In this document: piece after piece, positions 1 through 64,000 of the stretch | Layout: each line of letters opens with the position of its first letter | How positions within the stretch are numbered: the first letter of the stretch is position 1 | NCBI GenBank assembly: GCA_946500695.1 | Contig: CAMMWS010000002.1 | Span: 1,607 to 65,606, forward strand | Source of the DNA: an uncultured Mycoplasmatota bacterium | GTDB lineage: Bacteria > Bacillota_I > Bacilli_A > RF39 > UBA660 | Length of the DNA: 64,000 bases | Direction: 5' to 3' | The notes under the pieces: generated by a model | What the model saw: only the letters and a program-made list of their open reading frames with translations | The model's database searches: none | What the model was told of the DNA's origin: nothing | Program-made: the position numbers and the translations under genes

Positions 1-970
1 TTAAACGTCCAACAAAAGGATCAGTCATAACTTTAAATGCTAAAGCACTAAATGGTTCAGAATCGCTTGGATGACGAACTTCCTCTTCTCCTTTTAAGTT
101 ATGTCCTTTAATTGATTCAACATCAAGTGGACTTGGTAAGTAATCAATAACTGCATCCATTAAAGGTTTAATACCCTTATTACCTAAAGCATCTCCACAC
201 ATAACTGGGAAGAACTTAGTTGCAAGGCATCCCTTACGGATAGCACGTTTAATCATTTCAACAGTTACTTCTCCACCTTCTAAGTATGTTTCCATCATCT
301 CATCATCAAATTCAGCGGTCGCTTCAATTAAGTCAGCATGTTTCTCTTCTGCTAAGTCCTTCAAGTCAGCTGGAATATCAATCTCCTTAGCATCTTCTTC
401 AGGCTTGCCATCAAACTCTATTGCTTTCATAGTAACTAAATCAATAACTCCACGGAAATCATCTTCAGCCCCAATTGGCCATTCAATAGGCTTAGCATTA
501 ACTCCTAAACGATCTTTTATTGATTTAAGACTATAATTAAAGTCAGCACCCATTTTACCCATTTTATTTGCAAAAATAATTCTAGGTACCATAAATTCAT
601 CAGCTTGTCTCCAAACTGTTTCCATTTGAGGTTCAACACCAGCTTGAGCATCAAGCAAAGCTACAGAACCATCTAAAACTCTTAAACTACGACTAACTTC
701 GATAGTAAAGTCTACGTGTCCTGGAGTATCGATTATATTAAAACGATGATTTTTCCAGTGTACTGTAGTAGCAGCACTAGTTATTGTAATACCACGCTCT
801 TTTTCTTGTTCCATCCAGTCCATTTGACTAGCACCATCATGAGTCTCACCAATTTTATGGATATTACCACCATGATATAGAATACGTTCAGTAGTTGTAG
901 TCTTACCAGCATCGATATGAGCCATAATTCCAAAGTTTCTTGTCTTATCTAAAGACGTATCTCTTGCCAT
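1..970 (-). CDS. fusA: Elongation factor G, N-terminal ~323 codons (gene runs off the window start)
   Basis: Truncated, so absent from the ORF track. Reverse complement from ATG at 968-970 translates [33 protein letters not shown]...DTPGHVDF (GTPase G1/G3 motifs). AGGAG RBS at 976-980. Follows rpsL-rpsG as in the str operon. Confidence 0.95.
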
Positions 971-982
971 AATATCTCCTTC

Positions 983-1450
983 CTACCAACGATAATGAGC
1001 ATAAGCTTTATTAGCTTCAGCCATTCTGTGGGTATCTTCACGTTTTTTAACAGCAGCACCTGTTCCATTAGCTGCATCAATAATTTCACTAGCTAAATTA
1101 TCAGCCATTCCACGTCCTCCACGTTTTCTAGAAAAACCAACTAACCAACGTAAAGCCAAAGCTTCAGCTCTTGCTGGAGTAACTTCTTGAGGAACTTGAT
1201 AATTAGCTCCACCTACTCTTCTAGATTTAACTTCTAAAGCAGGTTTAATATTTTCCATTGCTTCATTAAAAGCATCTATTGCATTTTTACCAGTTTTTTC
1301 CTTAACGATATTAAATGCATCATAAACGATAGTTTGTGCAACACCTTTTTTACCATCAAGCATAACTGTATTAATAAGTTTAGCAACAGTCTTAGACTTA
1401 TATATAGGATCTGGTAAAACATCTCTTTTAACAGCACGTCTTTTACGCAT
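983..1450 (-). CDS. rpsG: 30S ribosomal protein S7
   Basis: 155 aa with [10 protein letters not shown] and GGANYQVP S7 motifs; lies between rpsL and fusA. Confidence 0.97.
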
Positions 1451-1503
1451 AATTTATCCTCCTTCCAAATTCTATCTATTATTTCTTAGGTTTTTAGCGC
1501 AGC

Positions 1504-1917
1504 TTAATTTTTAGGCTTTTTAGCCCCATATTTACTACGGCCTTGTTTTCTATCTTTAACTCCTGCTGTATCTAGTGCGCCACGAATAATATGATAACGA
1601 ACTCCGATTAAGTCCTTAACACGTCCTCCACGAACTAATACAACACTATGCTCTTGTAAATTGTGTCCAATACCAGGAATATAAGTATCTACTTCCTTAC
1701 CATTACTTAAACGAACACGAGCATACTTACGTAAAGCTGAGTTTGGTTTCTTAGGTGTCTTAGTACCAACACGAGTACAAACTCCACGTTTTTGAGGAGA
1801 TGGATTATTTGTTTGTTTTCTTCTAATTGTATTAACTCCTACTAAAAGTACTGGAGCTTTACTCTTACGAGTCTTACTTCCTCTACCTTTACGAACTAAT
1901 TGATTTACTGTAGGCAT
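1504..1917 (-). CDS. rpsL: 30S ribosomal protein S12
   Basis: [11 protein letters not shown]...KKPNSALRK...RGGRVKDL S12 motifs. I place the start at the ATG giving MPTVNQL (1915-1917) rather than the ORF-track Met at 1926, which sits 3 nt from the GGAG. Confidence 0.96.
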
Positions 1918-2112
1918 TGTAATCATTAACTCCTTTCTTTACACATATCCGGGTGTATCATTTTTAGTTCTAAATAAAGTTTTGCCATAAGCAAAACTAA
2001 ATTTAAACCAGCATACTTAATATAGCATCAACACCAAGTCTTGTCAATACTATTTTCTTGATATTTTTTAGTCATTGAAGCTTGCATATATTTTTAAAAT
2101 CCATTTTAAACA

Positions 2113-2121
2113 TGCTATAAT
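2113..2121 (+). promoter_or_regulatory. Extended -10 element (TGcTATAAT) upstream of the flavin reductase-rubredoxin gene
   Basis: atgctataat at 2112-2121, about 22 nt upstream of the GAAGGAGG RBS at 2131-2138. No good -35 found. Confidence 0.4.
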
Positions 2122-2143
2122 AGTATATATGAAGGAGGTAAAA

Positions 2144-2803
2144 ATGAATTTACAAGCATTAAATAATATAACATATGGTATGTATATAATTACAACAAAA
2201 GAGAATAATAAAAATATAGGGTGTATTATAAACACAGCTACTCAAATAACTTCAGAAAAACCAATTATTTCTATTAGTTTAAATAAAGATAATTATACAA
2301 ACAAAGCCCTTAAAGAGACAAAAAAATGTAGTATTTCAATATTATCAGAAAAAACTAATAAAGAACTAATCAGTAGATTTGGCTACTTTTCATCAAAAAA
2401 TACAGATAAATTTAAAGAAACCAATTACAAAGAAATAGACAATCTACCAATAGTTAAAGAAAGTACCTGTGCTTATATAATAGGAGACGTTATTAATATT
2501 ATAAATGCAGAAACACATGATATATTTCTAATAAGAGTCAAAAAAGCAGAACAATTAACTAATGATACGCCTATGACATATAAATATTATCATGAAATAT
2601 TAAAAGGAAAATCTCCATCTAAAGCACCTACTTACATAAAGGAGGAGAATATTAACTTGAACAAAAAAGGAAATAAATATAAATGTACAGTTTGTGGATA
2701 TATATACGATGATGAAAAAGAAAAAACAAAATTTGAAGATTTACCTAATGATTGGAAATGTCCAATATGCGGATTAGGCAAAGATAAATTCATAAAATTA
2801 TAA
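2144..2803 (+). CDS. Flavin reductase-like domain fused to a C-terminal rubredoxin (high-molecular-weight rubredoxin type)
   Basis: Start moved to ATG 2144 (MNLQALNN), 5 nt after GAAGGAGG. N-terminal part resembles FMN-binding split-barrel flavin reductases. C-terminus [12 protein letters not shown]...[14 protein letters not shown] has the two CxxC rubredoxin knuckles. Confidence 0.8.
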
Positions 2804-2809
2804 ATAACT

Positions 2810-2840
2810 AAAACCTTGACTATTTTTATCAAGGTTTTTT
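2810..2840. terminator. Bidirectional rho-independent terminator between convergent genes
   Basis: Perfect 10-bp stem aaaaccttga (2810-2819) / tcaaggtttt (2829-2838) with a 9-nt loop; A-run before and T-run after. Confidence 0.8.
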
Positions 2841-2843
2841 ATA

Positions 2844-4499
2844 TTAATCATGATAAAAACTACCGCCAATAAACTCTCTAATTATAGAATCATCTGGAAT
2901 ACTTTCACTTGGTATTGGCAAAATTAGCCTTAAAACATTAAGTAATCTCTTTGCTTCTTCATAATAAATAGAATCTTCATCAACAGAATACAAAAGAGGC
3001 TCTACATATGTTTTTAAAACTGCAAGCTCATAAATTAATGCTGTATTTATAGTAATATCCGCTTCGTCTTGATAAGGGAATATATATTTTTCTTCACCAC
3101 TCCTAACATTATTCCATACTTTTAACGTATCTACAACATTATAGCCTCTTGTTCTATTATCTCTTATAATTCTCCTTAAAAGTCTATTATCTGTAGTTGG
3201 AAAACGATTATGATAATCTATATTAAGTTCTGTCAAAGCTGACAAATAGACCTTAAATTTATTTTTCGCAGGAATCTCTTTTAAAACTTTAGGATTCAAA
3301 GCATGTATACCTTCTATTAATAAAATATCATTCTTATCAAGTTTTAACTCTTTAACAAACTCTTTAACGCCCTCTTTAAAATTATATACTGGTGCCATTA
3401 CTTCTTTACCACTTAATAAATCATTAATCTGTCTAGTTAATAACTTATTATCAACAGCTTCAAAACACTCATAATCTTTTTCTCCCTTTTCATTAACTGG
3501 CGTTTTTTCTCTATCAACAAAATAATCATCCATACTAATCATCTTTGGATTAAGACCAAAACTTTTCAAATACATACACAACTTAGAAGTAGTTGTAGTC
3601 TTACCACTAGAAGAAGGCCCTGCTAATAAAATTATCTTTTTATCTTTTTTGGCATCTACTATCTTTCTAGCCACACCTAAAAGTCTATTACTTTGTAAAG
3701 TTTCATCTATTCTAATTAAGTCAGCAATCTTTCCCCTACTAATCACATCATTTAAATCAGCAATCGTTTCTATTTTCATTAATTTAGTCCAATCTCTACA
3801 TTCTTTAAAGACTTTAAACATATTAGCATGATGAACATAAGGCTTAATTTGATTATTAGAATATGCTGTCGGAAATTGCAACACAAAACCATTGTCATTT
3901 AAAAATGTCAATTTAAACTCTTTTAAACTAGATGTAGAAGGCGGCATTTGATGATAAAAATAATTATAATAATTAGAAAGTCTATATAGAGTAATAAAAG
4001 TATTAGTATTATATTTCATAATTCTAGCTTTTGCTAAATCATTAATACTCTCAAAATAATGTATAGCAGATATTCTTTCTACACTTACTTTTGTAATAGC
4101 CATATCCATATCTACTAATTTTAACATTTTCTTAGCAATAGATTTTAATATTGTCTCTGTAAGAGGAAAACTTGTTTCTATATATATTCCTTTATCTAAA
4201 GAATGCATTACTTTAATATTAGCATCAAGGCCAAATATTTCTTTTACAGCAACTACTAAAAGAAAAGTTAAACCTGCAATATGGGCCCTATTTCCTATTT
4301 TAGAATTTAAATCATAAAAATTAATACCGCAAGGATCATTAACAACATAACTAAGTTCTCTATATACATTATTGACACTAGCAAGAATAATAGGAAAACG
4401 ATAGTCTTTCTCATATTCTTTACTTAGTTGTAATAAAGTTATACCACGAGGAACTGATTGTTCTTTACCATTAATTGTTACTTTAATTTCTTCTATCAT
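2844..4499 (-). CDS. TGS/ThrRS-like N-terminal domain fused to a uridine kinase/phosphoribulokinase-family P-loop nucleoside kinase
   Basis: 551 aa. Walker A LLAGPSSSGKTTTTSKL in the C-terminal half. The N-terminal half resembles the TGS plus second-additional-domain region seen in clostridial uridine-kinase-like proteins. Confidence 0.6.
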   Translation of the reverse strand: MIEEIKVTINGKEQSVPRGITLLQLSKEYEKDYRFPIILASVNNVYRELSYVVNDPCGINFYDLNSKIGNRAHIAGLTFLLVVAVKEIFGLDANIKVMHSLDKGIYIETSFPLTETILKSIAKKMLKLVDMDMAITKVSVERISAIHYFESINDLAKARIMKYNTNTFITLYRLSNYYNYFYHQMPPSTSSLKEFKLTFLNDNGFVLQFPTAYSNNQIKPYVHHANMFKVFKECRDWTKLMKIETIADLNDVISRGKIADLIRIDETLQSNRLLGVARKIVDAKKDKKIILLAGPSSSGKTTTTSKLCMYLKSFGLNPKMISMDDYFVDREKTPVNEKGEKDYECFEAVDNKLLTRQINDLLSGKEVMAPVYNFKEGVKEFVKELKLDKNDILLIEGIHALNPKVLKEIPAKNKFKVYLSALTELNIDYHNRFPTTDNRLLRRIIRDNRTRGYNVVDTLKVWNNVRSGEEKYIFPYQDEADITINTALIYELAVLKTYVEPLLYSVDEDSIYYEEAKRLLNVLRLILPIPSESIPDDSIIREFIGGSFYHD

Positions 4500-4540
4500 T
4501 TTAACACCCTCTTATTCTATAAAAGATTATATCAAAACTA

Positions 4541-4574
4541 CCACATCTTGTCTAACAATTTTGCCACATCTTGT
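4541..4574. repeat. 11-bp direct repeat CCACATCTTGT x2 (23-bp period) in the divergent promoter region between the kinase gene and clpP
   Basis: Exact copies at 4541-4551 and 4564-4574, followed by TATAAA at 4579-4584. Confidence 0.6.
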
Positions 4575-4623
4575 AAGGTATAAATTAAAACGTATTTGGA
4601 TATAGTAGAATTAGGTGAAGATT

Positions 4624-5193
4624 ATGAATTTAATACCAATGATAGTTGATAAAGAAATAAATGGTGAAAGAAGTTATGATATTTTTTCAAAATTATTAAA
4701 AAATAGAATAATAATTTTAAGTGGTACTATTAATGATGAATCAGCAAACACTGTTGTAGCAGAACTACTTTACTTAGATTCTCTTAATCATGAAGATATA
4801 TCTTTGTATATAAACTCTCCTGGAGGATTAGTAACTGCCGGTTTTGCAATATATGATACTATGAATTTAATAAAAAGTGATGTTTCCACTATTTGTATGG
4901 GCATAGCCGCTTCCATGGCTGCCTTCTTATTATCAAGTGGCAAAAAAGGAAAAAGATATGCCCTTAAAAATAGCGAAGTAATGATTCATCAACCCTTAGG
5001 TGGCGCTGAAGGTCAAGCTACAGAAATAAAAATTGCCGCTGAACACATATTAAAAACTAAAAAGAAACTAAACAAGATTCTAGCAGCAAATACAAAACAA
5101 AAATTAGAAAAAATAGAACAAGATACAGAAAGAGACTATTTTTTAGAAGCTGACGAAGCAAAAAATTATGGACTAATAGATAAAGTTCTCTAA
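4624..5193 (+). CDS. clpP: ATP-dependent Clp protease proteolytic subunit
   Basis: [16 protein letters not shown], catalytic-Ser context [14 protein letters not shown] and MIHQPLGG motifs. Start set to ATG 4624, 5 nt after AGGTGA; the ORF-track GTG at 4615 lies inside that RBS. Confidence 0.95.
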
Positions 5194-5474
5194 TCAACAA
5201 ATATTTTATCCATTAGTTTTTTTATTTTTTTCTTTCTTTGTTTAGTTTTTTTCTTATTAACAAAAAACTCTTTAGTATCACTATCTAAAGTAAGAACATC
5301 CCCTTCTTTAACAGAAGGAAGTTTATCTATTTGATAAGTCATAACCTTACCTTTATCAAGCTCAACTACTACTAAATTATTCTCTATTCTATCAACAATT
5401 ATTTGCGTTGGTTTAACATATTCGCTAAATATAAAAATACCTCCTTTCAACACAACATCTCTTTCCAAAAACAC
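5190..5474 (-). CDS. DUF3006-like small protein
   Basis: [20 protein letters not shown]...[10 protein letters not shown] resembles the DUF3006 pattern. Start is uncertain: GGAGG at 5440-5444 is followed in frame only by non-ATG codons. Confidence 0.45.
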
Positions 5475-5706
5475 TATAGCAAAAATAAAAACATTTGAAA
5501 AATTACAGATTATTAAAATTAGTCAAATTTTATTATTCATTCTTCTATATCTTCAAGATAATTTTAATGTTTTGCGAATGAAATATTTAGCAATTTAGTA
5601 AATTAAAACTTTTTATTTTTAACTCATAAAGTCCGAAATAAACAAATGTCAACTTTTCATAATTACAATTAACTTGGTGATAAAATTGGTAGAAACAGGA
5701 AATAGA

Positions 5707-6144
5707 ATGGCTATGCTACGCCATGATAGTAATTTAAAACAAAAAGACATAGCAAAAATGTTAAATGTAAAAGAGAATACTTATTCAAAATGGGAGAAAT
5801 GTACTAATGACATACCTTTAGAGAAAGCTAATGTACTAGCAAATTTTTATAATGTTAATTTAGATTATTTATTAGGCATTTCTAATAAAATTGAACATTC
5901 TCCTAACTTAAAAATAGATTACAAAAAAATATGTGAAAGATTACTAGAACTTCGAAAAGAAAATCACTTAACTCAAAGCAAGCTAAGTGACAAGATTGGT
6001 TTTTTCCAAACAACATACTCTAGTTTTGAAACAGGTGCAAGAACTCCTACTACTTATAAATTACTTTATATAGTAAATTTTTACAATGCTTCTATTGATT
6101 ATGTTGTTGGTAGAATTGATACAAAGAAAATATACACAAAGTAA
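5707..6144 (+). CDS. XRE-family transcriptional regulator with two tandem HTH domains
   Basis: Two HTH_3-like units (LKQKDIAKMLNVKENTYSKWE and LTQSKLSDKIGFFQTTYSSFE). ATG 5707 preferred; the ORF-track start is TTG 5674. Confidence 0.7.
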   Translation: MAMLRHDSNLKQKDIAKMLNVKENTYSKWEKCTNDIPLEKANVLANFYNVNLDYLLGISNKIEHSPNLKIDYKKICERLLELRKENHLTQSKLSDKIGFFQTTYSSFETGARTPTTYKLLYIVNFYNASIDYVVGRIDTKKIYTK

Positions 6145-6214
6145 TTGCCATAAACTTTCAAAACATTAAAAAACACATTCAACAGTCTTATATTAAATGT
6201 GTTTTTAATATTGC

Positions 6215-6979
6215 TTACTTCTTATCGACAGGAGCAAACAATACTTTACCTGTACCTCTAAAAACATTAACAAGTCCCTCGCCAGATGCTGCAGAACCAA
6301 CTAAACTTTTCCCAGAACGTTCAACAGTAAACTCTAAACTGCCACTCCAAGCAATAGCCATATTACCATCTATTTTAACAACATCATTTTGAAGCTCTAT
6401 TTCTATCAACTCTTCTTTAGGAACAGGAGACTCAACACATAAAATACCATTACCTTGAATACCTAAATTAAAGAGACCTTCGTTACCTGCTAAAGCACTA
6501 CTTACATTACTTCTCATTACTGCTTTTTGTTTTAAATTAGATTCGCAAGCTAAAAATAAACCATCATCCAAGACAATAGAGCCATTCCATTCTTCTAAAT
6601 TTAATAACAATATATGTTTATAAGTAGGTTCTAACATCATCAAACCATCACCAGTATACTCTGGTTTAATAGCAGATTCACCAGTCACTTTACCTCTAAC
6701 AGCTTTAGAAAATAAATCCCCTACTCCTTTTACCCCAGTAGTAGCATTAACATTACCTATCATCCATTGCATCGCTCCACTTTGTGTTGTAATAGATGAA
6801 ACACCCAAATTACATATTACTTGCCTTTTCCTAACATTCATCAAATTACTAAAATAACTAACCTGCGCAGTCATAGGAGTTACACTTAAATCTCTTTGAT
6901 ATTCAATTACTTTAAAAGGACCAAGTTCTTCAATAACTTTGACATCATTATTATCAGTAAAATTAGATATCTTATACAT
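6215..6979 (-). CDS. AIM24 (DUF124) family protein
   Basis: 254 aa from ATG 6977-6979 (MYKISNF) with GAGGTG RBS. Overall resemblance to AIM24/DUF124 beta-rich proteins (MLEPTYKHILLL, GEGLVNVFRGTGKV). Confidence 0.6.
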   Translation of the reverse strand: MYKISNFTDNNDVKVIEELGPFKVIEYQRDLSVTPMTAQVSYFSNLMNVRKRQVICNLGVSSITTQSGAMQWMIGNVNATTGVKGVGDLFSKAVRGKVTGESAIKPEYTGDGLMMLEPTYKHILLLNLEEWNGSIVLDDGLFLACESNLKQKAVMRSNVSSALAGNEGLFNLGIQGNGILCVESPVPKEELIEIELQNDVVKIDGNMAIAWSGSLEFTVERSGKSLVGSAASGEGLVNVFRGTGKVLFAPVDKK

Positions 6980-7064
6980 AAATACACCTCTTTCTAAAAT
7001 AATTGTATCACTAATAAAAGAAAGTATAAAGCACATTTAATAAATAAGTTATCACTAATTATCA

Positions 7065-7098
7065 AATAAAATATAGTCAGTATAACTATATTTTATTT
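7065..7098 (-). terminator. AT-only 13-bp hairpin overlapping the whiA stop codon
   Basis: aaataaaatatag (7065-7077) / ctatattttattt (7086-7098). Confidence 0.45.
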
Positions 7099-8004
7099 TT
7101 CCATAAACCTAAGTGCTAAATCTTTAATCTTCCTAAATCTATGATTAAGCCCTGATTTAGTAATTTTTTTACCAGTTTCTAAACTAATAATCTCACTAAG
7201 CTCTTTTAATGAAGCCTCTTGATATCTTTTACGATATTCTAAAGCTTCCTTGGTCTTATCGTCAAGTAACTCTACTGCTAAATTATCTTCAAGAATTTTT
7301 ATATAATTTAACTGCTCCATTGCTGTTTGTAAAACTCTATCCATATTAGCTTGTTCGCAATTATTAAGGCGATTAGTTTTATTTTTAGCATCTCTAAATA
7401 CTCTTACCTCTTCATAATATAAAACTGCTTTACTAGCACCAATTATTCTTAAAAAATCACTTATCTTATCCGCCTCTTTAATATATAGCATAAAACCTTT
7501 ATCACGGCTAAGTAACTTAGCATTCAACGAATAAGAATTAAGCAATTTCTGAATAAAAACAACCTCTTCTGAATTATTAATTAAAAACTCCAAATGATAT
7601 CTACTAGTCTTAGGATCATTAATACTACCACTACTAAGAAAAACTCCTCTTAAATAGCCTCTCACATCATCATCTAATTCTACTAAATAATTAGGAACAA
7701 CTTCTTTCTCAATGCAAAAAGTTTCTTTAATAAAAGTATCACCTTTAATGATAACTAAAGCCTTAAGTTTATTTTTACTAAAGTTATTATTATCTAAAAG
7801 TTCTTCTCTATAAGATATCTCTTCATAACTATCGAGTAAATCTTTGAAATAAGTTATAACTGCATCATTTTCACTACTAATTACTATAGAATCTTTTATT
7901 ATTTGATAATTATTACGAAAAAATCCCGAAATTAAAGCTATTTTAGCAGTTTCAGAAGTTTTAAGATTAGTTATTTCTGTTTTAACATTACCTGTAAAAG
8001 ACAT
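7093..8004 (-). CDS. whiA: Sporulation/cell-division regulator WhiA
   Basis: 303 aa with LAGLIDADG-like degenerate domains plus a C-terminal HTH (SLKELSEIISLETGKKITKSGLNHRFRKI). Immediately downstream of yvcK, as in Bacillus. Confidence 0.9.
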   Translation of the reverse strand: MSFTGNVKTEITNLKTSETAKIALISGFFRNNYQIIKDSIVISSENDAVITYFKDLLDSYEEISYREELLDNNNFSKNKLKALVIIKGDTFIKETFCIEKEVVPNYLVELDDDVRGYLRGVFLSSGSINDPKTSRYHLEFLINNSEEVVFIQKLLNSYSLNAKLLSRDKGFMLYIKEADKISDFLRIIGASKAVLYYEEVRVFRDAKNKTNRLNNCEQANMDRVLQTAMEQLNYIKILEDNLAVELLDDKTKEALEYRKRYQEASLKELSEIISLETGKKITKSGLNHRFRKIKDLALRFMEK

Positions 8005-8025
8005 AAAATCACCGCTTTTCTTATT

Positions 8026-8979
8026 CTATTTCATTAAATAAGAAAATATCAAAGAGCTTAATCTTTGACTATGATGCTTCAAAGTACCATCGGCAATAGT
8101 CAAAAGGTCAGCTTCAATAAATTCTGTATCTAATTTAGATAAAACTGGATAGTCTATTTTGACAGGATCTTTTCTTTCTTTATTTGCATATTTCAAAGCC
8201 ATCTCTTCACTAATTTTAGAGTTAGAGGCTATAACAGCATCTAATTTATGTTTTCCTAAATAACTATTAATAAGTTTAACGTGATCACTAACTGTAAACT
8301 CGTCAGTCTCCCCCGGTTGTGTTACTATATTACATACATACATAATAGGAACCTTTATTTTATCTAAACAATCTATAATTTCTTTAGAAACAAGATGTGG
8401 TAGTAAACTTGTATAAAGACTACCCATACTAAATATAATTAAATCAGCTTCTTTAATTGCATCTTTCACTTCATCTAATACTTTAGGTTGCTTCTTATAG
8501 AAAAGTTTCTTTACTTTCTTTTCACTTTTAGTAATAGAAGCTTCACCTTCAATAATACTACCATCAGTAGCTTCAGCCATAAGTGTTACATCAGCATCCT
8601 CAGTTAAAGGTAACACTTTATTTTTAATATCCAATAAAATAGATAATTGTTCAATAGAATTTTTTAAACTTCCCGTAATATCTAAAAGTGATATTAACAT
8701 AAAATTACCTAAAGCATGTCCATCTAAGTAACCAGTTGTATTAAAACGATATTCTAACATTTCTTTTATTTCAGTACTAGTAGATGATAAACTACTAAGA
8801 ACTTGTCTAATATCACCAACAGCAGGAACATGAAATTCTTCTCTTAATTTACCAGTACTTTTACCACTATCTGAAACTGTAATAACCGCCGTTATATCAA
8901 GAGGAAAGTCTTTTAAACCCTTAAGTAAATAAGAAAGACCTGTTCCTCCTCCAAAAACTACTACTTTTTTATTATTCAT
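8026..8979 (-). CDS. yvcK: Gluconeogenesis factor YvcK (CofD-like, UPF0052)
   Basis: KVVVFGGGTGLS N-terminus, GDIRQ and TQPGETD motifs; adjacent to whiA. Confidence 0.9.
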   Translation of the reverse strand: MNNKKVVVFGGGTGLSYLLKGLKDFPLDITAVITVSDSGKSTGKLREEFHVPAVGDIRQVLSSLSSTSTEIKEMLEYRFNTTGYLDGHALGNFMLISLLDITGSLKNSIEQLSILLDIKNKVLPLTEDADVTLMAEATDGSIIEGEASITKSEKKVKKLFYKKQPKVLDEVKDAIKEADLIIFSMGSLYTSLLPHLVSKEIIDCLDKIKVPIMYVCNIVTQPGETDEFTVSDHVKLINSYLGKHKLDAVIASNSKISEEMALKYANKERKDPVKIDYPVLSKLDTEFIEADLLTIADGTLKHHSQRLSSLIFSYLMK

Positions 8980-8986
8980 CTACTGC

Positions 8987-9865
8987 TCATCTCCTTGAAA
9001 TCTCTAAAGCAACACGAGCTGCTTCTCCCATTGCAATAACTATCTGATAATCATATTTATTAAGAGCATCTCCTACTGCATAAACTCCATCTATAGAAGT
9101 CATTAGATTATCATCTATCTTAATATAGCCTTTATCATCTAAAATACCTAAAGATTCTAAAAAGTTAGCATTAGGAATCTGTCCAATATATATGAATACC
9201 CCATCAGTAATTATATCATTACTATTCTTTGTCTTAATAGTAATTCTTTCATTCTTAAAAAAACTTTCTACTTCTCCTCTTACAAAAGAAATATTATCTA
9301 TTTTTTTAATCATATCTTGTAAATAAGCTTTCGCTCTAAATTCATTGCGATATAAAATAGTAACAGATGATGCTAACTTACTCAAGTATATTGCCCCTTC
9401 AAAAGCTGCATCACTTGCCCCTACTACAACTACGTCTTTGTTCTTATATAAAGCCCCATCACAAACAGCACAATAACTTATTCCTTTAGTCCTAAGTTCA
9501 TCTTCACCTTTAACACCAAGTAATTTAGGTTTACGACCAGTAGCAATTATTACATAATCACATAGATATTCATCTTTACTAGTAATGACCTTCTTCTCTT
9601 TATCTATCTTAATCTCTTTAACTTCTTCATATTTAACAGGAACACCTAAATCAGTAATTTGTTTTAACATTTTTATTGCTAAATCACTTCCACTAATAGA
9701 CTCGTACGTTGGAAAGTTCATAATATTACCATTATCAACTATCTGTCCTCCAGGCATAGATTTTTCTAAAATAATACAATCAATACCCGCTCTATTTAAA
9801 TAAAGTGCAGCAGTCATCCCTGCCACCCCACAGCCTACAATAACTACTTTATATTTATTATTCAT
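8987..9865 (-). CDS. trxB: Low-molecular-weight thioredoxin reductase-like flavoprotein (atypical NADPH motifs)
   Basis: Start at ATG 9863-9865 (MNNKYKVVIVGCGVAGMTAA, FAD GxGxxG). Redox CAVCDG present. Second dinucleotide motif reads VVVVGASDAAFEGAIYL and the HRRxxxR region reads YRNEFRA. Confidence 0.8.
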   Translation of the reverse strand: MNNKYKVVIVGCGVAGMTAALYLNRAGIDCIILEKSMPGGQIVDNGNIMNFPTYESISGSDLAIKMLKQITDLGVPVKYEEVKEIKIDKEKKVITSKDEYLCDYVIIATGRKPKLLGVKGEDELRTKGISYCAVCDGALYKNKDVVVVGASDAAFEGAIYLSKLASSVTILYRNEFRAKAYLQDMIKKIDNISFVRGEVESFFKNERITIKTKNSNDIITDGVFIYIGQIPNANFLESLGILDDKGYIKIDDNLMTSIDGVYAVGDALNKYDYQIVIAMGEAARVALEISRR

Positions 9866-10652
9866 AAAGCTTCTCCTCTCTATACAATTCATTTTTTCTT
9901 CGCACAAAGACAAAGTAAACTCCTACTATAAACAATACTACAGATACAAGTTGAGCCGCTTTAATAGGACCTAACATTAAACTATCAAGTCTCATACCTT
10001 CTATTATAAACCTAATAAAAGAATACCACATCATATAAAAACCCATAAGTTGCCCTGTTCTTAAATTCTTATAAAACTTTCTAATTAATAAAAGTATTAT
10101 AAAACCAATTACATTCCAAACTGATTCAAAGAAGAATGTTGGCATATAGTAATCTCCATTAATATACATACCTCTAATAATAAATTCCGGTATATATAAA
10201 CTTTTTAAATAACCATATGATGTAACATATCCATAAGCTTCACTATTAAAGAAATTACCCCATCTACCTATCGCTTGTCCAATAATAAGACCTACTACTA
10301 GTATATCTAAAAGTTTTAAAAGATTTAATTTATGCTTCTTACTATAATACCAAAGATATAAAAGTCCACCAAGTATTCCTCCATGAATAGCAAGTCCTCT
10401 ATGCCATATATAAAGTATTTCTATAGGATTAGACAAGTAATATGATAAATTAAATAAAACGTAATAAAGTCTCGCTCCTAAAAAAGCAAAGATAATTGTA
10501 CAGAAAAACATATCAAAGAGTTCATCTTTATTAACTTTTTCTTTTCTAAGCTCTAAAAAGACACAAACTCCACCTAGTATTACCCCTAAAAGAATAAAGA
10601 TAGAATAATAATATATTTTTATAAATCCTAAATCTAAAAACACTCTATCCAT
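9858..10652 (-). CDS. lgt: Prolipoprotein diacylglyceryl transferase
   Basis: Polytopic membrane protein with GLAIHGGILGG and GRWGNFFN Lgt signatures. Confidence 0.9.
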   Translation of the reverse strand: MDRVFLDLGFIKIYYYSIFILLGVILGGVCVFLELRKEKVNKDELFDMFFCTIIFAFLGARLYYVLFNLSYYLSNPIEILYIWHRGLAIHGGILGGLLYLWYYSKKHKLNLLKLLDILVVGLIIGQAIGRWGNFFNSEAYGYVTSYGYLKSLYIPEFIIRGMYINGDYYMPTFFFESVWNVIGFIILLLIRKFYKNLRTGQLMGFYMMWYSFIRFIIEGMRLDSLMLGPIKAAQLVSVVLFIVGVYFVFVRRKNELYREEKLYE

Positions 10653-11073
10653 GATATTTAACCTTTCTTATAATAGGTTTAATAACAAATTCTTCTATTA
10701 AAACATTCGCTACTGAAATTAATATTGATATAGCAAGAGCCACCCATATATCTAAAAGATTAAAATATTTGCCTAAAATCCAATCAGTTAATTTTAAAAT
10801 AAACAAATTTATAAACGGATAAAAAAGTCCAAGTGTTAAAGCCGTTACTGGTATTGTTAATCTAACAAGTACAGGCTTAACAGTTTGATTTAATATATAA
10901 ATTATAAATGATGCAAGTATCGAAAATAAAACAGGATGTGTTGGATCAATATAAAAAGATTTAAAAACTTTAGAAACTAAAAAGAAGACTAATGAATAAC
11001 TAGCAAAATACAAAAGCCATTCTAAAAATCTATTTAATCTGATTTTTTCTTTTGTTTTTACAATTATCTTCAT
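10645..11073 (-). CDS. Phage holin family IV / YvlD-like membrane protein
   Basis: 142 aa, four hydrophobic segments. Size and pattern typical of YvlD/DUF360 proteins. No other phage genes nearby. Confidence 0.5.
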   Translation of the reverse strand: MKIIVKTKEKIRLNRFLEWLLYFASYSLVFFLVSKVFKSFYIDPTHPVLFSILASFIIYILNQTVKPVLVRLTIPVTALTLGLFYPFINLFILKLTDWILGKYFNLLDIWVALAISILISVANVLIEEFVIKPIIRKVKYHG

Positions 11074-11089
11074 AGTCTCCTCCTATAAT

Positions 11090-13897
11090 TTATAACATCT
11101 TCTTTAAGAACTGTCCTGTATAAGATTCTTTAACTTTACTTACTTCTTCTGGAGTACCAGTAGTAACTATACTACCACCACCATCTCCTCCTTCAGGACC
11201 TAAATCTATAATGTAATCAGCACATTTTATAACATCTAGGTTATGCTCTATAACAAGCACTGTATCTTTATTATCGACTATTTTCTGTAAAATTGCAAGT
11301 AGCTTCTTAATATCTGCAGAATGTAATCCTGTAGTTGGTTCATCTAAAACAAATAAGGTTTTACCAGTCGCTTTCTTTTGTAACTCTTTAGCAAGTTTAA
11401 CACGTTCTGCTTCTCCTCCAGAAAGTGTTGGAGCACTTTGTCCTAATTTTATGTAACCAAGTCCTACATCTTCAAGTACTTGAAGTTTATTTTTAATCTT
11501 AGGAACATTACTAAAGAACTCTAAAGCTTCACTAACTCGCATATCTAAGACATCTGCAATGTTCTTCTCTTTATAGTAAATGTTTAAAGTCTCTCTATTA
11601 TACCTCGTACCATGACAAACTTCACAAGGGACATAAACATCAGGTAAGAAATGCATCTCTATTTTCTTAACCCCATCACCTCTACAAGCTTCACATCTAC
11701 CACCTTTTACATTAAAAGAAAATCTATTCTTCTCAAAACCATACATTTTCGCTTCTTTAGTATTAGTAAACAACTCTCTAATATCATCAAATACTCCTGT
11801 ATAAGTAGCAGGATTACTTCTAGGAGTTCTACCAATAGGTGATTGTGATATATCAACAAGCTTATCAATATTATCAAGACCAAGTATCTTCTTATGTTTA
11901 CCGGGCTTAGTTTTAGATTTATATAAAGTATTAGATGCAGCTTTTACAAGTATCTCATTAATCAAACTACTCTTACCACTACCACTTACACCTGTAACAC
12001 AAGTAAATGTTCCAAGAGGAATTTTAACATCAATATTTTTTAAATTATTCTCTTCTGCTCCTTTAATAGTTATATATTTACCAATACCTTTTCTTCTAGT
12101 TTTTGGTACTTCAATACATTCTTTTCCGCTTAAATAACGCCCTGTAACACTATTATCATTAGCCATAACTTCACTAGGTGTACCAGCTGCCACAATTCTA
12201 CCGCCTCTATCTCCAGCCTCTGGACCAACATCTACTAAATAATCCGCAGCAAGCATAGTATCAGTATCGTGTTCTACAACTATTAAAGTATTACCCAAAT
12301 CTCTCATCTCAAGCAAAGAATTAATAAGTCTATCATTATCTCTTTGATGAAGTCCTATACTAGGTTCATCTAATACATATAAAACACCAGTTAAACGAGA
12401 ACCAATCTGAGTAGCAAGTCTAATACGTTGTGCCTCTCCACCACTTAATGTACCAGCACTTCTTGCAAGAGTTAAATATTCAAGACCAACATTCTTTAAA
12501 AACGATAAACGTGATTTAATTTCTTTTAATATAAGGTCTGCAATCTGCATTTTCTCTTCACTAAGCTTTAATTTATCAAAGAAATTAATTAATTCTTTAA
12601 TACTCATACAAGTAACTTCATAAATATTTTTCTTACCTACTTTAACAGATAAAACTTCATCTGCAAGCCTTGCCCCTCCACAAACTTCACAAGTTTGTTC
12701 AATCATAAACTTCTCTAACCATTCTCTAATCCAACCACTAGATGTTTCCATATAACGACGTTCTAGATTATTAATAATTCCTTCATAGTAATCAGTTTGA
12801 TTAGTAATATTACCACTTTTAGATTTATAGTTAAAATGAATTAACTCATCACTTCCATAAAGAATTAAATCTTGCTCTCTTTCTGTTAATTTTTTAAAAG
12901 GCTTACTAGTACTAATCTTATAGTGTTTGCACATACATTCAAGTCTTTTATAGTAAATATTATCAGTATCATCACCAAGTGTAACAATCGCTCCATCTTT
13001 TAATGATTTATTCTTATCAGGAATAACTAAATCAGGATCTATCTTTAATTTAATACCAAGCCCTTTACACTCAGGACACGCTCCATAAGGTGCATTAAAA
13101 CTAAATAAACGTGGTTCAAGTTCAGGTAATGAGAAGTCACAATATGGACAAGCAAAATCTTCTGAGTAAACTACTTCTTTATCGCCAAGGAAATCTACTA
13201 CTACTTTACCTTTACTAAGTTTAGTAGCAACTTCCAAAGATTCAAATAGTCTACTTCTAATACCATCTTTTAAAACAATTCTATCAACTATTACTTCAAT
13301 ATTAGACTTTTTATTTTTCTCTAAATTAATCTCTTCTGTTAAATCGTGCATCGCTCCATTTACTCTAACTCTAACAAAACCTTGTTTTCTTAAATCATCA
13401 AGTAAATCTTTATGAGTACCTTTCTCCCCATGAACAACAGGAGCCATAATAACAAGCCTAGTTCCTTCTTCACGTTCTAATATTTTATTAGTCATCTCTT
13501 CAATACTTTGACTAGTTATCGGAATATTATGATTAGGGCAATATGGAACTCCAACTCTTGCAAATAAAAGACGTAAGTAATCATATATCTCTGTAACAGT
13601 ACCAACAGTACTACGAGGATTCTTACTAGTAGTCTTTTGATCAATACTAATCGCAGGACTAAGACCTTCTATAGAATCTACATCAGGCTTTTCAGTACCA
13701 CCAAGAAACTGTCTAGCATAAGCAGATAAACTCTCCACATATCTTCTTTGACCTTCAGCATAAATTGTATCAAAAGCAAGTGATGATTTACCACTACCAC
13801 TAACCCCTGTCATTACAATTAATTTATTCTTAGGTAATTCTATTGAAACATTCTTTAAATTATTTTCTCTAGCACCTTTAACTATTATTTTATCCAC
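11090..13897 (-). CDS. uvrA: Excinuclease ABC subunit A
   Basis: 935 aa with two ABC ATPase modules ([14 protein letters not shown]... and [13 protein letters not shown]), zinc-finger CxxC pairs and LSGGE signatures. GTG start at 13895-13897. Confidence 0.97.
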
Positions 13898-14011
13898 TGT
13901 ATACCACTTCCTTAAAACGCTTATTATTATAATACAAAATAGTACTTTTTTCTACTACCAAAATATACCATAAGCAGCATCTTAAGTCAAACAAATTTTC
14001 TATAAATAAAC

Positions 14012-14049
14012 AATTAAAAAAGTATAGACCTTGAATTAATCTATACTTT
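14012..14049 (-). terminator. Rho-independent terminator after the 14056-15018 gene
   Basis: Minus strand: AAAGTATAGA (14049-14040), loop, TCTATACTTT (14028-14019), followed by further T residues. Confidence 0.8.
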
Positions 14050-14055
14050 ACTAAA

Positions 14056-15018
14056 TTATCCAAAAATTTTATCTTCTAAATCAGAATATCTATCATACCC
14101 AGTTTCTAATTCATAACCATATATAGTTTTTATATCTTTCTCAAATCCCGTTTTAGAATAAGCAAGCCCAACCCAGTCTCTATAATTACAACAATGTAAT
14201 ATATCGTTTTCATCATCATATCTAATCGTTTCAACATCACTCTCATCAATAGGATACAATTCAGTTCCATCACTTTCAACTATTCCAGTAGAATAAACAA
14301 CATCATTCATTTTTTCACTAAAATGAGAATTATTGGACTCTGCAATAAAGCAATTATCATGTACAATTTCGTTATTTCTATTAGTTATAGGCTTTATAGA
14401 ATGATATTTAAAATCAACTAATATATCACCATAAGGATCTACCATTCCCATCATACCAGTTGGATCTTTTAGTATCATATTACCATTAGGAAGTAATCCC
14501 GTATTAGCATAATAAGAATTTTTAAAAGTTGAACTTTCTGGAACTTCAATACCAGCAGCAGCTGCTAACTCTTGACTTATTCTATCAGCTTCTAACTCCT
14601 CACTTGTCTTAGGAGTTGCAATATACTCTTGAGAAAAATAATATTTATCTCCATTTAAAATAACATGTTGTCTTGGAATAGCAAAACCTTTTAGTCTTTC
14701 AGCTTCAACATCTTGTTCAGTATATATTTCTAACTTTTTCCTTTCATTTGGCTCATCTAAATTAGAAGAAGAATTCAACACATCTGTATCTTCCTTTTCT
14801 TCTTTATCCATATTCTTCAAAATCTCTAATATTTCTTTAAGTTCTTGTCTACGAGACTCTAGGTCATGTTGACTAAATGAAGTATCATAACTATTACTCC
14901 TACTTGAAGACCTATGCATCTCATTGGCTTCATTCTCTCTTACCCACTGCATATCAATAGCTCTACCTTTTCTTCTAGCCCTTTGTTCTAAAGTAGAACC
15001 CATTTTCTCTAACTTCAT
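14056..15018 (-). CDS. Hypothetical protein; charged N-terminal half, C-terminal WG/KWG-repeat-like beta region
   Basis: 320 aa. Segments such as GMMGMVDPYGDILVDFKYHSIKP and STGIVESDGTELYPID resemble WG-containing repeats. No confident family call. Confidence 0.35.
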   Translation of the reverse strand: MKLEKMGSTLEQRARRKGRAIDMQWVRENEANEMHRSSSRSNSYDTSFSQHDLESRRQELKEILEILKNMDKEEKEDTDVLNSSSNLDEPNERKKLEIYTEQDVEAERLKGFAIPRQHVILNGDKYYFSQEYIATPKTSEELEADRISQELAAAAGIEVPESSTFKNSYYANTGLLPNGNMILKDPTGMMGMVDPYGDILVDFKYHSIKPITNRNNEIVHDNCFIAESNNSHFSEKMNDVVYSTGIVESDGTELYPIDESDVETIRYDDENDILHCCNYRDWVGLAYSKTGFEKDIKTIYGYELETGYDRYSDLEDKIFG

Positions 15019-15037
15019 AAACTCCTCCTTAAATTTC

Positions 15038-15730
15038 CTACTTAGCCCCTAATAAGAAAGCAATTATAGGAATAAGAAGACTACTAGCAAGTACAACAAA
15101 AGCTAAAGCATAATTAGTAACAAAAGCTGCTATATCATTATCTTTCTTCTTTGGAATTGATGGAAAATCCACAACATTATTATCATCATTACCATAATGA
15201 CCAGTACTTTTAACATAACTTCTACCTCTACTTGACCCACCATCTTCTTCAAGACTCTTAGTAAGCTTAGTTATTTCTTGTTTATTTTTAATCTCTAAAT
15301 ATTCACTCAAATAATGATGCCCACCATTAACTAATATCATCTGATAATAATTAACTAAAGCATCAGGAATAAATATTTTAAACTGCGAAAAGTTTTGTTT
15401 TAAAAAATCAGGCCTTAAATAATTTAAAGTCTCAGATAAAAGTCCAACTTCTAAAAAAGCTAAATTATAAATATTATTATTAACTTTATTAGTCCTATCA
15501 TCATCTATTACATCTATACTGTTAAAATTAACTAAATTACATGTTCCATCATTAAGGCCAACAATTATATTTTTAGGATTGAAGTTAATAATATAATACC
15601 CATTATCATGAAGATATTTCATCGTAGAATCCATCACATAAAAAAGACGTGTATACTCATCATTATTATGATAAGACTTAGTATAATCATCTAAAGTCTC
15701 TTGGAAAGGCATACTAACTATATCTCCCAT
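15038..15730 (-). CDS. Tail-anchored membrane protein with a degenerate protein-kinase-like domain (pseudokinase-like)
   Basis: YLHDNGYYIINFNPKNIIV...NLVNFNS aligns by eye to the kinase HRDLKPENIL...DFG region, with the catalytic Asp positions read as Asn. Single C-terminal TM (AAFVTNYALAFVVLASSLLIPIIAFLLG). Confidence 0.4.
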   Translation of the reverse strand: MGDIVSMPFQETLDDYTKSYHNNDEYTRLFYVMDSTMKYLHDNGYYIINFNPKNIIVGLNDGTCNLVNFNSIDVIDDDRTNKVNNNIYNLAFLEVGLLSETLNYLRPDFLKQNFSQFKIFIPDALVNYYQMILVNGGHHYLSEYLEIKNKQEITKLTKSLEEDGGSSRGRSYVKSTGHYGNDDNNVVDFPSIPKKKDNDIAAFVTNYALAFVVLASSLLIPIIAFLLGAK

Positions 15731-15813
15731 TACATCACCGCCTTAATCTTTCTACTCTTCTCTATTATCTTACTTATAATAATTTTATAGCATTTTAGAA
15801 TTATTTACAAGTA

Positions 15814-16389
15814 TTATATTGGACTAACATAAGATAAATGCTCCCTCATCATTTTTATAGTTCTATTAATTTTAGAAGAACTAACATCTAAAAGTTCCAT
15901 TATTTCACTATACTTAAAATCATTTAATCTCAGTTCTATAATAGCAGAATCTATAAGACTAACACTATATAAATAATCATTCAATTCATTATAAATATCT
16001 AAATTATCTACATAATCATAAGGATCAATGCCTTTAGAATCTTTAACTTCATATTCTAATTCTTGATATTTTAAAAGTGGTCTATTTTTTATAGTAAATA
16101 TTTTTCTAAGCATAAGATTAAAACTAGAAGTTAAACATACTAAAAGAAAGGAATAAAATAAACTTCCTTTATTAGAATCAAAACTTTTAATAGCATGATT
16201 TAAAGTGATTAAACCTTCTTCCAAAAAATCATCTAAAGTTAAGCCTTCATAATTATTATTTCTTAAATAAGTATAATATTCTAAAGCCTTATTATAAATA
16301 ACAGGTTTATATTTATTAATCATAATATTATAGGCAACTTCATCATTATCATCAATTAAATCTAAAAGTTCATAATCATTATATTTCAT
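15814..16389 (-). CDS. sigH: Sigma-70 family sigma factor, SigH-like by architecture and synteny
   Basis: 191 aa with region 2 (YKPVIYNKALEYY...EEGLITLNHAIKSFD...SFYSFLLVC) and a region 4 HTH (YSEIMELLDVSSSKINRTIKMMREHL). Lies after cysS-mrnC-rlmB as sigH does in Bacillus. Confidence 0.6.
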   Translation of the reverse strand: MKYNDYELLDLIDDNDEVAYNIMINKYKPVIYNKALEYYTYLRNNNYEGLTLDDFLEEGLITLNHAIKSFDSNKGSLFYSFLLVCLTSSFNLMLRKIFTIKNRPLLKYQELEYEVKDSKGIDPYDYVDNLDIYNELNDYLYSVSLIDSAIIELRLNDFKYSEIMELLDVSSSKINRTIKMMREHLSYVSPI

Positions 16390-16394
16390 ATCTC

Positions 16395-17105
16395 CTACTT
16401 TCTATTTCGGACTATCTCATAAATTAAAATTCCCGCTGCTACAGAAGCATTCAAACTATCGATTTTTGAACTTATAGGAATACTAACTAAAAAATCGCAA
16501 TTTTCTTTAACTAATTTACTAATACCTTTCTCTTCATTACCAATAATAAGACAAACATTACCACTATAATCTACTTTAGTATAATCTTCTCCATCCATCA
16601 CTGTCCCATATACCCAAAAGCCATTATCTTTTAAAGTCTTTATAGCAGTATTAATATTATTAACTAATATTATATCAATATCAAAAACAGCACCTACACT
16701 AGTTTTAACAACTGTAGAATTAACAATCACTTGCCTATCACTAGGAATAATAATAGCATCAACAGAAGCAGCGACAGCTGTTCTAATAATCGCTCCAAAA
16801 TTATGAGGATCAAGAATATGATCTAATATAAGAACTGTCTTATTATCTCCATCTTTTGTTAAAAATTTAGAAAAAGGAGTATATTGATAGTCCTCCATAT
16901 CAATGATTATACCTTGATGCACACCTTTTGCCAAATTATCAAGTTCGTGATTTCGTTTAATTTTTATTTTAGATTTTAAAAATTCACTAAATAAATCTCC
17001 ATTTTTTTTCAAAAACACTTCATCTGTATAAATAGTTTTCACAAATTTAGACAAATTTTCATCTTTTAAAATTCTTTCAGAAACATTTTTTCCATATACT
17101 AGCAT
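16395..17105 (-). CDS. rlmB: TrmH/SpoU-family 23S rRNA 2'-O-methyltransferase (RlmB/YacO-like)
   Basis: LDHILDPHNFGAIIRTA, LIIGNEEKGIS and SLNASVAAGILIYE SpoU motifs; synteny with mrnC. Confidence 0.85.
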   Translation of the reverse strand: MLVYGKNVSERILKDENLSKFVKTIYTDEVFLKKNGDLFSEFLKSKIKIKRNHELDNLAKGVHQGIIIDMEDYQYTPFSKFLTKDGDNKTVLILDHILDPHNFGAIIRTAVAASVDAIIIPSDRQVIVNSTVVKTSVGAVFDIDIILVNNINTAIKTLKDNGFWVYGTVMDGEDYTKVDYSGNVCLIIGNEEKGISKLVKENCDFLVSIPISSKIDSLNASVAAGILIYEIVRNRK

Positions 17106-17118
17106 TTCTTACACCACC

Positions 17119-18033
17119 TCATTTTAAGAAGTCTTCTTCTACTTCAAACTTATCATTATTAATTTTTATATCAATACCAATAGGTATAACGCTATTAACT
17201 ATCTTATGACCAAAACTATTACATTTAATTATTGGAAAATTATATTCCTTAGTATAATCAAGTAAAATATCTTCCATCTGTGGATAAATATCACCATTTT
17301 TTTGCAAATCATAATTATAACCTATTACAATACCATTTATCTTATCAAATATACCATACTGTTTCAAATGAGCAAATCTTCTTTGACATTCATTAGGTGA
17401 AGTATGATAACTTTCAATAAATAAAATATTATTATCAACACTTGACATATAAGGAGTACCTAATAAATACATCATAGTAGCCAAGTTTGTCCCAATTATC
17501 TTTCCCACTGTTTTACCATTTCTCACTACTTTTTTATTTTCTACAAGAAATTTAGTTAATTTCTTATTTACAAAAGCATCTTCAAAAACTTTATATTGTT
17601 CTTCTGCGTATTCTAAACCAAACTCATAAAAATCAGGTCCACTAAATGTTATAAGGCCAGTTTTGTTATATATAGTTTGCAACAAAACTGTTACGTCACT
17701 ATATCCAACTAATATTTTAGGATGTTTTTTTATCACTTCATAATCAAGCATATCTATAAAAGTATTGCACGTCTGTCCTCCTGTCAAACATACAATAGCT
17801 TTTACTTCATCATCTAAAAACATATTCATTAAGTCTTCACATCTTTGAAATCTAGTTCCACAAGAACCATAATAATCTTCAAAAAGATATTTGCCTCTTT
17901 TAATCTTAAAACCTTTACTAATAAGAAAAGCCTCTGCTTTATAAAAAGCTTCTTCTATCCCATCAACTACCATACTATCAGAAACACCTACTACACCTAT
18001 TGTATCTCCATAATTTAGTTTATCTGCTAACAT
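17119..18033 (-). CDS. LD-carboxypeptidase (peptidase S66, MccF/LdcA-like)
   Basis: VGYSDVTVLL nucleophile motif, overall S66 layout, C-terminal FGH. Confidence 0.75.
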   Translation of the reverse strand: MLADKLNYGDTIGVVGVSDSMVVDGIEEAFYKAEAFLISKGFKIKRGKYLFEDYYGSCGTRFQRCEDLMNMFLDDEVKAIVCLTGGQTCNTFIDMLDYEVIKKHPKILVGYSDVTVLLQTIYNKTGLITFSGPDFYEFGLEYAEEQYKVFEDAFVNKKLTKFLVENKKVVRNGKTVGKIIGTNLATMMYLLGTPYMSSVDNNILFIESYHTSPNECQRRFAHLKQYGIFDKINGIVIGYNYDLQKNGDIYPQMEDILLDYTKEYNFPIIKCNSFGHKIVNSVIPIGIDIKINNDKFEVEEDFLK

Positions 18034-18413
18034 AATTCCTCCGTAATAAGTTTCATAATTTCATCTATTCTATTTTCTTTATTATCAAGTTTTAAATAAC
18101 CAATTAAAGCTTCAATAGCAGTTGCCTTTTTATATTCTATTACACTACATCCTTTAGGATTAGGATGACTCTTAGCATTTCTAGCTCTTTTAACTACATC
18201 AATTTCTTCATCATTAAGAAAAGATAATTCCAACATCTTATCTAAAAAATATGCTTGTCTTCTTGCACTAACATAATTAATAGCTTCTTTTTGTAAATCA
18301 TTTACTTTATTAATACCTTTATTTATTAAATACATTCTAATATATTCTTCATAAACTGCATCACCAAGATAAGCAAATACTAAAGAATTAACACATCTAA
18401 TATCCATAAACAC
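18027..18413 (-). CDS. mrnC: Mini-ribonuclease III
   Basis: LVFAYLGDAVYE RNase III-like signature, 128 aa, downstream of cysS. Confidence 0.9.
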   Translation of the reverse strand: MFMDIRCVNSLVFAYLGDAVYEEYIRMYLINKGINKVNDLQKEAINYVSARRQAYFLDKMLELSFLNDEEIDVVKRARNAKSHPNPKGCSVIEYKKATAIEALIGYLKLDNKENRIDEIMKLITEELC

Positions 18414-18440
18414 ACTCCTAAAGAAAAAAGACTAAAAAGT

Positions 18441-19133
18441 CTAATCTCTATCATTACCCATAACTACTAATACAAGTCTAAGTAATTCTAAAAGTGTAGA
18501 AATCAAAGATGCTACATAAGTCATAGCCGCCGCCATCAACATAGAACTTGCCATAGACCTTTCACTTTGATCTACTACTTTTAACTTACTAAGAAAGATT
18601 TTTCCTCGCTTAGAAGCATTAAACTCTACTGGTAAAGTAATAAGTTGAAACAAAAGAATTGCTACTAACAAAAATATACCTACCCAAGCAAGATTCATAG
18701 CCCCAAAAATAAGACCAATTAAAACTGCTAAATAACCAAATTTAGAACTAAAATTAACAATAGGAACTAAGAAAGATCTAAATCTTAAGAAAAAGTATCC
18801 TTCTTTATCTTGAACAGCATGCCCACACTCATGAGCGGCTACACTAACACTAGCAATAGAGTCCCCATTATATATATCTGTAGAAAGTCTAACGACCTTA
18901 GCTCTTGGATCATAATGGTCAGTTAAATATCCTCTAGTTTCTACAACATAAATATTATCTAGTCCATTACTTTTTAATATTTCACGAGCAACTTCTGCTC
19001 CTGTCATTCCACTTTTAACTTTAACTTTTTTATATTTACTATATCTTGTTCTCAAATAAATATCAGCAACAAGAGTTATAAGAAAAGCAATTATAACAAG
19101 AGTATATCCAAAATACATATAATTAAATATCAT
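18441..19133 (-). CDS. Membrane zinc metallopeptidase (YugP-like, Zn_peptidase_2)
   Basis: N-terminal TM, HECGHAVQD zinc motif, C-terminal TMs. Confidence 0.8.
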   Translation of the reverse strand: MIFNYMYFGYTLVIIAFLITLVADIYLRTRYSKYKKVKVKSGMTGAEVAREILKSNGLDNIYVVETRGYLTDHYDPRAKVVRLSTDIYNGDSIASVSVAAHECGHAVQDKEGYFFLRFRSFLVPIVNFSSKFGYLAVLIGLIFGAMNLAWVGIFLLVAILLFQLITLPVEFNASKRGKIFLSKLKVVDQSERSMASSMLMAAAMTYVASLISTLLELLRLVLVVMGNDRD

Positions 19134-19141
19134 AAAACCTC

Positions 19142-20524
19142 CTATATTCTCTCTATAGTAGTACCATTTCTACCATCTATTAATTTAATACCTTTACTTT
19201 CTAAATAATCCCGAATTCTATCCGCTTCAGCATAATCTTTATTTTGCTTAGCAACATTCCTTTTTTCTATTAATTTTTTTATCTCATCATCAATATCTAT
19301 TATATCATCTTTTAACAAATCTAAACTCAAAACTTTATCAAATTCCATAACTAACTGTTTCTTAGTCTTATCACTAGTATCAAGTTTTAATACTTCATAA
19401 AGAACTGTTAAAGCCATCGCTGTATTCATATCATCGGATAAAGCATCTTTAAATTTATCTAAATATGTTTTAAATACATCATCATCAAGTTTCCCTTCAT
19501 CTTTAAGTAAAGATACTCTATTTTTAAGTTTCTTATAAGCATTCTCTGCTTGTTCTAAAGCCTCATAAGTAAATAATAAAGGCTTACGATAATGAGACTC
19601 TAAACACATATAACGATAGCTTAAAGGATTAAAGTCCTTTTCTTCTAAAGTACTAACAGTAAGTATATCTCCTTTGGATTTACTCATCTTACCACTTTTA
19701 TCATTTAAATGTTCTCCATGTACCCAATAATTACACCATTTATGACCTAAATAAGCTTCACTCTGAGCGATTTCATTAGTATGATGAGGAAAGATATTAT
19801 CAACTCCTCCACAGTGAATATCAAGATGTTCTCCTAAGTTTTTAATAGCAATACAAGAACACTCTATATGCCAACCAGGATAACCCACACCAAAAGGACT
19901 ATCCCATTTTAACTCTTGAGAATCAAACTTAGATTTAGTAAACCATAAAACAAAGTCAGCTTGATTTTTCTTATTACTATCAAACTCTACCCCTTCACGT
20001 ACCCCAACTACCATATCATCAATTTTATGATTAGTTAGAATATAATAATCGCTAAGTTTAGAAGTATCAAAATAAACATTACCACCAGCTTTATAAGCAT
20101 AACCTTCATCAAGTAGTTTTTCTATCATCTTTATATAAGAATCTATATTACTAGTAGCAGGACTAACAATACTAGGCCACTTAATATTAAGTTTCTCTGT
20201 ATCTTTTTTAAACTCATCAGTGTAAAACCTAGCAATATCTAATACTGATTTATGTTCTTTTTTCGCACTTTTAAGCATTTTATCTTCACCACTATCAGAA
20301 TCACTTGACAAATGTCCAACATCAGTAATATTCATACAACGTTTAACATTATAACCTAACATATTTAAAGTTTTCTCTAATATATCTTCCATTATATAAG
20401 TCCTTAAATTACCAATATGAGCATAATGATAAACAGTAGGACCACAAGTATACATCTTAACTTCATTCTTATCTATTGGTACGAACTCTTCTACACTTCT
20501 TGTAAGAGTATTATATAACTTCAT
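19142..20524 (-). CDS. cysS: Cysteinyl-tRNA synthetase
   Basis: Class I HIGN (YHYAHIGNLRTY) and KMSKS motifs. Start moved to ATG 20522-20524 (MKLYNTLTR), 6 nt after GAGGTG. Confidence 0.96.
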   Translation of the reverse strand: MKLYNTLTRSVEEFVPIDKNEVKMYTCGPTVYHYAHIGNLRTYIMEDILEKTLNMLGYNVKRCMNITDVGHLSSDSDSGEDKMLKSAKKEHKSVLDIARFYTDEFKKDTEKLNIKWPSIVSPATSNIDSYIKMIEKLLDEGYAYKAGGNVYFDTSKLSDYYILTNHKIDDMVVGVREGVEFDSNKKNQADFVLWFTKSKFDSQELKWDSPFGVGYPGWHIECSCIAIKNLGEHLDIHCGGVDNIFPHHTNEIAQSEAYLGHKWCNYWVHGEHLNDKSGKMSKSKGDILTVSTLEEKDFNPLSYRYMCLESHYRKPLLFTYEALEQAENAYKKLKNRVSLLKDEGKLDDDVFKTYLDKFKDALSDDMNTAMALTVLYEVLKLDTSDKTKKQLVMEFDKVLSLDLLKDDIIDIDDEIKKLIEKRNVAKQNKDYAEADRIRDYLESKGIKLIDGRNGTTIERI

Positions 20525-20569
20525 AAAAAGCACCTCTTTCTAATTGTCTATATTATATCATTAAAAGAT

Positions 20570-20604
20570 GTAAAAGAAAATAAGAGACCAGATAATAATC
20601 TCTT
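20570..20604 (-). terminator. Rho-independent terminator upstream of cysS
   Basis: Minus strand: AAGAGA (20604-20599), 11-nt loop, TCTCTT (20587-20582), then ATTTTCTTTT. Confidence 0.6.
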
Positions 20605-20610
20605 ACTATA

Positions 20611-21339
20611 TTATATGATATTTTTATAAATTTTTTTCTTCTTTTGCAAAACAAATTTATCACTTTCTTCTATAATATCAAAATTACAACTAGTACTTAA
20701 GCTTTGATTCATTACTACGTCAACATTTTTATCACAATTACTACTATCTATTAGATTTCTATGATAACTAGGAAATGCACTTTTAGTCACTAAAACACCT
20801 AACAACCTATTAACATCATACTCTCTTAAAATACCTTTTTCTTTTTTTAAATTGATTTCATCTTTATCTGCATAATAAGACAAAACTACCGGTTTTTTCA
20901 TCTTTAAAATATTTTCTAAACAAATATGAATACTTCCAGAATGAATATTTATTTTAACTACTTGATTTCAAAAAGTTAAATCAGTTCGCATTGTAGATAA
21001 CTCAATATTACTACAAAATTCATCATCTAAAATATCACTTGCCACCTTATTAAATTTGTCACTATTAATAATTTCTAAAACTTTATCAGAAATAAAAACA
21101 CCATTTTCCTTTTCTACATTAGAACCAAACAAAGCACTTGATACTATCCTGTTAGGACTTTTATTCTTACTTATAAAATCATAATTAATATTTCTATTAT
21201 TAAGTGAAAAATGTAAATTATCATATTGACTATCAAGTCTTGCATATTTACTTAATTCTTGTAATTTACCTTCCATTCTCTGATATTCACTTCGTAGCCC
21301 TAAAACAACACTACTTATTTCATAAAAACTTGAATACAT
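20611..21339 (-). pseudogene. Hypothetical gene split by one in-frame TGA (ORFs 20968-21339 and 20611-20901 share a frame)
   Basis: My translation across the gap reads ...MRTDLTF * NQVVKINIHSGSIHICLENILK MKKPVV... The only stop is TGA at 20968-20970. No Shine-Dalgarno precedes the downstream ATG. Confidence 0.55.
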
Positions 21340-21367
21340 ATTTGCCTCCTTAAATATAATTTATATG

Positions 21368-21712
21368 CTAATCTACATATTTATGTTGCTCACTAGTCCA
21401 AGCAGGAGTACAAGGCACACATGCCTCAAACTCTCCTTCAAAGGCATAACATTCATTTTTATCAAGTAAAATTACATCACCAGTTTTAAACTCTATTACC
21501 TCTTCCTTATCTTTAACTTCTAAAACACCACTACCAGACATTATGTAAAGTAGTTCTTTACAAGCAGTATTAGTTTGATAACCCGCTTTAGGACTTCTAC
21601 CATTTATTTTAATAACAGCAACATTAATATCGGCATCAGTCATAGGATAATCCATACCAGAATACCCATCTCCACTATAAAACTCTGCCTTTTCTTTACT
21701 TACATAAATCAT
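21368..21712 (-). CDS. Cupin-domain protein
   Basis: 114 aa, small beta-barrel pattern (ELLYIMSGSGVLEV...GDVILLDKNECYAFEG). Confidence 0.65.
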   Translation of the reverse strand: MIYVSKEKAEFYSGDGYSGMDYPMTDADINVAVIKINGRSPKAGYQTNTACKELLYIMSGSGVLEVKDKEEVIEFKTGDVILLDKNECYAFEGEFEACVPCTPAWTSEQHKYVD

Positions 21713-21789
21713 AATAAATATCTCCTTTGTTTTTATTTACCCATATTATATCTTATAAATAGTTTTTTTTCTACAACATAATAATTTAA

Positions 21790-23088
21790 TTATTTTAATA
21801 CACTCCAATAACCATTTTTATATGCTCCTTCACGTTTTAAATAACCCTTATCTTTTAACGAACGTATAATTTTATTAATATATACCCTACTATAATTAGT
21901 TAATTTCATTAGAGTTTCAATGTTATAACTATTATTACTTTTAATTAATGATAAGATTTTAGTCTCCGCTTCATTTAAATCAGAATATTCATCTATAGAT
22001 GTAACATCATTTAATAATTCTTTATTAAGTGGTATAGTTACAATAATAGTATGTTCACTTATATAAAAAGCATCTTTTCCATAATTTTTAACAATTAAAG
22101 GAATACCATGACCAGTTTGATCAATATAATCTAAATCACAAAAAATCTTTAAAAGTTTTTTGTTAACAGGTTTTGATACACCTGCAAAAAAGTCTTCCTT
22201 TGTTAATGAAGATGGTAATCCTCCATTAGAAACAATTTCAATTCTATCATCATAAATATAAACTGCAGGAGGAATTTCTTCAGACCATTTAGTATGAACA
22301 CAAGCATTAAGCCATGCTTCTCTAAAAGAACTAAAATCAAAGTATTTTTCTTCTATTCTTTGTATTCCACCAAGTTTTACTTTAGTTTCATTAATACTTT
22401 CCATATATTCCAAAACATTATTAACAGAGAGTAACAAACACTTACCGCCATAATCAGTCCTTTTTAACATAACTGATTTATCAGTTCCTGCAAATGTAAC
22501 AACTTTAATAGATAAACCATTAGAATCCGCTAATAACTCTGCCATTAAATTATATTTATTATCATCTGTTTTTAACCCTAAATTATCTTCAAATTTATCA
22601 TTATTTATTTTAATATCATTAGATATATATAAAGCTTTAAGTATTTTAAATGTCAAATCTTGATTAGATGCATTTCTCTTTACTATATAATCAGGTTCAC
22701 CATCTTTATTTATTAATGCTTTAAGCATCTCTGGAGATAACTGTTTATCTTCATCAAATGATCTACTATAATATTTACCAAAAGCAGAATATGGAACATT
22801 ATCTCCCTTAGCATATACTTTAATAATTTTTTTATCTTCTATTAATTCTAATGATATATGAGGAATAATTTGAGGTTTTATTCCCTCAGAAACTTTTCTT
22901 GAAACATCTCTTAAAGTATTTTCATTTAAATCTTTTTGTCCAATCACATCACCATTATTTTTCACTCCAAAATACACTGTTCCTTCATTGTGTTTATTAA
23001 GCATAGCAGATAATGATATAACACCATCGATAAGCTCACTTGTACTTTTTTTAAATTCTATTTTTTCAGACTCAATTCCTAAATTCAT
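21790..23088 (-). CDS. AlbA_2 (Schlafen-like) domain protein with ATPase-like middle domain and C-terminal winged HTH
   Basis: Start at ATG 23086-23088 (MNLGIESEKIEFKKS, the typical AlbA_2 opening E..EFK) with GGAGGAA RBS at 23094-23100. C-terminus LSLIKSNNSYNIETLMKLTNYSRVYINKIIRSLKDKGYL is wHTH-like. The ORF-track N-terminal extension is translation of a DNA tandem repeat. Confidence 0.7.
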   Translation of the reverse strand: MNLGIESEKIEFKKSTSELIDGVISLSAMLNKHNEGTVYFGVKNNGDVIGQKDLNENTLRDVSRKVSEGIKPQIIPHISLELIEDKKIIKVYAKGDNVPYSAFGKYYSRSFDEDKQLSPEMLKALINKDGEPDYIVKRNASNQDLTFKILKALYISNDIKINNDKFEDNLGLKTDDNKYNLMAELLADSNGLSIKVVTFAGTDKSVMLKRTDYGGKCLLLSVNNVLEYMESINETKVKLGGIQRIEEKYFDFSSFREAWLNACVHTKWSEEIPPAVYIYDDRIEIVSNGGLPSSLTKEDFFAGVSKPVNKKLLKIFCDLDYIDQTGHGIPLIVKNYGKDAFYISEHTIIVTIPLNKELLNDVTSIDEYSDLNEAETKILSLIKSNNSYNIETLMKLTNYSRVYINKIIRSLKDKGYLKREGAYKNGYWSVLK

Positions 23089-23108
23089 CTTTCTTTCCTC
23101 CAATTTAT

Positions 23109-23168
23109 TGTATAATTTAGTGTATACTTTATTGTATACTTTATTATATACTTTATTGTATACTTTAT
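23109..23168. repeat. 12-bp tandem repeat x5 (TGTATACTTTAT; first copy degenerate) in the ATPase/AlbA_2 intergenic region
   Basis: Copies at 23109, 23121, 23133, 23145 (one mismatch) and 23157. Each unit carries the GTATAC palindrome. The first copy reads TGTATAAT on the plus strand. Confidence 0.9.
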
Positions 23169-23239
23169 CAACTCTTTGATTAAAATTTAAAAAATAATTA
23201 TTAACAAAGTTAATACTAAACCAAATAAACCTCAAGACT

Positions 23240-24472
23240 CTAATCTTGGGGCTCACTATAATTAATAACATTAGAAACAGGTATAATGTAATTATTTTCA
23301 TCTAACTTAGTCAAAGTATCATAAAAACAAATTATTCCTCCAGTTCCTATTTCTTTTTTAGTTTTCTCTAACTTACTAAAATTCTTAATCATTTCTTTTT
23401 TAGGAATAGCAGTCTTTTTTATCTCTAAAGGATATAACTTATTATTCTTATAGAATATTAAATCTATTTCATTTTTCTCTTTATCACGATAATAATAAAG
23501 ATTAGGGGTAATTCCTCTTGCATTATATGCTTTAATTATCTCACTAACAATAAATGTTTCTAAATAATGTCCTGAACTAGAACCAAGCTGTAACTCTCTT
23601 GCACTAGTATATCCTGATAGATAAGCAGCAAGACCTGTATCCATAAATACAATTTTAGGTAAATGAGTTATTCTTTTAAGTTCACTATTCATATAAGGCT
23701 CAAGTAAATAAACAAGTCCAGATGTTACTAAAATACTTAACCACCTAACTGCAGTAGGAACACTAATTAAAGCATCATTAGCAAGAGCCGTATAATTAAG
23801 TTGTTCTCCTGTCCTAGATGCAACACTTACAATAAATTTTCTAAAACTAAGTTCATTTCCTATCTCTGTTAGTTCTTTAACATCACGAGAAATATAAGTG
23901 TCAAGATAACTATTAAAATAAATATCTCGTGACATATCTTTCTCCATATAAAGTGTAGGCATACCACCTTTAAATATTATCTCATATAATTTATTAACAT
24001 CTATCTTAGGCATAATTTTATACTCATTTAATTTAGCAGGATCAAACAATTCTTTCTTTTCATTTTTAACTATCTCAGAATACATAAAGCTATTTAAATT
24101 AATAATACCAACACGGCCTGCTAAAGATTCACTAACATTTTTCATCAAATGAAATTGTTGTGAACCTATTAACCAGTACATCCCATTTTTATTTTCTCTA
24201 TCAACATTTATTTTTATATAAGAAAACAAATTAGGAGCATATTGCACTTCATCAATAAGCAAAGGAGCAGGATGTTCTTCTAAAAACAATTTAGGATCAC
24301 TCTTCGCTTGTTCACGTAAAACTTCATCATCCAAAGTTATATATTCCATATTATCAGGCTTCAAACTTAGCAAAAGTGTTGTTTTACCTACCCCTCTAGG
24401 TCCAAAAACAAACAGTACTTTAAATGTCTTACTTACATTTTCTACTATTTCTTTTACTTCTCTAGAGTACAT
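23240..24472 (-). CDS. AAA-family ATPase with C-terminal DUF4143-like domain
   Basis: Walker A VFGPRGVGKTTLL, Walker B LLIDEVQ. C-terminal half typical of AAA_14/DUF4143 ATP-binding proteins. ATG 24470-24472 preferred (AGGTGA 5 nt upstream). Confidence 0.7.
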   Translation of the reverse strand: MYSREVKEIVENVSKTFKVLFVFGPRGVGKTTLLLSLKPDNMEYITLDDEVLREQAKSDPKLFLEEHPAPLLIDEVQYAPNLFSYIKINVDRENKNGMYWLIGSQQFHLMKNVSESLAGRVGIINLNSFMYSEIVKNEKKELFDPAKLNEYKIMPKIDVNKLYEIIFKGGMPTLYMEKDMSRDIYFNSYLDTYISRDVKELTEIGNELSFRKFIVSVASRTGEQLNYTALANDALISVPTAVRWLSILVTSGLVYLLEPYMNSELKRITHLPKIVFMDTGLAAYLSGYTSARELQLGSSSGHYLETFIVSEIIKAYNARGITPNLYYYRDKEKNEIDLIFYKNNKLYPLEIKKTAIPKKEMIKNFSKLEKTKKEIGTGGIICFYDTLTKLDENNYIIPVSNVINYSEPQD

Positions 24473-24543
24473 ATAAATCACTTCCTCTTACATTAATGAT
24501 ACAGCAGAATGTAAAGAAAGCCAATATTTATATATTAAATTAG

Positions 24544-26832
24544 TCAAACTGTTATCTCTTGCTTTCCATTATACCAAGCATCAACAATAATAGGAGTAAC
24601 CACTTCATCTATAACTTTATCAACACGCCTCGCACCAAATTTCTCATAATTACTTTCTTTAATAACTTTATCCACAATTTTTGGGGATATCTTTATCTTT
24701 AAATCTTTCTTTTTAAATCCCTCTATTAAAACATTAAATCTTTTTTCCACAATTTTGTGAATAACATCACTACTTATATCACTAAAATAATAAATCTTAC
24801 CTATTCTATTAACAAATTCCACACCTAAAAACTCTTCTATATCGAGATTGTTCTTACTTTCTGTAAATCCTATTGAATCATTTGAATATCCTAAATTAGT
24901 AGTCATAAAAAGAAATACATTATCAAATCTAACCTTTCTACCTCGAGAATCAGTTAAAACACCCTCATCAAGTACTTGTAAGAAGAGTTTCATTACTTCA
25001 CTAGAAGCTTTTTCTATCTCATCTAATAAGATTACAGAGTGAGGATGCATTCTAATTGTATCTAAAACAGTTAAATGATTATCAAAACCAACATAACCAG
25101 GTGGAGAACCAATAATCTTACTGACAGTATGAGCTTCCTTATATTCACTCATATCAAGTCTTATAAAATTAGATTCCCCATATAGAAGTTTTGCAAACTC
25201 TTTAACTAATAAAGTCTTCCCAACACCAGTTCTACCACAGAATAAAAAAGATTCTATATGAGGTTTATCTTGAAAACCAAGTCTAACCTTCTTAACTCTA
25301 TTACACAAATCAGTAATAATCTCATCTTGTCCTAAAACTATCTTTTTTAAATTTTTATCTAAGTTGTTTATAATCTTTCTACTACTCTTATTAATCTCAT
25401 AAACAGGTATCTTAGTTTTTAAATATATAACATCTGCAACCATCTCTTTAGTTATTTTCTTAGGCTTTCTTTTAGTCATTAAATTAAGTTCTAAATCATT
25501 CTTCTTAGTAAGTAACTCTTTTTCTTTCTCTTTATAAGTTGAAGCTAAATCAAAGTCTTGTTTCATAATTGCTTTCTTTTTATCATTTATCACATTCTGT
25601 AATAGAACATTAATATGATGAAGAATAGAATCATTTTTACTCTCCAATAAAGATGCTTTAGTACAAACTTCATCTAATATATCAATAGACTTATCAGGCC
25701 GATAATATTCATATATATACGTATCACTAAGATCAACTATTAAATCAATAATATCATCACTTATACTAACAAAATGATATGCTTCATATAAAGGCTTTAA
25801 TTTCTTTAATATTTCTTTAGTTTTCTCTTTTGTAGGTTCTTCTATCACTATAATTTGAAATCTTCTATTTAAGGCTTTATCTTTTTCAATAAAAGTATGA
25901 TATTCATATGTAGTAGTCGCTCCAATTAATTGTATCTTTCCTCTTGCTAAAGCAGGTTTAATAATGTTAGAAGCATCTATCGCTCCTTCTGCACCACCTG
26001 CTCCTACAATAGTATGAATCTCATCAATAAATACAATAATATCATCATTTTCTTCCAGTTCTTTAAGTATTTTAGAAACCCTTTCTTCAAACTCTCCTCT
26101 ATATTTTGTCCCTGCCACTAAATTAGCCATAGGTAAAGAAAGAATAGTCTTACCTTTAAGAGGTTTAGGAACGTTACCTTCTACTATTCTTCTAGCCAGT
26201 TCTTCAACAATAGCAGTCTTACCAACCCCTGCTTCACCAATTAATAAAGGATTATTTTTACCTCTCCTACATAATATCTCTATTAAACTTTTAATCTCAT
26301 CATCACGCCCTATAACAGGATCAACCTCATTACCAACAATCTTTTTATTAAGATTAACAGCAAAGTCCTCTACAAGCAACTTCTTGTGTAATGCTTTATT
26401 ACTAACTTTAGAGTCTTTTGAAATAGAGTTATATATCTCATCTACATCTATATTAAGACCAATCAAAAGTCTAATAGCAACACCTTCACCTTCTTCAAGT
26501 ATTGCAAGTAAAAGTTCATTAACACTAACTTCTATTTCTCCTTTTTCTTTACTATTTAATATTGCAGTCTCAATAACTCTTTTCAAAAGTGGTGTATACA
26601 AAAACCATTCATTCGCTTCTTTACCAACTCCTACTATTTTAATAAGTTCTTCTTTAAAAATTTTATAAGTTATATTATAAGATGCCAACACTTTGGTAAC
26701 CTCTAAATTTTTCTGTGACAATATAGAAAGAAACAAATGCTCACTTCCCACATAAGGATGCCTCAAATTATTCATCTCTTTTTTTGCAAGTATCAAAGCT
26801 TTCTGTGCTTCTTCACTAAATCTTGAAAACAT
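24544..26832 (-). CDS. clpC: Class III stress-response AAA+ chaperone ClpC-like ATPase
   Basis: Clp_N repeats (HPYVGSEHLFLSIL), two AAA modules (GEAGVGKT and GRTGVGKT), 762 aa. Ends in TGA. No ctsR/mcsA/mcsB upstream. Confidence 0.9.
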   Translation of the reverse strand: MFSRFSEEAQKALILAKKEMNNLRHPYVGSEHLFLSILSQKNLEVTKVLASYNITYKIFKEELIKIVGVGKEANEWFLYTPLLKRVIETAILNSKEKGEIEVSVNELLLAILEEGEGVAIRLLIGLNIDVDEIYNSISKDSKVSNKALHKKLLVEDFAVNLNKKIVGNEVDPVIGRDDEIKSLIEILCRRGKNNPLLIGEAGVGKTAIVEELARRIVEGNVPKPLKGKTILSLPMANLVAGTKYRGEFEERVSKILKELEENDDIIVFIDEIHTIVGAGGAEGAIDASNIIKPALARGKIQLIGATTTYEYHTFIEKDKALNRRFQIIVIEEPTKEKTKEILKKLKPLYEAYHFVSISDDIIDLIVDLSDTYIYEYYRPDKSIDILDEVCTKASLLESKNDSILHHINVLLQNVINDKKKAIMKQDFDLASTYKEKEKELLTKKNDLELNLMTKRKPKKITKEMVADVIYLKTKIPVYEINKSSRKIINNLDKNLKKIVLGQDEIITDLCNRVKKVRLGFQDKPHIESFLFCGRTGVGKTLLVKEFAKLLYGESNFIRLDMSEYKEAHTVSKIIGSPPGYVGFDNHLTVLDTIRMHPHSVILLDEIEKASSEVMKLFLQVLDEGVLTDSRGRKVRFDNVFLFMTTNLGYSNDSIGFTESKNNLDIEEFLGVEFVNRIGKIYYFSDISSDVIHKIVEKRFNVLIEGFKKKDLKIKISPKIVDKVIKESNYEKFGARRVDKVIDEVVTPIIVDAWYNGKQEITV

Positions 26833-26909
26833 AAAATTCCTCCAATCTAATAATATTGTAAAGATTTTTACTTACTCTAATCAAGAAATAGAAGCCCCAA
26901 AAAACTGAC

Positions 26910-26931
26910 AAAAAAAAGACCCCTAAGGGTC
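26910..26931 (-). terminator. Rho-independent terminator after the YfcC-like transporter gene
   Basis: Minus strand: GACCC TTAG GGGTC followed by eight T. Confidence 0.75.
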
Positions 26932-26939
26932 CAAGATTA

Positions 26940-28370
26940 CTATATTATTAGTAATAATACTGTAAATACTATAAATGCTAATACAAGTAATGCTACTAAT
27001 AGTTTCCAAATATACTTAAACCAATCTTTAAATGAAGTATTAGTATAAGCAAGTGTTATCATTAATGGAATACTTGTAGGAGCTACTAAAGTAACAATAC
27101 CATATAAGCTCTGGAATATTACAGCAATAAGTTGATAATTATTAGTATCAGTAACAACACTTACAAAGTATGGTAATACACTATAAAAAGCATAAAGTGG
27201 ATCGCCATTAAAGATACTAGAAATAACTACAACCAAACCAGTAGTAAAGATATTAAATCCTTTAGTTAATCCTAAAATAAAATGATATATAACTAATTGA
27301 TATGGATCATAAGTTGTAAGTACTAAACAAGTATATATTAGGATAACAATTAAAGCTGGAACTAATGCTTTTTTAACACCTTTACCAAAACTATCAAATA
27401 TATCATTCCATTTAATTTTATAAACAAATTTAATAATAATGATAGCAAGCAACATTAAAGTTATTAGTTCTAATAAAGACCAATATCCAAAAGCACTGAC
27501 AGCTCCCAAAATTTTACCAAAAATAGGGAACCCAAACAATTCAAATTCAGTAATAGCAGTAGTTACATCATCAAATAAAGTAATACCAAAAGCACTATTC
27601 CAAGGAATAAAGCCTAAAATTGTAACTATTAGTATTAAATCTAATATTAAAACTAATGGCCATACTTTAATCTTATGTTTTTTATCCTTATCTTTCTCTT
27701 TACTTTTAGTAGCCTTAATTTCTTCTGGAATAAAATCTTCTTTATCATCAATTTTTTTAGTACTAGCTTTCTTACCAAATTTCAAAACAAATAAAGCAAG
27801 TAAGACTACCCCTAAAACTAAAAGAACAATTTTAGCCCAAATTAAATCTGTAAGTTCTACCGATAAGTATTGTTGTAATACTTGAGTTGTATTATAAGAA
27901 AATGTAGTTCCCATTAGACCTACAGCCACACTACCAGCAGTAACAGCAGTAGCAGCAAGTTTATTGTACCCCATCATAAGTACTAAAGAAATAACAAATG
28001 GGAATAACATTAATAATGCTAATTGTAGTCCTGCAAATGAAGTTAAAAATGCGAATACTGCCATAATAACAACTAAGCATATTACTTCTTTACCTTTAAA
28101 CTTCTTTACTAAACTATCTAGCACTCTTCTATAAGCTCCAGTTTTATATAAAACTCCATAGAAACCACCAACAACTAATACAAATAAAGCAACATAACCA
28201 AAGTAACCAAGAACAGTTGATTGATATGATAATATATCAAATAAACCAACTTGATATCTACCTAAGTCTGTATACTCAGTTTGATAAGTTGCACAAGGTA
28301 AAATCCATGTTAACAAAGCAAATAAAAGTAATGTTATAATAACAACTTTAAGTGTGTTATGCTTTTTCAT
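26940..28370 (-). CDS. YfcC/DcuC-like polytopic membrane transporter
   Basis: About 476 aa from ATG 28368-28370 (MKKHNTLKVV) with GGAAGGAG RBS. Many TM segments; the N-terminus resembles YfcC-family proteins. Confidence 0.55.
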   Translation of the reverse strand: MKKHNTLKVVIITLLLFALLTWILPCATYQTEYTDLGRYQVGLFDILSYQSTVLGYFGYVALFVLVVGGFYGVLYKTGAYRRVLDSLVKKFKGKEVICLVVIMAVFAFLTSFAGLQLALLMLFPFVISLVLMMGYNKLAATAVTAGSVAVGLMGTTFSYNTTQVLQQYLSVELTDLIWAKIVLLVLGVVLLALFVLKFGKKASTKKIDDKEDFIPEEIKATKSKEKDKDKKHKIKVWPLVLILDLILIVTILGFIPWNSAFGITLFDDVTTAITEFELFGFPIFGKILGAVSAFGYWSLLELITLMLLAIIIIKFVYKIKWNDIFDSFGKGVKKALVPALIVILIYTCLVLTTYDPYQLVIYHFILGLTKGFNIFTTGLVVVISSIFNGDPLYAFYSVLPYFVSVVTDTNNYQLIAVIFQSLYGIVTLVAPTSIPLMITLAYTNTSFKDWFKYIWKLLVALLVLAFIVFTVLLLII

Positions 28371-28460
28371 ATCTTTCTCTCCTTCCAACTATAATTATAC
28401 GAATAATTCCCTTAGTTTACAAGCTTTTACCCACTTTTTTCATGAAATTTTTGTGAATAT

Positions 28461-29129
28461 TTAAAAAATATTAAAAAAAGCTTCAAATATTTTCCTAGCA
28501 TTTATATCTTTATCAAAAATTGTTTCTGGATGCCACTGTACTCCTATAATAAATTTTTTATTTTTAATTTCAACAGCTTCTATCAATCCATCCTTACTTC
28601 TAGCACTAATATAATTAACTCTCAAAAGAGGCACATGATAATTATGCCTAGAATTAACTTTAATCTTCTCTTCTTCTATAATAGAAAACAGCTTACTATT
28701 TTTGTCAATAATAACTTCATGAGCATAATCTTCATCAGGTAAATAATGATTAATAGAAGTATTATTTTTAATAGTATTATCATAAGCAACCTTCTTTTCA
28801 GAATTTAATACTTTACTTAAAGCCTGCATACCCAAACAAATAGCAAGTAATGGTTTATCATACTTAATAGCATACTCTATAACTATTTCATCTAATTGAT
28901 ACCAAGTATCGCCTCCTGGCAAAATAAAACCATCACACAACTTAAGAATTTTTTCTAAATCTTCAATTTCTTGAGTATTATAAAAATAACTAACATCATT
29001 CTTTTCATCTGTTATCTTAGTCTTATCAACAGGCAAAATAAGTATAGGTATCCCACCCATTTTTGTAACAGCATATCTTATTTCTTCAACACAAATAATA
29101 TTAGCATCTCCACTATAAAGCCTTCCCAC
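28461..29129 (-). CDS. Class I glutamine amidotransferase-like / peptidase C26 gamma-glutamyl hydrolase family
   Basis: Nucleophile elbow LLAICLGMQ and VQWHPE His/Glu motif. Confidence 0.75.
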   Translation of the reverse strand: MGRLYSGDANIICVEEIRYAVTKMGGIPILILPVDKTKITDEKNDVSYFYNTQEIEDLEKILKLCDGFILPGGDTWYQLDEIVIEYAIKYDKPLLAICLGMQALSKVLNSEKKVAYDNTIKNNTSINHYLPDEDYAHEVIIDKNSKLFSIIEEEKIKVNSRHNYHVPLLRVNYISARSKDGLIEAVEIKNKKFIIGVQWHPETIFDKDINARKIFEAFFNIF

Positions 29130-29201
29130 TATACCAATAATAGGTTTAATAAAACATCACCTCAAAATAAGATATGAAAAAAAGATAAGAAGCGTTAACT
29201 C

Positions 29202-29963
29202 TTATCTTAATACTTTACTTTTTATTAAATGAGTATCATAATTAACTCTTTCTAAATCAGAAACAAATGGTAAAAAATCTGCAATATTAGGTATAGGACA
29301 ATCTAATAAAAGATTTTTATTGGCAACGACAATCAAAGGAAAAATCGAAGTACCTTTTAAAAGCTCTTCTAATAATGAAAGATCTAAAAGACCGTCTTTA
29401 ACCAAAGCTTCTTCTAATTCAATACCATATATTAAACTAAAATAGCTAATTAAGGCTTTATAATTATCAGCATTAAAAGAAACATCAAAATTTTCATCTT
29501 TATAACTCAAATAAAACCTTACATAAGAAATATCCTCATCGCCAAAAGTTACTGAGTCAAAATCAATTAAATGTCCACCATTTGAGTCAATTAATAAATT
29601 AGACGTATGCACATCATTAAAACAAAGATCATAACGATGCAAAGTATTTAATTGATTATCAGTATCAGTAATTGCCTTAATTTTTTTATCTAGTGGAAAA
29701 TGACTAGCTTTAGCAAAAGGTATAGCATCTTTAAAATAATACATAACTATACCTTTATATTCCTCATCAATAATTAAATAATCAATTGGTTCAGCACTAT
29801 TCTCTATATATGGTTTCCCAAATAAATAATCAAATATTAATCTAGTTTCAGAACTATTATACCTATTTTTCTTAAGCAAAAAATTATCTTTTATTCTAAG
29901 TTGTGAACAAAATGTATTGTAAATTAATTCTAAGCTTTCATACTCTTCTTTTGTAATTTCCAC
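29202..29963 (-). CDS. Small protein-kinase-like fold protein (Bud32/RIO/Kdo or CotS-like)
   Basis: NDVHTSNLLIDSNGGHLIDFDSV matches the HxDxxxxN...IDFD catalytic and Mg-binding loops of small atypical kinases. Confidence 0.55.
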   Translation of the reverse strand: MEITKEEYESLELIYNTFCSQLRIKDNFLLKKNRYNSSETRLIFDYLFGKPYIENSAEPIDYLIIDEEYKGIVMYYFKDAIPFAKASHFPLDKKIKAITDTDNQLNTLHRYDLCFNDVHTSNLLIDSNGGHLIDFDSVTFGDEDISYVRFYLSYKDENFDVSFNADNYKALISYFSLIYGIELEEALVKDGLLDLSLLEELLKGTSIFPLIVVANKNLLLDCPIPNIADFLPFVSDLERVNYDTHLIKSKVLR

Positions 29964-29984
29964 GAACCTTACCCCTTCCCTAAT

Positions 29985-31478
29985 TTATTTATCTATAGGT
30001 TTCATTGTTGGGAACAGTATTACATCGCGAATACTTTCTTGTTCTGTAAAGAACATAATAAGTCTATCAATTCCATAACCAATTCCCCCAGCAGGAGGCA
30101 TACCATACTCTAACGCTTCAATAAAGTCCATATCAATATCATTCGCTTCTACATTACCTAAATCTTTTTCTTTCAATTGTTCACGGAATCTATCTAACTG
30201 ATCATCTGGATCATTAAGTTCTGTATAAGCATTAGCCATTTCTCTACCTGCAATAAATAATTCAAATCTATCAACAAATCTAGGATCATCTTTATTCTTC
30301 TTAGTAAGTGGAGAAATCTCTACTGGATGTCCATATAAGAACGTAGGTTGAATTAATGTCTCTTCTACATACTTTTCAAAGAATAAATTAATGATATGAC
30401 CTACTGTCTTTTCATGCTCTTGAACTTCAATATTATGTTCACGAGCAAGTTCTAAAGCCTCATCTACACTAATTTCTTTTTTAAAGTCAATACCAGTTAC
30501 TTCTTTAATTGCATCAACCATACTAATTCTCTTCCATGGTCCTTTTACACTAATATTTTGATTATTCCAATGATAATCAGTCTTACCAATAACATTCTCG
30601 GCAATATTAACAAACATCTTTTCCGTTAAATCCATCATACCCTCTAAATCAGAATATGCTTCATATACTTCCATCATCGTAAACTCAGGATTATGTCTAG
30701 TATCCATTCCTTCATTTCTAAAGACACGTCCTATCTCATAAACTTTTTCCATACCTCCAACTAAAAGTCTCTTTAAAGGAAGTTCTAAGGCAATTCTAAG
30801 GTACATATCAAGGTCTTGACTATTATGATGTGTAATAAAAGGACGAGCAGAAGCACCGGTTAAAAGTGTTGATAAAACAGGTGTTTCTACTTCAACAAAG
30901 CCTTTATTATCTAAAAAGTTCTGAATAGAACGAATAATCTTTGGTCTTAAAAAGGCAACACGTCTAGACTCATCATTCATCATTAAATCAACATAACGTC
31001 TTCTATATCTTTCCTCAACATCAGTAAGTCCATGAAATTTCTCAGGAAGTGGTCTTAAAGCCTTAACTAAAGGAGTATATTCTAAACACTTAATAGTAAC
31101 TTCGCCAGTTCTTGTCTTCATAACCTTACCATAAACACCAACAATATCCCCAATATCTGCAGACTTAAATAATGTATAAATATCTTCACCAACATCATTT
31201 ATTGATATATATACTTGAATAGAGCCCGTCTTATCTTTTATAGAGAAAAATGAAGCTTTACCCATCTTTCTAATAAACATAATTCTACCTGCTACTTTAA
31301 CAGTATCAGTCATACTATCAAAAGCATCATGGTCTACACTTTCATACTTTTCTTTAATATCATTAGCATAATCCTCTCTATCATATCTACTCCCAAAAGG
31401 ATCATAACCTAATTCTCTTAATTTAAGAGCTTTATCTCTTCTAACTAATTCTTGTTCTGTTAATTTTCGCTCGTGCAT
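29985..31478 (-). CDS. lysS: Lysyl-tRNA synthetase, class II
   Basis: 497 aa with OB-fold N-domain, class II motifs (FRNEGMDTRHNPEFTMME and GGIGYGIDRLIMF); follows dusB as in Bacillus. Confidence 0.97.
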   Translation of the reverse strand: MHERKLTEQELVRRDKALKLRELGYDPFGSRYDREDYANDIKEKYESVDHDAFDSMTDTVKVAGRIMFIRKMGKASFFSIKDKTGSIQVYISINDVGEDIYTLFKSADIGDIVGVYGKVMKTRTGEVTIKCLEYTPLVKALRPLPEKFHGLTDVEERYRRRYVDLMMNDESRRVAFLRPKIIRSIQNFLDNKGFVEVETPVLSTLLTGASARPFITHHNSQDLDMYLRIALELPLKRLLVGGMEKVYEIGRVFRNEGMDTRHNPEFTMMEVYEAYSDLEGMMDLTEKMFVNIAENVIGKTDYHWNNQNISVKGPWKRISMVDAIKEVTGIDFKKEISVDEALELAREHNIEVQEHEKTVGHIINLFFEKYVEETLIQPTFLYGHPVEISPLTKKNKDDPRFVDRFELFIAGREMANAYTELNDPDDQLDRFREQLKEKDLGNVEANDIDMDFIEALEYGMPPAGGIGYGIDRLIMFFTEQESIRDVILFPTMKPIDK

Positions 31479-32161
31479 AAAACATCCTCCTTCACTGTAT
31501 CAGCTTGCACTACTTCTGTTTTAGCTAGTTTATCATGTAATCCCTGAGCATTTTTAGTAAATGCTATCATTATGACACTTATAATCATAACAAGGTATTG
31601 TATACCACTAAACAAACTAGTAGTAGTTAAATATAAGTCTTTACTTAAAAATAAAACTAAAGCTATACAAATAATATTTAATAATATACTATTATTAACC
31701 ATACTTCTAATAAGCAAATCATTCATAGATAAATCTTTATCATTAGTTTTCTTAATTCTAATTTTCATTAACTTCTTACCAAAAGTCTGCCCATTATTAT
31801 AACATGGATAAACAACATAGTAAAGTAAACTTATTACTACAGCTACTATAGATGAAACAACAGTATATTTTGCAATATCATACTCTATATCAACCATCTG
31901 ATTAACATAATCTTCCATAGAAGAAGTACCACTAACATAGTTTTCTAATATTTGATTCTGCTCTTCATATAACTTTGAAGCAGTATCATTAAGTGGTATA
32001 AATACTGTTATTAAAGTAGTAATAAAAGAAAGAATAATAACATCTATTAAAAAAGCTAACAATCTTTGACTAAACATAGCCTTAATATCTGTATTCTTTT
32101 TTACTTTCTTTTCTTCGCTTTTTTCTTCTTCATTTATTTTATCATAAACACTTTTCTTCAT
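31460..32161 (-). CDS. RDD-family membrane protein
   Basis: QRLLAFLIDVIILSF opening of the RDD domain, three or more TMs. Confidence 0.55.
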   Translation of the reverse strand: MKKSVYDKINEEEKSEEKKVKKNTDIKAMFSQRLLAFLIDVIILSFITTLITVFIPLNDTASKLYEEQNQILENYVSGTSSMEDYVNQMVDIEYDIAKYTVVSSIVAVVISLLYYVVYPCYNNGQTFGKKLMKIRIKKTNDKDLSMNDLLIRSMVNNSILLNIICIALVLFLSKDLYLTTTSLFSGIQYLVMIISVIMIAFTKNAQGLHDKLAKTEVVQADTVKEDVLCTSEN

Positions 32162-33128
32162 TTAAATCCTCCTTAAACTTCTCTAACACTTGTAGTATAT
32201 CACAAAGTTTAGTCATTTTATAAATTTTATTTTTAATTTCACTATTTCCTTTAACTCCTTTTAAATACCAACTTACATGACTCCTTATTTCTAAAACAGC
32301 TCTTTTCTCATCTTTAAGATCAGCTAACATTTTTAGATGTTTTATACACATATTAACTTTATCAATATCAGTTGGTAATTTATAAGGCTTACCCTCTAAA
32401 TATAAAACAGTATTTCTAATAAGCCAAGGATTACCTAAAACTCCTCTTCCAATCATAACTGCATCACAACCAGTAAAGTCTAACATCTCTTTAGCTTTTT
32501 CTGGACTAGTAACATCTCCATTACCAATTACTGGAATTTTAACATTATTTTTGACATCACGAATTATATTCCAATCAGCTTTTCCAGAATATCCTTGACT
32601 TCTTGTCCTCCCATGAACACAAATAGCACTAACACCTGCTTCTTCACATACCTTAGCAATTTCTACAGCACTTATATGATTAGCATCCCATCCACTACGA
32701 ATTTTAACCGTAACTGGGCATCTAACAGCTTTTACTACAGCACTAACTATTTCTTTAACTTTATTAGGTTCTTTAAGTAAAGCACTACCAGCTTGAGCCC
32801 TTAAAGCCACTTTAGGGACAGGACAGCCCATATTAATATCAATAATATCAGGCTTCATATTTTTTTCTATATATCTAGCTGCTTCTACAAAACTATCCAC
32901 ATCACTACCAAAAATTTGTTGTACAATAGGACGTTCAACATCTTCCATATAAAGCATATCTATAGTCTTTTTATTATCGTAACATATCGCTTTATCACTA
33001 ACCATTTCCGCATAGATAAGACCACAGCCCATTTCTTTAACTATCTTACGATATGCGCTATTACAAATACCTGCCATAGGGGCAAGGACAACTCTATTTT
33101 CTATTTCAACATTACCTATTTTCCACAT
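32142..33128 (-). CDS. dusB: tRNA-dihydrouridine synthase B
   Basis: Start at ATG 33126-33128 (MWKIGNVEIENRVVLAPMAG). DINMGCP and HGRTR motifs. Confidence 0.93.
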   Translation of the reverse strand: MWKIGNVEIENRVVLAPMAGICNSAYRKIVKEMGCGLIYAEMVSDKAICYDNKKTIDMLYMEDVERPIVQQIFGSDVDSFVEAARYIEKNMKPDIIDINMGCPVPKVALRAQAGSALLKEPNKVKEIVSAVVKAVRCPVTVKIRSGWDANHISAVEIAKVCEEAGVSAICVHGRTRSQGYSGKADWNIIRDVKNNVKIPVIGNGDVTSPEKAKEMLDFTGCDAVMIGRGVLGNPWLIRNTVLYLEGKPYKLPTDIDKVNMCIKHLKMLADLKDEKRAVLEIRSHVSWYLKGVKGNSEIKNKIYKMTKLCDILQVLEKFKEDLNEEKCL

Positions 33129-33201
33129 AAAATCACCCAACACTTGCAAAATATAAACTTTTATGTTACTATGAATATGTAAAAAAAATTTACATAAACT
33201 A

Positions 33202-33240
33202 TTAAGGGAACGTTCAACTCTGCAATGTTGAATGTCTACC
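33202..33240. repeat. 3' arm of a long inverted repeat (pairs with 33409-33439)
   Basis: ttaagggaac...gttgaatgtctacc. On the minus-strand RNA this gives 9 + 14 bp of pairing with the other arm (one G-U). The arm also contains its own ttcaac/gttgaa hairpin. Confidence 0.8.
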
Positions 33241-33292
33241 CCCATTATTTATTTTTTAGTGATAGACATTTGGTCTTTAAAAAGATCAAGTG

Positions 33293-33385
33293 TCATTTTT
33301 TTATTACAATTATCAATATGATAACTAGAGATAAAATGATAGAAATATGTTTAAGTACTTTTAATTCAAAGATGCGTCTATTCAT
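33293..33385 (-). CDS. Unannotated 30-aa hydrophobic peptide (type I toxin-like candidate)
   Basis: My translation: MNRRIFELKVLKHISIILSLVIILIIVIKK*. GGAGG lies 10 nt upstream. Below the ORF-track size cutoff. Confidence 0.45.
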   Translation of the reverse strand: MNRRIFELKVLKHISIILSLVIILIIVIKK

Positions 33386-33394
33386 ATCTATCAA

Positions 33395-33411
33395 ACCTCC
33401 TTTCCGGAGGT
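33395..33411 (-). promoter_or_regulatory. Hairpin sequestering the Shine-Dalgarno of the 30-codon ORF
   Basis: Minus strand: ACCTCC GGAAA GGAGGT, a perfect 6-bp stem in which the 3' half is the SD. Confidence 0.55.
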
Positions 33412-33439
33412 AGACACTCAACTGTTAAAGTTCCCTTAA
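33409..33439. repeat. 5' arm of the long inverted repeat (pairs with 33202-33240)
   Basis: ggtagacactcaac...gttcccttaa; see the partner arm. Confidence 0.8.
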
Positions 33440-33443
33440 ACAT

Positions 33444-33472
33444 ATTATATACTAAAGACATTTTTGATACAA
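33444..33472 (-). promoter_or_regulatory. Candidate sigma-A promoter for the small-ORF transcript
   Basis: Minus strand: TTGTAT, 17 nt, TATAAT. The predicted start falls at the first base of the 5' repeat arm. Confidence 0.4.
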
Positions 33473-33487
33473 TATATTTTGATCAAA

Positions 33488-33946
33488 TTAGATACTTTTT
33501 TCATTTTGTTGTTTTAATAAATCTCTAATTTCTTCAAGTAAAATTACTTGTTCATCCTTTTTCTTTTCTTCCTTTTTATGCTCTATTCCTAACTTTTTAT
33601 CGGCTTTATCTCTTATCTTAGAAACTACTTTAACCATTACAAAAATGCAAAGTGCAATAATTAAAAAATCTACAATACTTTGAATAAAAGATCCATACAT
33701 AATAGAAGCATCACCTATTTTAATAGATAAACCACTAAAGTCAAGTCCACCTAAAACTACTCCAAGTAAAGGCATAAATATATCATCAACTAAACTACTA
33801 ACTATCTTAGAAAATGCACCACCAATAATGACACCAATAGCCATATCTAAAACAGCCCCTCTACTAATAAATTTTCTAAACTCCCCTATTTCTTTTTCCA
33901 CTGTTTTCTTTGCTTTCACATCTACTTCCTCCATTACTTTTTCCAC
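33488..33946 (-). CDS. mscL: Large-conductance mechanosensitive channel
   Basis: EFRKFISRGAVLDMAIGVIIGGAFSKIVSSLVDDIFMPLLG is the canonical MscL TM1 region. Confidence 0.93.
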   Translation of the reverse strand: MEKVMEEVDVKAKKTVEKEIGEFRKFISRGAVLDMAIGVIIGGAFSKIVSSLVDDIFMPLLGVVLGGLDFSGLSIKIGDASIMYGSFIQSIVDFLIIALCIFVMVKVVSKIRDKADKKLGIEHKKEEKKKDEQVILLEEIRDLLKQQNEKSI

Positions 33947-33987
33947 AAGACCTGTGAATAATTGTATATATAATACAGAAAAAAGAA

Positions 33988-35955
33988 CTATTTTTCAAGT
34001 TCTTTTATAAGCTCTGCCTTATTCATTTTAGTATAACCTTTAATACCTTTTTCTCTAGCAAGTTCTTTCAACTTAGTTAAACTCATCTTCTCATAACTAG
34101 TCTCTTCATCTTCATTAGGCATTTTTCCATGTTCTACTAAGTAATCAATTTGTTCTTTAGTTAATGTCTCATACTCCAATAATGTCTTGGCAAGTAAATC
34201 AAGTAAATCTCTATTATCTTTAATAATCTTAGTTGCTTCATCATAACATTTATCAATAATTTTTCTCATTTCTTGATCTATTTCATGTGCTACTTCATTA
34301 GAGAAATTACGACTCTTAGCATAATCACGACCTAAGAAAGCACTTCCCTCTCTTTGTTCTAATTGCATTGGTCCTAAATCACTCATACCATATTCAGTAA
34401 CCATAGCTCTAGCAATCTTAGTAGCTTTCTCAAAATCATTTTCAGCACCCGTTGTTACTTCTCCAAAAACAACTTCTTCACTAACACGTCCTGCAAGTAA
34501 ACCTGTAATCTCTTCTAATAAATCAGTCTTAGTGCGACAAATCTTTTCTTCACTAGGGATCATCATATTATATCCACCAGCAGCACCTCTTGGAATAATT
34601 GTAACTTTTTGAACGTCATTAGCACCTTTTAACTTAATACCAACAACAGCATGACCAGACTCATGATAAGCAACTAATTTTCTATCGTTCTCACTACGTT
34701 TAGCACTTGTCTTAGCTGGTCCCATTAGAACCCTATCACTAGCTTCATCAATTTCACTCATTGTAATAGCATCTTTATTACGTCTAACTGCAAGTAAAGC
34801 AGCTTCATTAAGTAAATTTTCTAGGTCAGCTCCTGAATATCCTGGAGTTCTCTTAGCAATAGCAGGAATATTAACACCATCTGCTAACACCTTATTACGA
34901 GCATGAACTTTAAGTATTTCTTCACGTCCCTTTACATCAGGCAAATTAACTGTAACTTGTCTATCAAAACGACCTGGACGAAGTAGGGCTGGATCTAGTA
35001 CATCAGGTCTATTAGTAGCAGCAATTATAATGATACCTTCATTTTCACCAAAGCCATCCATCTCAGTAAGTAATTGATTTAATGTTTGTTCTCTTTCATC
35101 ATGGCCTCCACCAATACCAGTACCCCTTTGTCTACCTACAGCATCAATCTCATCTATAAAGATAAGACATGGCGCTGTTCTTTTAGCTTGTTGGAACATA
35201 TCACGAACACGACTCGCACCCACACCAACAAACAACTCAACAAAGTCAGATCCACTAATATAATAGAAAGGAACATTAGCTTCTCCTGCAACAGCACGAG
35301 CTAACAATGTTTTACCAGTTCCAGGAGGACCATATAAAAGAACACCCTTAGGAATTCTTGCTCCTAATTTTTGGAACTTCTTAGGATTCTTTAAGAAATC
35401 AATTAATTCTTTAACTTCTTCTTTTTCTTCATTAAGACCTGCTACATCTTTAAAAGTAACTTTATTTTTTTCACTAGATAGCTTTGCTTTACTCTTTCCA
35501 AAATCAAGCGAATTCTTACCTCCGCCCATTTGCTTACTTAAAAACCAGAAACAAACGAACGCTAAAATAGCAATAGGTAAAACATTAGCTAAAACAAGTA
35601 AAATTGTACTAGATTCTGGATCAGCAACACTATTAAACTCAAAATCATCAGCATCACTTGCTTCTACTAATTTTCTCATAACTTGATCAGATAAAGGTAC
35701 CCTAACAAAGAAACTTTCGTTTTCAGCATAATCATCTAAAGTACCTGTAATTTCATAAACTTTCGCTCTATCACGAGGTGTTACTGTAATCTCTTTAACT
35801 TCTTTATCTTCAAGACTAGTCATAAACTCATCATAAGTTAAAACATTAACTTTTTGATTAGCAACACTTACAAAATAAACAACCCCAAGCATTACTAGAA
35901 GCAAAAAGACATATGGAAGTAAACCTTTTTTTACCACTTTTTTATTTACATTCAT
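33988..35955 (-). CDS. ftsH: ATP-dependent zinc metalloprotease FtsH with a C-terminal Rho_N/SAP-like tail
   Basis: Walker [12 protein letters not shown], zinc motif HESGHA. The last ~33 aa are [31 protein letters not shown]. Confidence 0.96.
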
Positions 35956-35973
35956 TGGAAATCTCTCCTTTTT

Positions 35974-37290
35974 CTATTCATATCTCAGTATTATATCATA
36001 AAATTCATTATTAGTCTTATCAAATTTAGACTTTTTAAGGCCTGGCACAAAAACTATATGTGAGGCACTATCAACTACTATAGGCCATAAATCCCTTTCT
36101 GTCAAAGGAATTTTTGCATCTATAAAAATATCTTTAATTTTTTTATGTCCTCCTCCTTTTATAGCCATCACATCACCTAATTTTCTCGTTCTAACTATCA
36201 AAGGTAAAACAACTTCTTTACTTGATAATTTAATAATATTATTACTATTACCTTTAACTGAATCCAATTGTTTTAATCTATGACCATTTGGCAAAAGAAC
36301 TTCTTTAGAAACTTCAATCTCATAACTACTAAAAAGAACAGGATTTCTACTAATAGATAATGTATTATAGCTCTTAATAACCTCTACGTCGTTAGGTAAA
36401 TTAATTTTAGAATTACTCTTTTTACTATCAATTAATTTCTCCATTAAATCTAAATGCCTATCATTAATTAATATTAAATCATCTTGATAAAAAGCTGAAA
36501 TAAATCTTTCTAACACAATCCTTTGTAAAAACTTATTAAGAGTTAAATACCTATCTATAAAAAGTTTATTGCCATTAACAACTTTTAAAATAGCTTTACT
36601 AGCTTCTTCTTCAATAAAGCTATCTGCATCGCTCAAAACATTACTAAATTTTAAAAACTTTTTATGAATATCTTTATCTTCTTTTTTTAAGAAAGGAAGA
36701 ATTTCTTTACGATATCTATTTCTTGTATAAACACTACTAAAATTACTATTATCAATAGCATAAGGTACCTTTTCTTTATGACAATAATTAACTAATTCAT
36801 CTTTAGTTAAACCTATAAAAGGTCTATAAATGTAGTATCCATCCATTTTAACTAATTTTTGAAAGCCACTATACCCCTTTAATGTAGAACCCCTTGCAAT
36901 CCTCATCAAAATAGTTTCCATTAAATCATCGCCATGATGGGCAGTAAGCAAATACTTAGCATTATATTTTTTTACAACTTCATCAAAAAATTGATATCTT
37001 ATATTTCTAGCTTCATTATGAAAATTATCATCTCCATATTTTTCTATTTTCATATACTCGAAAATAACGTTATTAGTTTTACAAAAATATTCTAAATCCT
37101 CTTTCTCTTTAGCACTCTCACGTCTTTTATCATGATTAACATGGGCACAAACTAATACAATATTTATTTTTTTTCTATATTCCAAAAGAGTTTTAAACAA
37201 AGCCATAGAATCAGGCCCATAACTACAACCAAAAACTAAAAAATCTCCAACTTTAACTTTAATATCTTTATACAAATTGTCTATATCCAT
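35974..37290 (-). CDS. tilS: tRNA(Ile)-lysidine synthetase
   Basis: PP-loop variant GCSYGPDSMAL, 438 aa, immediately upstream of ftsH. Confidence 0.88.
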   Translation of the reverse strand: MDIDNLYKDIKVKVGDFLVFGCSYGPDSMALFKTLLEYRKKINIVLVCAHVNHDKRRESAKEKEDLEYFCKTNNVIFEYMKIEKYGDDNFHNEARNIRYQFFDEVVKKYNAKYLLTAHHGDDLMETILMRIARGSTLKGYSGFQKLVKMDGYYIYRPFIGLTKDELVNYCHKEKVPYAIDNSNFSSVYTRNRYRKEILPFLKKEDKDIHKKFLKFSNVLSDADSFIEEEASKAILKVVNGNKLFIDRYLTLNKFLQRIVLERFISAFYQDDLILINDRHLDLMEKLIDSKKSNSKINLPNDVEVIKSYNTLSISRNPVLFSSYEIEVSKEVLLPNGHRLKQLDSVKGNSNNIIKLSSKEVVLPLIVRTRKLGDVMAIKGGGHKKIKDIFIDAKIPLTERDLWPIVVDSASHIVFVPGLKKSKFDKTNNEFYDIILRYE

Positions 37291-37311
37291 AAAATCACCA
37301 CTGTCTAATTA

Positions 37312-37614
37312 CTATTCATCATCTTCAGGTATTTTTAAAATATATTCTCCATCTTTAGAATAATAATATTTTTCTCTTGCATACCGTGCTATATAATCGG
37401 AATCTTGAAGCTTTTTAACATCAGACTCTAATTCTTCTTCTTTATCCTTTAGAGAAGCTAATTCTTTCTTTAACTCTCCCTTCTCCTGATATTTACTATA
37501 TATCATAGTCCAATATCTAAAAATTGTAAATGTAGTAAAAATTATAACAGCAAAAGAAATACATAACAACAAAATAGGACCTAATTTTTTCTTTTTCTTA
37601 TGTTTTCTAGCCAT
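37312..37614 (-). CDS. divIC: Septum formation initiator (DivIC/FtsB family)
   Basis: 100 aa with N-terminal TM then a coiled coil (KKELASLKDKEEELESDVKKLQD); follows yabP-yabQ. Confidence 0.7.
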   Translation of the reverse strand: MARKHKKKKKLGPILLLCISFAVIIFTTFTIFRYWTMIYSKYQEKGELKKELASLKDKEEELESDVKKLQDSDYIARYAREKYYYSKDGEYILKIPEDDE

Positions 37615-37681
37615 TAAAATTTCACCTACTTTCCTAACATATATTATAGTATTAGAAAAAAACTAGTTCAATATTAACTAG

Positions 37682-38017
37682 TCAATTTTTACACTTTTGG
37701 TCATCTTTTTTATTTTTTTCTTTAATATCAGGGATTTTTAATAAAAATCTTAACTTTTTACTAAAATTAAAAAACGTGAAAAACCCTAAAGCAATAAACA
37801 AATAAAAATACGGATGAATAATAGCACTATTTATTTTTCTCATAACAAGAAAATAGATTAACACTAAGTCAAGTACAAATATAATATTAAAAATAATCTT
37901 AACTACTCTTCTCTTATTAAAAAGTAATTTATAATTGAAATTATATAAACAAGATAAAAGGACACCAAATATAAAAGAAAAGATAATAGCAACTATTTGT
38001 TCTTTCAAAATCATCAT
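37682..38017 (-). CDS. yabQ: Spore cortex biosynthesis protein YabQ
   Basis: Small polytopic membrane protein overlapping the yabP stop by 4 nt, as in Bacillus/Clostridia. Confidence 0.6.
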   Translation of the reverse strand: MMILKEQIVAIIFSFIFGVLLSCLYNFNYKLLFNKRRVVKIIFNIIFVLDLVLIYFLVMRKINSAIIHPYFYLFIALGFFTFFNFSKKLRFLLKIPDIKEKNKKDDQKCKN

Positions 38018-38313
38018 CTAAATAATCGATTAAAGACACTAGCTCCTTCTTTATCTTTTTTACTATTATTCTCATCCATATAAGAAAAACCTTTAACAAG
38101 TCCTTTTATAGAAACATTACCAGCTAAAGTATCTAACTTAACAAGTTCTAAATCTTCACCTTTAACAGCCAAATATCCCATAACAGTTTCAAGCAAAAAC
38201 TCTTCATTATCAAAATTTTCTATTTTCTTAACTCCTGTAATAAGCAAATTTTTTCTTTCCGTAATTGTAATACTATGATTATAATTATTAATGATTGCTT
38301 CCTTATTTTCCAT
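38014..38313 (-). CDS. yabP: Sporulation protein YabP
   Basis: HSITITERKNLLITGVKKIENFDNEEFLLETVMGYLAVKGEDLELVKLD matches the YabP family pattern. Confidence 0.8.
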   Translation of the reverse strand: MENKEAIINNYNHSITITERKNLLITGVKKIENFDNEEFLLETVMGYLAVKGEDLELVKLDTLAGNVSIKGLVKGFSYMDENNSKKDKEGASVFNRLFR

Positions 38314-38369
38314 ATTATCACCTAATAAAGACTATGCAATTACTAAAAATAATATGAAAAAAAGAAGAA

Positions 38370-38648
38370 TTAATCTTCTTTAGTATCTTCATCTTTAATG
38401 TTATTATAAGCTTCAATAATTTTATCTTGAAACATTGCTCTAACTTCTGGATTAATTGGATGCGCAATATCACGATACCCACCAGCTTGAGTTTTTCTAC
38501 TAGGCATAGCAATAAATAAACCATTATCTCCTTCAATAATTCTAATATCGTGTACAGCAAAAGAATCATCAAGTAAAACAGATGCTATACCTTTCATACG
38601 ACTTCCTTCTTTTTCAATTTTACGTACATTTACAGATGTAATTTTCAT
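38370..38648 (-). CDS. spoVG: Septation protein SpoVG
   Basis: [12 protein letters not shown]...[34 protein letters not shown] is the canonical SpoVG sequence. Confidence 0.95.
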
Positions 38649-38766
38649 ATGTAACCTCCTAATACTAAGTCTTATAAGTCAATTCTATACCAGTTAAGTA
38701 ACTTTTGCAAGTTATTTTTAATTACTTGTCAACCACTTTACTAAAAATCATATCTAATTTATTTAA

Positions 38767-38982
38767 CTACTTAAGAATCTCTAAACTAGACGTTATTAAA
38801 TCATTATATGAAAAAGACTTAATATTATCATCACCAACTAACTTAACAACAAATATAGAATGATAAGTTTCTATTATCTTTCCATCAAATTCTGCTATTT
38901 GATTTCTACTACCATTAAATTTAAAATGAAGAGTTTTCCCTTCCTGTCTTTTAACCTCATCTCTTATTTTATCTACATTCAT
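38767..38982 (-). CDS. veg: Veg protein
   Basis: 71 aa, IRDEVKRQEGKTLHFKFNGSRNQ...SIFVVKL...SFSYNDL, Veg-like; adjacent to yabG. Confidence 0.85.
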   Translation of the reverse strand: MNVDKIRDEVKRQEGKTLHFKFNGSRNQIAEFDGKIIETYHSIFVVKLVGDDNIKSFSYNDLITSSLEILK

Positions 38983-39767
38983 CTAGGATACCCCACATAC
39001 ATAACACCATTAGTAATAATTCCCCCCATACCATCACTACCATAATGAGTTTTAGAAAGCAATGATATTAAATCAATCTCTTTATTCTTGGGAGATAAAG
39101 CAATAGTACTAGCAATTATAGCAGGATCAAGAGCATGAATATTAATTCTTTTAGGACTAGAAGCAAAGTTAGCACCTGCTTTTATTAAATCTTCATAAAA
39201 AGACTGACAAGCACCCGCTATTATAATAAGCTTATCTTGATTTCTTTCATACTCTCTAGCTTTAACAGTCGCCTTTACAAAATTAGAAGAATTCTGATAA
39301 CTAGACAAAGTGTTTTTATCTTTATTTTTTTTAAATGAATCATGTCCTGTAATAACCAAAATATCAGGCTTATATTTTTCTAAACAAGAAGTAATTTCTT
39401 TATCAAAATCCTCTTCATCTAAATTCACTCCATAAGCTTCCAGATGCATATCTTTATAAAAGTCTATACATCTTCTTAAATAATCATTATCACCATCAAT
39501 ATGTAAAATTTTTCCAGGTAAATAAAAATATTCACTACGGTCTAAATTCAACATATCTTTAATTTTCTTAGCATCACTTCTATCTTTATCATTATCTAAA
39601 ACCAAAGAAACAGATTCCAAATCATCTAAATTACTATCAGCATAAAGCCTTACGTCAATACCTTTTAAATAAGCTATATCACCTTTAATATCAGCAATTA
39701 TAAACAAAATATCATTATTATATGAATTTCTTGTAACATAATCACCAACCTTAAACCCTTTAAACAT
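38979..39767 (-). CDS. yabG: Sporulation-specific protease YabG (peptidase U57)
   Basis: ATG 39765-39767 follows GGGTGA by 5 nt. ILHIDGD, VITGHD and GACQS motifs; ksgA-yabG-veg synteny. Confidence 0.8.
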   Translation of the reverse strand: MFKGFKVGDYVTRNSYNNDILFIIADIKGDIAYLKGIDVRLYADSNLDDLESVSLVLDNDKDRSDAKKIKDMLNLDRSEYFYLPGKILHIDGDNDYLRRCIDFYKDMHLEAYGVNLDEEDFDKEITSCLEKYKPDILVITGHDSFKKNKDKNTLSSYQNSSNFVKATVKAREYERNQDKLIIIAGACQSFYEDLIKAGANFASSPKRINIHALDPAIIASTIALSPKNKEIDLISLLSKTHYGSDGMGGIITNGVMYVGYPR

Positions 39768-39805
39768 ACATTTCACCCATTAAATTATATGTTTAAAAGA
39801 AATAA

Positions 39806-40624
39806 TTATGATTTTAAAGTATTAGCAATATCTACAAAGATTTTATAATCTATTGCTTCAGCCCTGACATTTAAATCATAACCATATTTAGAAAGAACAG
39901 ACTCTATTTTTTTTAAATCATATTTTTTCAAGTTATTACGTAAAGTTTTTCTCTTAAACTGAAAAGAGTCATGAACAAGTTCAATAAAAAAATCTAAATT
40001 ATTTAACTTTTCTTTATTTTCCTTTTTAGTAAAAGAAACAACAACACTATCTACATTAGGCCTAGGATGAAACTGATTACGATCAACAATAAACTCTTTT
40101 TTTATCAAAAAAAAGTAATTTAAAATAACTGTAAGAGCATTATATTCTTTTTTAGAAACACTACTACAAAACCTATCACCAACTTCTTTTTGAACCATCA
40201 TTACTATCTTTTCAAAAGGCAAATTACTAGAAATTAATTTAAATAAAATCGGTGTTGTTATATAATAGGGAACATTACTAACAAAATAAAGATTACCATA
40301 ATTAAAACTATTTATATCATCATTTAAATTAGCTTTTAAAAAATCAGAAAATAATAGCTTTATATTATCAAAATCTTTAAATCTAAGTGAAAGAATATCC
40401 TCTAAACTAGTATCAATTTCATAAGCTAGTATTTTACTATCTTTATAAATATCTGCAAGAACCACAGTTAAATTGCCACTTCCGGGACCAACTTCAATAA
40501 TTAAAGAATTAGGTTTAACATCTGCTACAACAGCTATTTTCTTTATAATTGCTTTATTAGTCAAAAAATTCTGTCCAAACTTCTTCTTAAATTTAAAATC
40601 ATCCATCATACCACTTTCTTTCAT
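39806..40624 (-). CDS. rsmA: 16S rRNA (adenine1518/1519-N6)-dimethyltransferase
   Basis: KKFGQNFL, EVGPGSGNLT and SNVPYYITTPI motifs. The true start is probably one of the two internal ATGs at 40604-40609. Confidence 0.93.
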   Translation of the reverse strand: MKESGMMDDFKFKKKFGQNFLTNKAIIKKIAVVADVKPNSLIIEVGPGSGNLTVVLADIYKDSKILAYEIDTSLEDILSLRFKDFDNIKLLFSDFLKANLNDDINSFNYGNLYFVSNVPYYITTPILFKLISSNLPFEKIVMMVQKEVGDRFCSSVSKKEYNALTVILNYFFLIKKEFIVDRNQFHPRPNVDSVVVSFTKKENKEKLNNLDFFIELVHDSFQFKRKTLRNNLKKYDLKKIESVLSKYGYDLNVRAEAIDYKIFVDIANTLKS

Positions 40625-40669
40625 ATTACAAATTATATTAACAGATTAAATAAATGTAAAGAAAAAAGT

Positions 40670-41128
40670 CTAAGCTTTCTTTTTATCATTAGACTTTTCT
40701 CCTATTTTTTTATCTTTCTCTCTAAACATAAATAAAATATCTGCAATTATCAAACCATATAACATTATCTTTATATAAGGTAAGAAATTATCAAAGAAAT
40801 TAAAATCTATACCATATCCATATTTAGCATTTAAAACCATATTAGTATCAAAAATTGCTCTACAACCTACAAGAATAATGGTAATAAACACTAAACAACA
40901 AGTTAAATTATAAAACAAATTTTTAGAAATTCCCACTTGCTTTAAAATCATATTAACGATAAATAAAACTAATAAAATTGTAAAGGGAATAAATTGTGGT
41001 ATAACACTCGTCATATCTTTTTCTAATCGTATATTCATTCTAATTAATATAAATAAAGTTAATCCAAAAGCTCCAATTAAAAGAAGAAACTTAAGACCAT
41101 AAAATAAACCATTAAATATTCTTTTCAT
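40670..41128 (-). CDS. Uncharacterised 4-TM membrane protein, last gene of the sipW operon
   Basis: 152 aa with four hydrophobic segments and a lysine-rich C-terminus. Its start is 1 nt after the stop of the upstream gene. Confidence 0.5.
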   Translation of the reverse strand: MKRIFNGLFYGLKFLLLIGAFGLTLFILIRMNIRLEKDMTSVIPQFIPFTILLVLFIVNMILKQVGISKNLFYNLTCCLVFITIILVGCRAIFDTNMVLNAKYGYGIDFNFFDNFLPYIKIMLYGLIIADILFMFREKDKKIGEKSNDKKKA

Positions 41129-41129
41129 C

Positions 41130-41819
41130 TTAACCTCCTACCACTACACTTCTAAACCAATTTGATACTTCTACAAGTAAGTCTAATGAATTAGAATAAC
41201 TATTCATTGTATCAGAATAACTATCACTAACTAAATTAAAAAAGTTATTCTTATTGGCTTGCGTAGTAAAATAATAATGATCTGAATTTTCAAGATTACT
41301 TTGAACATAATCAGTAGAAGATAATAAATTATCAACATTCATATCAATATATGGCTTCACCAAATTAAAATTAGGTAACATTGCAACTGTATCAGTATTA
41401 AACATAGATTTTACTTGCATAACTAAACAACCATTAAGTATTTCATTTTTATAATCAACAACAAAATTGTAACTATCATTAATACCAATCTCATCAAGAT
41501 TTAAATAATGCATCATTGTATCACCTTCAATAATATCAAGACAAGACTGCAATTTAGCTTGCGCTGTATTAAGGCCATAAACATTCAAAGACCCCGTATA
41601 AGTAGATTGATTATAAACATTTATATTATTTCTAATTATTTCTATTTTATTTTCTATACTAGCTTTACTAGTATCATTATAAGAACTAACATCAACAACT
41701 TGAGATAATTCTTGTGCATGATAGAAATTTATAAAAAGCAAGAAAAAAGCTAATCCAAAAATTAATCCCGTAAACGTATAAGCAAACATATTAACATATT
41801 CTAATAATATTTTTTTCAT
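41130..41819 (-). CDS. Uncharacterised single-pass membrane protein with a ~190-aa extracytoplasmic domain
   Basis: N-terminal TM FAYTFTGLIFGLAFFLLFINFY, then an Asn/Ser-rich domain. Its start overlaps the upstream stop by 4 nt. Confidence 0.5.
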   Translation of the reverse strand: MKKILLEYVNMFAYTFTGLIFGLAFFLLFINFYHAQELSQVVDVSSYNDTSKASIENKIEIIRNNINVYNQSTYTGSLNVYGLNTAQAKLQSCLDIIEGDTMMHYLNLDEIGINDSYNFVVDYKNEILNGCLVMQVKSMFNTDTVAMLPNFNLVKPYIDMNVDNLLSSTDYVQSNLENSDHYYFTTQANKNNFFNLVSDSYSDTMNSYSNSLDLLVEVSNWFRSVVVGG

Positions 41820-42361
41820 AAATCTTCCTCCATTTGTACATTAATATTAAAATGATAATATTTATTCTGCCAATCAGTATTAGCCGAAGACTCTGCTACA
41901 TAAATACGTAATTGATAATTATTAGTATGGCCAGATAAAATATTTCTAGTATCTAAAACATTATTTTTAATATCGCTTAAATCTCCACTTTTAATAACAG
42001 TACCATTTAAAGATAATTGATAACGTAATTGATTCCTAGAAAGCAATTCTTTACTACTATAAGAAACATCATCACTAATAATAGCATCTTCCAACAAGAC
42101 ATTATAAATAGTAGAGTTTTCACCATTATTCACAACTGTAAATTCATAAGGTGTTAATCTTTTAGCAGTTTCATCATCCAAAGGAATCAAACCACTCTCA
42201 TCAATTACATTATTGCTATTGCTTAATTGAACATTAATATTACCTGTAGTATTACTAGTACCAGTACTATTGTAAAAAAATTTATACCACAACATAGAAG
42301 TTCCAAAAATAAAAGCAAATAAAGCAACACCAGCTAAAACTAATAAAATTACTTTTTTCAT
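41816..42361 (-). CDS. Divergent fifth TasA/camelysin-like paralogue with a different N-terminal anchor
   Basis: Shares TGNINV (cf. TGTISM), LIPLDDETAKRLTPYEFTVVNNGENS (cf. AVPMDDTTGKAL..FDFTVSA), YQLRIYVAES (cf. YRLRMWVASD) and YHFNINVQ (cf. YTLRVNVYG) with the four upstream paralogues. N-terminus is LAGVALFAFIFGTS, not xFAAFxF. Overlaps the sipW stop by 4 nt. Confidence 0.55.
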   Translation of the reverse strand: MKKVILLVLAGVALFAFIFGTSMLWYKFFYNSTGTSNTTGNINVQLSNSNNVIDESGLIPLDDETAKRLTPYEFTVVNNGENSTIYNVLLEDAIISDDVSYSSKELLSRNQLRYQLSLNGTVIKSGDLSDIKNNVLDTRNILSGHTNNYQLRIYVAESSANTDWQNKYYHFNINVQMEEDL

Positions 42362-43035
42362 TTTTTAAACCTTCCTCTCTTTTCTTTCTTAAAATTATTA
42401 TCTATTTCCTTACTCTTATCTTTACCATTAGAAGATTTAATAGTTTTAACTAATTTATATATATCATAACCAATAATCATAACAGCAGGTACAATAATAA
42501 TTGCAACCCATCCTAATACAGAACTAAGATAATATTGAATATAACCAATTTTAGGAATTCTAAATAATACTCTACCATATATTTCATTAAAACTTATTCT
42601 CGAAGAATCTTGCGTATTATTATTATCTCCCTTAGTAGTAAACAAATATTCCCCACTACTTGTTTTTTCTATATCTACAATCCTATGAGTAACAAGAACT
42701 CCAGAATATCTATAATCTGTAGAATTAAAAGTTACTATATCTTCCTTTTCAATTTCTTCGGGATTATCTACTCTCATCGTAACAACAACATCTAATACAT
42801 TAATAGTTGGAACCATAGATGGACTAACTATTGTATAAGCAGAAAACAAATCTTTTTTATTATTACCAGACTTCAAATTATATTGCTTATCAATAAAATT
42901 AACTACAAATACTAAGAAAACAATAATCATTATTAAACAAATAGAATACATCAATACTGTTGCAATAAAATGAAATACTTTTCTTAAAGTAGTCAACCAT
43001 TGCTTAACTTTTTCTTTTTTCAAGCTATCACCCAC
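42358..43035 (-). CDS. sipW: Signal peptidase I, archaeal/ER type (SipW-like, S26B)
   Basis: VSPSMVPT (catalytic Ser box), VTHRIV (His instead of the bacterial Lys box), KGDNN, plus N- and C-terminal TMs. Start codon uncertain (GTG 43033-43035). Confidence 0.8.
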   Translation of the reverse strand: MGDSLKKEKVKQWLTTLRKVFHFIATVLMYSICLIMIIVFLVFVVNFIDKQYNLKSGNNKKDLFSAYTIVSPSMVPTINVLDVVVTMRVDNPEEIEKEDIVTFNSTDYRYSGVLVTHRIVDIEKTSSGEYLFTTKGDNNNTQDSSRISFNEIYGRVLFRIPKIGYIQYYLSSVLGWVAIIIVPAVMIIGYDIYKLVKTIKSSNGKDKSKEIDNNFKKEKRGRFKK

Positions 43036-43241
43036 TTATTATTCTTACTATATAAAATCACAAATGAACAAAGGAACAAAACTAACTTTGTCCTTCCAAA
43101 TAATTGCTTTTCAAATTTCCCTTGTTATAAACAGATGGCTAACTCTATCTACAACTACATTCTATCAAAAGAATAGATATATTTCTATACTTTTAAAATA
43201 ACTTTACAAGACATGTAAACAAAGGAAATAAAGAAACAACT

Positions 43242-43877
43242 TTATTCATCTAAATCAACCTTCGCCTTAATAGATACCTTGACTCCAAAAGTTTTTTCTA
43301 ATTCACCAACCTCTGTATTTTCATCTACCCACATTCTTAAACGATATTTAATAACAGCACTCTTATTTAACGAATCACTATCTAGTAACATACTTCCTGC
43401 CATAGTACCTAAATCAGTACTTTCAGTAAGTGGTGTAAAATGCTTAGGAGCCATGACCTCTTCATATTTATTATTATTCATTTTCTCTAAATACAATTTA
43501 ACTTCATCATTATTAAGTGTAGAATTTTCAAGCTTCTCAGCAGCAATTTCATAATTAGTAACAACATCTCCTGTAATATTTGCTTCAACAGTAAAATCAA
43601 AATATTGGTTTTCATCTGTCAAGATTTTACCAGCCTCATCATTCATAGGATAAGCATTAGTTATGTTGATACCATTTGTATTTTCTGTATAATCTAAATA
43701 AATATTACCTGTACTTATAGTATTAAAATTACTACCATTTTCTTTAGTATAAGTAAAAGTTGCCATGGATATACCTATTACCATAACAATAAATATAAAC
43801 AAACAAACAATAATAATAAATAACTTATTGTTTGACTCTTTCTTTATAGATTCATCTTCATAATTATTATTATCCAT
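43242..43877 (-). CDS. TasA/camelysin-like secreted protein with SipW-type signal peptide (paralogue 4)
   Basis: Start at ATG 43875-43877 after AGAGGGTG. Signal region ends GISMATFTYT, then STGNIYLDY, NGINITNAYPMNDEAG, YFDFTV and YRLRMWV. Confidence 0.65.
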   Translation of the reverse strand: MDNNNYEDESIKKESNNKLFIIIVCLFIFIVMVIGISMATFTYTKENGSNFNTISTGNIYLDYTENTNGINITNAYPMNDEAGKILTDENQYFDFTVEANITGDVVTNYEIAAEKLENSTLNNDEVKLYLEKMNNNKYEEVMAPKHFTPLTESTDLGTMAGSMLLDSDSLNKSAVIKYRLRMWVDENTEVGELEKTFGVKVSIKAKVDLDE

Positions 43878-43961
43878 AATAACACCCTCTATCTTAAAGT
43901 AATTGTACCACACTAATTTTTTTAGGTAAAGAAAAAGTGTAGTTTATCTACACCATTACAC

Positions 43962-44573
43962 TTAAACTGACATATTACCATAGACATTTATTCTCAACGC
44001 ATAAGACATACTTTCTTCTTCAGGAAGAACATAATCTGATGCAACCCACATTCTTAAACGATAACTACGACTTCCAGTTTCCGTAAAATTATCTTGTAAA
44101 ATTATATACTGATTATCAGGAACATAAGAAATGTTATTAGTTGATTTCAAATTGGAAATTTTTGTAGGAGCTACAACTTGACTTTCTCTATTACCATCGA
44201 TACTAGTTAAATAAACCTTTACTCCTTCATCTGGTAGAGTACTATTATCTTGAACTTTAACACCAGCGACTACATAATCAACAATAGTATTTCCACTCAT
44301 AGAAGCACTTACAGTAAAATCAAAATATTGGTTAGTACCAGAAAGTGCCATACCAACAGCATCTGTAGTAGGAAACGCGTCAAATAAATTAATACCATTG
44401 TTATTTTCACTATAACTCATTGTAATAGTACCTGTTAATACTTTATTAATTTCTTCACCATTTTTAGAATAATAAAAAGCTGCATAACTAACCGCTAATA
44501 CTGCAATTAACAATATAATAATAGCAACTATTGTTAATAAAACCGATTTAGATTTATTTTTGCAATTACTCAT
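43962..44573 (-). CDS. TasA/camelysin-like secreted protein with SipW-type signal peptide (paralogue 3)
   Basis: GGAGG 7 nt upstream. AVSYAAFYYS, LTGTITMSYSE, NGINLFDAFP, YFDFTVSA, YRLRMWVASDY and LRINVYG. Confidence 0.65.
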   Translation of the reverse strand: MSNCKNKSKSVLLTIVAIIILLIAVLAVSYAAFYYSKNGEEINKVLTGTITMSYSENNNGINLFDAFPTTDAVGMALSGTNQYFDFTVSASMSGNTIVDYVVAGVKVQDNSTLPDEGVKVYLTSIDGNRESQVVAPTKISNLKSTNNISYVPDNQYIILQDNFTETGSRSYRLRMWVASDYVLPEEESMSYALRINVYGNMSV

Positions 44574-44612
44574 ATCTTAGCCTCCACATTTATAATAAAA
44601 TATAAAATAAAA

Positions 44613-45224
44613 CTATTGAGCAGCAGCTGCTCCATACACATTAACTTTTAAAGAATACATCCCCGAATCAGTAAGAGTACTAAAGTCATCAGCGACCCAC
44701 ATTCTTAAACGATATGAATGTTTAATAGAGCTAGTAAGAATACCTGTAGAAAGAATAAATTCACCACTAGGAGCTTGATAATTTTCAGACCCGGTCGTTA
44801 CATCTAACTCAGATATTTTAGTTGGTGCTAATATCTCACTATCAGCACTATTATCCATATTAGTTAAATATACTTTAATTGCTGAATCATCAACAGTAGA
44901 GCTTCCTTTAACAGCAGTAATAGCATAATTAATAGTAGTAGAACCACTACCATTAATTGTAGTATCAATTGTAAAATCAAAAACATTATTAGTACCAGAT
45001 AATGACCTACCTTGTTCATCTGACATAGGTAAAGCGTTGACTAAATTAATACCGTTTTCAGGTTCACTATAAGTCATATTAATAGTACCAGTTGTAATTG
45101 TATTATTAACTTCACCAGACTGACTAAAGTTAAATGCTGCAAACGAAACACCTATAACAACTAAAACTAAGATAAATACGCCTAAAGATGATAATAACAC
45201 TTCTTTAGAATTATTCTCCATCAT
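44613..45224 (-). CDS. TasA/camelysin-like secreted protein with SipW-type signal peptide (paralogue 2)
   Basis: GVSFAAFNFSQSG, TTGTINMTYSEPENGINL, FDFTIDT, GSGSTTINYAITAV, YRLRMWVADD, VNVYGAAAAQ. Own GGAGG RBS and a TTGATA-18-TATATT promoter-like sequence. Confidence 0.65.
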   Translation of the reverse strand: MMENNSKEVLLSSLGVFILVLVVIGVSFAAFNFSQSGEVNNTITTGTINMTYSEPENGINLVNALPMSDEQGRSLSGTNNVFDFTIDTTINGSGSTTINYAITAVKGSSTVDDSAIKVYLTNMDNSADSEILAPTKISELDVTTGSENYQAPSGEFILSTGILTSSIKHSYRLRMWVADDFSTLTDSGMYSLKVNVYGAAAAQ

Positions 45225-45279
45225 TACTAACCTCCTATACTACAACAAATATACCATAGAAAAGAGTTTAATATCAACA

Positions 45280-45321
45280 TTTTTTCAAAAAAAGAAAAAA
45301 GTGCCAGAGATTAGACACTTT
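45280..45321. repeat. About 42-nt repeat (copy 1) just 3' of paralogue 1
   Basis: ttttttcaaaaaaagaaaaaagtgccagagattagacacttt, similar to 46056-46098. On the minus strand it reads as a weak hairpin plus T-runs. Confidence 0.7.
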
Positions 45322-45339
45322 TTAAAATTAATCATACTA

Positions 45340-45996
45340 CTATTGAGCAGCAGCAGCACCATATACATTAACTCTTAATGTATAAGTTTGACCACCTGGA
45401 GCTTCTTGTACGCCTTCACCATCTGGATCAACATTTTGTTGATCAATAGGATAATCAGAAGCAACCCACATTCTTAACTTATACTGATTAGATTGAGTAT
45501 TTTTAAATGTACCAGACTCAAGTATAAATTGACCATCTGGAGCACCTGAAGCATCTGATGAAGTTTTTGTTAAAGCAGAAACTTTTTTAGCTCCTCCTGT
45601 AAAATTAGTAGTAGCTGTATCAGATGAATTAGTCAAATAAACTTTTACATATTCATCTGTTAAAACTTCATCTGGTGTAGTAACAGCAGTAATAGCATAA
45701 TTAATAGTAGTAGAACCACTACCATCAATTGTAGCACTTACAGTAAAGTCAAAAGTATTACCAGCACCACTTAAAGCTTTACCTGTAGTATCATCCATTG
45801 GCACAGCATCAGTTAAAGTAATACCATTTTCTGGTTCGCTATAACTCATACTAATAGTACCAGTAGTAATTACATTTTCTTTAACACCAGTTTGACTAAA
45901 TGTAAAAGCTGCAAATGAAACTCCTACTACAGCTACAACTAAAATTGCTACTCCTAATACAGATAATAACACCTGCTTAGAATTATTATCTTTCAC
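45340..45996 (-). CDS. TasA/camelysin-like secreted protein with SipW-type signal peptide (paralogue 1)
   Basis: GTG start with GGAGG upstream. GVSFAAFTFSQTG, TTGTISMSYSEPENGITL, FDFTVSA, GSGSTTINYAITAV, YKLRMWVASDY, VNVYGAAAAQ. Confidence 0.65.
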   Translation of the reverse strand: MKDNNSKQVLLSVLGVAILVVAVVGVSFAAFTFSQTGVKENVITTGTISMSYSEPENGITLTDAVPMDDTTGKALSGAGNTFDFTVSATIDGSGSTTINYAITAVTTPDEVLTDEYVKVYLTNSSDTATTNFTGGAKKVSALTKTSSDASGAPDGQFILESGTFKNTQSNQYKLRMWVASDYPIDQQNVDPDGEGVQEAPGGQTYTLRVNVYGAAAAQ

Positions 45997-46055
45997 CTTG
46001 TATCTAACCTCCTTCTATGATAACTATAGCATAGTTCTAATTATTAAAGCAACTA

Positions 46056-46098
46056 TTTTTTCAAAAAAAAGAAAAAAGCATCTTAAATTAGACACTTT
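46056..46098. repeat. About 43-nt repeat (copy 2) just 3' of the 3D-domain gene
   Basis: ttttttcaaaaaaaagaaaaaagcatcttaaattagacacttt; see 45280-45321. Confidence 0.7.
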
Positions 46099-46099
46099 A

Positions 46100-46693
46100 T
46101 TACCATCCATACCTAATAATTTCAAATTTAATATTATTGCTGGTTGCAAATCCCTCTAAATTAGACTGACTAGTAAATAACAAATCCATATGATTACCAG
46201 TAACTGAACCTCCTCTATCCATTACAATAGCAAGAATAGGTTCAATATAAATATTAATACCACTTATTCTAACAATACTTCCACAAGGAATAGATCTATC
46301 AGCAGCTACTACTCTAACCGTACCATAAACTTGATCTTCAAAATAAATATTACCATTTTGAAAATTCTGTCTAGGAGGGCAGGCACTATTACCAGTACAT
46401 CCAGGGCAATCAGGGCCATATGCCGTTAACGTCCCCATAAAAGCTACAGGACTACTACTAGCAACAGAAATAGCATCATAAAAACTATCATAAAGTACTG
46501 GTTCAGTTAACTTTTCTGCTTCTTTAATAGAGTTATATTTATTAACAATATGAACAGCTTGAAGACTCTTTACACTATTTATATTAGAAGTCATCACTGT
46601 TTTTTTACTATTACCTGATAATATAACAAAAGCTAAAATGAAAATAAAACCAATAAATCCAAAATACTTTAAAAACTTTCTTCCCATTGACAA
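46100..46693 (-). CDS. 3D-domain (RlpA-like double-psi beta-barrel) protein, YabE-like position
   Basis: N-terminal TM. C-terminal RVVAADRSIPCGSIVRI...VMDRGGSVTGNHMDLLF carries the three-Asp 3D motif. Sits after tatD as yabE does in Bacillus but lacks the G5/DUF348 region. Confidence 0.6.
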   Translation of the reverse strand: MSMGRKFLKYFGFIGFIFILAFVILSGNSKKTVMTSNINSVKSLQAVHIVNKYNSIKEAEKLTEPVLYDSFYDAISVASSSPVAFMGTLTAYGPDCPGCTGNSACPPRQNFQNGNIYFEDQVYGTVRVVAADRSIPCGSIVRISGINIYIEPILAIVMDRGGSVTGNHMDLLFTSQSNLEGFATSNNIKFEIIRYGW

Positions 46694-46728
46694 TACCTCA
46701 TCTTCTATTAAAAACTATACTAGCATTA

Positions 46729-47484
46729 TTATTTGGTAAAGTCAAACAAACTAGAAGCATTCTTACTGGTAATTTTTGCTATTTCTTCCACACTTATATT
46801 TTTTAAAGAAGAAATAAAAAGAGCAATATACTTTAAATATTTAGAAGAATTAACCTTTCCTCTATATGGAACAGGAGTAAGATAAGGACTATCAGTTTCT
46901 AAAACTATTTTCTCTAAAGAAATTTCTCTAACAACATCTTTCAACTTAGAATTTTTAAAAGTTACAACACCACCTATCCCTAATAAAAATCCCATACTTA
47001 TATAAATCTTAGCAGTTTCTAAACTACCACTAAAACAATGTATAATACCCTTAACCTTATATTTCTTTAAAATATTAATTGTATCTTGTGTCGCATCTCT
47101 AGAATGAATCACAACTGGTAAAGAAAAGGACTCAGCAATTTTTAATTGTTCTTCAAATAGCCACAACTGTTTCTCTTTATTTTCCTTACCATAATGATAA
47201 TCAAGCCCTATTTCCCCAATACCAACCACTTTTTTTCCTACAAGCAAGCTTTTTAAATAATCAATATCATCTAAAGTAGTAATATCAGCATATTCTGGAT
47301 GATACCCTATTGTAACATAAACCATATCATACTTTTCTTTTAACATCATTACTTCATTAATACTATCCCTACTACAACCAGACACAATAATTTTATCAAC
47401 TAAAGCTTTTTTATTTTCCTCTATAACATTATCTATATCATCATAATCTTCAATACTCAAATGACAATGTGTATCTATATACAT
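46729..47484 (-). CDS. tatD: TatD-family metal-dependent DNase/hydrolase (YabD)
   Basis: YIDTHCHL opening, GEIGLDY, VVIHSRDA, HCFSG and ETDSPYL motifs. Confidence 0.93.
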   Translation of the reverse strand: MYIDTHCHLSIEDYDDIDNVIEENKKALVDKIIVSGCSRDSINEVMMLKEKYDMVYVTIGYHPEYADITTLDDIDYLKSLLVGKKVVGIGEIGLDYHYGKENKEKQLWLFEEQLKIAESFSLPVVIHSRDATQDTINILKKYKVKGIIHCFSGSLETAKIYISMGFLLGIGGVVTFKNSKLKDVVREISLEKIVLETDSPYLTPVPYRGKVNSSKYLKYIALFISSLKNISVEEIAKITSKNASSLFDFTK

Positions 47485-47540
47485 CCAATCACCTCTAAAA
47501 AGATTATATCAAAAAAGAAATCTAATAAACAGATATATCT

Positions 47541-47717
47541 CTATTTAAAAGATTTCTTTTTTCTTCGACATAAAAACAATCTTATTAAATAAAATGTTAC
47601 TAAAACTAAATAAACAATATCTAATAAATTATGTCCTAAAATAACCATTAAAAATAAAACCGCATAAAGAACTAAAAATACAATTACTTCAATATCTAAC
47701 TTTCGTCTTTTAGTCAT
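47541..47717 (-). CDS. Unannotated 58-aa small membrane protein
   Basis: My translation: MTKRRKLDIEVIVFLVLYAVLFLMVILGHNLLDIVYLVLVTFYLIRLFLCRRKKKSFK*. Weak AAAGGA RBS. Below the ORF-track cutoff. Confidence 0.35.
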   Translation of the reverse strand: MTKRRKLDIEVIVFLVLYAVLFLMVILGHNLLDIVYLVLVTFYLIRLFLCRRKKKSFK

Positions 47718-47785
47718 AACTCTATCCTTTCTTACGACTTAAATACTACTTGTTACTACGACAACTACCCTTCAACTATAACATA

Positions 47786-47818
47786 AAATGAGATAACTCT
47801 TAAGAAATTATCTCATTT
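47786..47818 (-). terminator. Rho-independent terminator after metG
   Basis: Perfect 11-bp stem aaatgagataa (47786-47796) / ttatctcattt (47808-47818). Confidence 0.65.
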
Positions 47819-47876
47819 ATTTTCATGTTTACAGCATATTTTACAATCTTTAAAGTCACAATATTCTTGACTGAAT

Positions 47877-49415
47877 TTATAAATCATGCTCACTTAAAAA
47901 TTTTTCTTTATCTATTCTTTCAAACAGTATTTTAGGAGTACCAACCTCATACTTATTATCCTCTAAATAAGTATTATCTTCTTCCATATTATTAATTTGT
48001 CTTAATATTTCCTTACTAGTCTGTGGAATAGCAAAAGAAAGATTAATAGAACATACTCTAATAGATTCAAGTAAATTATATAAAACAGTCTCTAACCTGT
48101 CTTTACTATTTTCATCTTTAGCAAGTATCCAAGGAGTAGTTTCATCTATATACTTATTACTAGCTCTTAAAACTTCTAAAATTGAGTTTATCGCTTCAGA
48201 CACTGCTAACTTATCCATTGATTTATCAATATTACTACTTAAATTATTAATTTTATTAATAAACTCACTATCTAAGTCTTCATAAACTCCCTTATTATTA
48301 ACAACACCACCAAAATACTTATTAGCCATACTTATAGTACGTTGTACTAAATTACCCAAAGTATTAGCAAGATCACTATTAATTACATCTATTAGTAATT
48401 CATAAGTTAAATTACCATCATTAGCATAAGGAATCTCTTTAAGTAAATAATATCTAACTGCATCAACACCAAATAAATCTACTAAATCATCCGCGTATAT
48501 AACATTACCTTTACTTTTACTCATCTTATCATTATCTGTAAGTAACCAAGGATGACCAAATATTTTTTTAGGTAATGGTAAATCTAAAGCCATTAATATA
48601 ATAGGCCAATAAATAGTATGAAAACGTAAAATATCTTTTCCAATTAAATGCAAATCAGCTGGCCAAAGCTTTTTAAATAAATCACTACTACCTAGAGGGT
48701 CATATCCTATAAAAGTAATATAGTTTGTTAGAGCATCTATCCATACATAAATAACATGTTTAGGATCAAAAGTAACAGGAATACTCCATTTAAAAGTAGT
48801 TCTTGTAACACATAAATCTTGTAAACCAGGTTTTAAGAAATTATTAATCATTTCATTCTTACGAGACTCTGGTTCTATAAAATCATCATGCTCTTCAATA
48901 TATTTTAATAATCTATCCTGATATTTACTCATTCTAAAGAAATAAGCTTCTTCTTTTTGTTTCTGAACTTCTCTTCCACAATCAGGACATCTACCATCTT
49001 CTAATTGATTATCAGTAAAAAAAGATTCACAAGGAGTACAGTACCATCCTTCATATTCACCTTTATAAATATCACCTTGTTCATATAATTTATTAAATAT
49101 CTTTTGAACAACTTCTTTATGATGTTTATCAGTAGTTCTAACAAAATTATCATAACTAGTATCCATTAAGTCCCAGATTCTTTTAATCTCAGTAGCAATA
49201 GAATCAACAAATTCTTGAGGACTGGCTCCTGCTTCTTTCGCTTTAGTTTCTATTTTTAAACCGTGCTCATCTGTACCAGTCTGAAAATAAACATCATAGC
49301 CTTTACTTCTTTTATATCTTGCAATGGCATCTGCCAACACAACTTCATATGTATTACCAATATGAGGCTTTCCTGATGTATAACTTATAGCTGTTGTAAT
49401 ATAATATTTCTCCAT
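47877..49415 (-). CDS. metG: Methionyl-tRNA synthetase (short form)
   Basis: PHIGNTYE (HIGH), KMSKSKGN, zinc-knuckle CTPCESFF...CPDCGRE; 512 aa. Confidence 0.97.
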   Translation of the reverse strand: MEKYYITTAISYTSGKPHIGNTYEVVLADAIARYKRSKGYDVYFQTGTDEHGLKIETKAKEAGASPQEFVDSIATEIKRIWDLMDTSYDNFVRTTDKHHKEVVQKIFNKLYEQGDIYKGEYEGWYCTPCESFFTDNQLEDGRCPDCGREVQKQKEEAYFFRMSKYQDRLLKYIEEHDDFIEPESRKNEMINNFLKPGLQDLCVTRTTFKWSIPVTFDPKHVIYVWIDALTNYITFIGYDPLGSSDLFKKLWPADLHLIGKDILRFHTIYWPIILMALDLPLPKKIFGHPWLLTDNDKMSKSKGNVIYADDLVDLFGVDAVRYYLLKEIPYANDGNLTYELLIDVINSDLANTLGNLVQRTISMANKYFGGVVNNKGVYEDLDSEFINKINNLSSNIDKSMDKLAVSEAINSILEVLRASNKYIDETTPWILAKDENSKDRLETVLYNLLESIRVCSINLSFAIPQTSKEILRQINNMEEDNTYLEDNKYEVGTPKILFERIDKEKFLSEHDL

Positions 49416-49427
49416 AATATTTCCTCC

Positions 49428-49655
49428 TTCAAAATAAAAAGATTTATCATTTCAAAAGGACGATAATAACCGTGGTACCACCTTTCTTTACAATAAACCT
49501 TGCATCTCATTCTAATTAACGCTTAGCACGTTCATACTTACATATCAATATGAAAGTTCAGAAGCCATATTTTATAGAAATTATCGCTTCTTTTCCACCA
49601 ACCAAGAAGTCTCTATAACTAAATAACTATAAAACTCTTCATCAAAACTTTTAAT
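49428..49655 (-). promoter_or_regulatory. T-box leader with Met (AUG) specifier upstream of metG
   Basis: Minus strand contains TGATGAAGAG (GA/K-turn), AGAGA, GGTTGGTGGAAA, a specifier-loop candidate AAAATATGGC (AUG = plus 49566-49568) and the T-box sequence AAGAAAGGTGGTACCACGG (plus 49470-49482), then a T-run before the GGAGGAA RBS. Confidence 0.8.
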
Positions 49656-49679
49656 AAAGCTAGTTTAACATAACGAAAT

Positions 49680-50219
49680 CTAATCTTCAAGATATTTTGA
49701 TAGAAAATTAGCAATTATTTGTACTATATGTTCATCTTCCTCAGTAAAACTTTTACTTTCTTCAACAACCATTAAAACTAAACCTATTGTTTCACCATCT
49801 GATAAAACTGGACTAAGAATATATTTATATTCAGTAACCGTATCTTTATTATCAACAAGTTCTCTGGCTAGACTAGAACTTTTAACTAAGTTTTCCGTTT
49901 GAAATAAATATTCTTCTAATTTAGTAGAAATATTAAAACCGCAAAAATCTTTTTTTAATTTACCACTACCTGCTACAAACTTATCACGATCTGTAACAAA
50001 AATACTTTTATTAATAGTTATATAAATAGTATCAAGTAAAGACTGTGCTATTTCACTTAAATCTGCACTAGTAGAAAATTTTTTCAAGCTAATAGTTTCT
50101 TTATCAACAAAAAACTCTAAAGATTCACCATCTCTGATTCTAAGAGATTTTCTAATATCTTTAGGAATAACTATTCTTCCCAAATCATCAATTCTTCTTA
50201 CTACACCTGTTGTCTTCAT
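49680..50219 (-). CDS. spoVT: Stage V sporulation protein T (AbrB-type N-terminal domain plus GAF-like domain)
   Basis: Start at ATG 50217-50219 after GGAAGGAG. MKTTGVVRRIDDLGRIVIPKDIRKSLRIRDGESLEFFVD is the SpoVT/AbrB swapped-hairpin motif. Confidence 0.9.
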   Translation of the reverse strand: MKTTGVVRRIDDLGRIVIPKDIRKSLRIRDGESLEFFVDKETISLKKFSTSADLSEIAQSLLDTIYITINKSIFVTDRDKFVAGSGKLKKDFCGFNISTKLEEYLFQTENLVKSSSLARELVDNKDTVTEYKYILSPVLSDGETIGLVLMVVEESKSFTEEDEHIVQIIANFLSKYLED

Positions 50220-50372
50220 AATCGCTCCTTCCTTTACAGTAGTATTGTTCCAATATCTGCCCATTTTATACCATCTAAATTATGCTATCTAATGATATTA
50301 TAAACATAAGAAGGAGTTTTTTTCCTTGGTAATTATTTCCAGTTAAAAAAATAAGCATAAAAAAACACTCAT

Positions 50373-51011
50373 CTAATCAAATAAATGAGAATTTTCTTTT
50401 GTAAAAACAAATCTTTCTACCTGCTCTTTTAAACTATTAAGAAGTATTGTATCTTTAACCAATATTTTCATATCAATAGTCTCTAATATTTGTTTAACAT
50501 AGGTTGTTTGTAAAAACTTAGTAGCATCTTTTTTAAAGTTAGAATTACTATCTTTAACAATTAAATCCAAATTACTTATAAGTTTTTCTTTAACAAGACT
50601 AGTAAGAACTTGTTTCTCTTCTTTTTTCGCTTCTTTATTAAACTTAACCAATTCTTTCTTTAAATTTTTAACTAAGTCCATTGGCTTATCATCATCAAAC
50701 TTAGAATAATTATCTTCTATTAATTTTATTCTTTTCTTAAAAATATTTCTAAACTTCTTCTTTAATTCTTCTTTATAACTAATTAAAACTTCATTAAACA
50801 TATCACTATTTAAAATTAAATTATTATGTTTAGCAATATTAAGAACTCTTTGTTTCACTGTATCCATCGCTTCAAGTGGTACTTCTATAACTCCATTAAT
50901 AATATCATCTTCTATTAAAGAATTAGTATTATTAGTAGCAAGTTCTAATCCTGCTGTCATTAATATTTGTTTATGCTGTTTTAAAATATCCTCTTTAACC
51001 ACTACTATCAT
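50373..51011 (-). CDS. Hypothetical helical, Lys/Glu-rich protein
   Basis: No recognisable motifs. Start ambiguous: ATG 51009-51011 is 2 nt after GGAGG, and GTG 51000-51002 is also possible. Confidence 0.4.
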   Translation of the reverse strand: MIVVVKEDILKQHKQILMTAGLELATNNTNSLIEDDIINGVIEVPLEAMDTVKQRVLNIAKHNNLILNSDMFNEVLISYKEELKKKFRNIFKKRIKLIEDNYSKFDDDKPMDLVKNLKKELVKFNKEAKKEEKQVLTSLVKEKLISNLDLIVKDSNSNFKKDATKFLQTTYVKQILETIDMKILVKDTILLNSLKEQVERFVFTKENSHLFD

Positions 51012-51061
51012 AGCCTCCAATTCTATTAATAAGTATAAGAAGATAAAATGTTTTAGTCAAG

Positions 51062-51089
51062 AGACAAAAGAAAAAGAGCCTAAGCTCTT
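51062..51089 (-). terminator. Rho-independent terminator after the 51088-51753 gene
   Basis: Minus strand: AAGAGC TTAG GCTCTT TTTCTTTTG; overlaps the stop codon. Confidence 0.65.
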
Positions 51090-51753
51090 ATCTATAACTA
51101 TTCTTTAAAAAGTTTGAATAAACTTTAGATTCAGTATCAATATATTCTCTATATTCAGATATATCATAAGCAAGTTTTTCAATTTCACCATTCTCATCGA
51201 TAAGTGGAACTATTAAGTCATAACCAGCTAACCTTTTTATTTCTAAAGGCATTAACATAAGTCTAGAGCGAAGTTTATTTTGCACTTTAATATAAATACA
51301 AACACCTTCATAAATTAAATACTTAACTCTCTTATGAGGAGAATTATCATACATTTCTTTTGCAGCATCTTTATCAAGCTCATAAAAATCAGAAAAGCTT
51401 TTATCCGCCTTAATACCTAGTTCTTCTTTAGAAGATAAAAGTGGTAAGAAGGAAATATCAATGCTATTAAAATATTCTTTTTTAAGTTCTATACCATCTG
51501 CTTCCATCAAAGTTCTAAGTGTATAAACAATAGTCACTAAATCTATTACTTTTATATTATCTATACAATATTTTCCCTTTAATAATGGATTAGCTATGCA
51601 AAGCCTAACATTATTATCATCAATAGCTTCAACCGAACAAATAGTTTTTAACAAATCGTTATACAATATATTAAATCTTTCATTTTCACCAATATAAACA
51701 GAAGCAAAATCTCTTTCTAACATTTCTTTAATAATTGTATCATATTCAGCCAC
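51088..51753 (-). CDS. Hypothetical protein, paralogue B of the mfd-downstream pair
   Basis: GTG start 4 nt after GGGAGAGAGG. The N-terminal ~80 aa align by eye with 52097-52672 (FASVYIGENERFNILYNDLLKTICSVE vs FHGVYLDDNDFFAVYYNDEIKTLCSIE). The C-terminal halves are unrelated. Confidence 0.5.
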   Translation of the reverse strand: MAEYDTIIKEMLERDFASVYIGENERFNILYNDLLKTICSVEAIDDNNVRLCIANPLLKGKYCIDNIKVIDLVTIVYTLRTLMEADGIELKKEYFNSIDISFLPLLSSKEELGIKADKSFSDFYELDKDAAKEMYDNSPHKRVKYLIYEGVCIYIKVQNKLRSRLMLMPLEIKRLAGYDLIVPLIDENGEIEKLAYDISEYREYIDTESKVYSNFLKNSYR

Positions 51754-51781
51754 AAAACCTCTCTCCCTTCATTTGCCACAT

Positions 51782-51810
51782 ATTATACACTATTTTATTC
51801 AATATGTAAA
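51782..51810 (-). promoter_or_regulatory. Near-consensus sigma-A promoter (TTTACA-17-TATAAT) for the 51088-51753 gene
   Basis: -10 = reverse complement of 51782-51787; -35 = reverse complement of 51805-51810. Confidence 0.65.
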
Positions 51811-51816
51811 GAAAAC

Positions 51817-52038
51817 TTAACCTACCATACTAGACAACAAGGCAACTAAATAATAGATAGGATGCTTCTCTAATTTAACAATATCTAAGATAATAGTTAA
51901 ATCATTTTCTCTACTCTTAAATCTAAACATAGGTGTAATAGTATAAGCATTCATAAATAAATCTTCTGTATTTAACTTACTAGTAGCATCTCTATTAAAG
52001 TAAAGTTCAATAGTGTTTTTAGTCTCACTAACTTTAGT
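51817..52038 (-). pseudogene. Orphan duplicate of the mfd 3' end (about 73 codons, no start)
   Basis: Ends ...ALLSSMVG* versus authentic ...ALLSSMVS*. Near-identical to 52737-52958. Confidence 0.8.
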
Positions 52039-52096
52039 TGTACTTTCTTTCTTAACAAATTATTCAAAATAAACAAAAAGAAAATAACAAATTATA

Positions 52097-52672
52097 TTAT
52101 TTTCCTCTTAAAATTCTGTTTACAAAAGAATTACCATTTTTTTGATAATAACTAATATTACAATCTATCATAGATTTTACTTCATATGGCATTTGTTCTA
52201 ATCTTGACACTTTAAGTTTTTCTATTAAATTATTTTCAGATTCATCAAACCTCGCACATTTTAAAAGAAGCCATAACTCAGCATCCATATCAAAAGCAGC
52301 TTCAGGAAAATCAAAATTTTCTATACTAATATCTCTTTTTTTCGCTACTATTTCATCAATTTCTTTTTCTGATACAATATGTGCTCTTGAAATAGGTAAC
52401 TTACTATCATCCCTAGGAATTTGTCTTTTCCTTAACATAAATACTATTCCAGATAATAAATTAATATCTTGAATAAATAAACTTTGATTTAAATATGGAC
52501 TATCAAGATAACATAAAATTTTTCCATGATAATCTTCAATAGAACAAAGTGTTTTTATTTCATCATTATAATAAACTGCAAAAAAATCATTATCATCTAA
52601 ATAAACTCCATGAAAACCTAATTCATTTAACTTTAGCGCAGCTGTCATAAGAAAATTATATTTTTCTTTCAC
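52097..52672 (-). CDS. Hypothetical protein, paralogue A of the mfd-downstream pair
   Basis: GTG start 4 nt after GGGAGAGAGG; 191 aa; N-terminal domain shared with 51088-51753. Confidence 0.5.
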   Translation of the reverse strand: MKEKYNFLMTAALKLNELGFHGVYLDDNDFFAVYYNDEIKTLCSIEDYHGKILCYLDSPYLNQSLFIQDINLLSGIVFMLRKRQIPRDDSKLPISRAHIVSEKEIDEIVAKKRDISIENFDFPEAAFDMDAELWLLLKCARFDESENNLIEKLKVSRLEQMPYEVKSMIDCNISYYQKNGNSFVNRILRGK

Positions 52673-52958
52673 AAAACCTCTCTCCCTTCATTTGCAACAT
52701 ATTATACACTTTTTTCTTTCATTTGTAAAGGAAAACTTAACTCACCATACTAGATAACAAAGCAACTAAATAATAGATAGGATGCTTCTCTAATTTAACA
52801 ATATCTAAAATAATAGTTAAATCACTTTCTCTACTCTTAAATCTAAACATAGGTGTAATAGTATAAGCATTCATAAATAAATCTTCTGTATTTAACTTAC
52901 TAGTAGCATCTCTATTAAAGTAAAGTTCAATAGTGTTTTTAGTCTCACTAACTTTAGT
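52670..52958. repeat. 289-bp direct repeat, copy B (authentic mfd 3' end plus downstream promoter/RBS)
   Basis: See copy A. Confidence 0.9.
52701..52729 (-). promoter_or_regulatory. Near-consensus sigma-A promoter (TTTACA-17-TATAAT) for the 52097-52672 gene
   Basis: -10 = reverse complement of 52701-52706; -35 = reverse complement of 52724-52729. Lies directly after the mfd stop. Confidence 0.65.
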
Positions 52959-55900
52959 AACACCCACTTGTTTAACAAGTTTCTCAAACCACTCTTCATA
53001 CATATAAACAATAATATCTTCACTAAGTTTACCAAATCTATCCTCTAAAACACTTCTAACTTCTTCAAGCTTCTCTTTACTATCTATTTCATTAATCATT
53101 CTATGAATCATAATCTTAAGATCATCATCAGTTACATAATCATCACTAATATGAGTAGATACATTAAGTAATGTTTTATTAGTTTCTTCCTCTTGTTCTT
53201 CCTCTACAACATTACCTTTAAGACGTTCTACTTCTTCATTAAGCATCTTTAAATAAAGGTCAATACCAACACTATCAATAAAACCTGCTTGTTTACTACC
53301 TAAAATATCTCCTGCCCCTCTAATAGATAAATCACGAGTTGCAATAGAAAAACCACTACCTAACTCTGTAAACTCTTTAATAACTTTTAAACGTTTTTCA
53401 GCAGTCTCAGTTAATACTTTATGTTCTTGATACATTAAGTAACAATAAGCGATTTTATTACTACGACCAACTCTACCTCTTATCTGATATAACTGAGCAA
53501 GTCCAAATCTATCAGCATCTAAAATAATTAACGTATTAACATTAGGAATATCTATACCAGTTTCTATTATAGTCGTACATACTAAAACATCTGCCTCATG
53601 ATCAATAAATTGTTGCATTACATCTTCAATTTTAGTCTTATCCATCCTACCATGAGCATAAATAACTCTAGCACTAGGAACAAGATTCTCTATCTCCATT
53701 ACTTCTTGTTCAATATTTTCTACATTATTAAATAATAGAAATACTTGTCCATCACGAGACATCTCTTTCATTATCGCTTCTTTAACAAGTTGTTTATTAT
53801 AACCAATAACATAAGTCTGTATAGGATATCGATCTCTTGGTGGAGTCTCTATTAAAGATAAACTTCTAATACCTGCAATAGACATTTGTAAAGTTCTTGG
53901 AATTGGTGTAGCCGTTAAAGTTAAAACATCTACAGTACTCTTATACTGTTTTAGTTTTTCTTTATGTTTAACTCCAAATCTCTGCTCTTCATCAATAATT
54001 AATAATCCTAAATCTTTAGGTCTAATATCATCACTAAGAATTCTATGTGTACCAATAACAAAATCTATTGTTCCTTCTCTTAACTCTTCAATGATTCTAT
54101 TACGTTCCCTTGTACTAGTAAATCTATTTAAAAGCCCAATATTAACAGGAAAGTCTTTAAATCTCTCTAAAGCATTCTTATAATGTTGACTAGAAAGAAT
54201 CGTTGTCGGACATAAAAGTAATACTTGCTTATTATCCATAATCGCTTTAAAGGCTGCTCTAAAAGCAACTTCTGTCTTACCAAAACCAACATCTCCTACT
54301 AATAATCTATCCATAGGAGACACTTTCTCCATATCTTCTTTTATCTGTTTAGCAGCAAGTAACTGGTCATTTGTTGCAACATAAGGAAAAGCATCTTCAA
54401 ACTCTTTTTGTAACTCATTATCAGAAGAAAAAGCAAAACCCTTTTGTCTTTCACGCTCAGCTTGAACTCTTAATAAGTCATTAGCCATATCTTGGACTTT
54501 ACTTTTAACTCTACTTTTTACTTTTTCCCACTCTTTACCACCAAGTTTATAAATAGTAGGACGAACACCCTCCTTACCAGTATATTTATAAAGCATATCA
54601 ATCTTTTCAACAGGAATATAAAGCTTATCATTACCCTGATATAAAACTTCTATATAATCTTTAAGTACACCTTGTTGTTCTAAAGTCTTTAACCCATTAT
54701 AAATACCAATACCATTAACTTGATGAACAACATAGTCTCCAATCTCTAATTTATTTAAATCAGTTATCTTTGTATTATATTTAAACTTAGTCTTATATCT
54801 CTTAACCTTCTCATTGTTTTTAAATAACTCTCTACCCGTTAAAAAGATATAATTTTTATACTGAAAACCACTATCTAATCCAAATGAAACTAAATTAAGC
54901 TTATTAGGATAAATCTCTTCCATAGTTGTATCCATTATAGGTAAAGATATCTTACTTCTAAAACTATGTAACTGATAATCTTTTAAACAAACAATAACAG
55001 TATAATTAGCATATAACTTTTCTCTAATATATTTAGTAATACCTTCTATATCATCATTAAATAAAGGTAGCTCCTTACTATTAAAATTAATAACCTTTAA
55101 AGACTTATCTAAATTATCTACAGTTAAATAATGTAGAGCATTATTTTCATAGATATCATCAAAATCAAACATATAACTTCCTTTAAAGTCTATGTCTTTC
55201 TCTTCCCTATACTCTAACATATCAGTACATATCTGCTTATAATTTATTAACATTGAACTCTTATCTTTATAAATAGTAATATGATTATCTAAATAACCAC
55301 CAATATTAGTGACATCACCGTATTCACTTAAATATTTAGTACTTCTCTTTTCTTCATCTATAAAAGTATCATTAGAAAATATTTCTGTATAAGGATATAT
55401 ATCTACACTATTTATTTCACTCAAAGACTTTTGACTTTTACCATCAAAGTATCTAATAGAATCTATTGTATCGCCAAAAAACTCTAATCTTATAGGATTA
55501 GATTCACCTAATGGAAAAATATCTATAACAAACCCTCTAACACCAATTTCACCGGTCTTAGTAACTAAAGTAGTTCGCTCATATCCAATATTAGTAAGTT
55601 TTTTAACTAATTCTTTAGGACTAATCTCATCATTAACTTTTAAAGATAAAGTACTCTTTAAATATTCTTTTTTTAAAGGTAAATATCTTAAATATCCCAT
55701 TAAGTTAGTAATAACTATCGAAGGCTTATCACTACTTACTTCTTTTAATGTCTCAAGTCTAGTAACCATTAAATCAGGACTAATAGCCATCGCTTCACTA
55801 GTTAAAAAGTCATCCATCGGAAACAAATATACATTATCTGTATAATTACTAATACTTCTATATAAACTATTAGACTCTACTAAATTAGAAGTAACTATCA

Positions 55901-56021
55901 AAATATTTTTATTATTATCATAAAGCTTATTTACATAAACAGCAAAAAGCTCTTCAGTCATCCCTGTAAGAGCGATATCTTTATCATAAATTTTCTCAAA
56001 GAAGTTATCAAATACTTTCAT
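52737..56021 (-). CDS. mfd: Transcription-repair coupling factor
   Basis: 1094 aa with UvrB-homology N-terminus, CarD/TRCF RNAP-interacting domain (GDYVVHQVNGIGIY), and DEAD/DEAH helicase motifs GDVGFGKT, DEEQRFG and QLYQIRGRVGRS. Confidence 0.97.
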   Translation of the reverse strand: MKVFDNFFEKIYDKDIALTGMTEELFAVYVNKLYDNNKNILIVTSNLVESNSLYRSISNYTDNVYLFPMDDFLTSEAMAISPDLMVTRLETLKEVSSDKPSIVITNLMGYLRYLPLKKEYLKSTLSLKVNDEISPKELVKKLTNIGYERTTLVTKTGEIGVRGFVIDIFPLGESNPIRLEFFGDTIDSIRYFDGKSQKSLSEINSVDIYPYTEIFSNDTFIDEEKRSTKYLSEYGDVTNIGGYLDNHITIYKDKSSMLINYKQICTDMLEYREEKDIDFKGSYMFDFDDIYENNALHYLTVDNLDKSLKVINFNSKELPLFNDDIEGITKYIREKLYANYTVIVCLKDYQLHSFRSKISLPIMDTTMEEIYPNKLNLVSFGLDSGFQYKNYIFLTGRELFKNNEKVKRYKTKFKYNTKITDLNKLEIGDYVVHQVNGIGIYNGLKTLEQQGVLKDYIEVLYQGNDKLYIPVEKIDMLYKYTGKEGVRPTIYKLGGKEWEKVKSRVKSKVQDMANDLLRVQAERERQKGFAFSSDNELQKEFEDAFPYVATNDQLLAAKQIKEDMEKVSPMDRLLVGDVGFGKTEVAFRAAFKAIMDNKQVLLLCPTTILSSQHYKNALERFKDFPVNIGLLNRFTSTRERNRIIEELREGTIDFVIGTHRILSDDIRPKDLGLLIIDEEQRFGVKHKEKLKQYKSTVDVLTLTATPIPRTLQMSIAGIRSLSLIETPPRDRYPIQTYVIGYNKQLVKEAIMKEMSRDGQVFLLFNNVENIEQEVMEIENLVPSARVIYAHGRMDKTKIEDVMQQFIDHEADVLVCTTIIETGIDIPNVNTLIILDADRFGLAQLYQIRGRVGRSNKIAYCYLMYQEHKVLTETAEKRLKVIKEFTELGSGFSIATRDLSIRGAGDILGSKQAGFIDSVGIDLYLKMLNEEVERLKGNVVEEEQEEETNKTLLNVSTHISDDYVTDDDLKIMIHRMINEIDSKEKLEEVRSVLEDRFGKLSEDIIVYMYEEWFEKLVKQVGVTKVSETKNTIELYFNRDATSKLNTEDLFMNAYTITPMFRFKSRESDLTIILDIVKLEKHPIYYLVALLSSMVS

Positions 56022-56023
56022 AG

Positions 56024-56587
56024 TTACCCCTTTCTATTATATTTACTCATCAAAGAGGTAAAGTCCATTACAAAATAATCATCTAAAACATTAACTAAGG
56101 TATCAAACATTGCATCTATCTCATTTAATTCTTTTTTACTAAACTTAGATAACACATAATTAATAACATCATCTTTATCATTAGAAATACCTACTCTAAG
56201 TCTTTTAAAACCATCAGTTCCAAGATGAGAGATAATACTCTTTAAGCCATTATGACCCCCACTACTTCCATTCCTTCTTAATCTAAATTTACCTAAATCC
56301 AAATCAAGATCATCACTAATAACTAAGATATCTTGAGCATTTAGTTTATAAAAGTCTAGAAAAGCACGAACAGCAATACCAGAATTATTCATATAAGTAG
56401 TCGGCTTAATAAAGATAACTTTCTCATTATTAATAGTAGTCTCTACATACATAGCATTAAACTTTTCTTTAAATTTATCTGTAATATTTTTATACTCTAA
56501 ATATCTATCTACTAACATAAATCCCATGTTATGTCTTGTATTTTCATATTCTTTTCCAATATTACCTAGCCCAACGATTAGTTTCAT
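56024..56587 (-). CDS. pth: Peptidyl-tRNA hydrolase
   Basis: MKLIVGLGNIGKEYENTRHNMGF and GGHNGLKSI motifs. Confidence 0.96.
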   Translation of the reverse strand: MKLIVGLGNIGKEYENTRHNMGFMLVDRYLEYKNITDKFKEKFNAMYVETTINNEKVIFIKPTTYMNNSGIAVRAFLDFYKLNAQDILVISDDLDLDLGKFRLRRNGSSGGHNGLKSIISHLGTDGFKRLRVGISNDKDDVINYVLSKFSKKELNEIDAMFDTLVNVLDDYFVMDFTSLMSKYNRKG

Positions 56588-56606
56588 AATGTTACCTCTT
56601 TTCTAA

Positions 56607-56630
56607 AAATTATTTCCCGGGAAATAATTT
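56607..56630. repeat. 24-bp perfect palindrome AAATTATTTCCCGGGAAATAATTT, copy 1 (rsmI-pth junction)
   Basis: Perfect dyad centred on CCC|GGG. Overlaps the rsmI stop by 2 nt. On the minus strand it is followed by TT, giving a terminator-like hairpin. Confidence 0.9.
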
Positions 56631-57462
56631 ATTTATTATTATCAAGATATTCTTTATAGGCAATAGACTTAGGAATGCCTCTTTCTTTTGCTACTAACTT
56701 AATAGCTTCATTCTTAGTATTACCATCTTTTATATAAAAATTAACATGTTCTACAATACTCATGCTATTAAAGTCAAATTCTAAAACAGCACCTTCTACC
56801 ACAATAACAAATTCTCCCTTAATAGGAAAGTTCCTTGTCAATACTTCACTTATTTTACCTCTAATCGCTTGTTCATACTTTTTAGATATTTCTCTAACTA
56901 CACAAATATTTCTATCCCCAAAGACTTCTTTAATATTATTTAAAGTATCGATTAATCTATGAGGAGCCTCATAAAATATTAGAGTATAAGGATGATTTTT
57001 TAAAGACTCTAATTCTTTTATCTGTTTATTTTTCTTAGCATTAAGAAAACCATAAAAAGTAAAAGGTTGAGGTACTAGAGCAGATATTGTTAAAGCAGGA
57101 ACAAAGGCTGTAGCCCCTGGCAAACTCACTATATTATAATTATGTAAAGAAATATAGTCAACAATTCTATACCCAGGATCACTAATTAAAGGAGTACCCT
57201 GATCAGTAACTAAACCTACATTTAAACCAGACTCTAAAAAGCCAAGCACCTTATCTTTTATTTTATCTTCATTAAATTCATGACAACTAACTAACTTCCT
57301 TTTAATGTTATATTTACAAAGTAGCTTAGAAGTCTCCCTAGTATCTTCACAAAGTATAACATCAACAAGTTCTAAAGTTTTTAATCCTCTAATCGTAATA
57401 TCATCTAAATTACCAATAGGTGTAGGTATTAAATACAAACTAGGCTTATCCATTAATATCAC
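56629..57462 (-). CDS. rsmI: 16S rRNA (cytidine1402-2'-O)-methyltransferase
   Basis: LYLIPTPIGNLDDIT, CEDTR and ISDPG motifs (tetrapyrrole-methylase fold). Confidence 0.92.
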   Translation of the reverse strand: MILMDKPSLYLIPTPIGNLDDITIRGLKTLELVDVILCEDTRETSKLLCKYNIKRKLVSCHEFNEDKIKDKVLGFLESGLNVGLVTDQGTPLISDPGYRIVDYISLHNYNIVSLPGATAFVPALTISALVPQPFTFYGFLNAKKNKQIKELESLKNHPYTLIFYEAPHRLIDTLNNIKEVFGDRNICVVREISKKYEQAIRGKISEVLTRNFPIKGEFVIVVEGAVLEFDFNSMSIVEHVNFYIKDGNTKNEAIKLVAKERGIPKSIAYKEYLDNNK

Positions 57463-57486
57463 TTTTTCCTTTCACAATTATTGTTC

Positions 57487-58038
57487 CTATATAAATTCTA
57501 ATAATTCTTTAAATTCTGTATATCCAGACTCTGAATTAAGATGTCCTCCATCATCAATAACAATTTGTTTAGTAGCAATTAAATCTGCAAACTCTTTTTC
57601 TACTTCATATTTAACATATGGATCATTTTTAGTATAAAAACAAATTATATCATCGCAATAATTTTTAATATCTTCTAAATTATCTAAATACATAGTTTTA
57701 TTTACAGTATCATAATCCTCATCAATACCAAGATAATTATTAAAACCACAAACAAACACTAGTCTTTTAACTCTAACTTTATTTTCTATTAAAAACTTAC
57801 AAATAAATACAGGTGCAATAGAATGAGCAAAAATAGTTGTATTTTCATTTAATATTCCTGCATCTAAATAAGATTTAAGTAATCTAGACCAATTTGTATA
57901 ATTTTGATAACCTACACCAGTAGGAAAATCTGGAGTATACACTTCTAAATTTTTCTTTTCTATCTCACCTCTCAAATATGGAATAAAATTAACAAAAGGA
58001 CTTCCAAAACTCCCATGTACTAAAATATAATTATTCAT
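57487..58038 (-). CDS. Alpha/beta serine hydrolase (YdeN/RBBP9-like)
   Basis: ILVHGSFGSP opening, nucleophile elbow FAHSIAP, C-terminal GGH; 183 aa. Confidence 0.55.
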   Translation of the reverse strand: MNNYILVHGSFGSPFVNFIPYLRGEIEKKNLEVYTPDFPTGVGYQNYTNWSRLLKSYLDAGILNENTTIFAHSIAPVFICKFLIENKVRVKRLVFVCGFNNYLGIDEDYDTVNKTMYLDNLEDIKNYCDDIICFYTKNDPYVKYEVEKEFADLIATKQIVIDDGGHLNSESGYTEFKELLEFI

Positions 58039-58735
58039 TATCTTTATCCTCCTCTAAAATAATAGGTTTCAAAACCTTTAATCCATGTTCCTTACCACTC
58101 TTCCTGGCCTCTATCAAAACAAGTTTAGAAATACTATCTAAATCATGGTAAATAAACTGTACCTCTTTAATTGCCAACTTATTTTCTATTAAAGTATCTC
58201 TAACTTCAAAAAGTCTATCAGCACGACTTACTAAGAATAAGCCCCCTCCATCTCTTAAATAAATCTTTGATAGACGTGCCACATCACTAATAATCATATC
58301 ACCTTCATGTCTAGCCATCTTCAAATATTCTTTATCACTAACGATAGATTCGTTATCTAAAAGAAAATATGGTGGATTACAAACTATAATATCAATAGAA
58401 TTAATAAGAAAATGCTTATCTAAATTATTAATATCATCATTAATAACTTTAATTCTATCCTCTAAATAATTATCTTTTATTGTCATCTCTGAAAGCTTAG
58501 AAGCTTTATCATCTTTTTCAATTCCTACCATTTTTATATTAGTTCTAGTAGAAAGAAGTAAAGGTATAGTCATAAGTCCACTACCAAACTCCACTAATAG
58601 TTTATCTTTACTTTTTATTTTAACAAAATTAGAAAGAGCAAGGTTATCAGTAGTAATCTTAAAATAGTCATCATCATAGTAGAATATTAAGTTCTTACCA
58701 TTATGTAAAAACTCCATTTTTTTATTCATTAACAC
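58031..58735 (-). CDS. SAM-dependent N6-adenine methyltransferase (YabB / tRNA m6A37 TrmN6-like)
   Basis: EFGSGLM (motif I) and IVCNPPYF (NPPY motif IV); synteny with yaaT and rsmI. Confidence 0.7.
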   Translation of the reverse strand: MLMNKKMEFLHNGKNLIFYYDDDYFKITTDNLALSNFVKIKSKDKLLVEFGSGLMTIPLLLSTRTNIKMVGIEKDDKASKLSEMTIKDNYLEDRIKVINDDINNLDKHFLINSIDIIVCNPPYFLLDNESIVSDKEYLKMARHEGDMIISDVARLSKIYLRDGGGLFLVSRADRLFEVRDTLIENKLAIKEVQFIYHDLDSISKLVLIEARKSGKEHGLKVLKPIILEEDKDNE

Positions 58736-59501
58736 TAAATTCCATTACTCCCTTATCTTTAAACTCTGCTTTATATGTTCTTTTAAATACATCTACTTCT
58801 GTAACTTTACCCAACCCTTCACTAGTTTCCACTAAACTACCAATATTAGGTAATCCTTTTTTTAACTCAGTATAAACTTCATCTTCATAATTAAGACAAC
58901 AAAGAAGCCGACCACAAAGCCCATTTATCTTGGTAGGATTTAAAGCCAAAAATTGATTTTTTGCCATATTAATTGAAACACTAGTAAAATCAGTTAAAAA
59001 TGTACTGCAACACAAAAATAAACCACAAGGTCCAAGACCACCTACTTTTTTAGCTCTATCTCTAACACCAACTTGTCTAAGTTCAATTCTTGTTTTATAT
59101 TTTTGAGCTAAAATTTTTGCAAGTTCTCTAAAATCAACTCTATTATCAGCAACATAAGAAAAAAACAATTGTTTTCTATCAAAAGTATAAAATGATGAAA
59201 TAAAATGCATATCCAAGTCTAATTCTAATGCTTTAGTGGAAGCAAAAGAAAGAGCTTTCACACTATCTTCTCTATTTTTAACATGTTGTTCTCTATCCTT
59301 CTTCGTAGCAACTCTAACAAACCTTGAATTTATATCAATATTATCAAGATCTTCTATACTAACAACGGAAGCAATTTTAAGTAAATCATTATTATTAACA
59401 ACAATGTCCCAACCTACCTTAAAAAAAGTATTTGAAGGATATTCTATATAATCATAATCACTGAATAATTCATCTATATAAGAAATTTTCAATAATTTCA
59501 T
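58722..59501 (-). CDS. ricT: PSP1-domain protein RicT (YaaT)
   Basis: PSP1 C-terminal domain with Cys cluster GPCGLFLCC...CGRLLCC; follows holB. Confidence 0.85.
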   Translation of the reverse strand: MKLLKISYIDELFSDYDYIEYPSNTFFKVGWDIVVNNNDLLKIASVVSIEDLDNIDINSRFVRVATKKDREQHVKNREDSVKALSFASTKALELDLDMHFISSFYTFDRKQLFFSYVADNRVDFRELAKILAQKYKTRIELRQVGVRDRAKKVGGLGPCGLFLCCSTFLTDFTSVSINMAKNQFLALNPTKINGLCGRLLCCLNYEDEVYTELKKGLPNIGSLVETSEGLGKVTEVDVFKRTYKAEFKDKGVMEFSVNE

Positions 59502-59503
59502 AA

Positions 59504-60340
59504 CTACACCTCCATAAGTGAAATTAATAAATTATCAATCCATAATTTCATATTAACATTATATTTCAACTTATTCAAGGCATCAGCAAGAATAGAAACT
59601 ACTAAAACTATTTCTTCAAGATTATTATTATCATTTTTATTTAACATTACTTCATAATATCTAAGTAAATCTTTTATAAATGCAATAGCAGTTACCTTAT
59701 CTTTAAAAAAATTATTATTATAATAATTAAATTTTAACAACAAATCATAATCTTTTCTTTTGTTAATATCATTAATAAACTCAAGTACCTCATCAGAAAA
59801 ATAGTTATCATTAGTTTCTTCATATCTAAGGCTCATAATCTGACACCTAGACCTAATAGTATCTAAAATATTATATTGATTGCTAGTAACAAAAATAGCT
59901 ACCACACCTTCACTAGGCTCTTCTAAAAACTTTAATATTGTATTAGAAGCACTAACATTCATCTTCTCACATTCATAAACAACATATACTTTTCTTGTAT
60001 TATATAATGACTTACTAGAAAACTCATCTCTAATAAACAGCAATTGTTCTTTTTTTATCTGATTATTAACAGGATTAATTTCTATATAATCTGGGAACTC
60101 TTTATTTTCAATCAAATGAAACAACTTATCTAAAGGCACAGTAACATCACTATTTTTATATGAATCCTCATATATTTTCTTTACTAAAAAAAGAATGTAT
60201 TTTTTCACTACATCAATACTATTATTATTAGTTTCTACTAAATAAGCATGGGATAAAAAGCCCTTATTAAGAGCTTTAGTTATTTGATTATAAAATTTAG
60301 GTTGCAAAGACTCAACATCTAAATTCATTACTGCATCCAC
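59504..60340 (-). CDS. holB: DNA polymerase III delta-prime subunit
   Basis: SHAYLVE, NTILKFLEEP and TIRSRCQ motifs; 278 aa. Confidence 0.8.
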   Translation of the reverse strand: MDAVMNLDVESLQPKFYNQITKALNKGFLSHAYLVETNNNSIDVVKKYILFLVKKIYEDSYKNSDVTVPLDKLFHLIENKEFPDYIEINPVNNQIKKEQLLFIRDEFSSKSLYNTRKVYVVYECEKMNVSASNTILKFLEEPSEGVVAIFVTSNQYNILDTIRSRCQIMSLRYEETNDNYFSDEVLEFINDINKRKDYDLLLKFNYYNNNFFKDKVTAIAFIKDLLRYYEVMLNKNDNNNLEEIVLVVSILADALNKLKYNVNMKLWIDNLLISLMEV

Positions 60341-60343
60341 CTC

Positions 60344-60529
60344 TTAGAACATTAATACTTTTAACAAAGCCAAAACAAAAAGCATTGGAAAACCTAATAT
60401 ACTAACTGAACCTACTGTAAAAATATTAATTGGAATAACTAAATTAAATCTCGTTGCAATTAAATTATATCCATATAATATAAATGCACTAATTATTATT
60501 TTTTTTAAATATTGCCAGATTTTTTTCAA
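60344..60529 (-). CDS. bofA: BofA-family pro-sigma-K processing inhibitor
   Basis: 61 aa, two TMs. NLVIPINIFTVGSVSILGFPMLFVL resembles B. subtilis BofA GIHVPINLVTTAISGILGIPG. Same position after recR. Confidence 0.6.
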   Translation of the reverse strand: MKKIWQYLKKIIISAFILYGYNLIATRFNLVIPINIFTVGSVSILGFPMLFVLALLKVLMF

Positions 60530-60569
60530 AAGCCTTCACCCAATAAATTATATGAAAAGGCTTGTTGTA

Positions 60570-61166
60570 TTATGAAACTTCTTTTCTATCTTCCAAAGCT
60601 CTTTCAAGTGTAAGAGTATCAAGATATTCCATATCAGCACCGATTGGAACTCCACTTGCAAGCCTTGTTACAACAATATTCATTCCTTCTAATATTTTTT
60701 TTATATACAAAGATGTAATTTCACCTTCTACACTAGGTTTTAAAGCTAAAATAACTTCTTTAATATTTTCTTTTTTAACTCTATCCAATAATTTATCCAA
60801 ACCTATATCTTCAGGATTTATATCATCCAAAGGAGAAATAAGTCCATTTATAACATGATACATACCTTTATAAGTACCAAGTTTTTCAAAAAGAAATACT
60901 ATCTTAGAATCTTCAACAACCAAAATAGTATTCTTTTCTCTTAAATCAGATTCACAAATTGAACATACTTCTTTATCAGTAAGAGAATTACAAATTTTAC
61001 ATGGATGAATACTATTTTTTACATCTTCCAAATTTTCTTGCAACAATTTAAATTTATCTTCATCAAAATTTAAAACAGAAAAAGCCATCCGTTCAGCAGT
61101 TTTTTCTCCTATACCCGAAAAATTTTGAAAACTTTCAATTAAACTTTTTAAACTTTCAGGATACAT
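60570..61166 (-). CDS. recR: Recombination protein RecR
   Basis: HhH N-terminus (FQNFSGIGEKTAERMAF), C4 zinc finger CKICNSL...CSIC, Toprim domain. Confidence 0.96.
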   Translation of the reverse strand: MYPESLKSLIESFQNFSGIGEKTAERMAFSVLNFDEDKFKLLQENLEDVKNSIHPCKICNSLTDKEVCSICESDLREKNTILVVEDSKIVFLFEKLGTYKGMYHVINGLISPLDDINPEDIGLDKLLDRVKKENIKEVILALKPSVEGEITSLYIKKILEGMNIVVTRLASGVPIGADMEYLDTLTLERALEDRKEVS

Positions 61167-61462
61167 TAAAACAACCCTGGAACTGAACTAAAACGTCCCA
61201 TTTTTTCTTCCGTTACTTTATCAACTTGTTTCATCGCATCATTAGTAGCAATTACTATCATAGCCTGAAGCATTTCTAAATCATCACTTGAAAAATCAGA
61301 ATCTTTTTCTATATTAACTTCTAAAATTTCTTTTTTTCCATTAATTTTAACTGTTACTAAGCCATTAGTACTAGAAAATTCCATCTTATCTATTTCATCT
61401 TTAGCTTTCATCATATCACTTTGTAGTTTTTGAGCTTGTTTCATCATTGCTTGTATATTCAT
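61166..61462 (-). CDS. ybaB: Nucleoid-associated protein YbaB/EbfC
   Basis: MMKQAQKLQSDMMKAKDE...; 98 aa; between dnaX and recR. Confidence 0.93.
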   Translation of the reverse strand: MNIQAMMKQAQKLQSDMMKAKDEIDKMEFSSTNGLVTVKINGKKEILEVNIEKDSDFSSDDLEMLQAMIVIATNDAMKQVDKVTEEKMGRFSSVPGLF

Positions 61463-61477
61463 AATTATTCCTTCTTT

Positions 61478-63169
61478 CTATTCAACTTCTACTAAATCTC
61501 CAAACATCTCAATCGTTTTATTAATCAAGTCATCAGACTCATTACTTATTTTATCATCTTCTTTTAAAGTATTCAATACAGGTTCTTCCTGATAAATGAA
61601 TTGTTTACCTTGCTTATGAAGATTAACATATTCATTTCTTAACTCATTCCATTTTGTCGTTGTAATAAAAGCGATTTTCTTAGATGAGCCTGTTTTTTCA
61701 TTATAAAATTCATTTAATTTATTAAAATGATTACTTAACTTATCAACTAAACCATCATAATCATAACTAATAATAATATTTTTAGGACTTGAAGCTCTAA
61801 CCTTTCCATCAAGAAGTTCACAAGCAAGATAACCATTATTAGAATCAAATGTATAATCATTAAGTTTTTCAAGGTTAGCAATCTCTTTATTAAGTTCATC
61901 TTTAACTGCTTCTATCATTGTATTCTTACTTCTTATTAGCATCAATTCTTTATACTTTTCAGTTTGCTCATTATTTTTTTGAACAACTTCTGTTGATAAA
62001 GTTTTTTCTTTATTTTCTTTTTCCGCAGACTCTGTGAATATAGTTTTTTCTTCTTTTACAGGTCTTACATAAGAAGATTCACTAGTATTATTAGCAATTA
62101 CTTGACTATTAATTTCAACCTTAGAATCTTTATTTTTATGTTCATTAATATAATGTAATAAGAATATCTCTACCGATAACCTAACATCGTCCGCTTTTTT
62201 TAACTCTACAAGATGTTCATTTAATAAATTAAGAAAGTTAACAAGCCCTTTTTCATCAAAAGAAAGTGAAGAATTATTTAAATAATAATCAAACAGTTCA
62301 TCTTTTATAAGAATCATCAGCTGTTTAACCACTTGTATTAAATTTTTACCATCTTGATAATAACTTTCAATTGCCAAAAGAACATCACTTATTTCAAAAG
62401 AAAATATTAAACTCTCTAGTTTTTTTAACTCATCATCATTAACTTCTCCATTTATCTCATAAAAGTCATTTAAAGTAATCTCATCAGTACAAAAAGCTCT
62501 TAGTTTATCAAGAAGTCCAATAGCATCACGTAACCCTCCATCAGAAGTCTGAGCTATTTTATGAAGAACCTTATCATCAACTTTAATATTCTCATCAGCA
62601 ACTATTTCAGCAAGTCTTTTTACAATATCATCATTACTAATCTTCTTAAAAGAATACCACTGACATCTAGATATAATAGTAGCAGGAATTTTCTCCGGAT
62701 CTGTAGTTGCTAATATGAAAATTACATGTTCTGGAGGCTCTTCAATAGTTTTAAGTAAAGCATTAAAAGCCCCAATCGACAACATATGAACTTCATCTAT
62801 AATATATACTTTATATTTTAATTCACTAGGTAAAATATTAACTTTGCTACGAAGTTCTCTTATTTCATCAACTCCATTATTAGATGCAGCATCTATTTCA
62901 ATAATATCCATACACTCTTTTGAAAAAGAATATAAGCAACTTTTACATTTTCCACAGGCAACACCATCAACTGGTTCTGAACAGTTAACAGATCTTGCAA
63001 ATATCTTTGCAATTGTTGTCTTACCAGTACCTCTAGGTCCAGAAAATAAATAGGCATGATTTATATGATTATATTTAATAGCATTTTTTAAAGTATTAAC
63101 TACTACATTCTGTCCAACAACATCATCAAAAACTGTAGGTCTATATTTACGATATAAAGCTTGATACAT
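61478..63169 (-). CDS. dnaX: DNA polymerase III tau/gamma subunit
   Basis: YRKYRP, HAYLFSGPRGTGKTT, zinc module CGKCKSC, IIDEVHML and SRCQ. Confidence 0.96.
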   Translation of the reverse strand: MYQALYRKYRPTVFDDVVGQNVVVNTLKNAIKYNHINHAYLFSGPRGTGKTTIAKIFARSVNCSEPVDGVACGKCKSCLYSFSKECMDIIEIDAASNNGVDEIRELRSKVNILPSELKYKVYIIDEVHMLSIGAFNALLKTIEEPPEHVIFILATTDPEKIPATIISRCQWYSFKKISNDDIVKRLAEIVADENIKVDDKVLHKIAQTSDGGLRDAIGLLDKLRAFCTDEITLNDFYEINGEVNDDELKKLESLIFSFEISDVLLAIESYYQDGKNLIQVVKQLMILIKDELFDYYLNNSSLSFDEKGLVNFLNLLNEHLVELKKADDVRLSVEIFLLHYINEHKNKDSKVEINSQVIANNTSESSYVRPVKEEKTIFTESAEKENKEKTLSTEVVQKNNEQTEKYKELMLIRSKNTMIEAVKDELNKEIANLEKLNDYTFDSNNGYLACELLDGKVRASSPKNIIISYDYDGLVDKLSNHFNKLNEFYNEKTGSSKKIAFITTTKWNELRNEYVNLHKQGKQFIYQEEPVLNTLKEDDKISNESDDLINKTIEMFGDLVEVE

Positions 63170-63239
63170 AATGTTTTCACCTCACTAAACACAATTAGTA
63201 TAACAAACAAAACAAGAAAATAACATATAAAACATTTGT

Positions 63240-63698
63240 TCAATTTCGTTTTTTCTTAAAAAAATCACTTAACAATTTTACATCTTCACTTTTAAACTCT
63301 GAAATATTTAATTTTACTTTTTCCACAGGCTTGTTGGCATCTTCTAAATCAAAGATATCATTGACGAGTTTTCGTATATTTTCATTACTATTATCTAATA
63401 AATAAACGACCTTACTAATCCTGGATTGTTTAATAGCACTACCACACATAGGACATGGTTCTAATGTTACATACATCACAGAATCAGTTAACCTCCAGTT
63501 ATTAATTTTTCCACAGGCATTTTTAATCGCAATCAATTCAGCATGATCAAGAGAACATTGGCACTCTTCCTTTCTATTATGAGCAGAAGAAATAACTTCT
63601 CCGTTTTGAACAATAACAGCACCAACTGGCACTTCATCATTAGCATAAGCTTTCTTCGCCTCTTCTATAGCCAACAACATGTATTGATAATCATTCAT
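63240..63698 (-). CDS. tadA: tRNA-specific adenosine deaminase
   Basis: CDA zinc motifs HAELIAI and PCPMCGSAI; 152 aa. Confidence 0.93.
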   Translation of the reverse strand: MNDYQYMLLAIEEAKKAYANDEVPVGAVIVQNGEVISSAHNRKEECQCSLDHAELIAIKNACGKINNWRLTDSVMYVTLEPCPMCGSAIKQSRISKVVYLLDNSNENIRKLVNDIFDLEDANKPVEKVKLNISEFKSEDVKLLSDFFKKKRN

Positions 63699-63721
63699 AT
63701 AGTAATCTCCTTTTTATAGTA

Positions 63722-63803
63722 TAAAAAAAGTGCACATAAATTAAATTTGTTAAGGCTGCTATGTTTCCATCCTGACCTGATTCCAAACTAATTTATTGCA
63801 CGT
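63722..63803 (-). ncRNA. ffs: Small (4.5S-type) signal recognition particle RNA
   Basis: Minus strand: GTGCAATAAATTAGTTTGGAATCAGGTCAGGATGGAAACATAGCAGCCTTAACAAATTTAATTTATGTGCAC. Conserved domain IV AGGUCAGG / AGCAGCC loops flank an AUG-GAAA-CAU GNRA hairpin. The ends pair as 5 + 8 bp (one bulged G). T-run follows. Confidence 0.8.
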
Positions 63804-63807
63804 TTAA

Positions 63808-63836
63808 AGTATACAAGAAAATAAATATTATTTCAA
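63808..63836 (-). promoter_or_regulatory. Sigma-A promoter of the SRP RNA (TTGAAA-17-TATACT)
   Basis: -10 = reverse complement of 63808-63813; -35 = reverse complement of 63831-63836. The predicted start is 6-7 nt downstream, at the first base of the SRP helix. Confidence 0.7.
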
Positions 63837-63860
63837 GCATAAAGATAATAAAAGGATAGC

Positions 63861-63884
63861 AAATTATTTCCCGGGAAATAATTT
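63861..63884. repeat. 24-bp perfect palindrome AAATTATTTCCCGGGAAATAATTT, copy 2
   Basis: Identical to 56607-56630; 25 nt upstream of the SRP RNA -35. Confidence 0.9.
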
Positions 63885-63986
63885 TACTACTTCTCTATAT
63901 AGATTTATTCACATTTTTTATATGTTTCACGTGGAACATTATATATAAGTACTAAAATAATACGTCTCTAATACTCATTTCTATCC

Positions 63987-64000
63987 AAATTATTTCCCGG
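63987..64000. repeat. Left half of the same palindrome, copy 3 (cut by the window end)
   Basis: aaattatttcccgg, identical to the first 14 nt of the element; 126 bp from copy 2. Confidence 0.7.

Follow-up and report, generated by a model that had tools for sequence, protein, structure and literature searches.

An eight-gene cluster in the 64,000-nucleotide stretch of DNA analyzed here (the window), from an uncultured gut bacterium of the Mycoplasmatota, most likely specifies a strain-variable surface fiber or coat. Besides four clear paralogues (P1 to P4) and a divergent fifth (P5), it encodes an archaeal/ER-type signal peptidase I and two membrane proteins (M1 and M2). We put the chances at about even that subunits processed by this SipW-like peptidase form a surface-exposed, antigenically variable polymer that needs neither an ATPase nor a sortase and that would work as TasA does, although membership in the TasA family is unsupported.

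A syntenic cluster with variable major-type subunits

The eight ORFs are all on the minus strand between a yabE-like gene and ksgA (Table 1), and the peptidase gene, P5, M1, and M2 follow one another with junctions of 4, 4, and 1 nt, as originally predicted from the ORF list and translations. The cluster had also been described as inserted into, and interrupting, a conserved gene junction, and a comparison of that junction for presence or absence in relatives had been proposed. The cluster proved syntenic in every relative examined and is thus not a recent insertion. Loci of 13 GTDB species were compared; the nine that reach both flanks all hold the cluster between yabE and ksgA, and the other four, which are cut short, do not conflict with this placement. 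It is also at this junction in metagenome contigs of the lineage, a deep branch among them, wherever both flanks are covered. Across these species and metagenome lineages, the order P4-peptidase-P5-M1-M2 is kept as far as the contigs reach, and a locus has between one and five major-type genes. P4 is directly upstream of the peptidase gene in loci reaching that position, and a deep-branch locus has a related family member in its place. Profile and motif scans of the eight genes revealed no ATPase, prepilin peptidase, sortase, or LPXTG motif.

Table 1. Features of the cluster and its flanks (slash, putative cleavage site)
Feature	Position	Strand	Description
yabE-like gene	46100-46693		3D-domain gene, flank
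P1	45340..45996	-	Variable major-type subunit precursor, 218 aa (ORF and translation); N-terminal signal peptide ending GVSFA/AFTFS, beta-sandwich module, C-terminal GAAAAQ tail
P1-P2 intergenic module	45225..45339	-	Pattern scan and upstream-region alignment; consensus matches only
P2	44613..45224	-	Second major-type subunit precursor, 203 aa; GVSFA/AFNFS; GAAAAQ tail
P3	43962..44573	-	Third short paralogue, 203 aa; AVSYA/AFYYS; no AQ tail
P4	43242..43877	-	Single-copy minor-type paralogue, 211 aa from ATG 43877 (ORF to GTG 43913, 223 aa); long charged N-region; GISMA/TFTYT
Signal peptidase	42358..43035	-	SipW-like archaeal/ER-type signal peptidase I, 225 aa, two transmembrane segments
P5	41816..42361	-	Divergent paralogue, 181 aa; start overlaps peptidase gene end by 4 nt
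M1	41130..41819	-	229 aa, one N-terminal transmembrane segment
M2	40670..41128	-	152 aa, four transmembrane segments
ksgA	39806-40624		Flank; TIGR00755, 226 bits

Pattern scans identified a strong ribosome-binding site and a promoter-like and terminator-like module for P1. The P1-P2 intergenic region contains a terminator-like hairpin (45296-45323), a promoter-like extended -10 site (45248-45277), and a ribosome-binding site, and it resembles the region 5' of P1 (45997-46099) when the upstream regions are aligned. P1 and P2 may therefore each have their own promoter, ribosome-binding site, and terminator, with putative promoters of the sigma-A-like, extended -10 type. A further terminator-like hairpin follows P3 (43936-43954). 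For P4, the ATG is the most likely start codon, not the GTG, since it is preceded by a ribosome-binding site and orthologues are 210-213 aa long.

Nearby genes include yabG, spoVG, yabP, yabQ, and a spoVT-like gene, and the original description of TasA was reportedly as CotN, a protein associated with spores. Such a neighborhood is the conserved origin-proximal gene order in Bacilli and gives no indication of co-regulation, and the best candidate promoter sites ahead of P1 and P2 are sigma-A-like. The link to sporulation that had been suggested is therefore unsupported. A spore-surface structure, either a coat or an exosporium appendage built during sporulation, is very improbable, even though PDB entry 5of1 titles TasA 'Spore coat-associated protein N'; a non-rigorous look at the promoters identified none for a sporulation sigma factor.

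Comparison with a strain of the same species, in which the flanks of the cluster are 96-100% identical, separated the genes into two groups. P1, P2, and P3 are only 66.5%, 87%, and 90% identical, respectively, whereas sipW, P4, P5, M1, and M2 are 98-100% identical (P4, 98.6%; M2, 100%). The number of major-subunit genes also differs between strains with near-identical flanks. The same contrast between variable major subunits and steady core genes was found in a second species, and one P1 allele type is common to different species.

Signal peptides, fold, and relationship to TasA

The peptidase passed the archaeal-type signal peptidase I profile TIGR02228 (88 bits, cut-off 51.85) and has the expected motifs, with Ser71 (SPSM), His117 (THRIV), and Asp136 (GDNN), confirming its original assignment. 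Against the SipW equivalog NF046067, it scored 93.5 bits, under the cut-off of 190.

P2, P3, P4, and P5 are 56%, 46%, 31%, and 26% identical to P1, respectively. A family HMM matched the five proteins with E-values from 4e-77 to 4e-26 (P5, 4e-26), values that are slightly circular since all five were in the building alignment, and an HMM built from P5 orthologues alone recovered P1 at 3.8e-08. The proposed paralogy of four clear members and a divergent fifth is thus far beyond chance, and the N-terminal strings, TGTIxM, FDFTV, YRLRMWV, and VNVYG on which the proposal drew were all found in the translations.

At the end of their signal peptides, P1 to P4 have a SipW-like small-aromatic-Ala motif (S-[FYM]-A), with Ser and Ala at -3 and -1, residues fit for cleavage by signal peptidase I. 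Alignment to TasA and CalY keeps the signal peptide, the cleavage motif, and the first strands in register (SFA/AF against TWA/AF), so that the predicted resemblance of the N-termini to the TasA pre-protein holds at the signal peptide and cleavage site. Almost all of the profile-profile likeness to TasA lies there. With the signal peptide removed, the mature domain gave a P-value of 0.008, compared to 0.027 for a reversed-sequence control; its likeness to TasA is no better than that control, and a claimed similarity to the TasA core strand pair lacks statistical support. No paralogue scored above threshold with the TasA/camelysin and SipW-cognate models (PF12389, NF046066, and TIGR04088) that had been put forward as a check, and some family members gave sub-threshold matches to these models.

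Each mature subunit is predicted to fold as a beta-sandwich of ~190 residues. In the AlphaFold model of mature P1 (pLDDT 84.7, pTM 0.83), residues 1-8 fall below pLDDT 50 and are disordered in the monomer, whereas conservation is strong over the first ~8 mature residues (A-F-x-[FY]-S...) and A29 and F31 rank among the most conserved positions. A Foldseek search of 350,542 chains with this model ranked the AbpA bundling pilus second (probability 0.89; TM-score 0.32-0.33; 13% identity), the donor-strand pilin FimG 15th, and the TasA fiber 19th (TM-score 0.30). No match in this search reached E <= 1e-3, all TM-scores were 0.40 or less, and generic beta-sandwiches (Pgp3, CBM domains, and PA14) ranked beside AbpA. 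The structural part of the prediction thus stood as to a beta-sandwich with AbpA and TasA among the ranked matches, at TM-scores of only ~0.3. For the TasA-like reading as a whole, the dedicated peptidase and the cleavage motif in TasA register were upheld; family membership, mature-domain homology, and a shared fold were not.

Weak matches of the family profile, spanning the helix and the beta domain, were also obtained to two Sulfolobus/Saccharolobus pilins, 6nav_A (E = 0.11) and 8tib_A (E = 0.51), and there were sub-threshold Pilin_N matches in 7 of 67 members and weak matches to a Mycoplasma pilin-like model. The proteins could on this basis be archaeal-type, type IV pilin-like subunits whose retained N-terminal helix forms the filament core, with the ATPase, platform, and prepilin peptidase encoded elsewhere. 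However, all of these matches are sub-threshold and owe their scores to the hydrophobic segment. The N-regions, which vary from ~5 to 45 residues, have no conserved [KR]-[GA] cleavage site before that segment, the eight genes include no ATPase, platform protein, or prepilin peptidase, and the signal peptidase I of the cluster would cut after the hydrophobic region. Pilin-like subunits are thus very improbable.

An unnamed module family and lineage-specific membrane proteins

The original prediction did not recognize the proteins as members of a named family, and this was upheld: the module belongs to a large family, 5,286 clusters at 50% identity, that carries no name. Among the best 150 family representatives, about half are long and have the module N-terminal to adhesin-type domains (Big_2, Listeria-Bacteroides repeat, DUF285, and BspA-type LRR), which would support a surface context for the module. 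Many of the long members have no peptidase, M1, or M2 within 8 kb, an arrangement also seen for orphan TasA genes on Bacillus plasmids.

These long relatives could also fit a non-filamentous surface coat or anchor module, in which the hydrophobic segment and sandwich would form a membrane- or wall-proximal stalk displaying variable surfaces or adhesins. In this reading, which is possible but rather unlikely, the short proteins would make a dense, antigenically variable coat and not a strand-exchanged fiber, and the peptidase would only release or mature some of them. The hydrophobic region (~19-20 residues) is anchor-like, the conserved aromatics would suit a membrane interface, the hypervariability among strains is compatible with any exposed antigen, and the fold search gave only generic beta-sandwich matches. 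However, the dedicated peptidase is conserved, overlapping the P5 start in every syntenic locus reaching there, the -3/-1 residues (Ser/Ala) of the subunit precursors fit signal peptidase I cleavage and align with the TasA site, and module-only proteins that lack a passenger and have high-expression signals must themselves have some function. Moreover, the segment that is disordered in the monomer ranks with the best conserved regions of the protein.

P5 was found in every locus reaching its position. Its orthologues lack the S-[FY]-A-A-F motif and have a conserved ...TSMLWY[KR]FFY in its place, making P5 a candidate for an uncleaved anchor in the membrane or for a terminator subunit. M1 orthologues are constant in length and have two invariant Cys in the extracytoplasmic part. 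The M1 family had no match in Pfam or PDB, and the sole named protein among 411 relatives is called hypothetical; judged by these comparisons, M1 is restricted to the lineage of this cluster and outside known families. M2 always follows M1 and fits no known family.

Proposed assembly and comparison with known systems

In the polymer that we favor, we infer fiber formation by the P subunits. The SipW-like enzyme would cut after S-[FY]-A, and the freed N-terminal strand, with its alternating aromatics, would enter the sandwich of a neighboring subunit by donor-strand complementation, as in TasA, BsaA, and AbpA. Strand insertion would link subunits into a fiber growing at the membrane. P4 may be a conserved initiator or tip subunit, and P5, lacking the cleavage and donor motif, would remain in the membrane and anchor or terminate the fiber. 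M1 and M2 may serve as a lineage-specific membrane platform or tether, and the long relatives as adhesin-bearing subunits built on the same module. Instead of being a donor strand, the conserved aromatic motif could belong to an uncleaved anchor and lie where that anchor meets the membrane surface.

Growth at the membrane is known for SipW-dependent polymers, both homo- and heteropolymers (PMC9674648, PMC11580942, PMC13082335). Many subunit types are not new in themselves, since heteropolymeric SipW/TasA-type filaments with accessory proteins and multi-paralogue TasA-type operons have already been described (PMC13082335, PMC11580942). The closest systems are the biofilm fibers encoded by tapA-sipW-tasA in Bacillus subtilis and sipW-tasA/calY/capP in Bacillus cereus (PMC9674648, PMC10151520, PMC13082335). 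Like the cluster, these have a dedicated archaeal/ER-type signal peptidase gene beside its secreted substrates, signal peptides ending in small-aromatic-Ala followed by A/F-F in register, several paralogous subunits with accessory proteins and no ATPase or sortase, and a mature beta-sandwich (here predicted) with a conserved free N-terminal segment. The cluster differs in missing the TasA family models, in a mature domain without significant profile similarity, in the low TM-score to the TasA fiber, and in a smaller module without the helical insertions of TasA. It also has five paralogues, one without a cleavage motif, major subunits that are hypervariable between strains, and, as accessories, the unrelated M1 and M2 in place of TapA or CapP.

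In Clostridium perfringens, sipW-bsaA-bsaB-bsaC likewise places SipW beside more than one TasA-like paralogue, and the paralogues in one BsaA/TasA operon may form heteropolymers; in the BsaA model, the polymer grows at the membrane, with SipW cleaving once a subunit has docked (PMC11580942). In contrast to the bsa system, the cluster lacks a von Willebrand A protein and showed no link to type IV pilus genes, and its sequence family is different and unannotated. AbpA (PDB 7UEG) is among the top two structural matches and leads those that are filament subunits. This small protein of jelly-roll type undergoes processing by signal peptidase I and forms polymers by N-terminal strand donation; its operon, unlike the cluster, lacks a dedicated peptidase (PMC9245690). 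No sequence-level relationship to AbpA was detected. Sortase-assembled Gram-positive pili offer a functional analogy only: they have major, minor, and basal subunit classes, the major one varying between strains, and by this analogy an unprocessed basal subunit could halt growth and anchor the fiber. In the cluster, which has no sortase or LPXTG motif, subunits would instead be joined non-covalently, by insertion of a strand once the signal peptide has been cleaved.

Organization and conservation of the signal peptidase cluster

The eight co-oriented genes of the original prediction were all confirmed as minus-strand open reading frames, flanked by a gene encoding a yabE-like 3D-domain protein (PF06725) and by ksgA (TIGR00755, 226 bits), and every quoted sequence motif was found in the translations. 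Four genes encode the clear paralogues P1 to P4, which are candidate secreted subunits, and P2, P3, and P4 are 56, 46, and 31% identical to P1, respectively. P5, which had been proposed as a divergent fifth paralogue, is 26% identical to P1. A family HMM detected the five proteins at E = 4e-77 to 4e-26, values that are slightly circular because the five paralogues were in the alignment from which the model was built; an HMM made from P5 orthologues alone recovered P1 at 3.8e-08, and its scan of the window gave no match outside the paralogue family. Judged from these comparisons, paralogy among P1 to P5 is certain. The ATG at 43877 is the probable start codon of P4 and would give a protein of 211 aa; it has a ribosome-binding site upstream, and orthologues are of 210 to 213 aa. 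The same upstream unit precedes P1 and P2, with a terminator-like hairpin, a promoter-like site that has an extended -10, and a ribosome-binding site of consensus type, an arrangement consistent with high, independent expression. The junctions quoted for the predicted translational coupling were found as 4-nt overlaps between the peptidase gene and P5 and between P5 and the membrane protein gene M1, and as a 1-nt gap between M1 and the second membrane protein gene, M2.

Features of the cluster, its surroundings, and related loci. Positions are those of the window unless a contig is named; identities are those between the window and L103, a strain of the same species.
Feature	Position	Strand	Length (aa)	Identity (%)
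Eight-gene cluster	40670-45996	-		
P1		-	218	66.5
P2		-	203	87
P3		-	203	90
P4		-	223 (as ORF)	98.6
Peptidase		-	225	98.7
P5		-	181	97.8
M1		-	229	99.1
M2		-	152	100
tatD				98.8
3D-domain gene				99.5
ksgA				96.3
yabG				99.6
P1 tail	45340-45360			
P2 tail	44613-44633			
Small ORF between metG and tatD	47541-47717	-	58	
T-box leader	49453-49654	-		
SpoVT-like gene	49680-50264	-		
ORFs between SpoVT-like gene and mfd	50373-51020	-	215	
	51088-51753	-	221	
	52097-52672	-	191	
Small SRP RNA	63714-63811	-		
Reverse transcriptase gene	L103:922-2193		423	
IS605 OrfB/TnpB gene	L103:9266-10414			
ISL3 and IS110 transposase genes	L100:2807-6375			
Long member and adhesin	L048:10052-13567		650 and 1,171	

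Pfam and NCBIfam scans covered the eight proteins, 67 family members, and 12 orthologues apiece of M1 and M2; only the peptidase received a name. Its predicted identity as an archaeal/ER-type signal peptidase I was confirmed by TIGR02228 (88 bits; cut-off, 51.85), and it has the catalytic residues Ser71 in SPSM, His117 in THRIV, and Asp136 in GDNN and two predicted transmembrane segments, one N-terminal and one C-terminal. The threshold of the Bacillus SipW equivalog NF046067 was missed (93.5 bits against 190). The peptidase is thus SipW-like in type, and orthology to SipW is not implied. M1 and M2 had been described as membrane proteins of no recognized family, in agreement with which neither matched a Pfam or PDB family. 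Only 411 relatives of M1 were detectable; among the matches listed, all were of 226 to 229 aa, and the sole named one was called a hypothetical protein.

The junction was compared across 13 GTDB species loci. All nine loci that reached both flanks had the order metG, tatD, 3D-domain gene, one to five major-type genes (the class of P1 to P3), P4, peptidase, P5, M1, M2, ksgA, yabG, veg, and spoVG, and the four cut loci agreed as far as they extended. The closest genomes were metagenome-assembled genomes of uncultured Bacilli/"Tenericutes," among them that of Candidatus Onthousia from chicken gut. Where metagenome contigs of the lineage, found with the five window paralogues as queries, extended to both flanks, they had the same order, except that in several the search threshold left the yabE-like gene undetected. 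A deep branch (L036), with metG 61% and the peptidase 39% identical, carried at the same junction three family members, the peptidase, a P5-like gene, M1, and M2. The genes had been described as inserted between yabE and ksgA; synteny in all relatives, including the deep branch, rules out a recent insertion and indicates an old, fixed feature of the lineage. A structure on the spore surface, whose sole support comes from the neighboring genes, is quite unlikely, and a sporulation-specific role was considered and down-weighted.

The SpoVT-like regulator of the AbrB family scored 146.6 bits on TIGR02851, short of the equivalog cut-off, 235.9. Its presence alongside yabG, yabP, and yabQ suggests that sporulation genes are retained in this lineage of small genomes (one contig, 1.52 Mb).

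Comparison with TasA and pilins

Membership of P1 to P5 in the TasA/camelysin family, as originally predicted, was not borne out: none of the five matched PF12389 (Peptidase_M73) or NF046066 at E <= 1. None reached the threshold of the SipW-substrate models; P2 scored 15.5 bits on TIGR04088 (SipW-dependent-type signal peptide), for which the cut-off is 19. Among 67 diverse family members, sub-threshold matches were obtained for five with TIGR04088, for three with PF12389 (best E = 0.0048), and for three with NF046066 (best E = 0.011). The predicted likeness to the N terminus of the TasA pre-protein was seen in the alignment of the cleavage motif. Most inspected members have an S-[FY]-A/A-F motif in register with T-W-A/A-F of TasA, and hhalign paired SFA/AF with TWA/AF and TGTIxM with SGTLDL. 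Against B. subtilis TasA alone (query sequence checked against PDB 8aur, 504 bits), 60 columns were aligned in register with a probability of 31 to 33% and E of about 5e-4. Full-length comparison with an alignment of seven TasA/CalY sequences taken from Bacillus plasmid genes gave 90 columns, a probability of 45.7%, and E = 2.1e-4. When mature sequences only were compared, the probability was 4.8% and P = 0.008 over 33 columns, with P = 0.027 to 0.033 for reversed controls. This collapse indicates that the significant similarity to TasA is confined to the signal peptide and the region of cleavage and does not extend to the folded domain; the proposed TasA-like core was not supported, and TasA homology by hhalign (E = 2e-4) was rejected on the basis of signal peptide removal and the reversed-sequence control.

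In the Bacillus plasmid records CP052064.1, CP046512.1, CP037991.1, and CP024689.1, orphan TasA-family genes carry the label "cell division protein FtsN," which looks like a misannotation. A tblastn search of plasmids with P1 gave no match.

A full-length AlphaFold model from 26 sequences was too poor (pLDDT, 68.7) and was replaced by a model of the mature domain from 88 sequences, an all-beta sandwich of nine strands (pLDDT, 84.7; pTM, 0.83). Mature residues 1 to 8 had pLDDT < 50 in this monomer model, and the conserved N-terminal A-F-x-[FY]-S segment is disordered in it, a feature that hints indirectly at polymerization by donor-strand exchange. Foldseek found no match at E <= 1e-3 among 350,542 PDB chains. 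The C-terminal domain of chlamydial Pgp3 ranked first, the AbpA bundling pilus (7ueg_A; probability, 0.89; TM, 0.32) second, FimG 15th, and the TasA fiber (8aur_A; probability, 0.51; TM, 0.30) 19th, with AbpA, FimG, and TasA interspersed with generic sandwiches. The search with this predicted fold hints at the class of strand-donating filaments, short of establishing it. Against viral structures, only generic beta-sandwich matches were obtained.

PDB sequence searches with P1 and three profiles returned nothing significant. They included weak matches to archaeal pilins (E = 0.11 to 0.51), and there were Pilin_N (PF07790) matches at E = 0.039 to 0.18, including sub-threshold matches to seven of the 67 members, as might be expected of type IV pilin-like subunits that retain their N-terminal helix. 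The archaeal pilin matches were set aside because they were driven by the hydrophobic segment; moreover, a class III cleavage site and a conserved G/A before the helix are both lacking, leader length ranges from about 5 to 45 residues, and the cluster encodes no ATPase, platform protein, or prepilin peptidase, which makes a type IV pilin system very unlikely.

A large module family and strain-level variation

The roughly 200-residue domain shared by the paralogues, hereafter the module, had 1,232 relatives in a word-indexed search, all lacking a name or Pfam domain, in keeping with the statement that the proteins belong to no named family. An exhaustive profile search returned 5,286 clusters (50% identity) at E <= 1e-3 and 2,471 at E <= 1e-10. 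Looking up clusters gave no existing name, and literature searches found no account of the family. About half of the best 150 of the 5,286 clusters are long proteins of roughly 260 to 1,743 aa, in which the module forms the N-terminal 200 residues, retains the S-[FY]-A-[AV]-F motif, and ends in ...VNVYG. A linker then leads to passenger domains, among them Big_2, Listeria-Bacteroides repeats, InlB B-repeats, DUF285, BspA-type LRRs, and DUF6273. Such passenger domains are typical of surface adhesins. On human-gut contigs, long genes were dispersed between housekeeping genes and had neither a peptidase gene nor M1 or M2 within 8 kb, the same lone arrangement as that of orphan TasA-family genes on Bacillus plasmids. 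One such contig has a long member with DUF6273 directly upstream of an adhesin that combines a thioester domain with nine SpaA repeats, and both probably belong to a single surface-protein island.

Conservation of the module peaks in its N-terminal half (G25, A29, F31, N41, T45-G46, Y52, A64, P66, G72, and FDF) and is lowest at residues 111 to 170. Nearly all short major-type members, including P1 and P2, end in a G-x-A-x-A-Q tail (GAAAAQ 55 times, GAADAQ 24 times, and rarer variants such as GQAAAQ and GTAAAQ), which is absent from P3, P4, P5, and the long forms. Capping, cross-linking, and recognition are possible roles for this tail.

Strains of the window's own species, including L103, were recovered through their near-identical M1 proteins. 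Comparison with L103 (table) showed a conserved assembly core and hypervariable major genes. Three strains of a second species had identical M1 and ksgA and four, three, or two major genes, with best cross-strain identities of 60 to 95%; transposase genes (ISL3 and IS110), absent from the window, interrupt one of these arrays. Unlike the 203-aa alleles, the 218-aa P1 allele of the window has an insert of 14 residues in the PIDQQNVDPDGEGVQEAPGG stretch. The first major gene of another species matches this P1 allele at 84% identity, compared with only about 66 to 72% for the allele in the window's own species. This pattern matches that of flagellins, pilins, and other abundant exposed antigens, which are subject to diversifying selection and allele exchange. 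The cluster product is likely a target of phage or host immune pressure and may thus be relevant to strain typing and gut ecology.

Two mobile-element genes of L103 are likewise absent from the window: one for a reverse transcriptase of the group-II-intron type (RVT_1), located between metG and tatD, and an IS605 OrfB/TnpB gene, which separates M2 from ksgA.

Proposed assembly and relation to known systems

ATP-free extracellular filaments that form by strand donation after signal peptide removal (TasA, BsaA, AbpA, and cannulae) are an emerging bacterial and archaeal class. The paralogues are predicted beta-sandwiches with SipW-like signal peptides, encoded together with a dedicated signal peptidase I. 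No ATPase or sortase was found among the eight genes, and none of the eight proteins has an LPXTG-like motif, as sortase-dependent pilins would. P5 lacks the cleavage motif and has ...TSMLWY[KR]FFY in its place. We propose that the peptidase would cleave after S-[FY]-A and that the freed conserved A-F-x-[FY]-S strand would insert into the next subunit, so that a strand-linked surface filament would grow at the membrane. Strand insertion with growth at the membrane has been shown for TasA (PMC9674648), and growth at the membrane has been proposed for BsaA (PMC11580942). In this scheme, the conserved subunit P4 may serve in initiation or at the tip, P5 would remain membrane bound to anchor or terminate the filament, and M1 and M2 would form a platform. 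We regard the case for this mechanism as evenly balanced; that the proteins instead form a non-filamentous surface coat or anchor module seems doubtful.

The closest systems are tapA-sipW-tasA, sipW-tasA/calY/capP, and sipW-bsaABC. The cluster had been said to have more subunit types than the tapA-sipW-tasA or sipW-tasA-calY loci, and it does have five paralogues, but heteropolymeric filaments, accessory proteins, and multi-paralogue operons have already been published for sipW systems (PMC13082335, PMC11580942). It resembles sipW-tasA-type systems in outline, although its proteins failed the tests of TasA family membership, and it goes beyond them in its fifth paralogue without a cleavage motif, its two new membrane proteins, its very large family of unannotated proteins, some of them adhesin bearing, and the strain-level replacement of major subunits. 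Tentatively, the family may be a new class of filament subunits, widespread in uncultured low-GC gut Bacilli (at least 5,000 clusters), that is TasA-like only in its SipW-type peptidase and N-terminal donor strand and that has its own anchor (P5), platform (M1/M2), and adhesin-bearing long paralogues, with major alleles swapped between strains and species as antigenic variation. If true, a large unannotated branch of strand-donating filaments would exist in relatives of Candidatus Onthousia among the uncultured gut Bacilli, and thousands of "hypothetical proteins" would have a testable function. Unreported for TasA systems, in that case, would be a paralogue that is a candidate uncleaved anchor, a conserved pair of membrane partners, relatives with adhesins, and the replacement of major subunits from strain to strain.

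Several other features were seen in the window. The small ORF between metG and tatD encodes a protein with a hydrophobic core and probably is a real small membrane protein gene, since most of the related loci L100 to L107 have a predicted gene of this size at the corresponding place. Upstream of metG is a T-box leader (99.1 bits), and a small SRP RNA (57.6 bits) lies near the window end. The three ORFs between the spoVT-like gene and mfd matched no NCBIfam model; related loci likewise have unannotated genes at this position.
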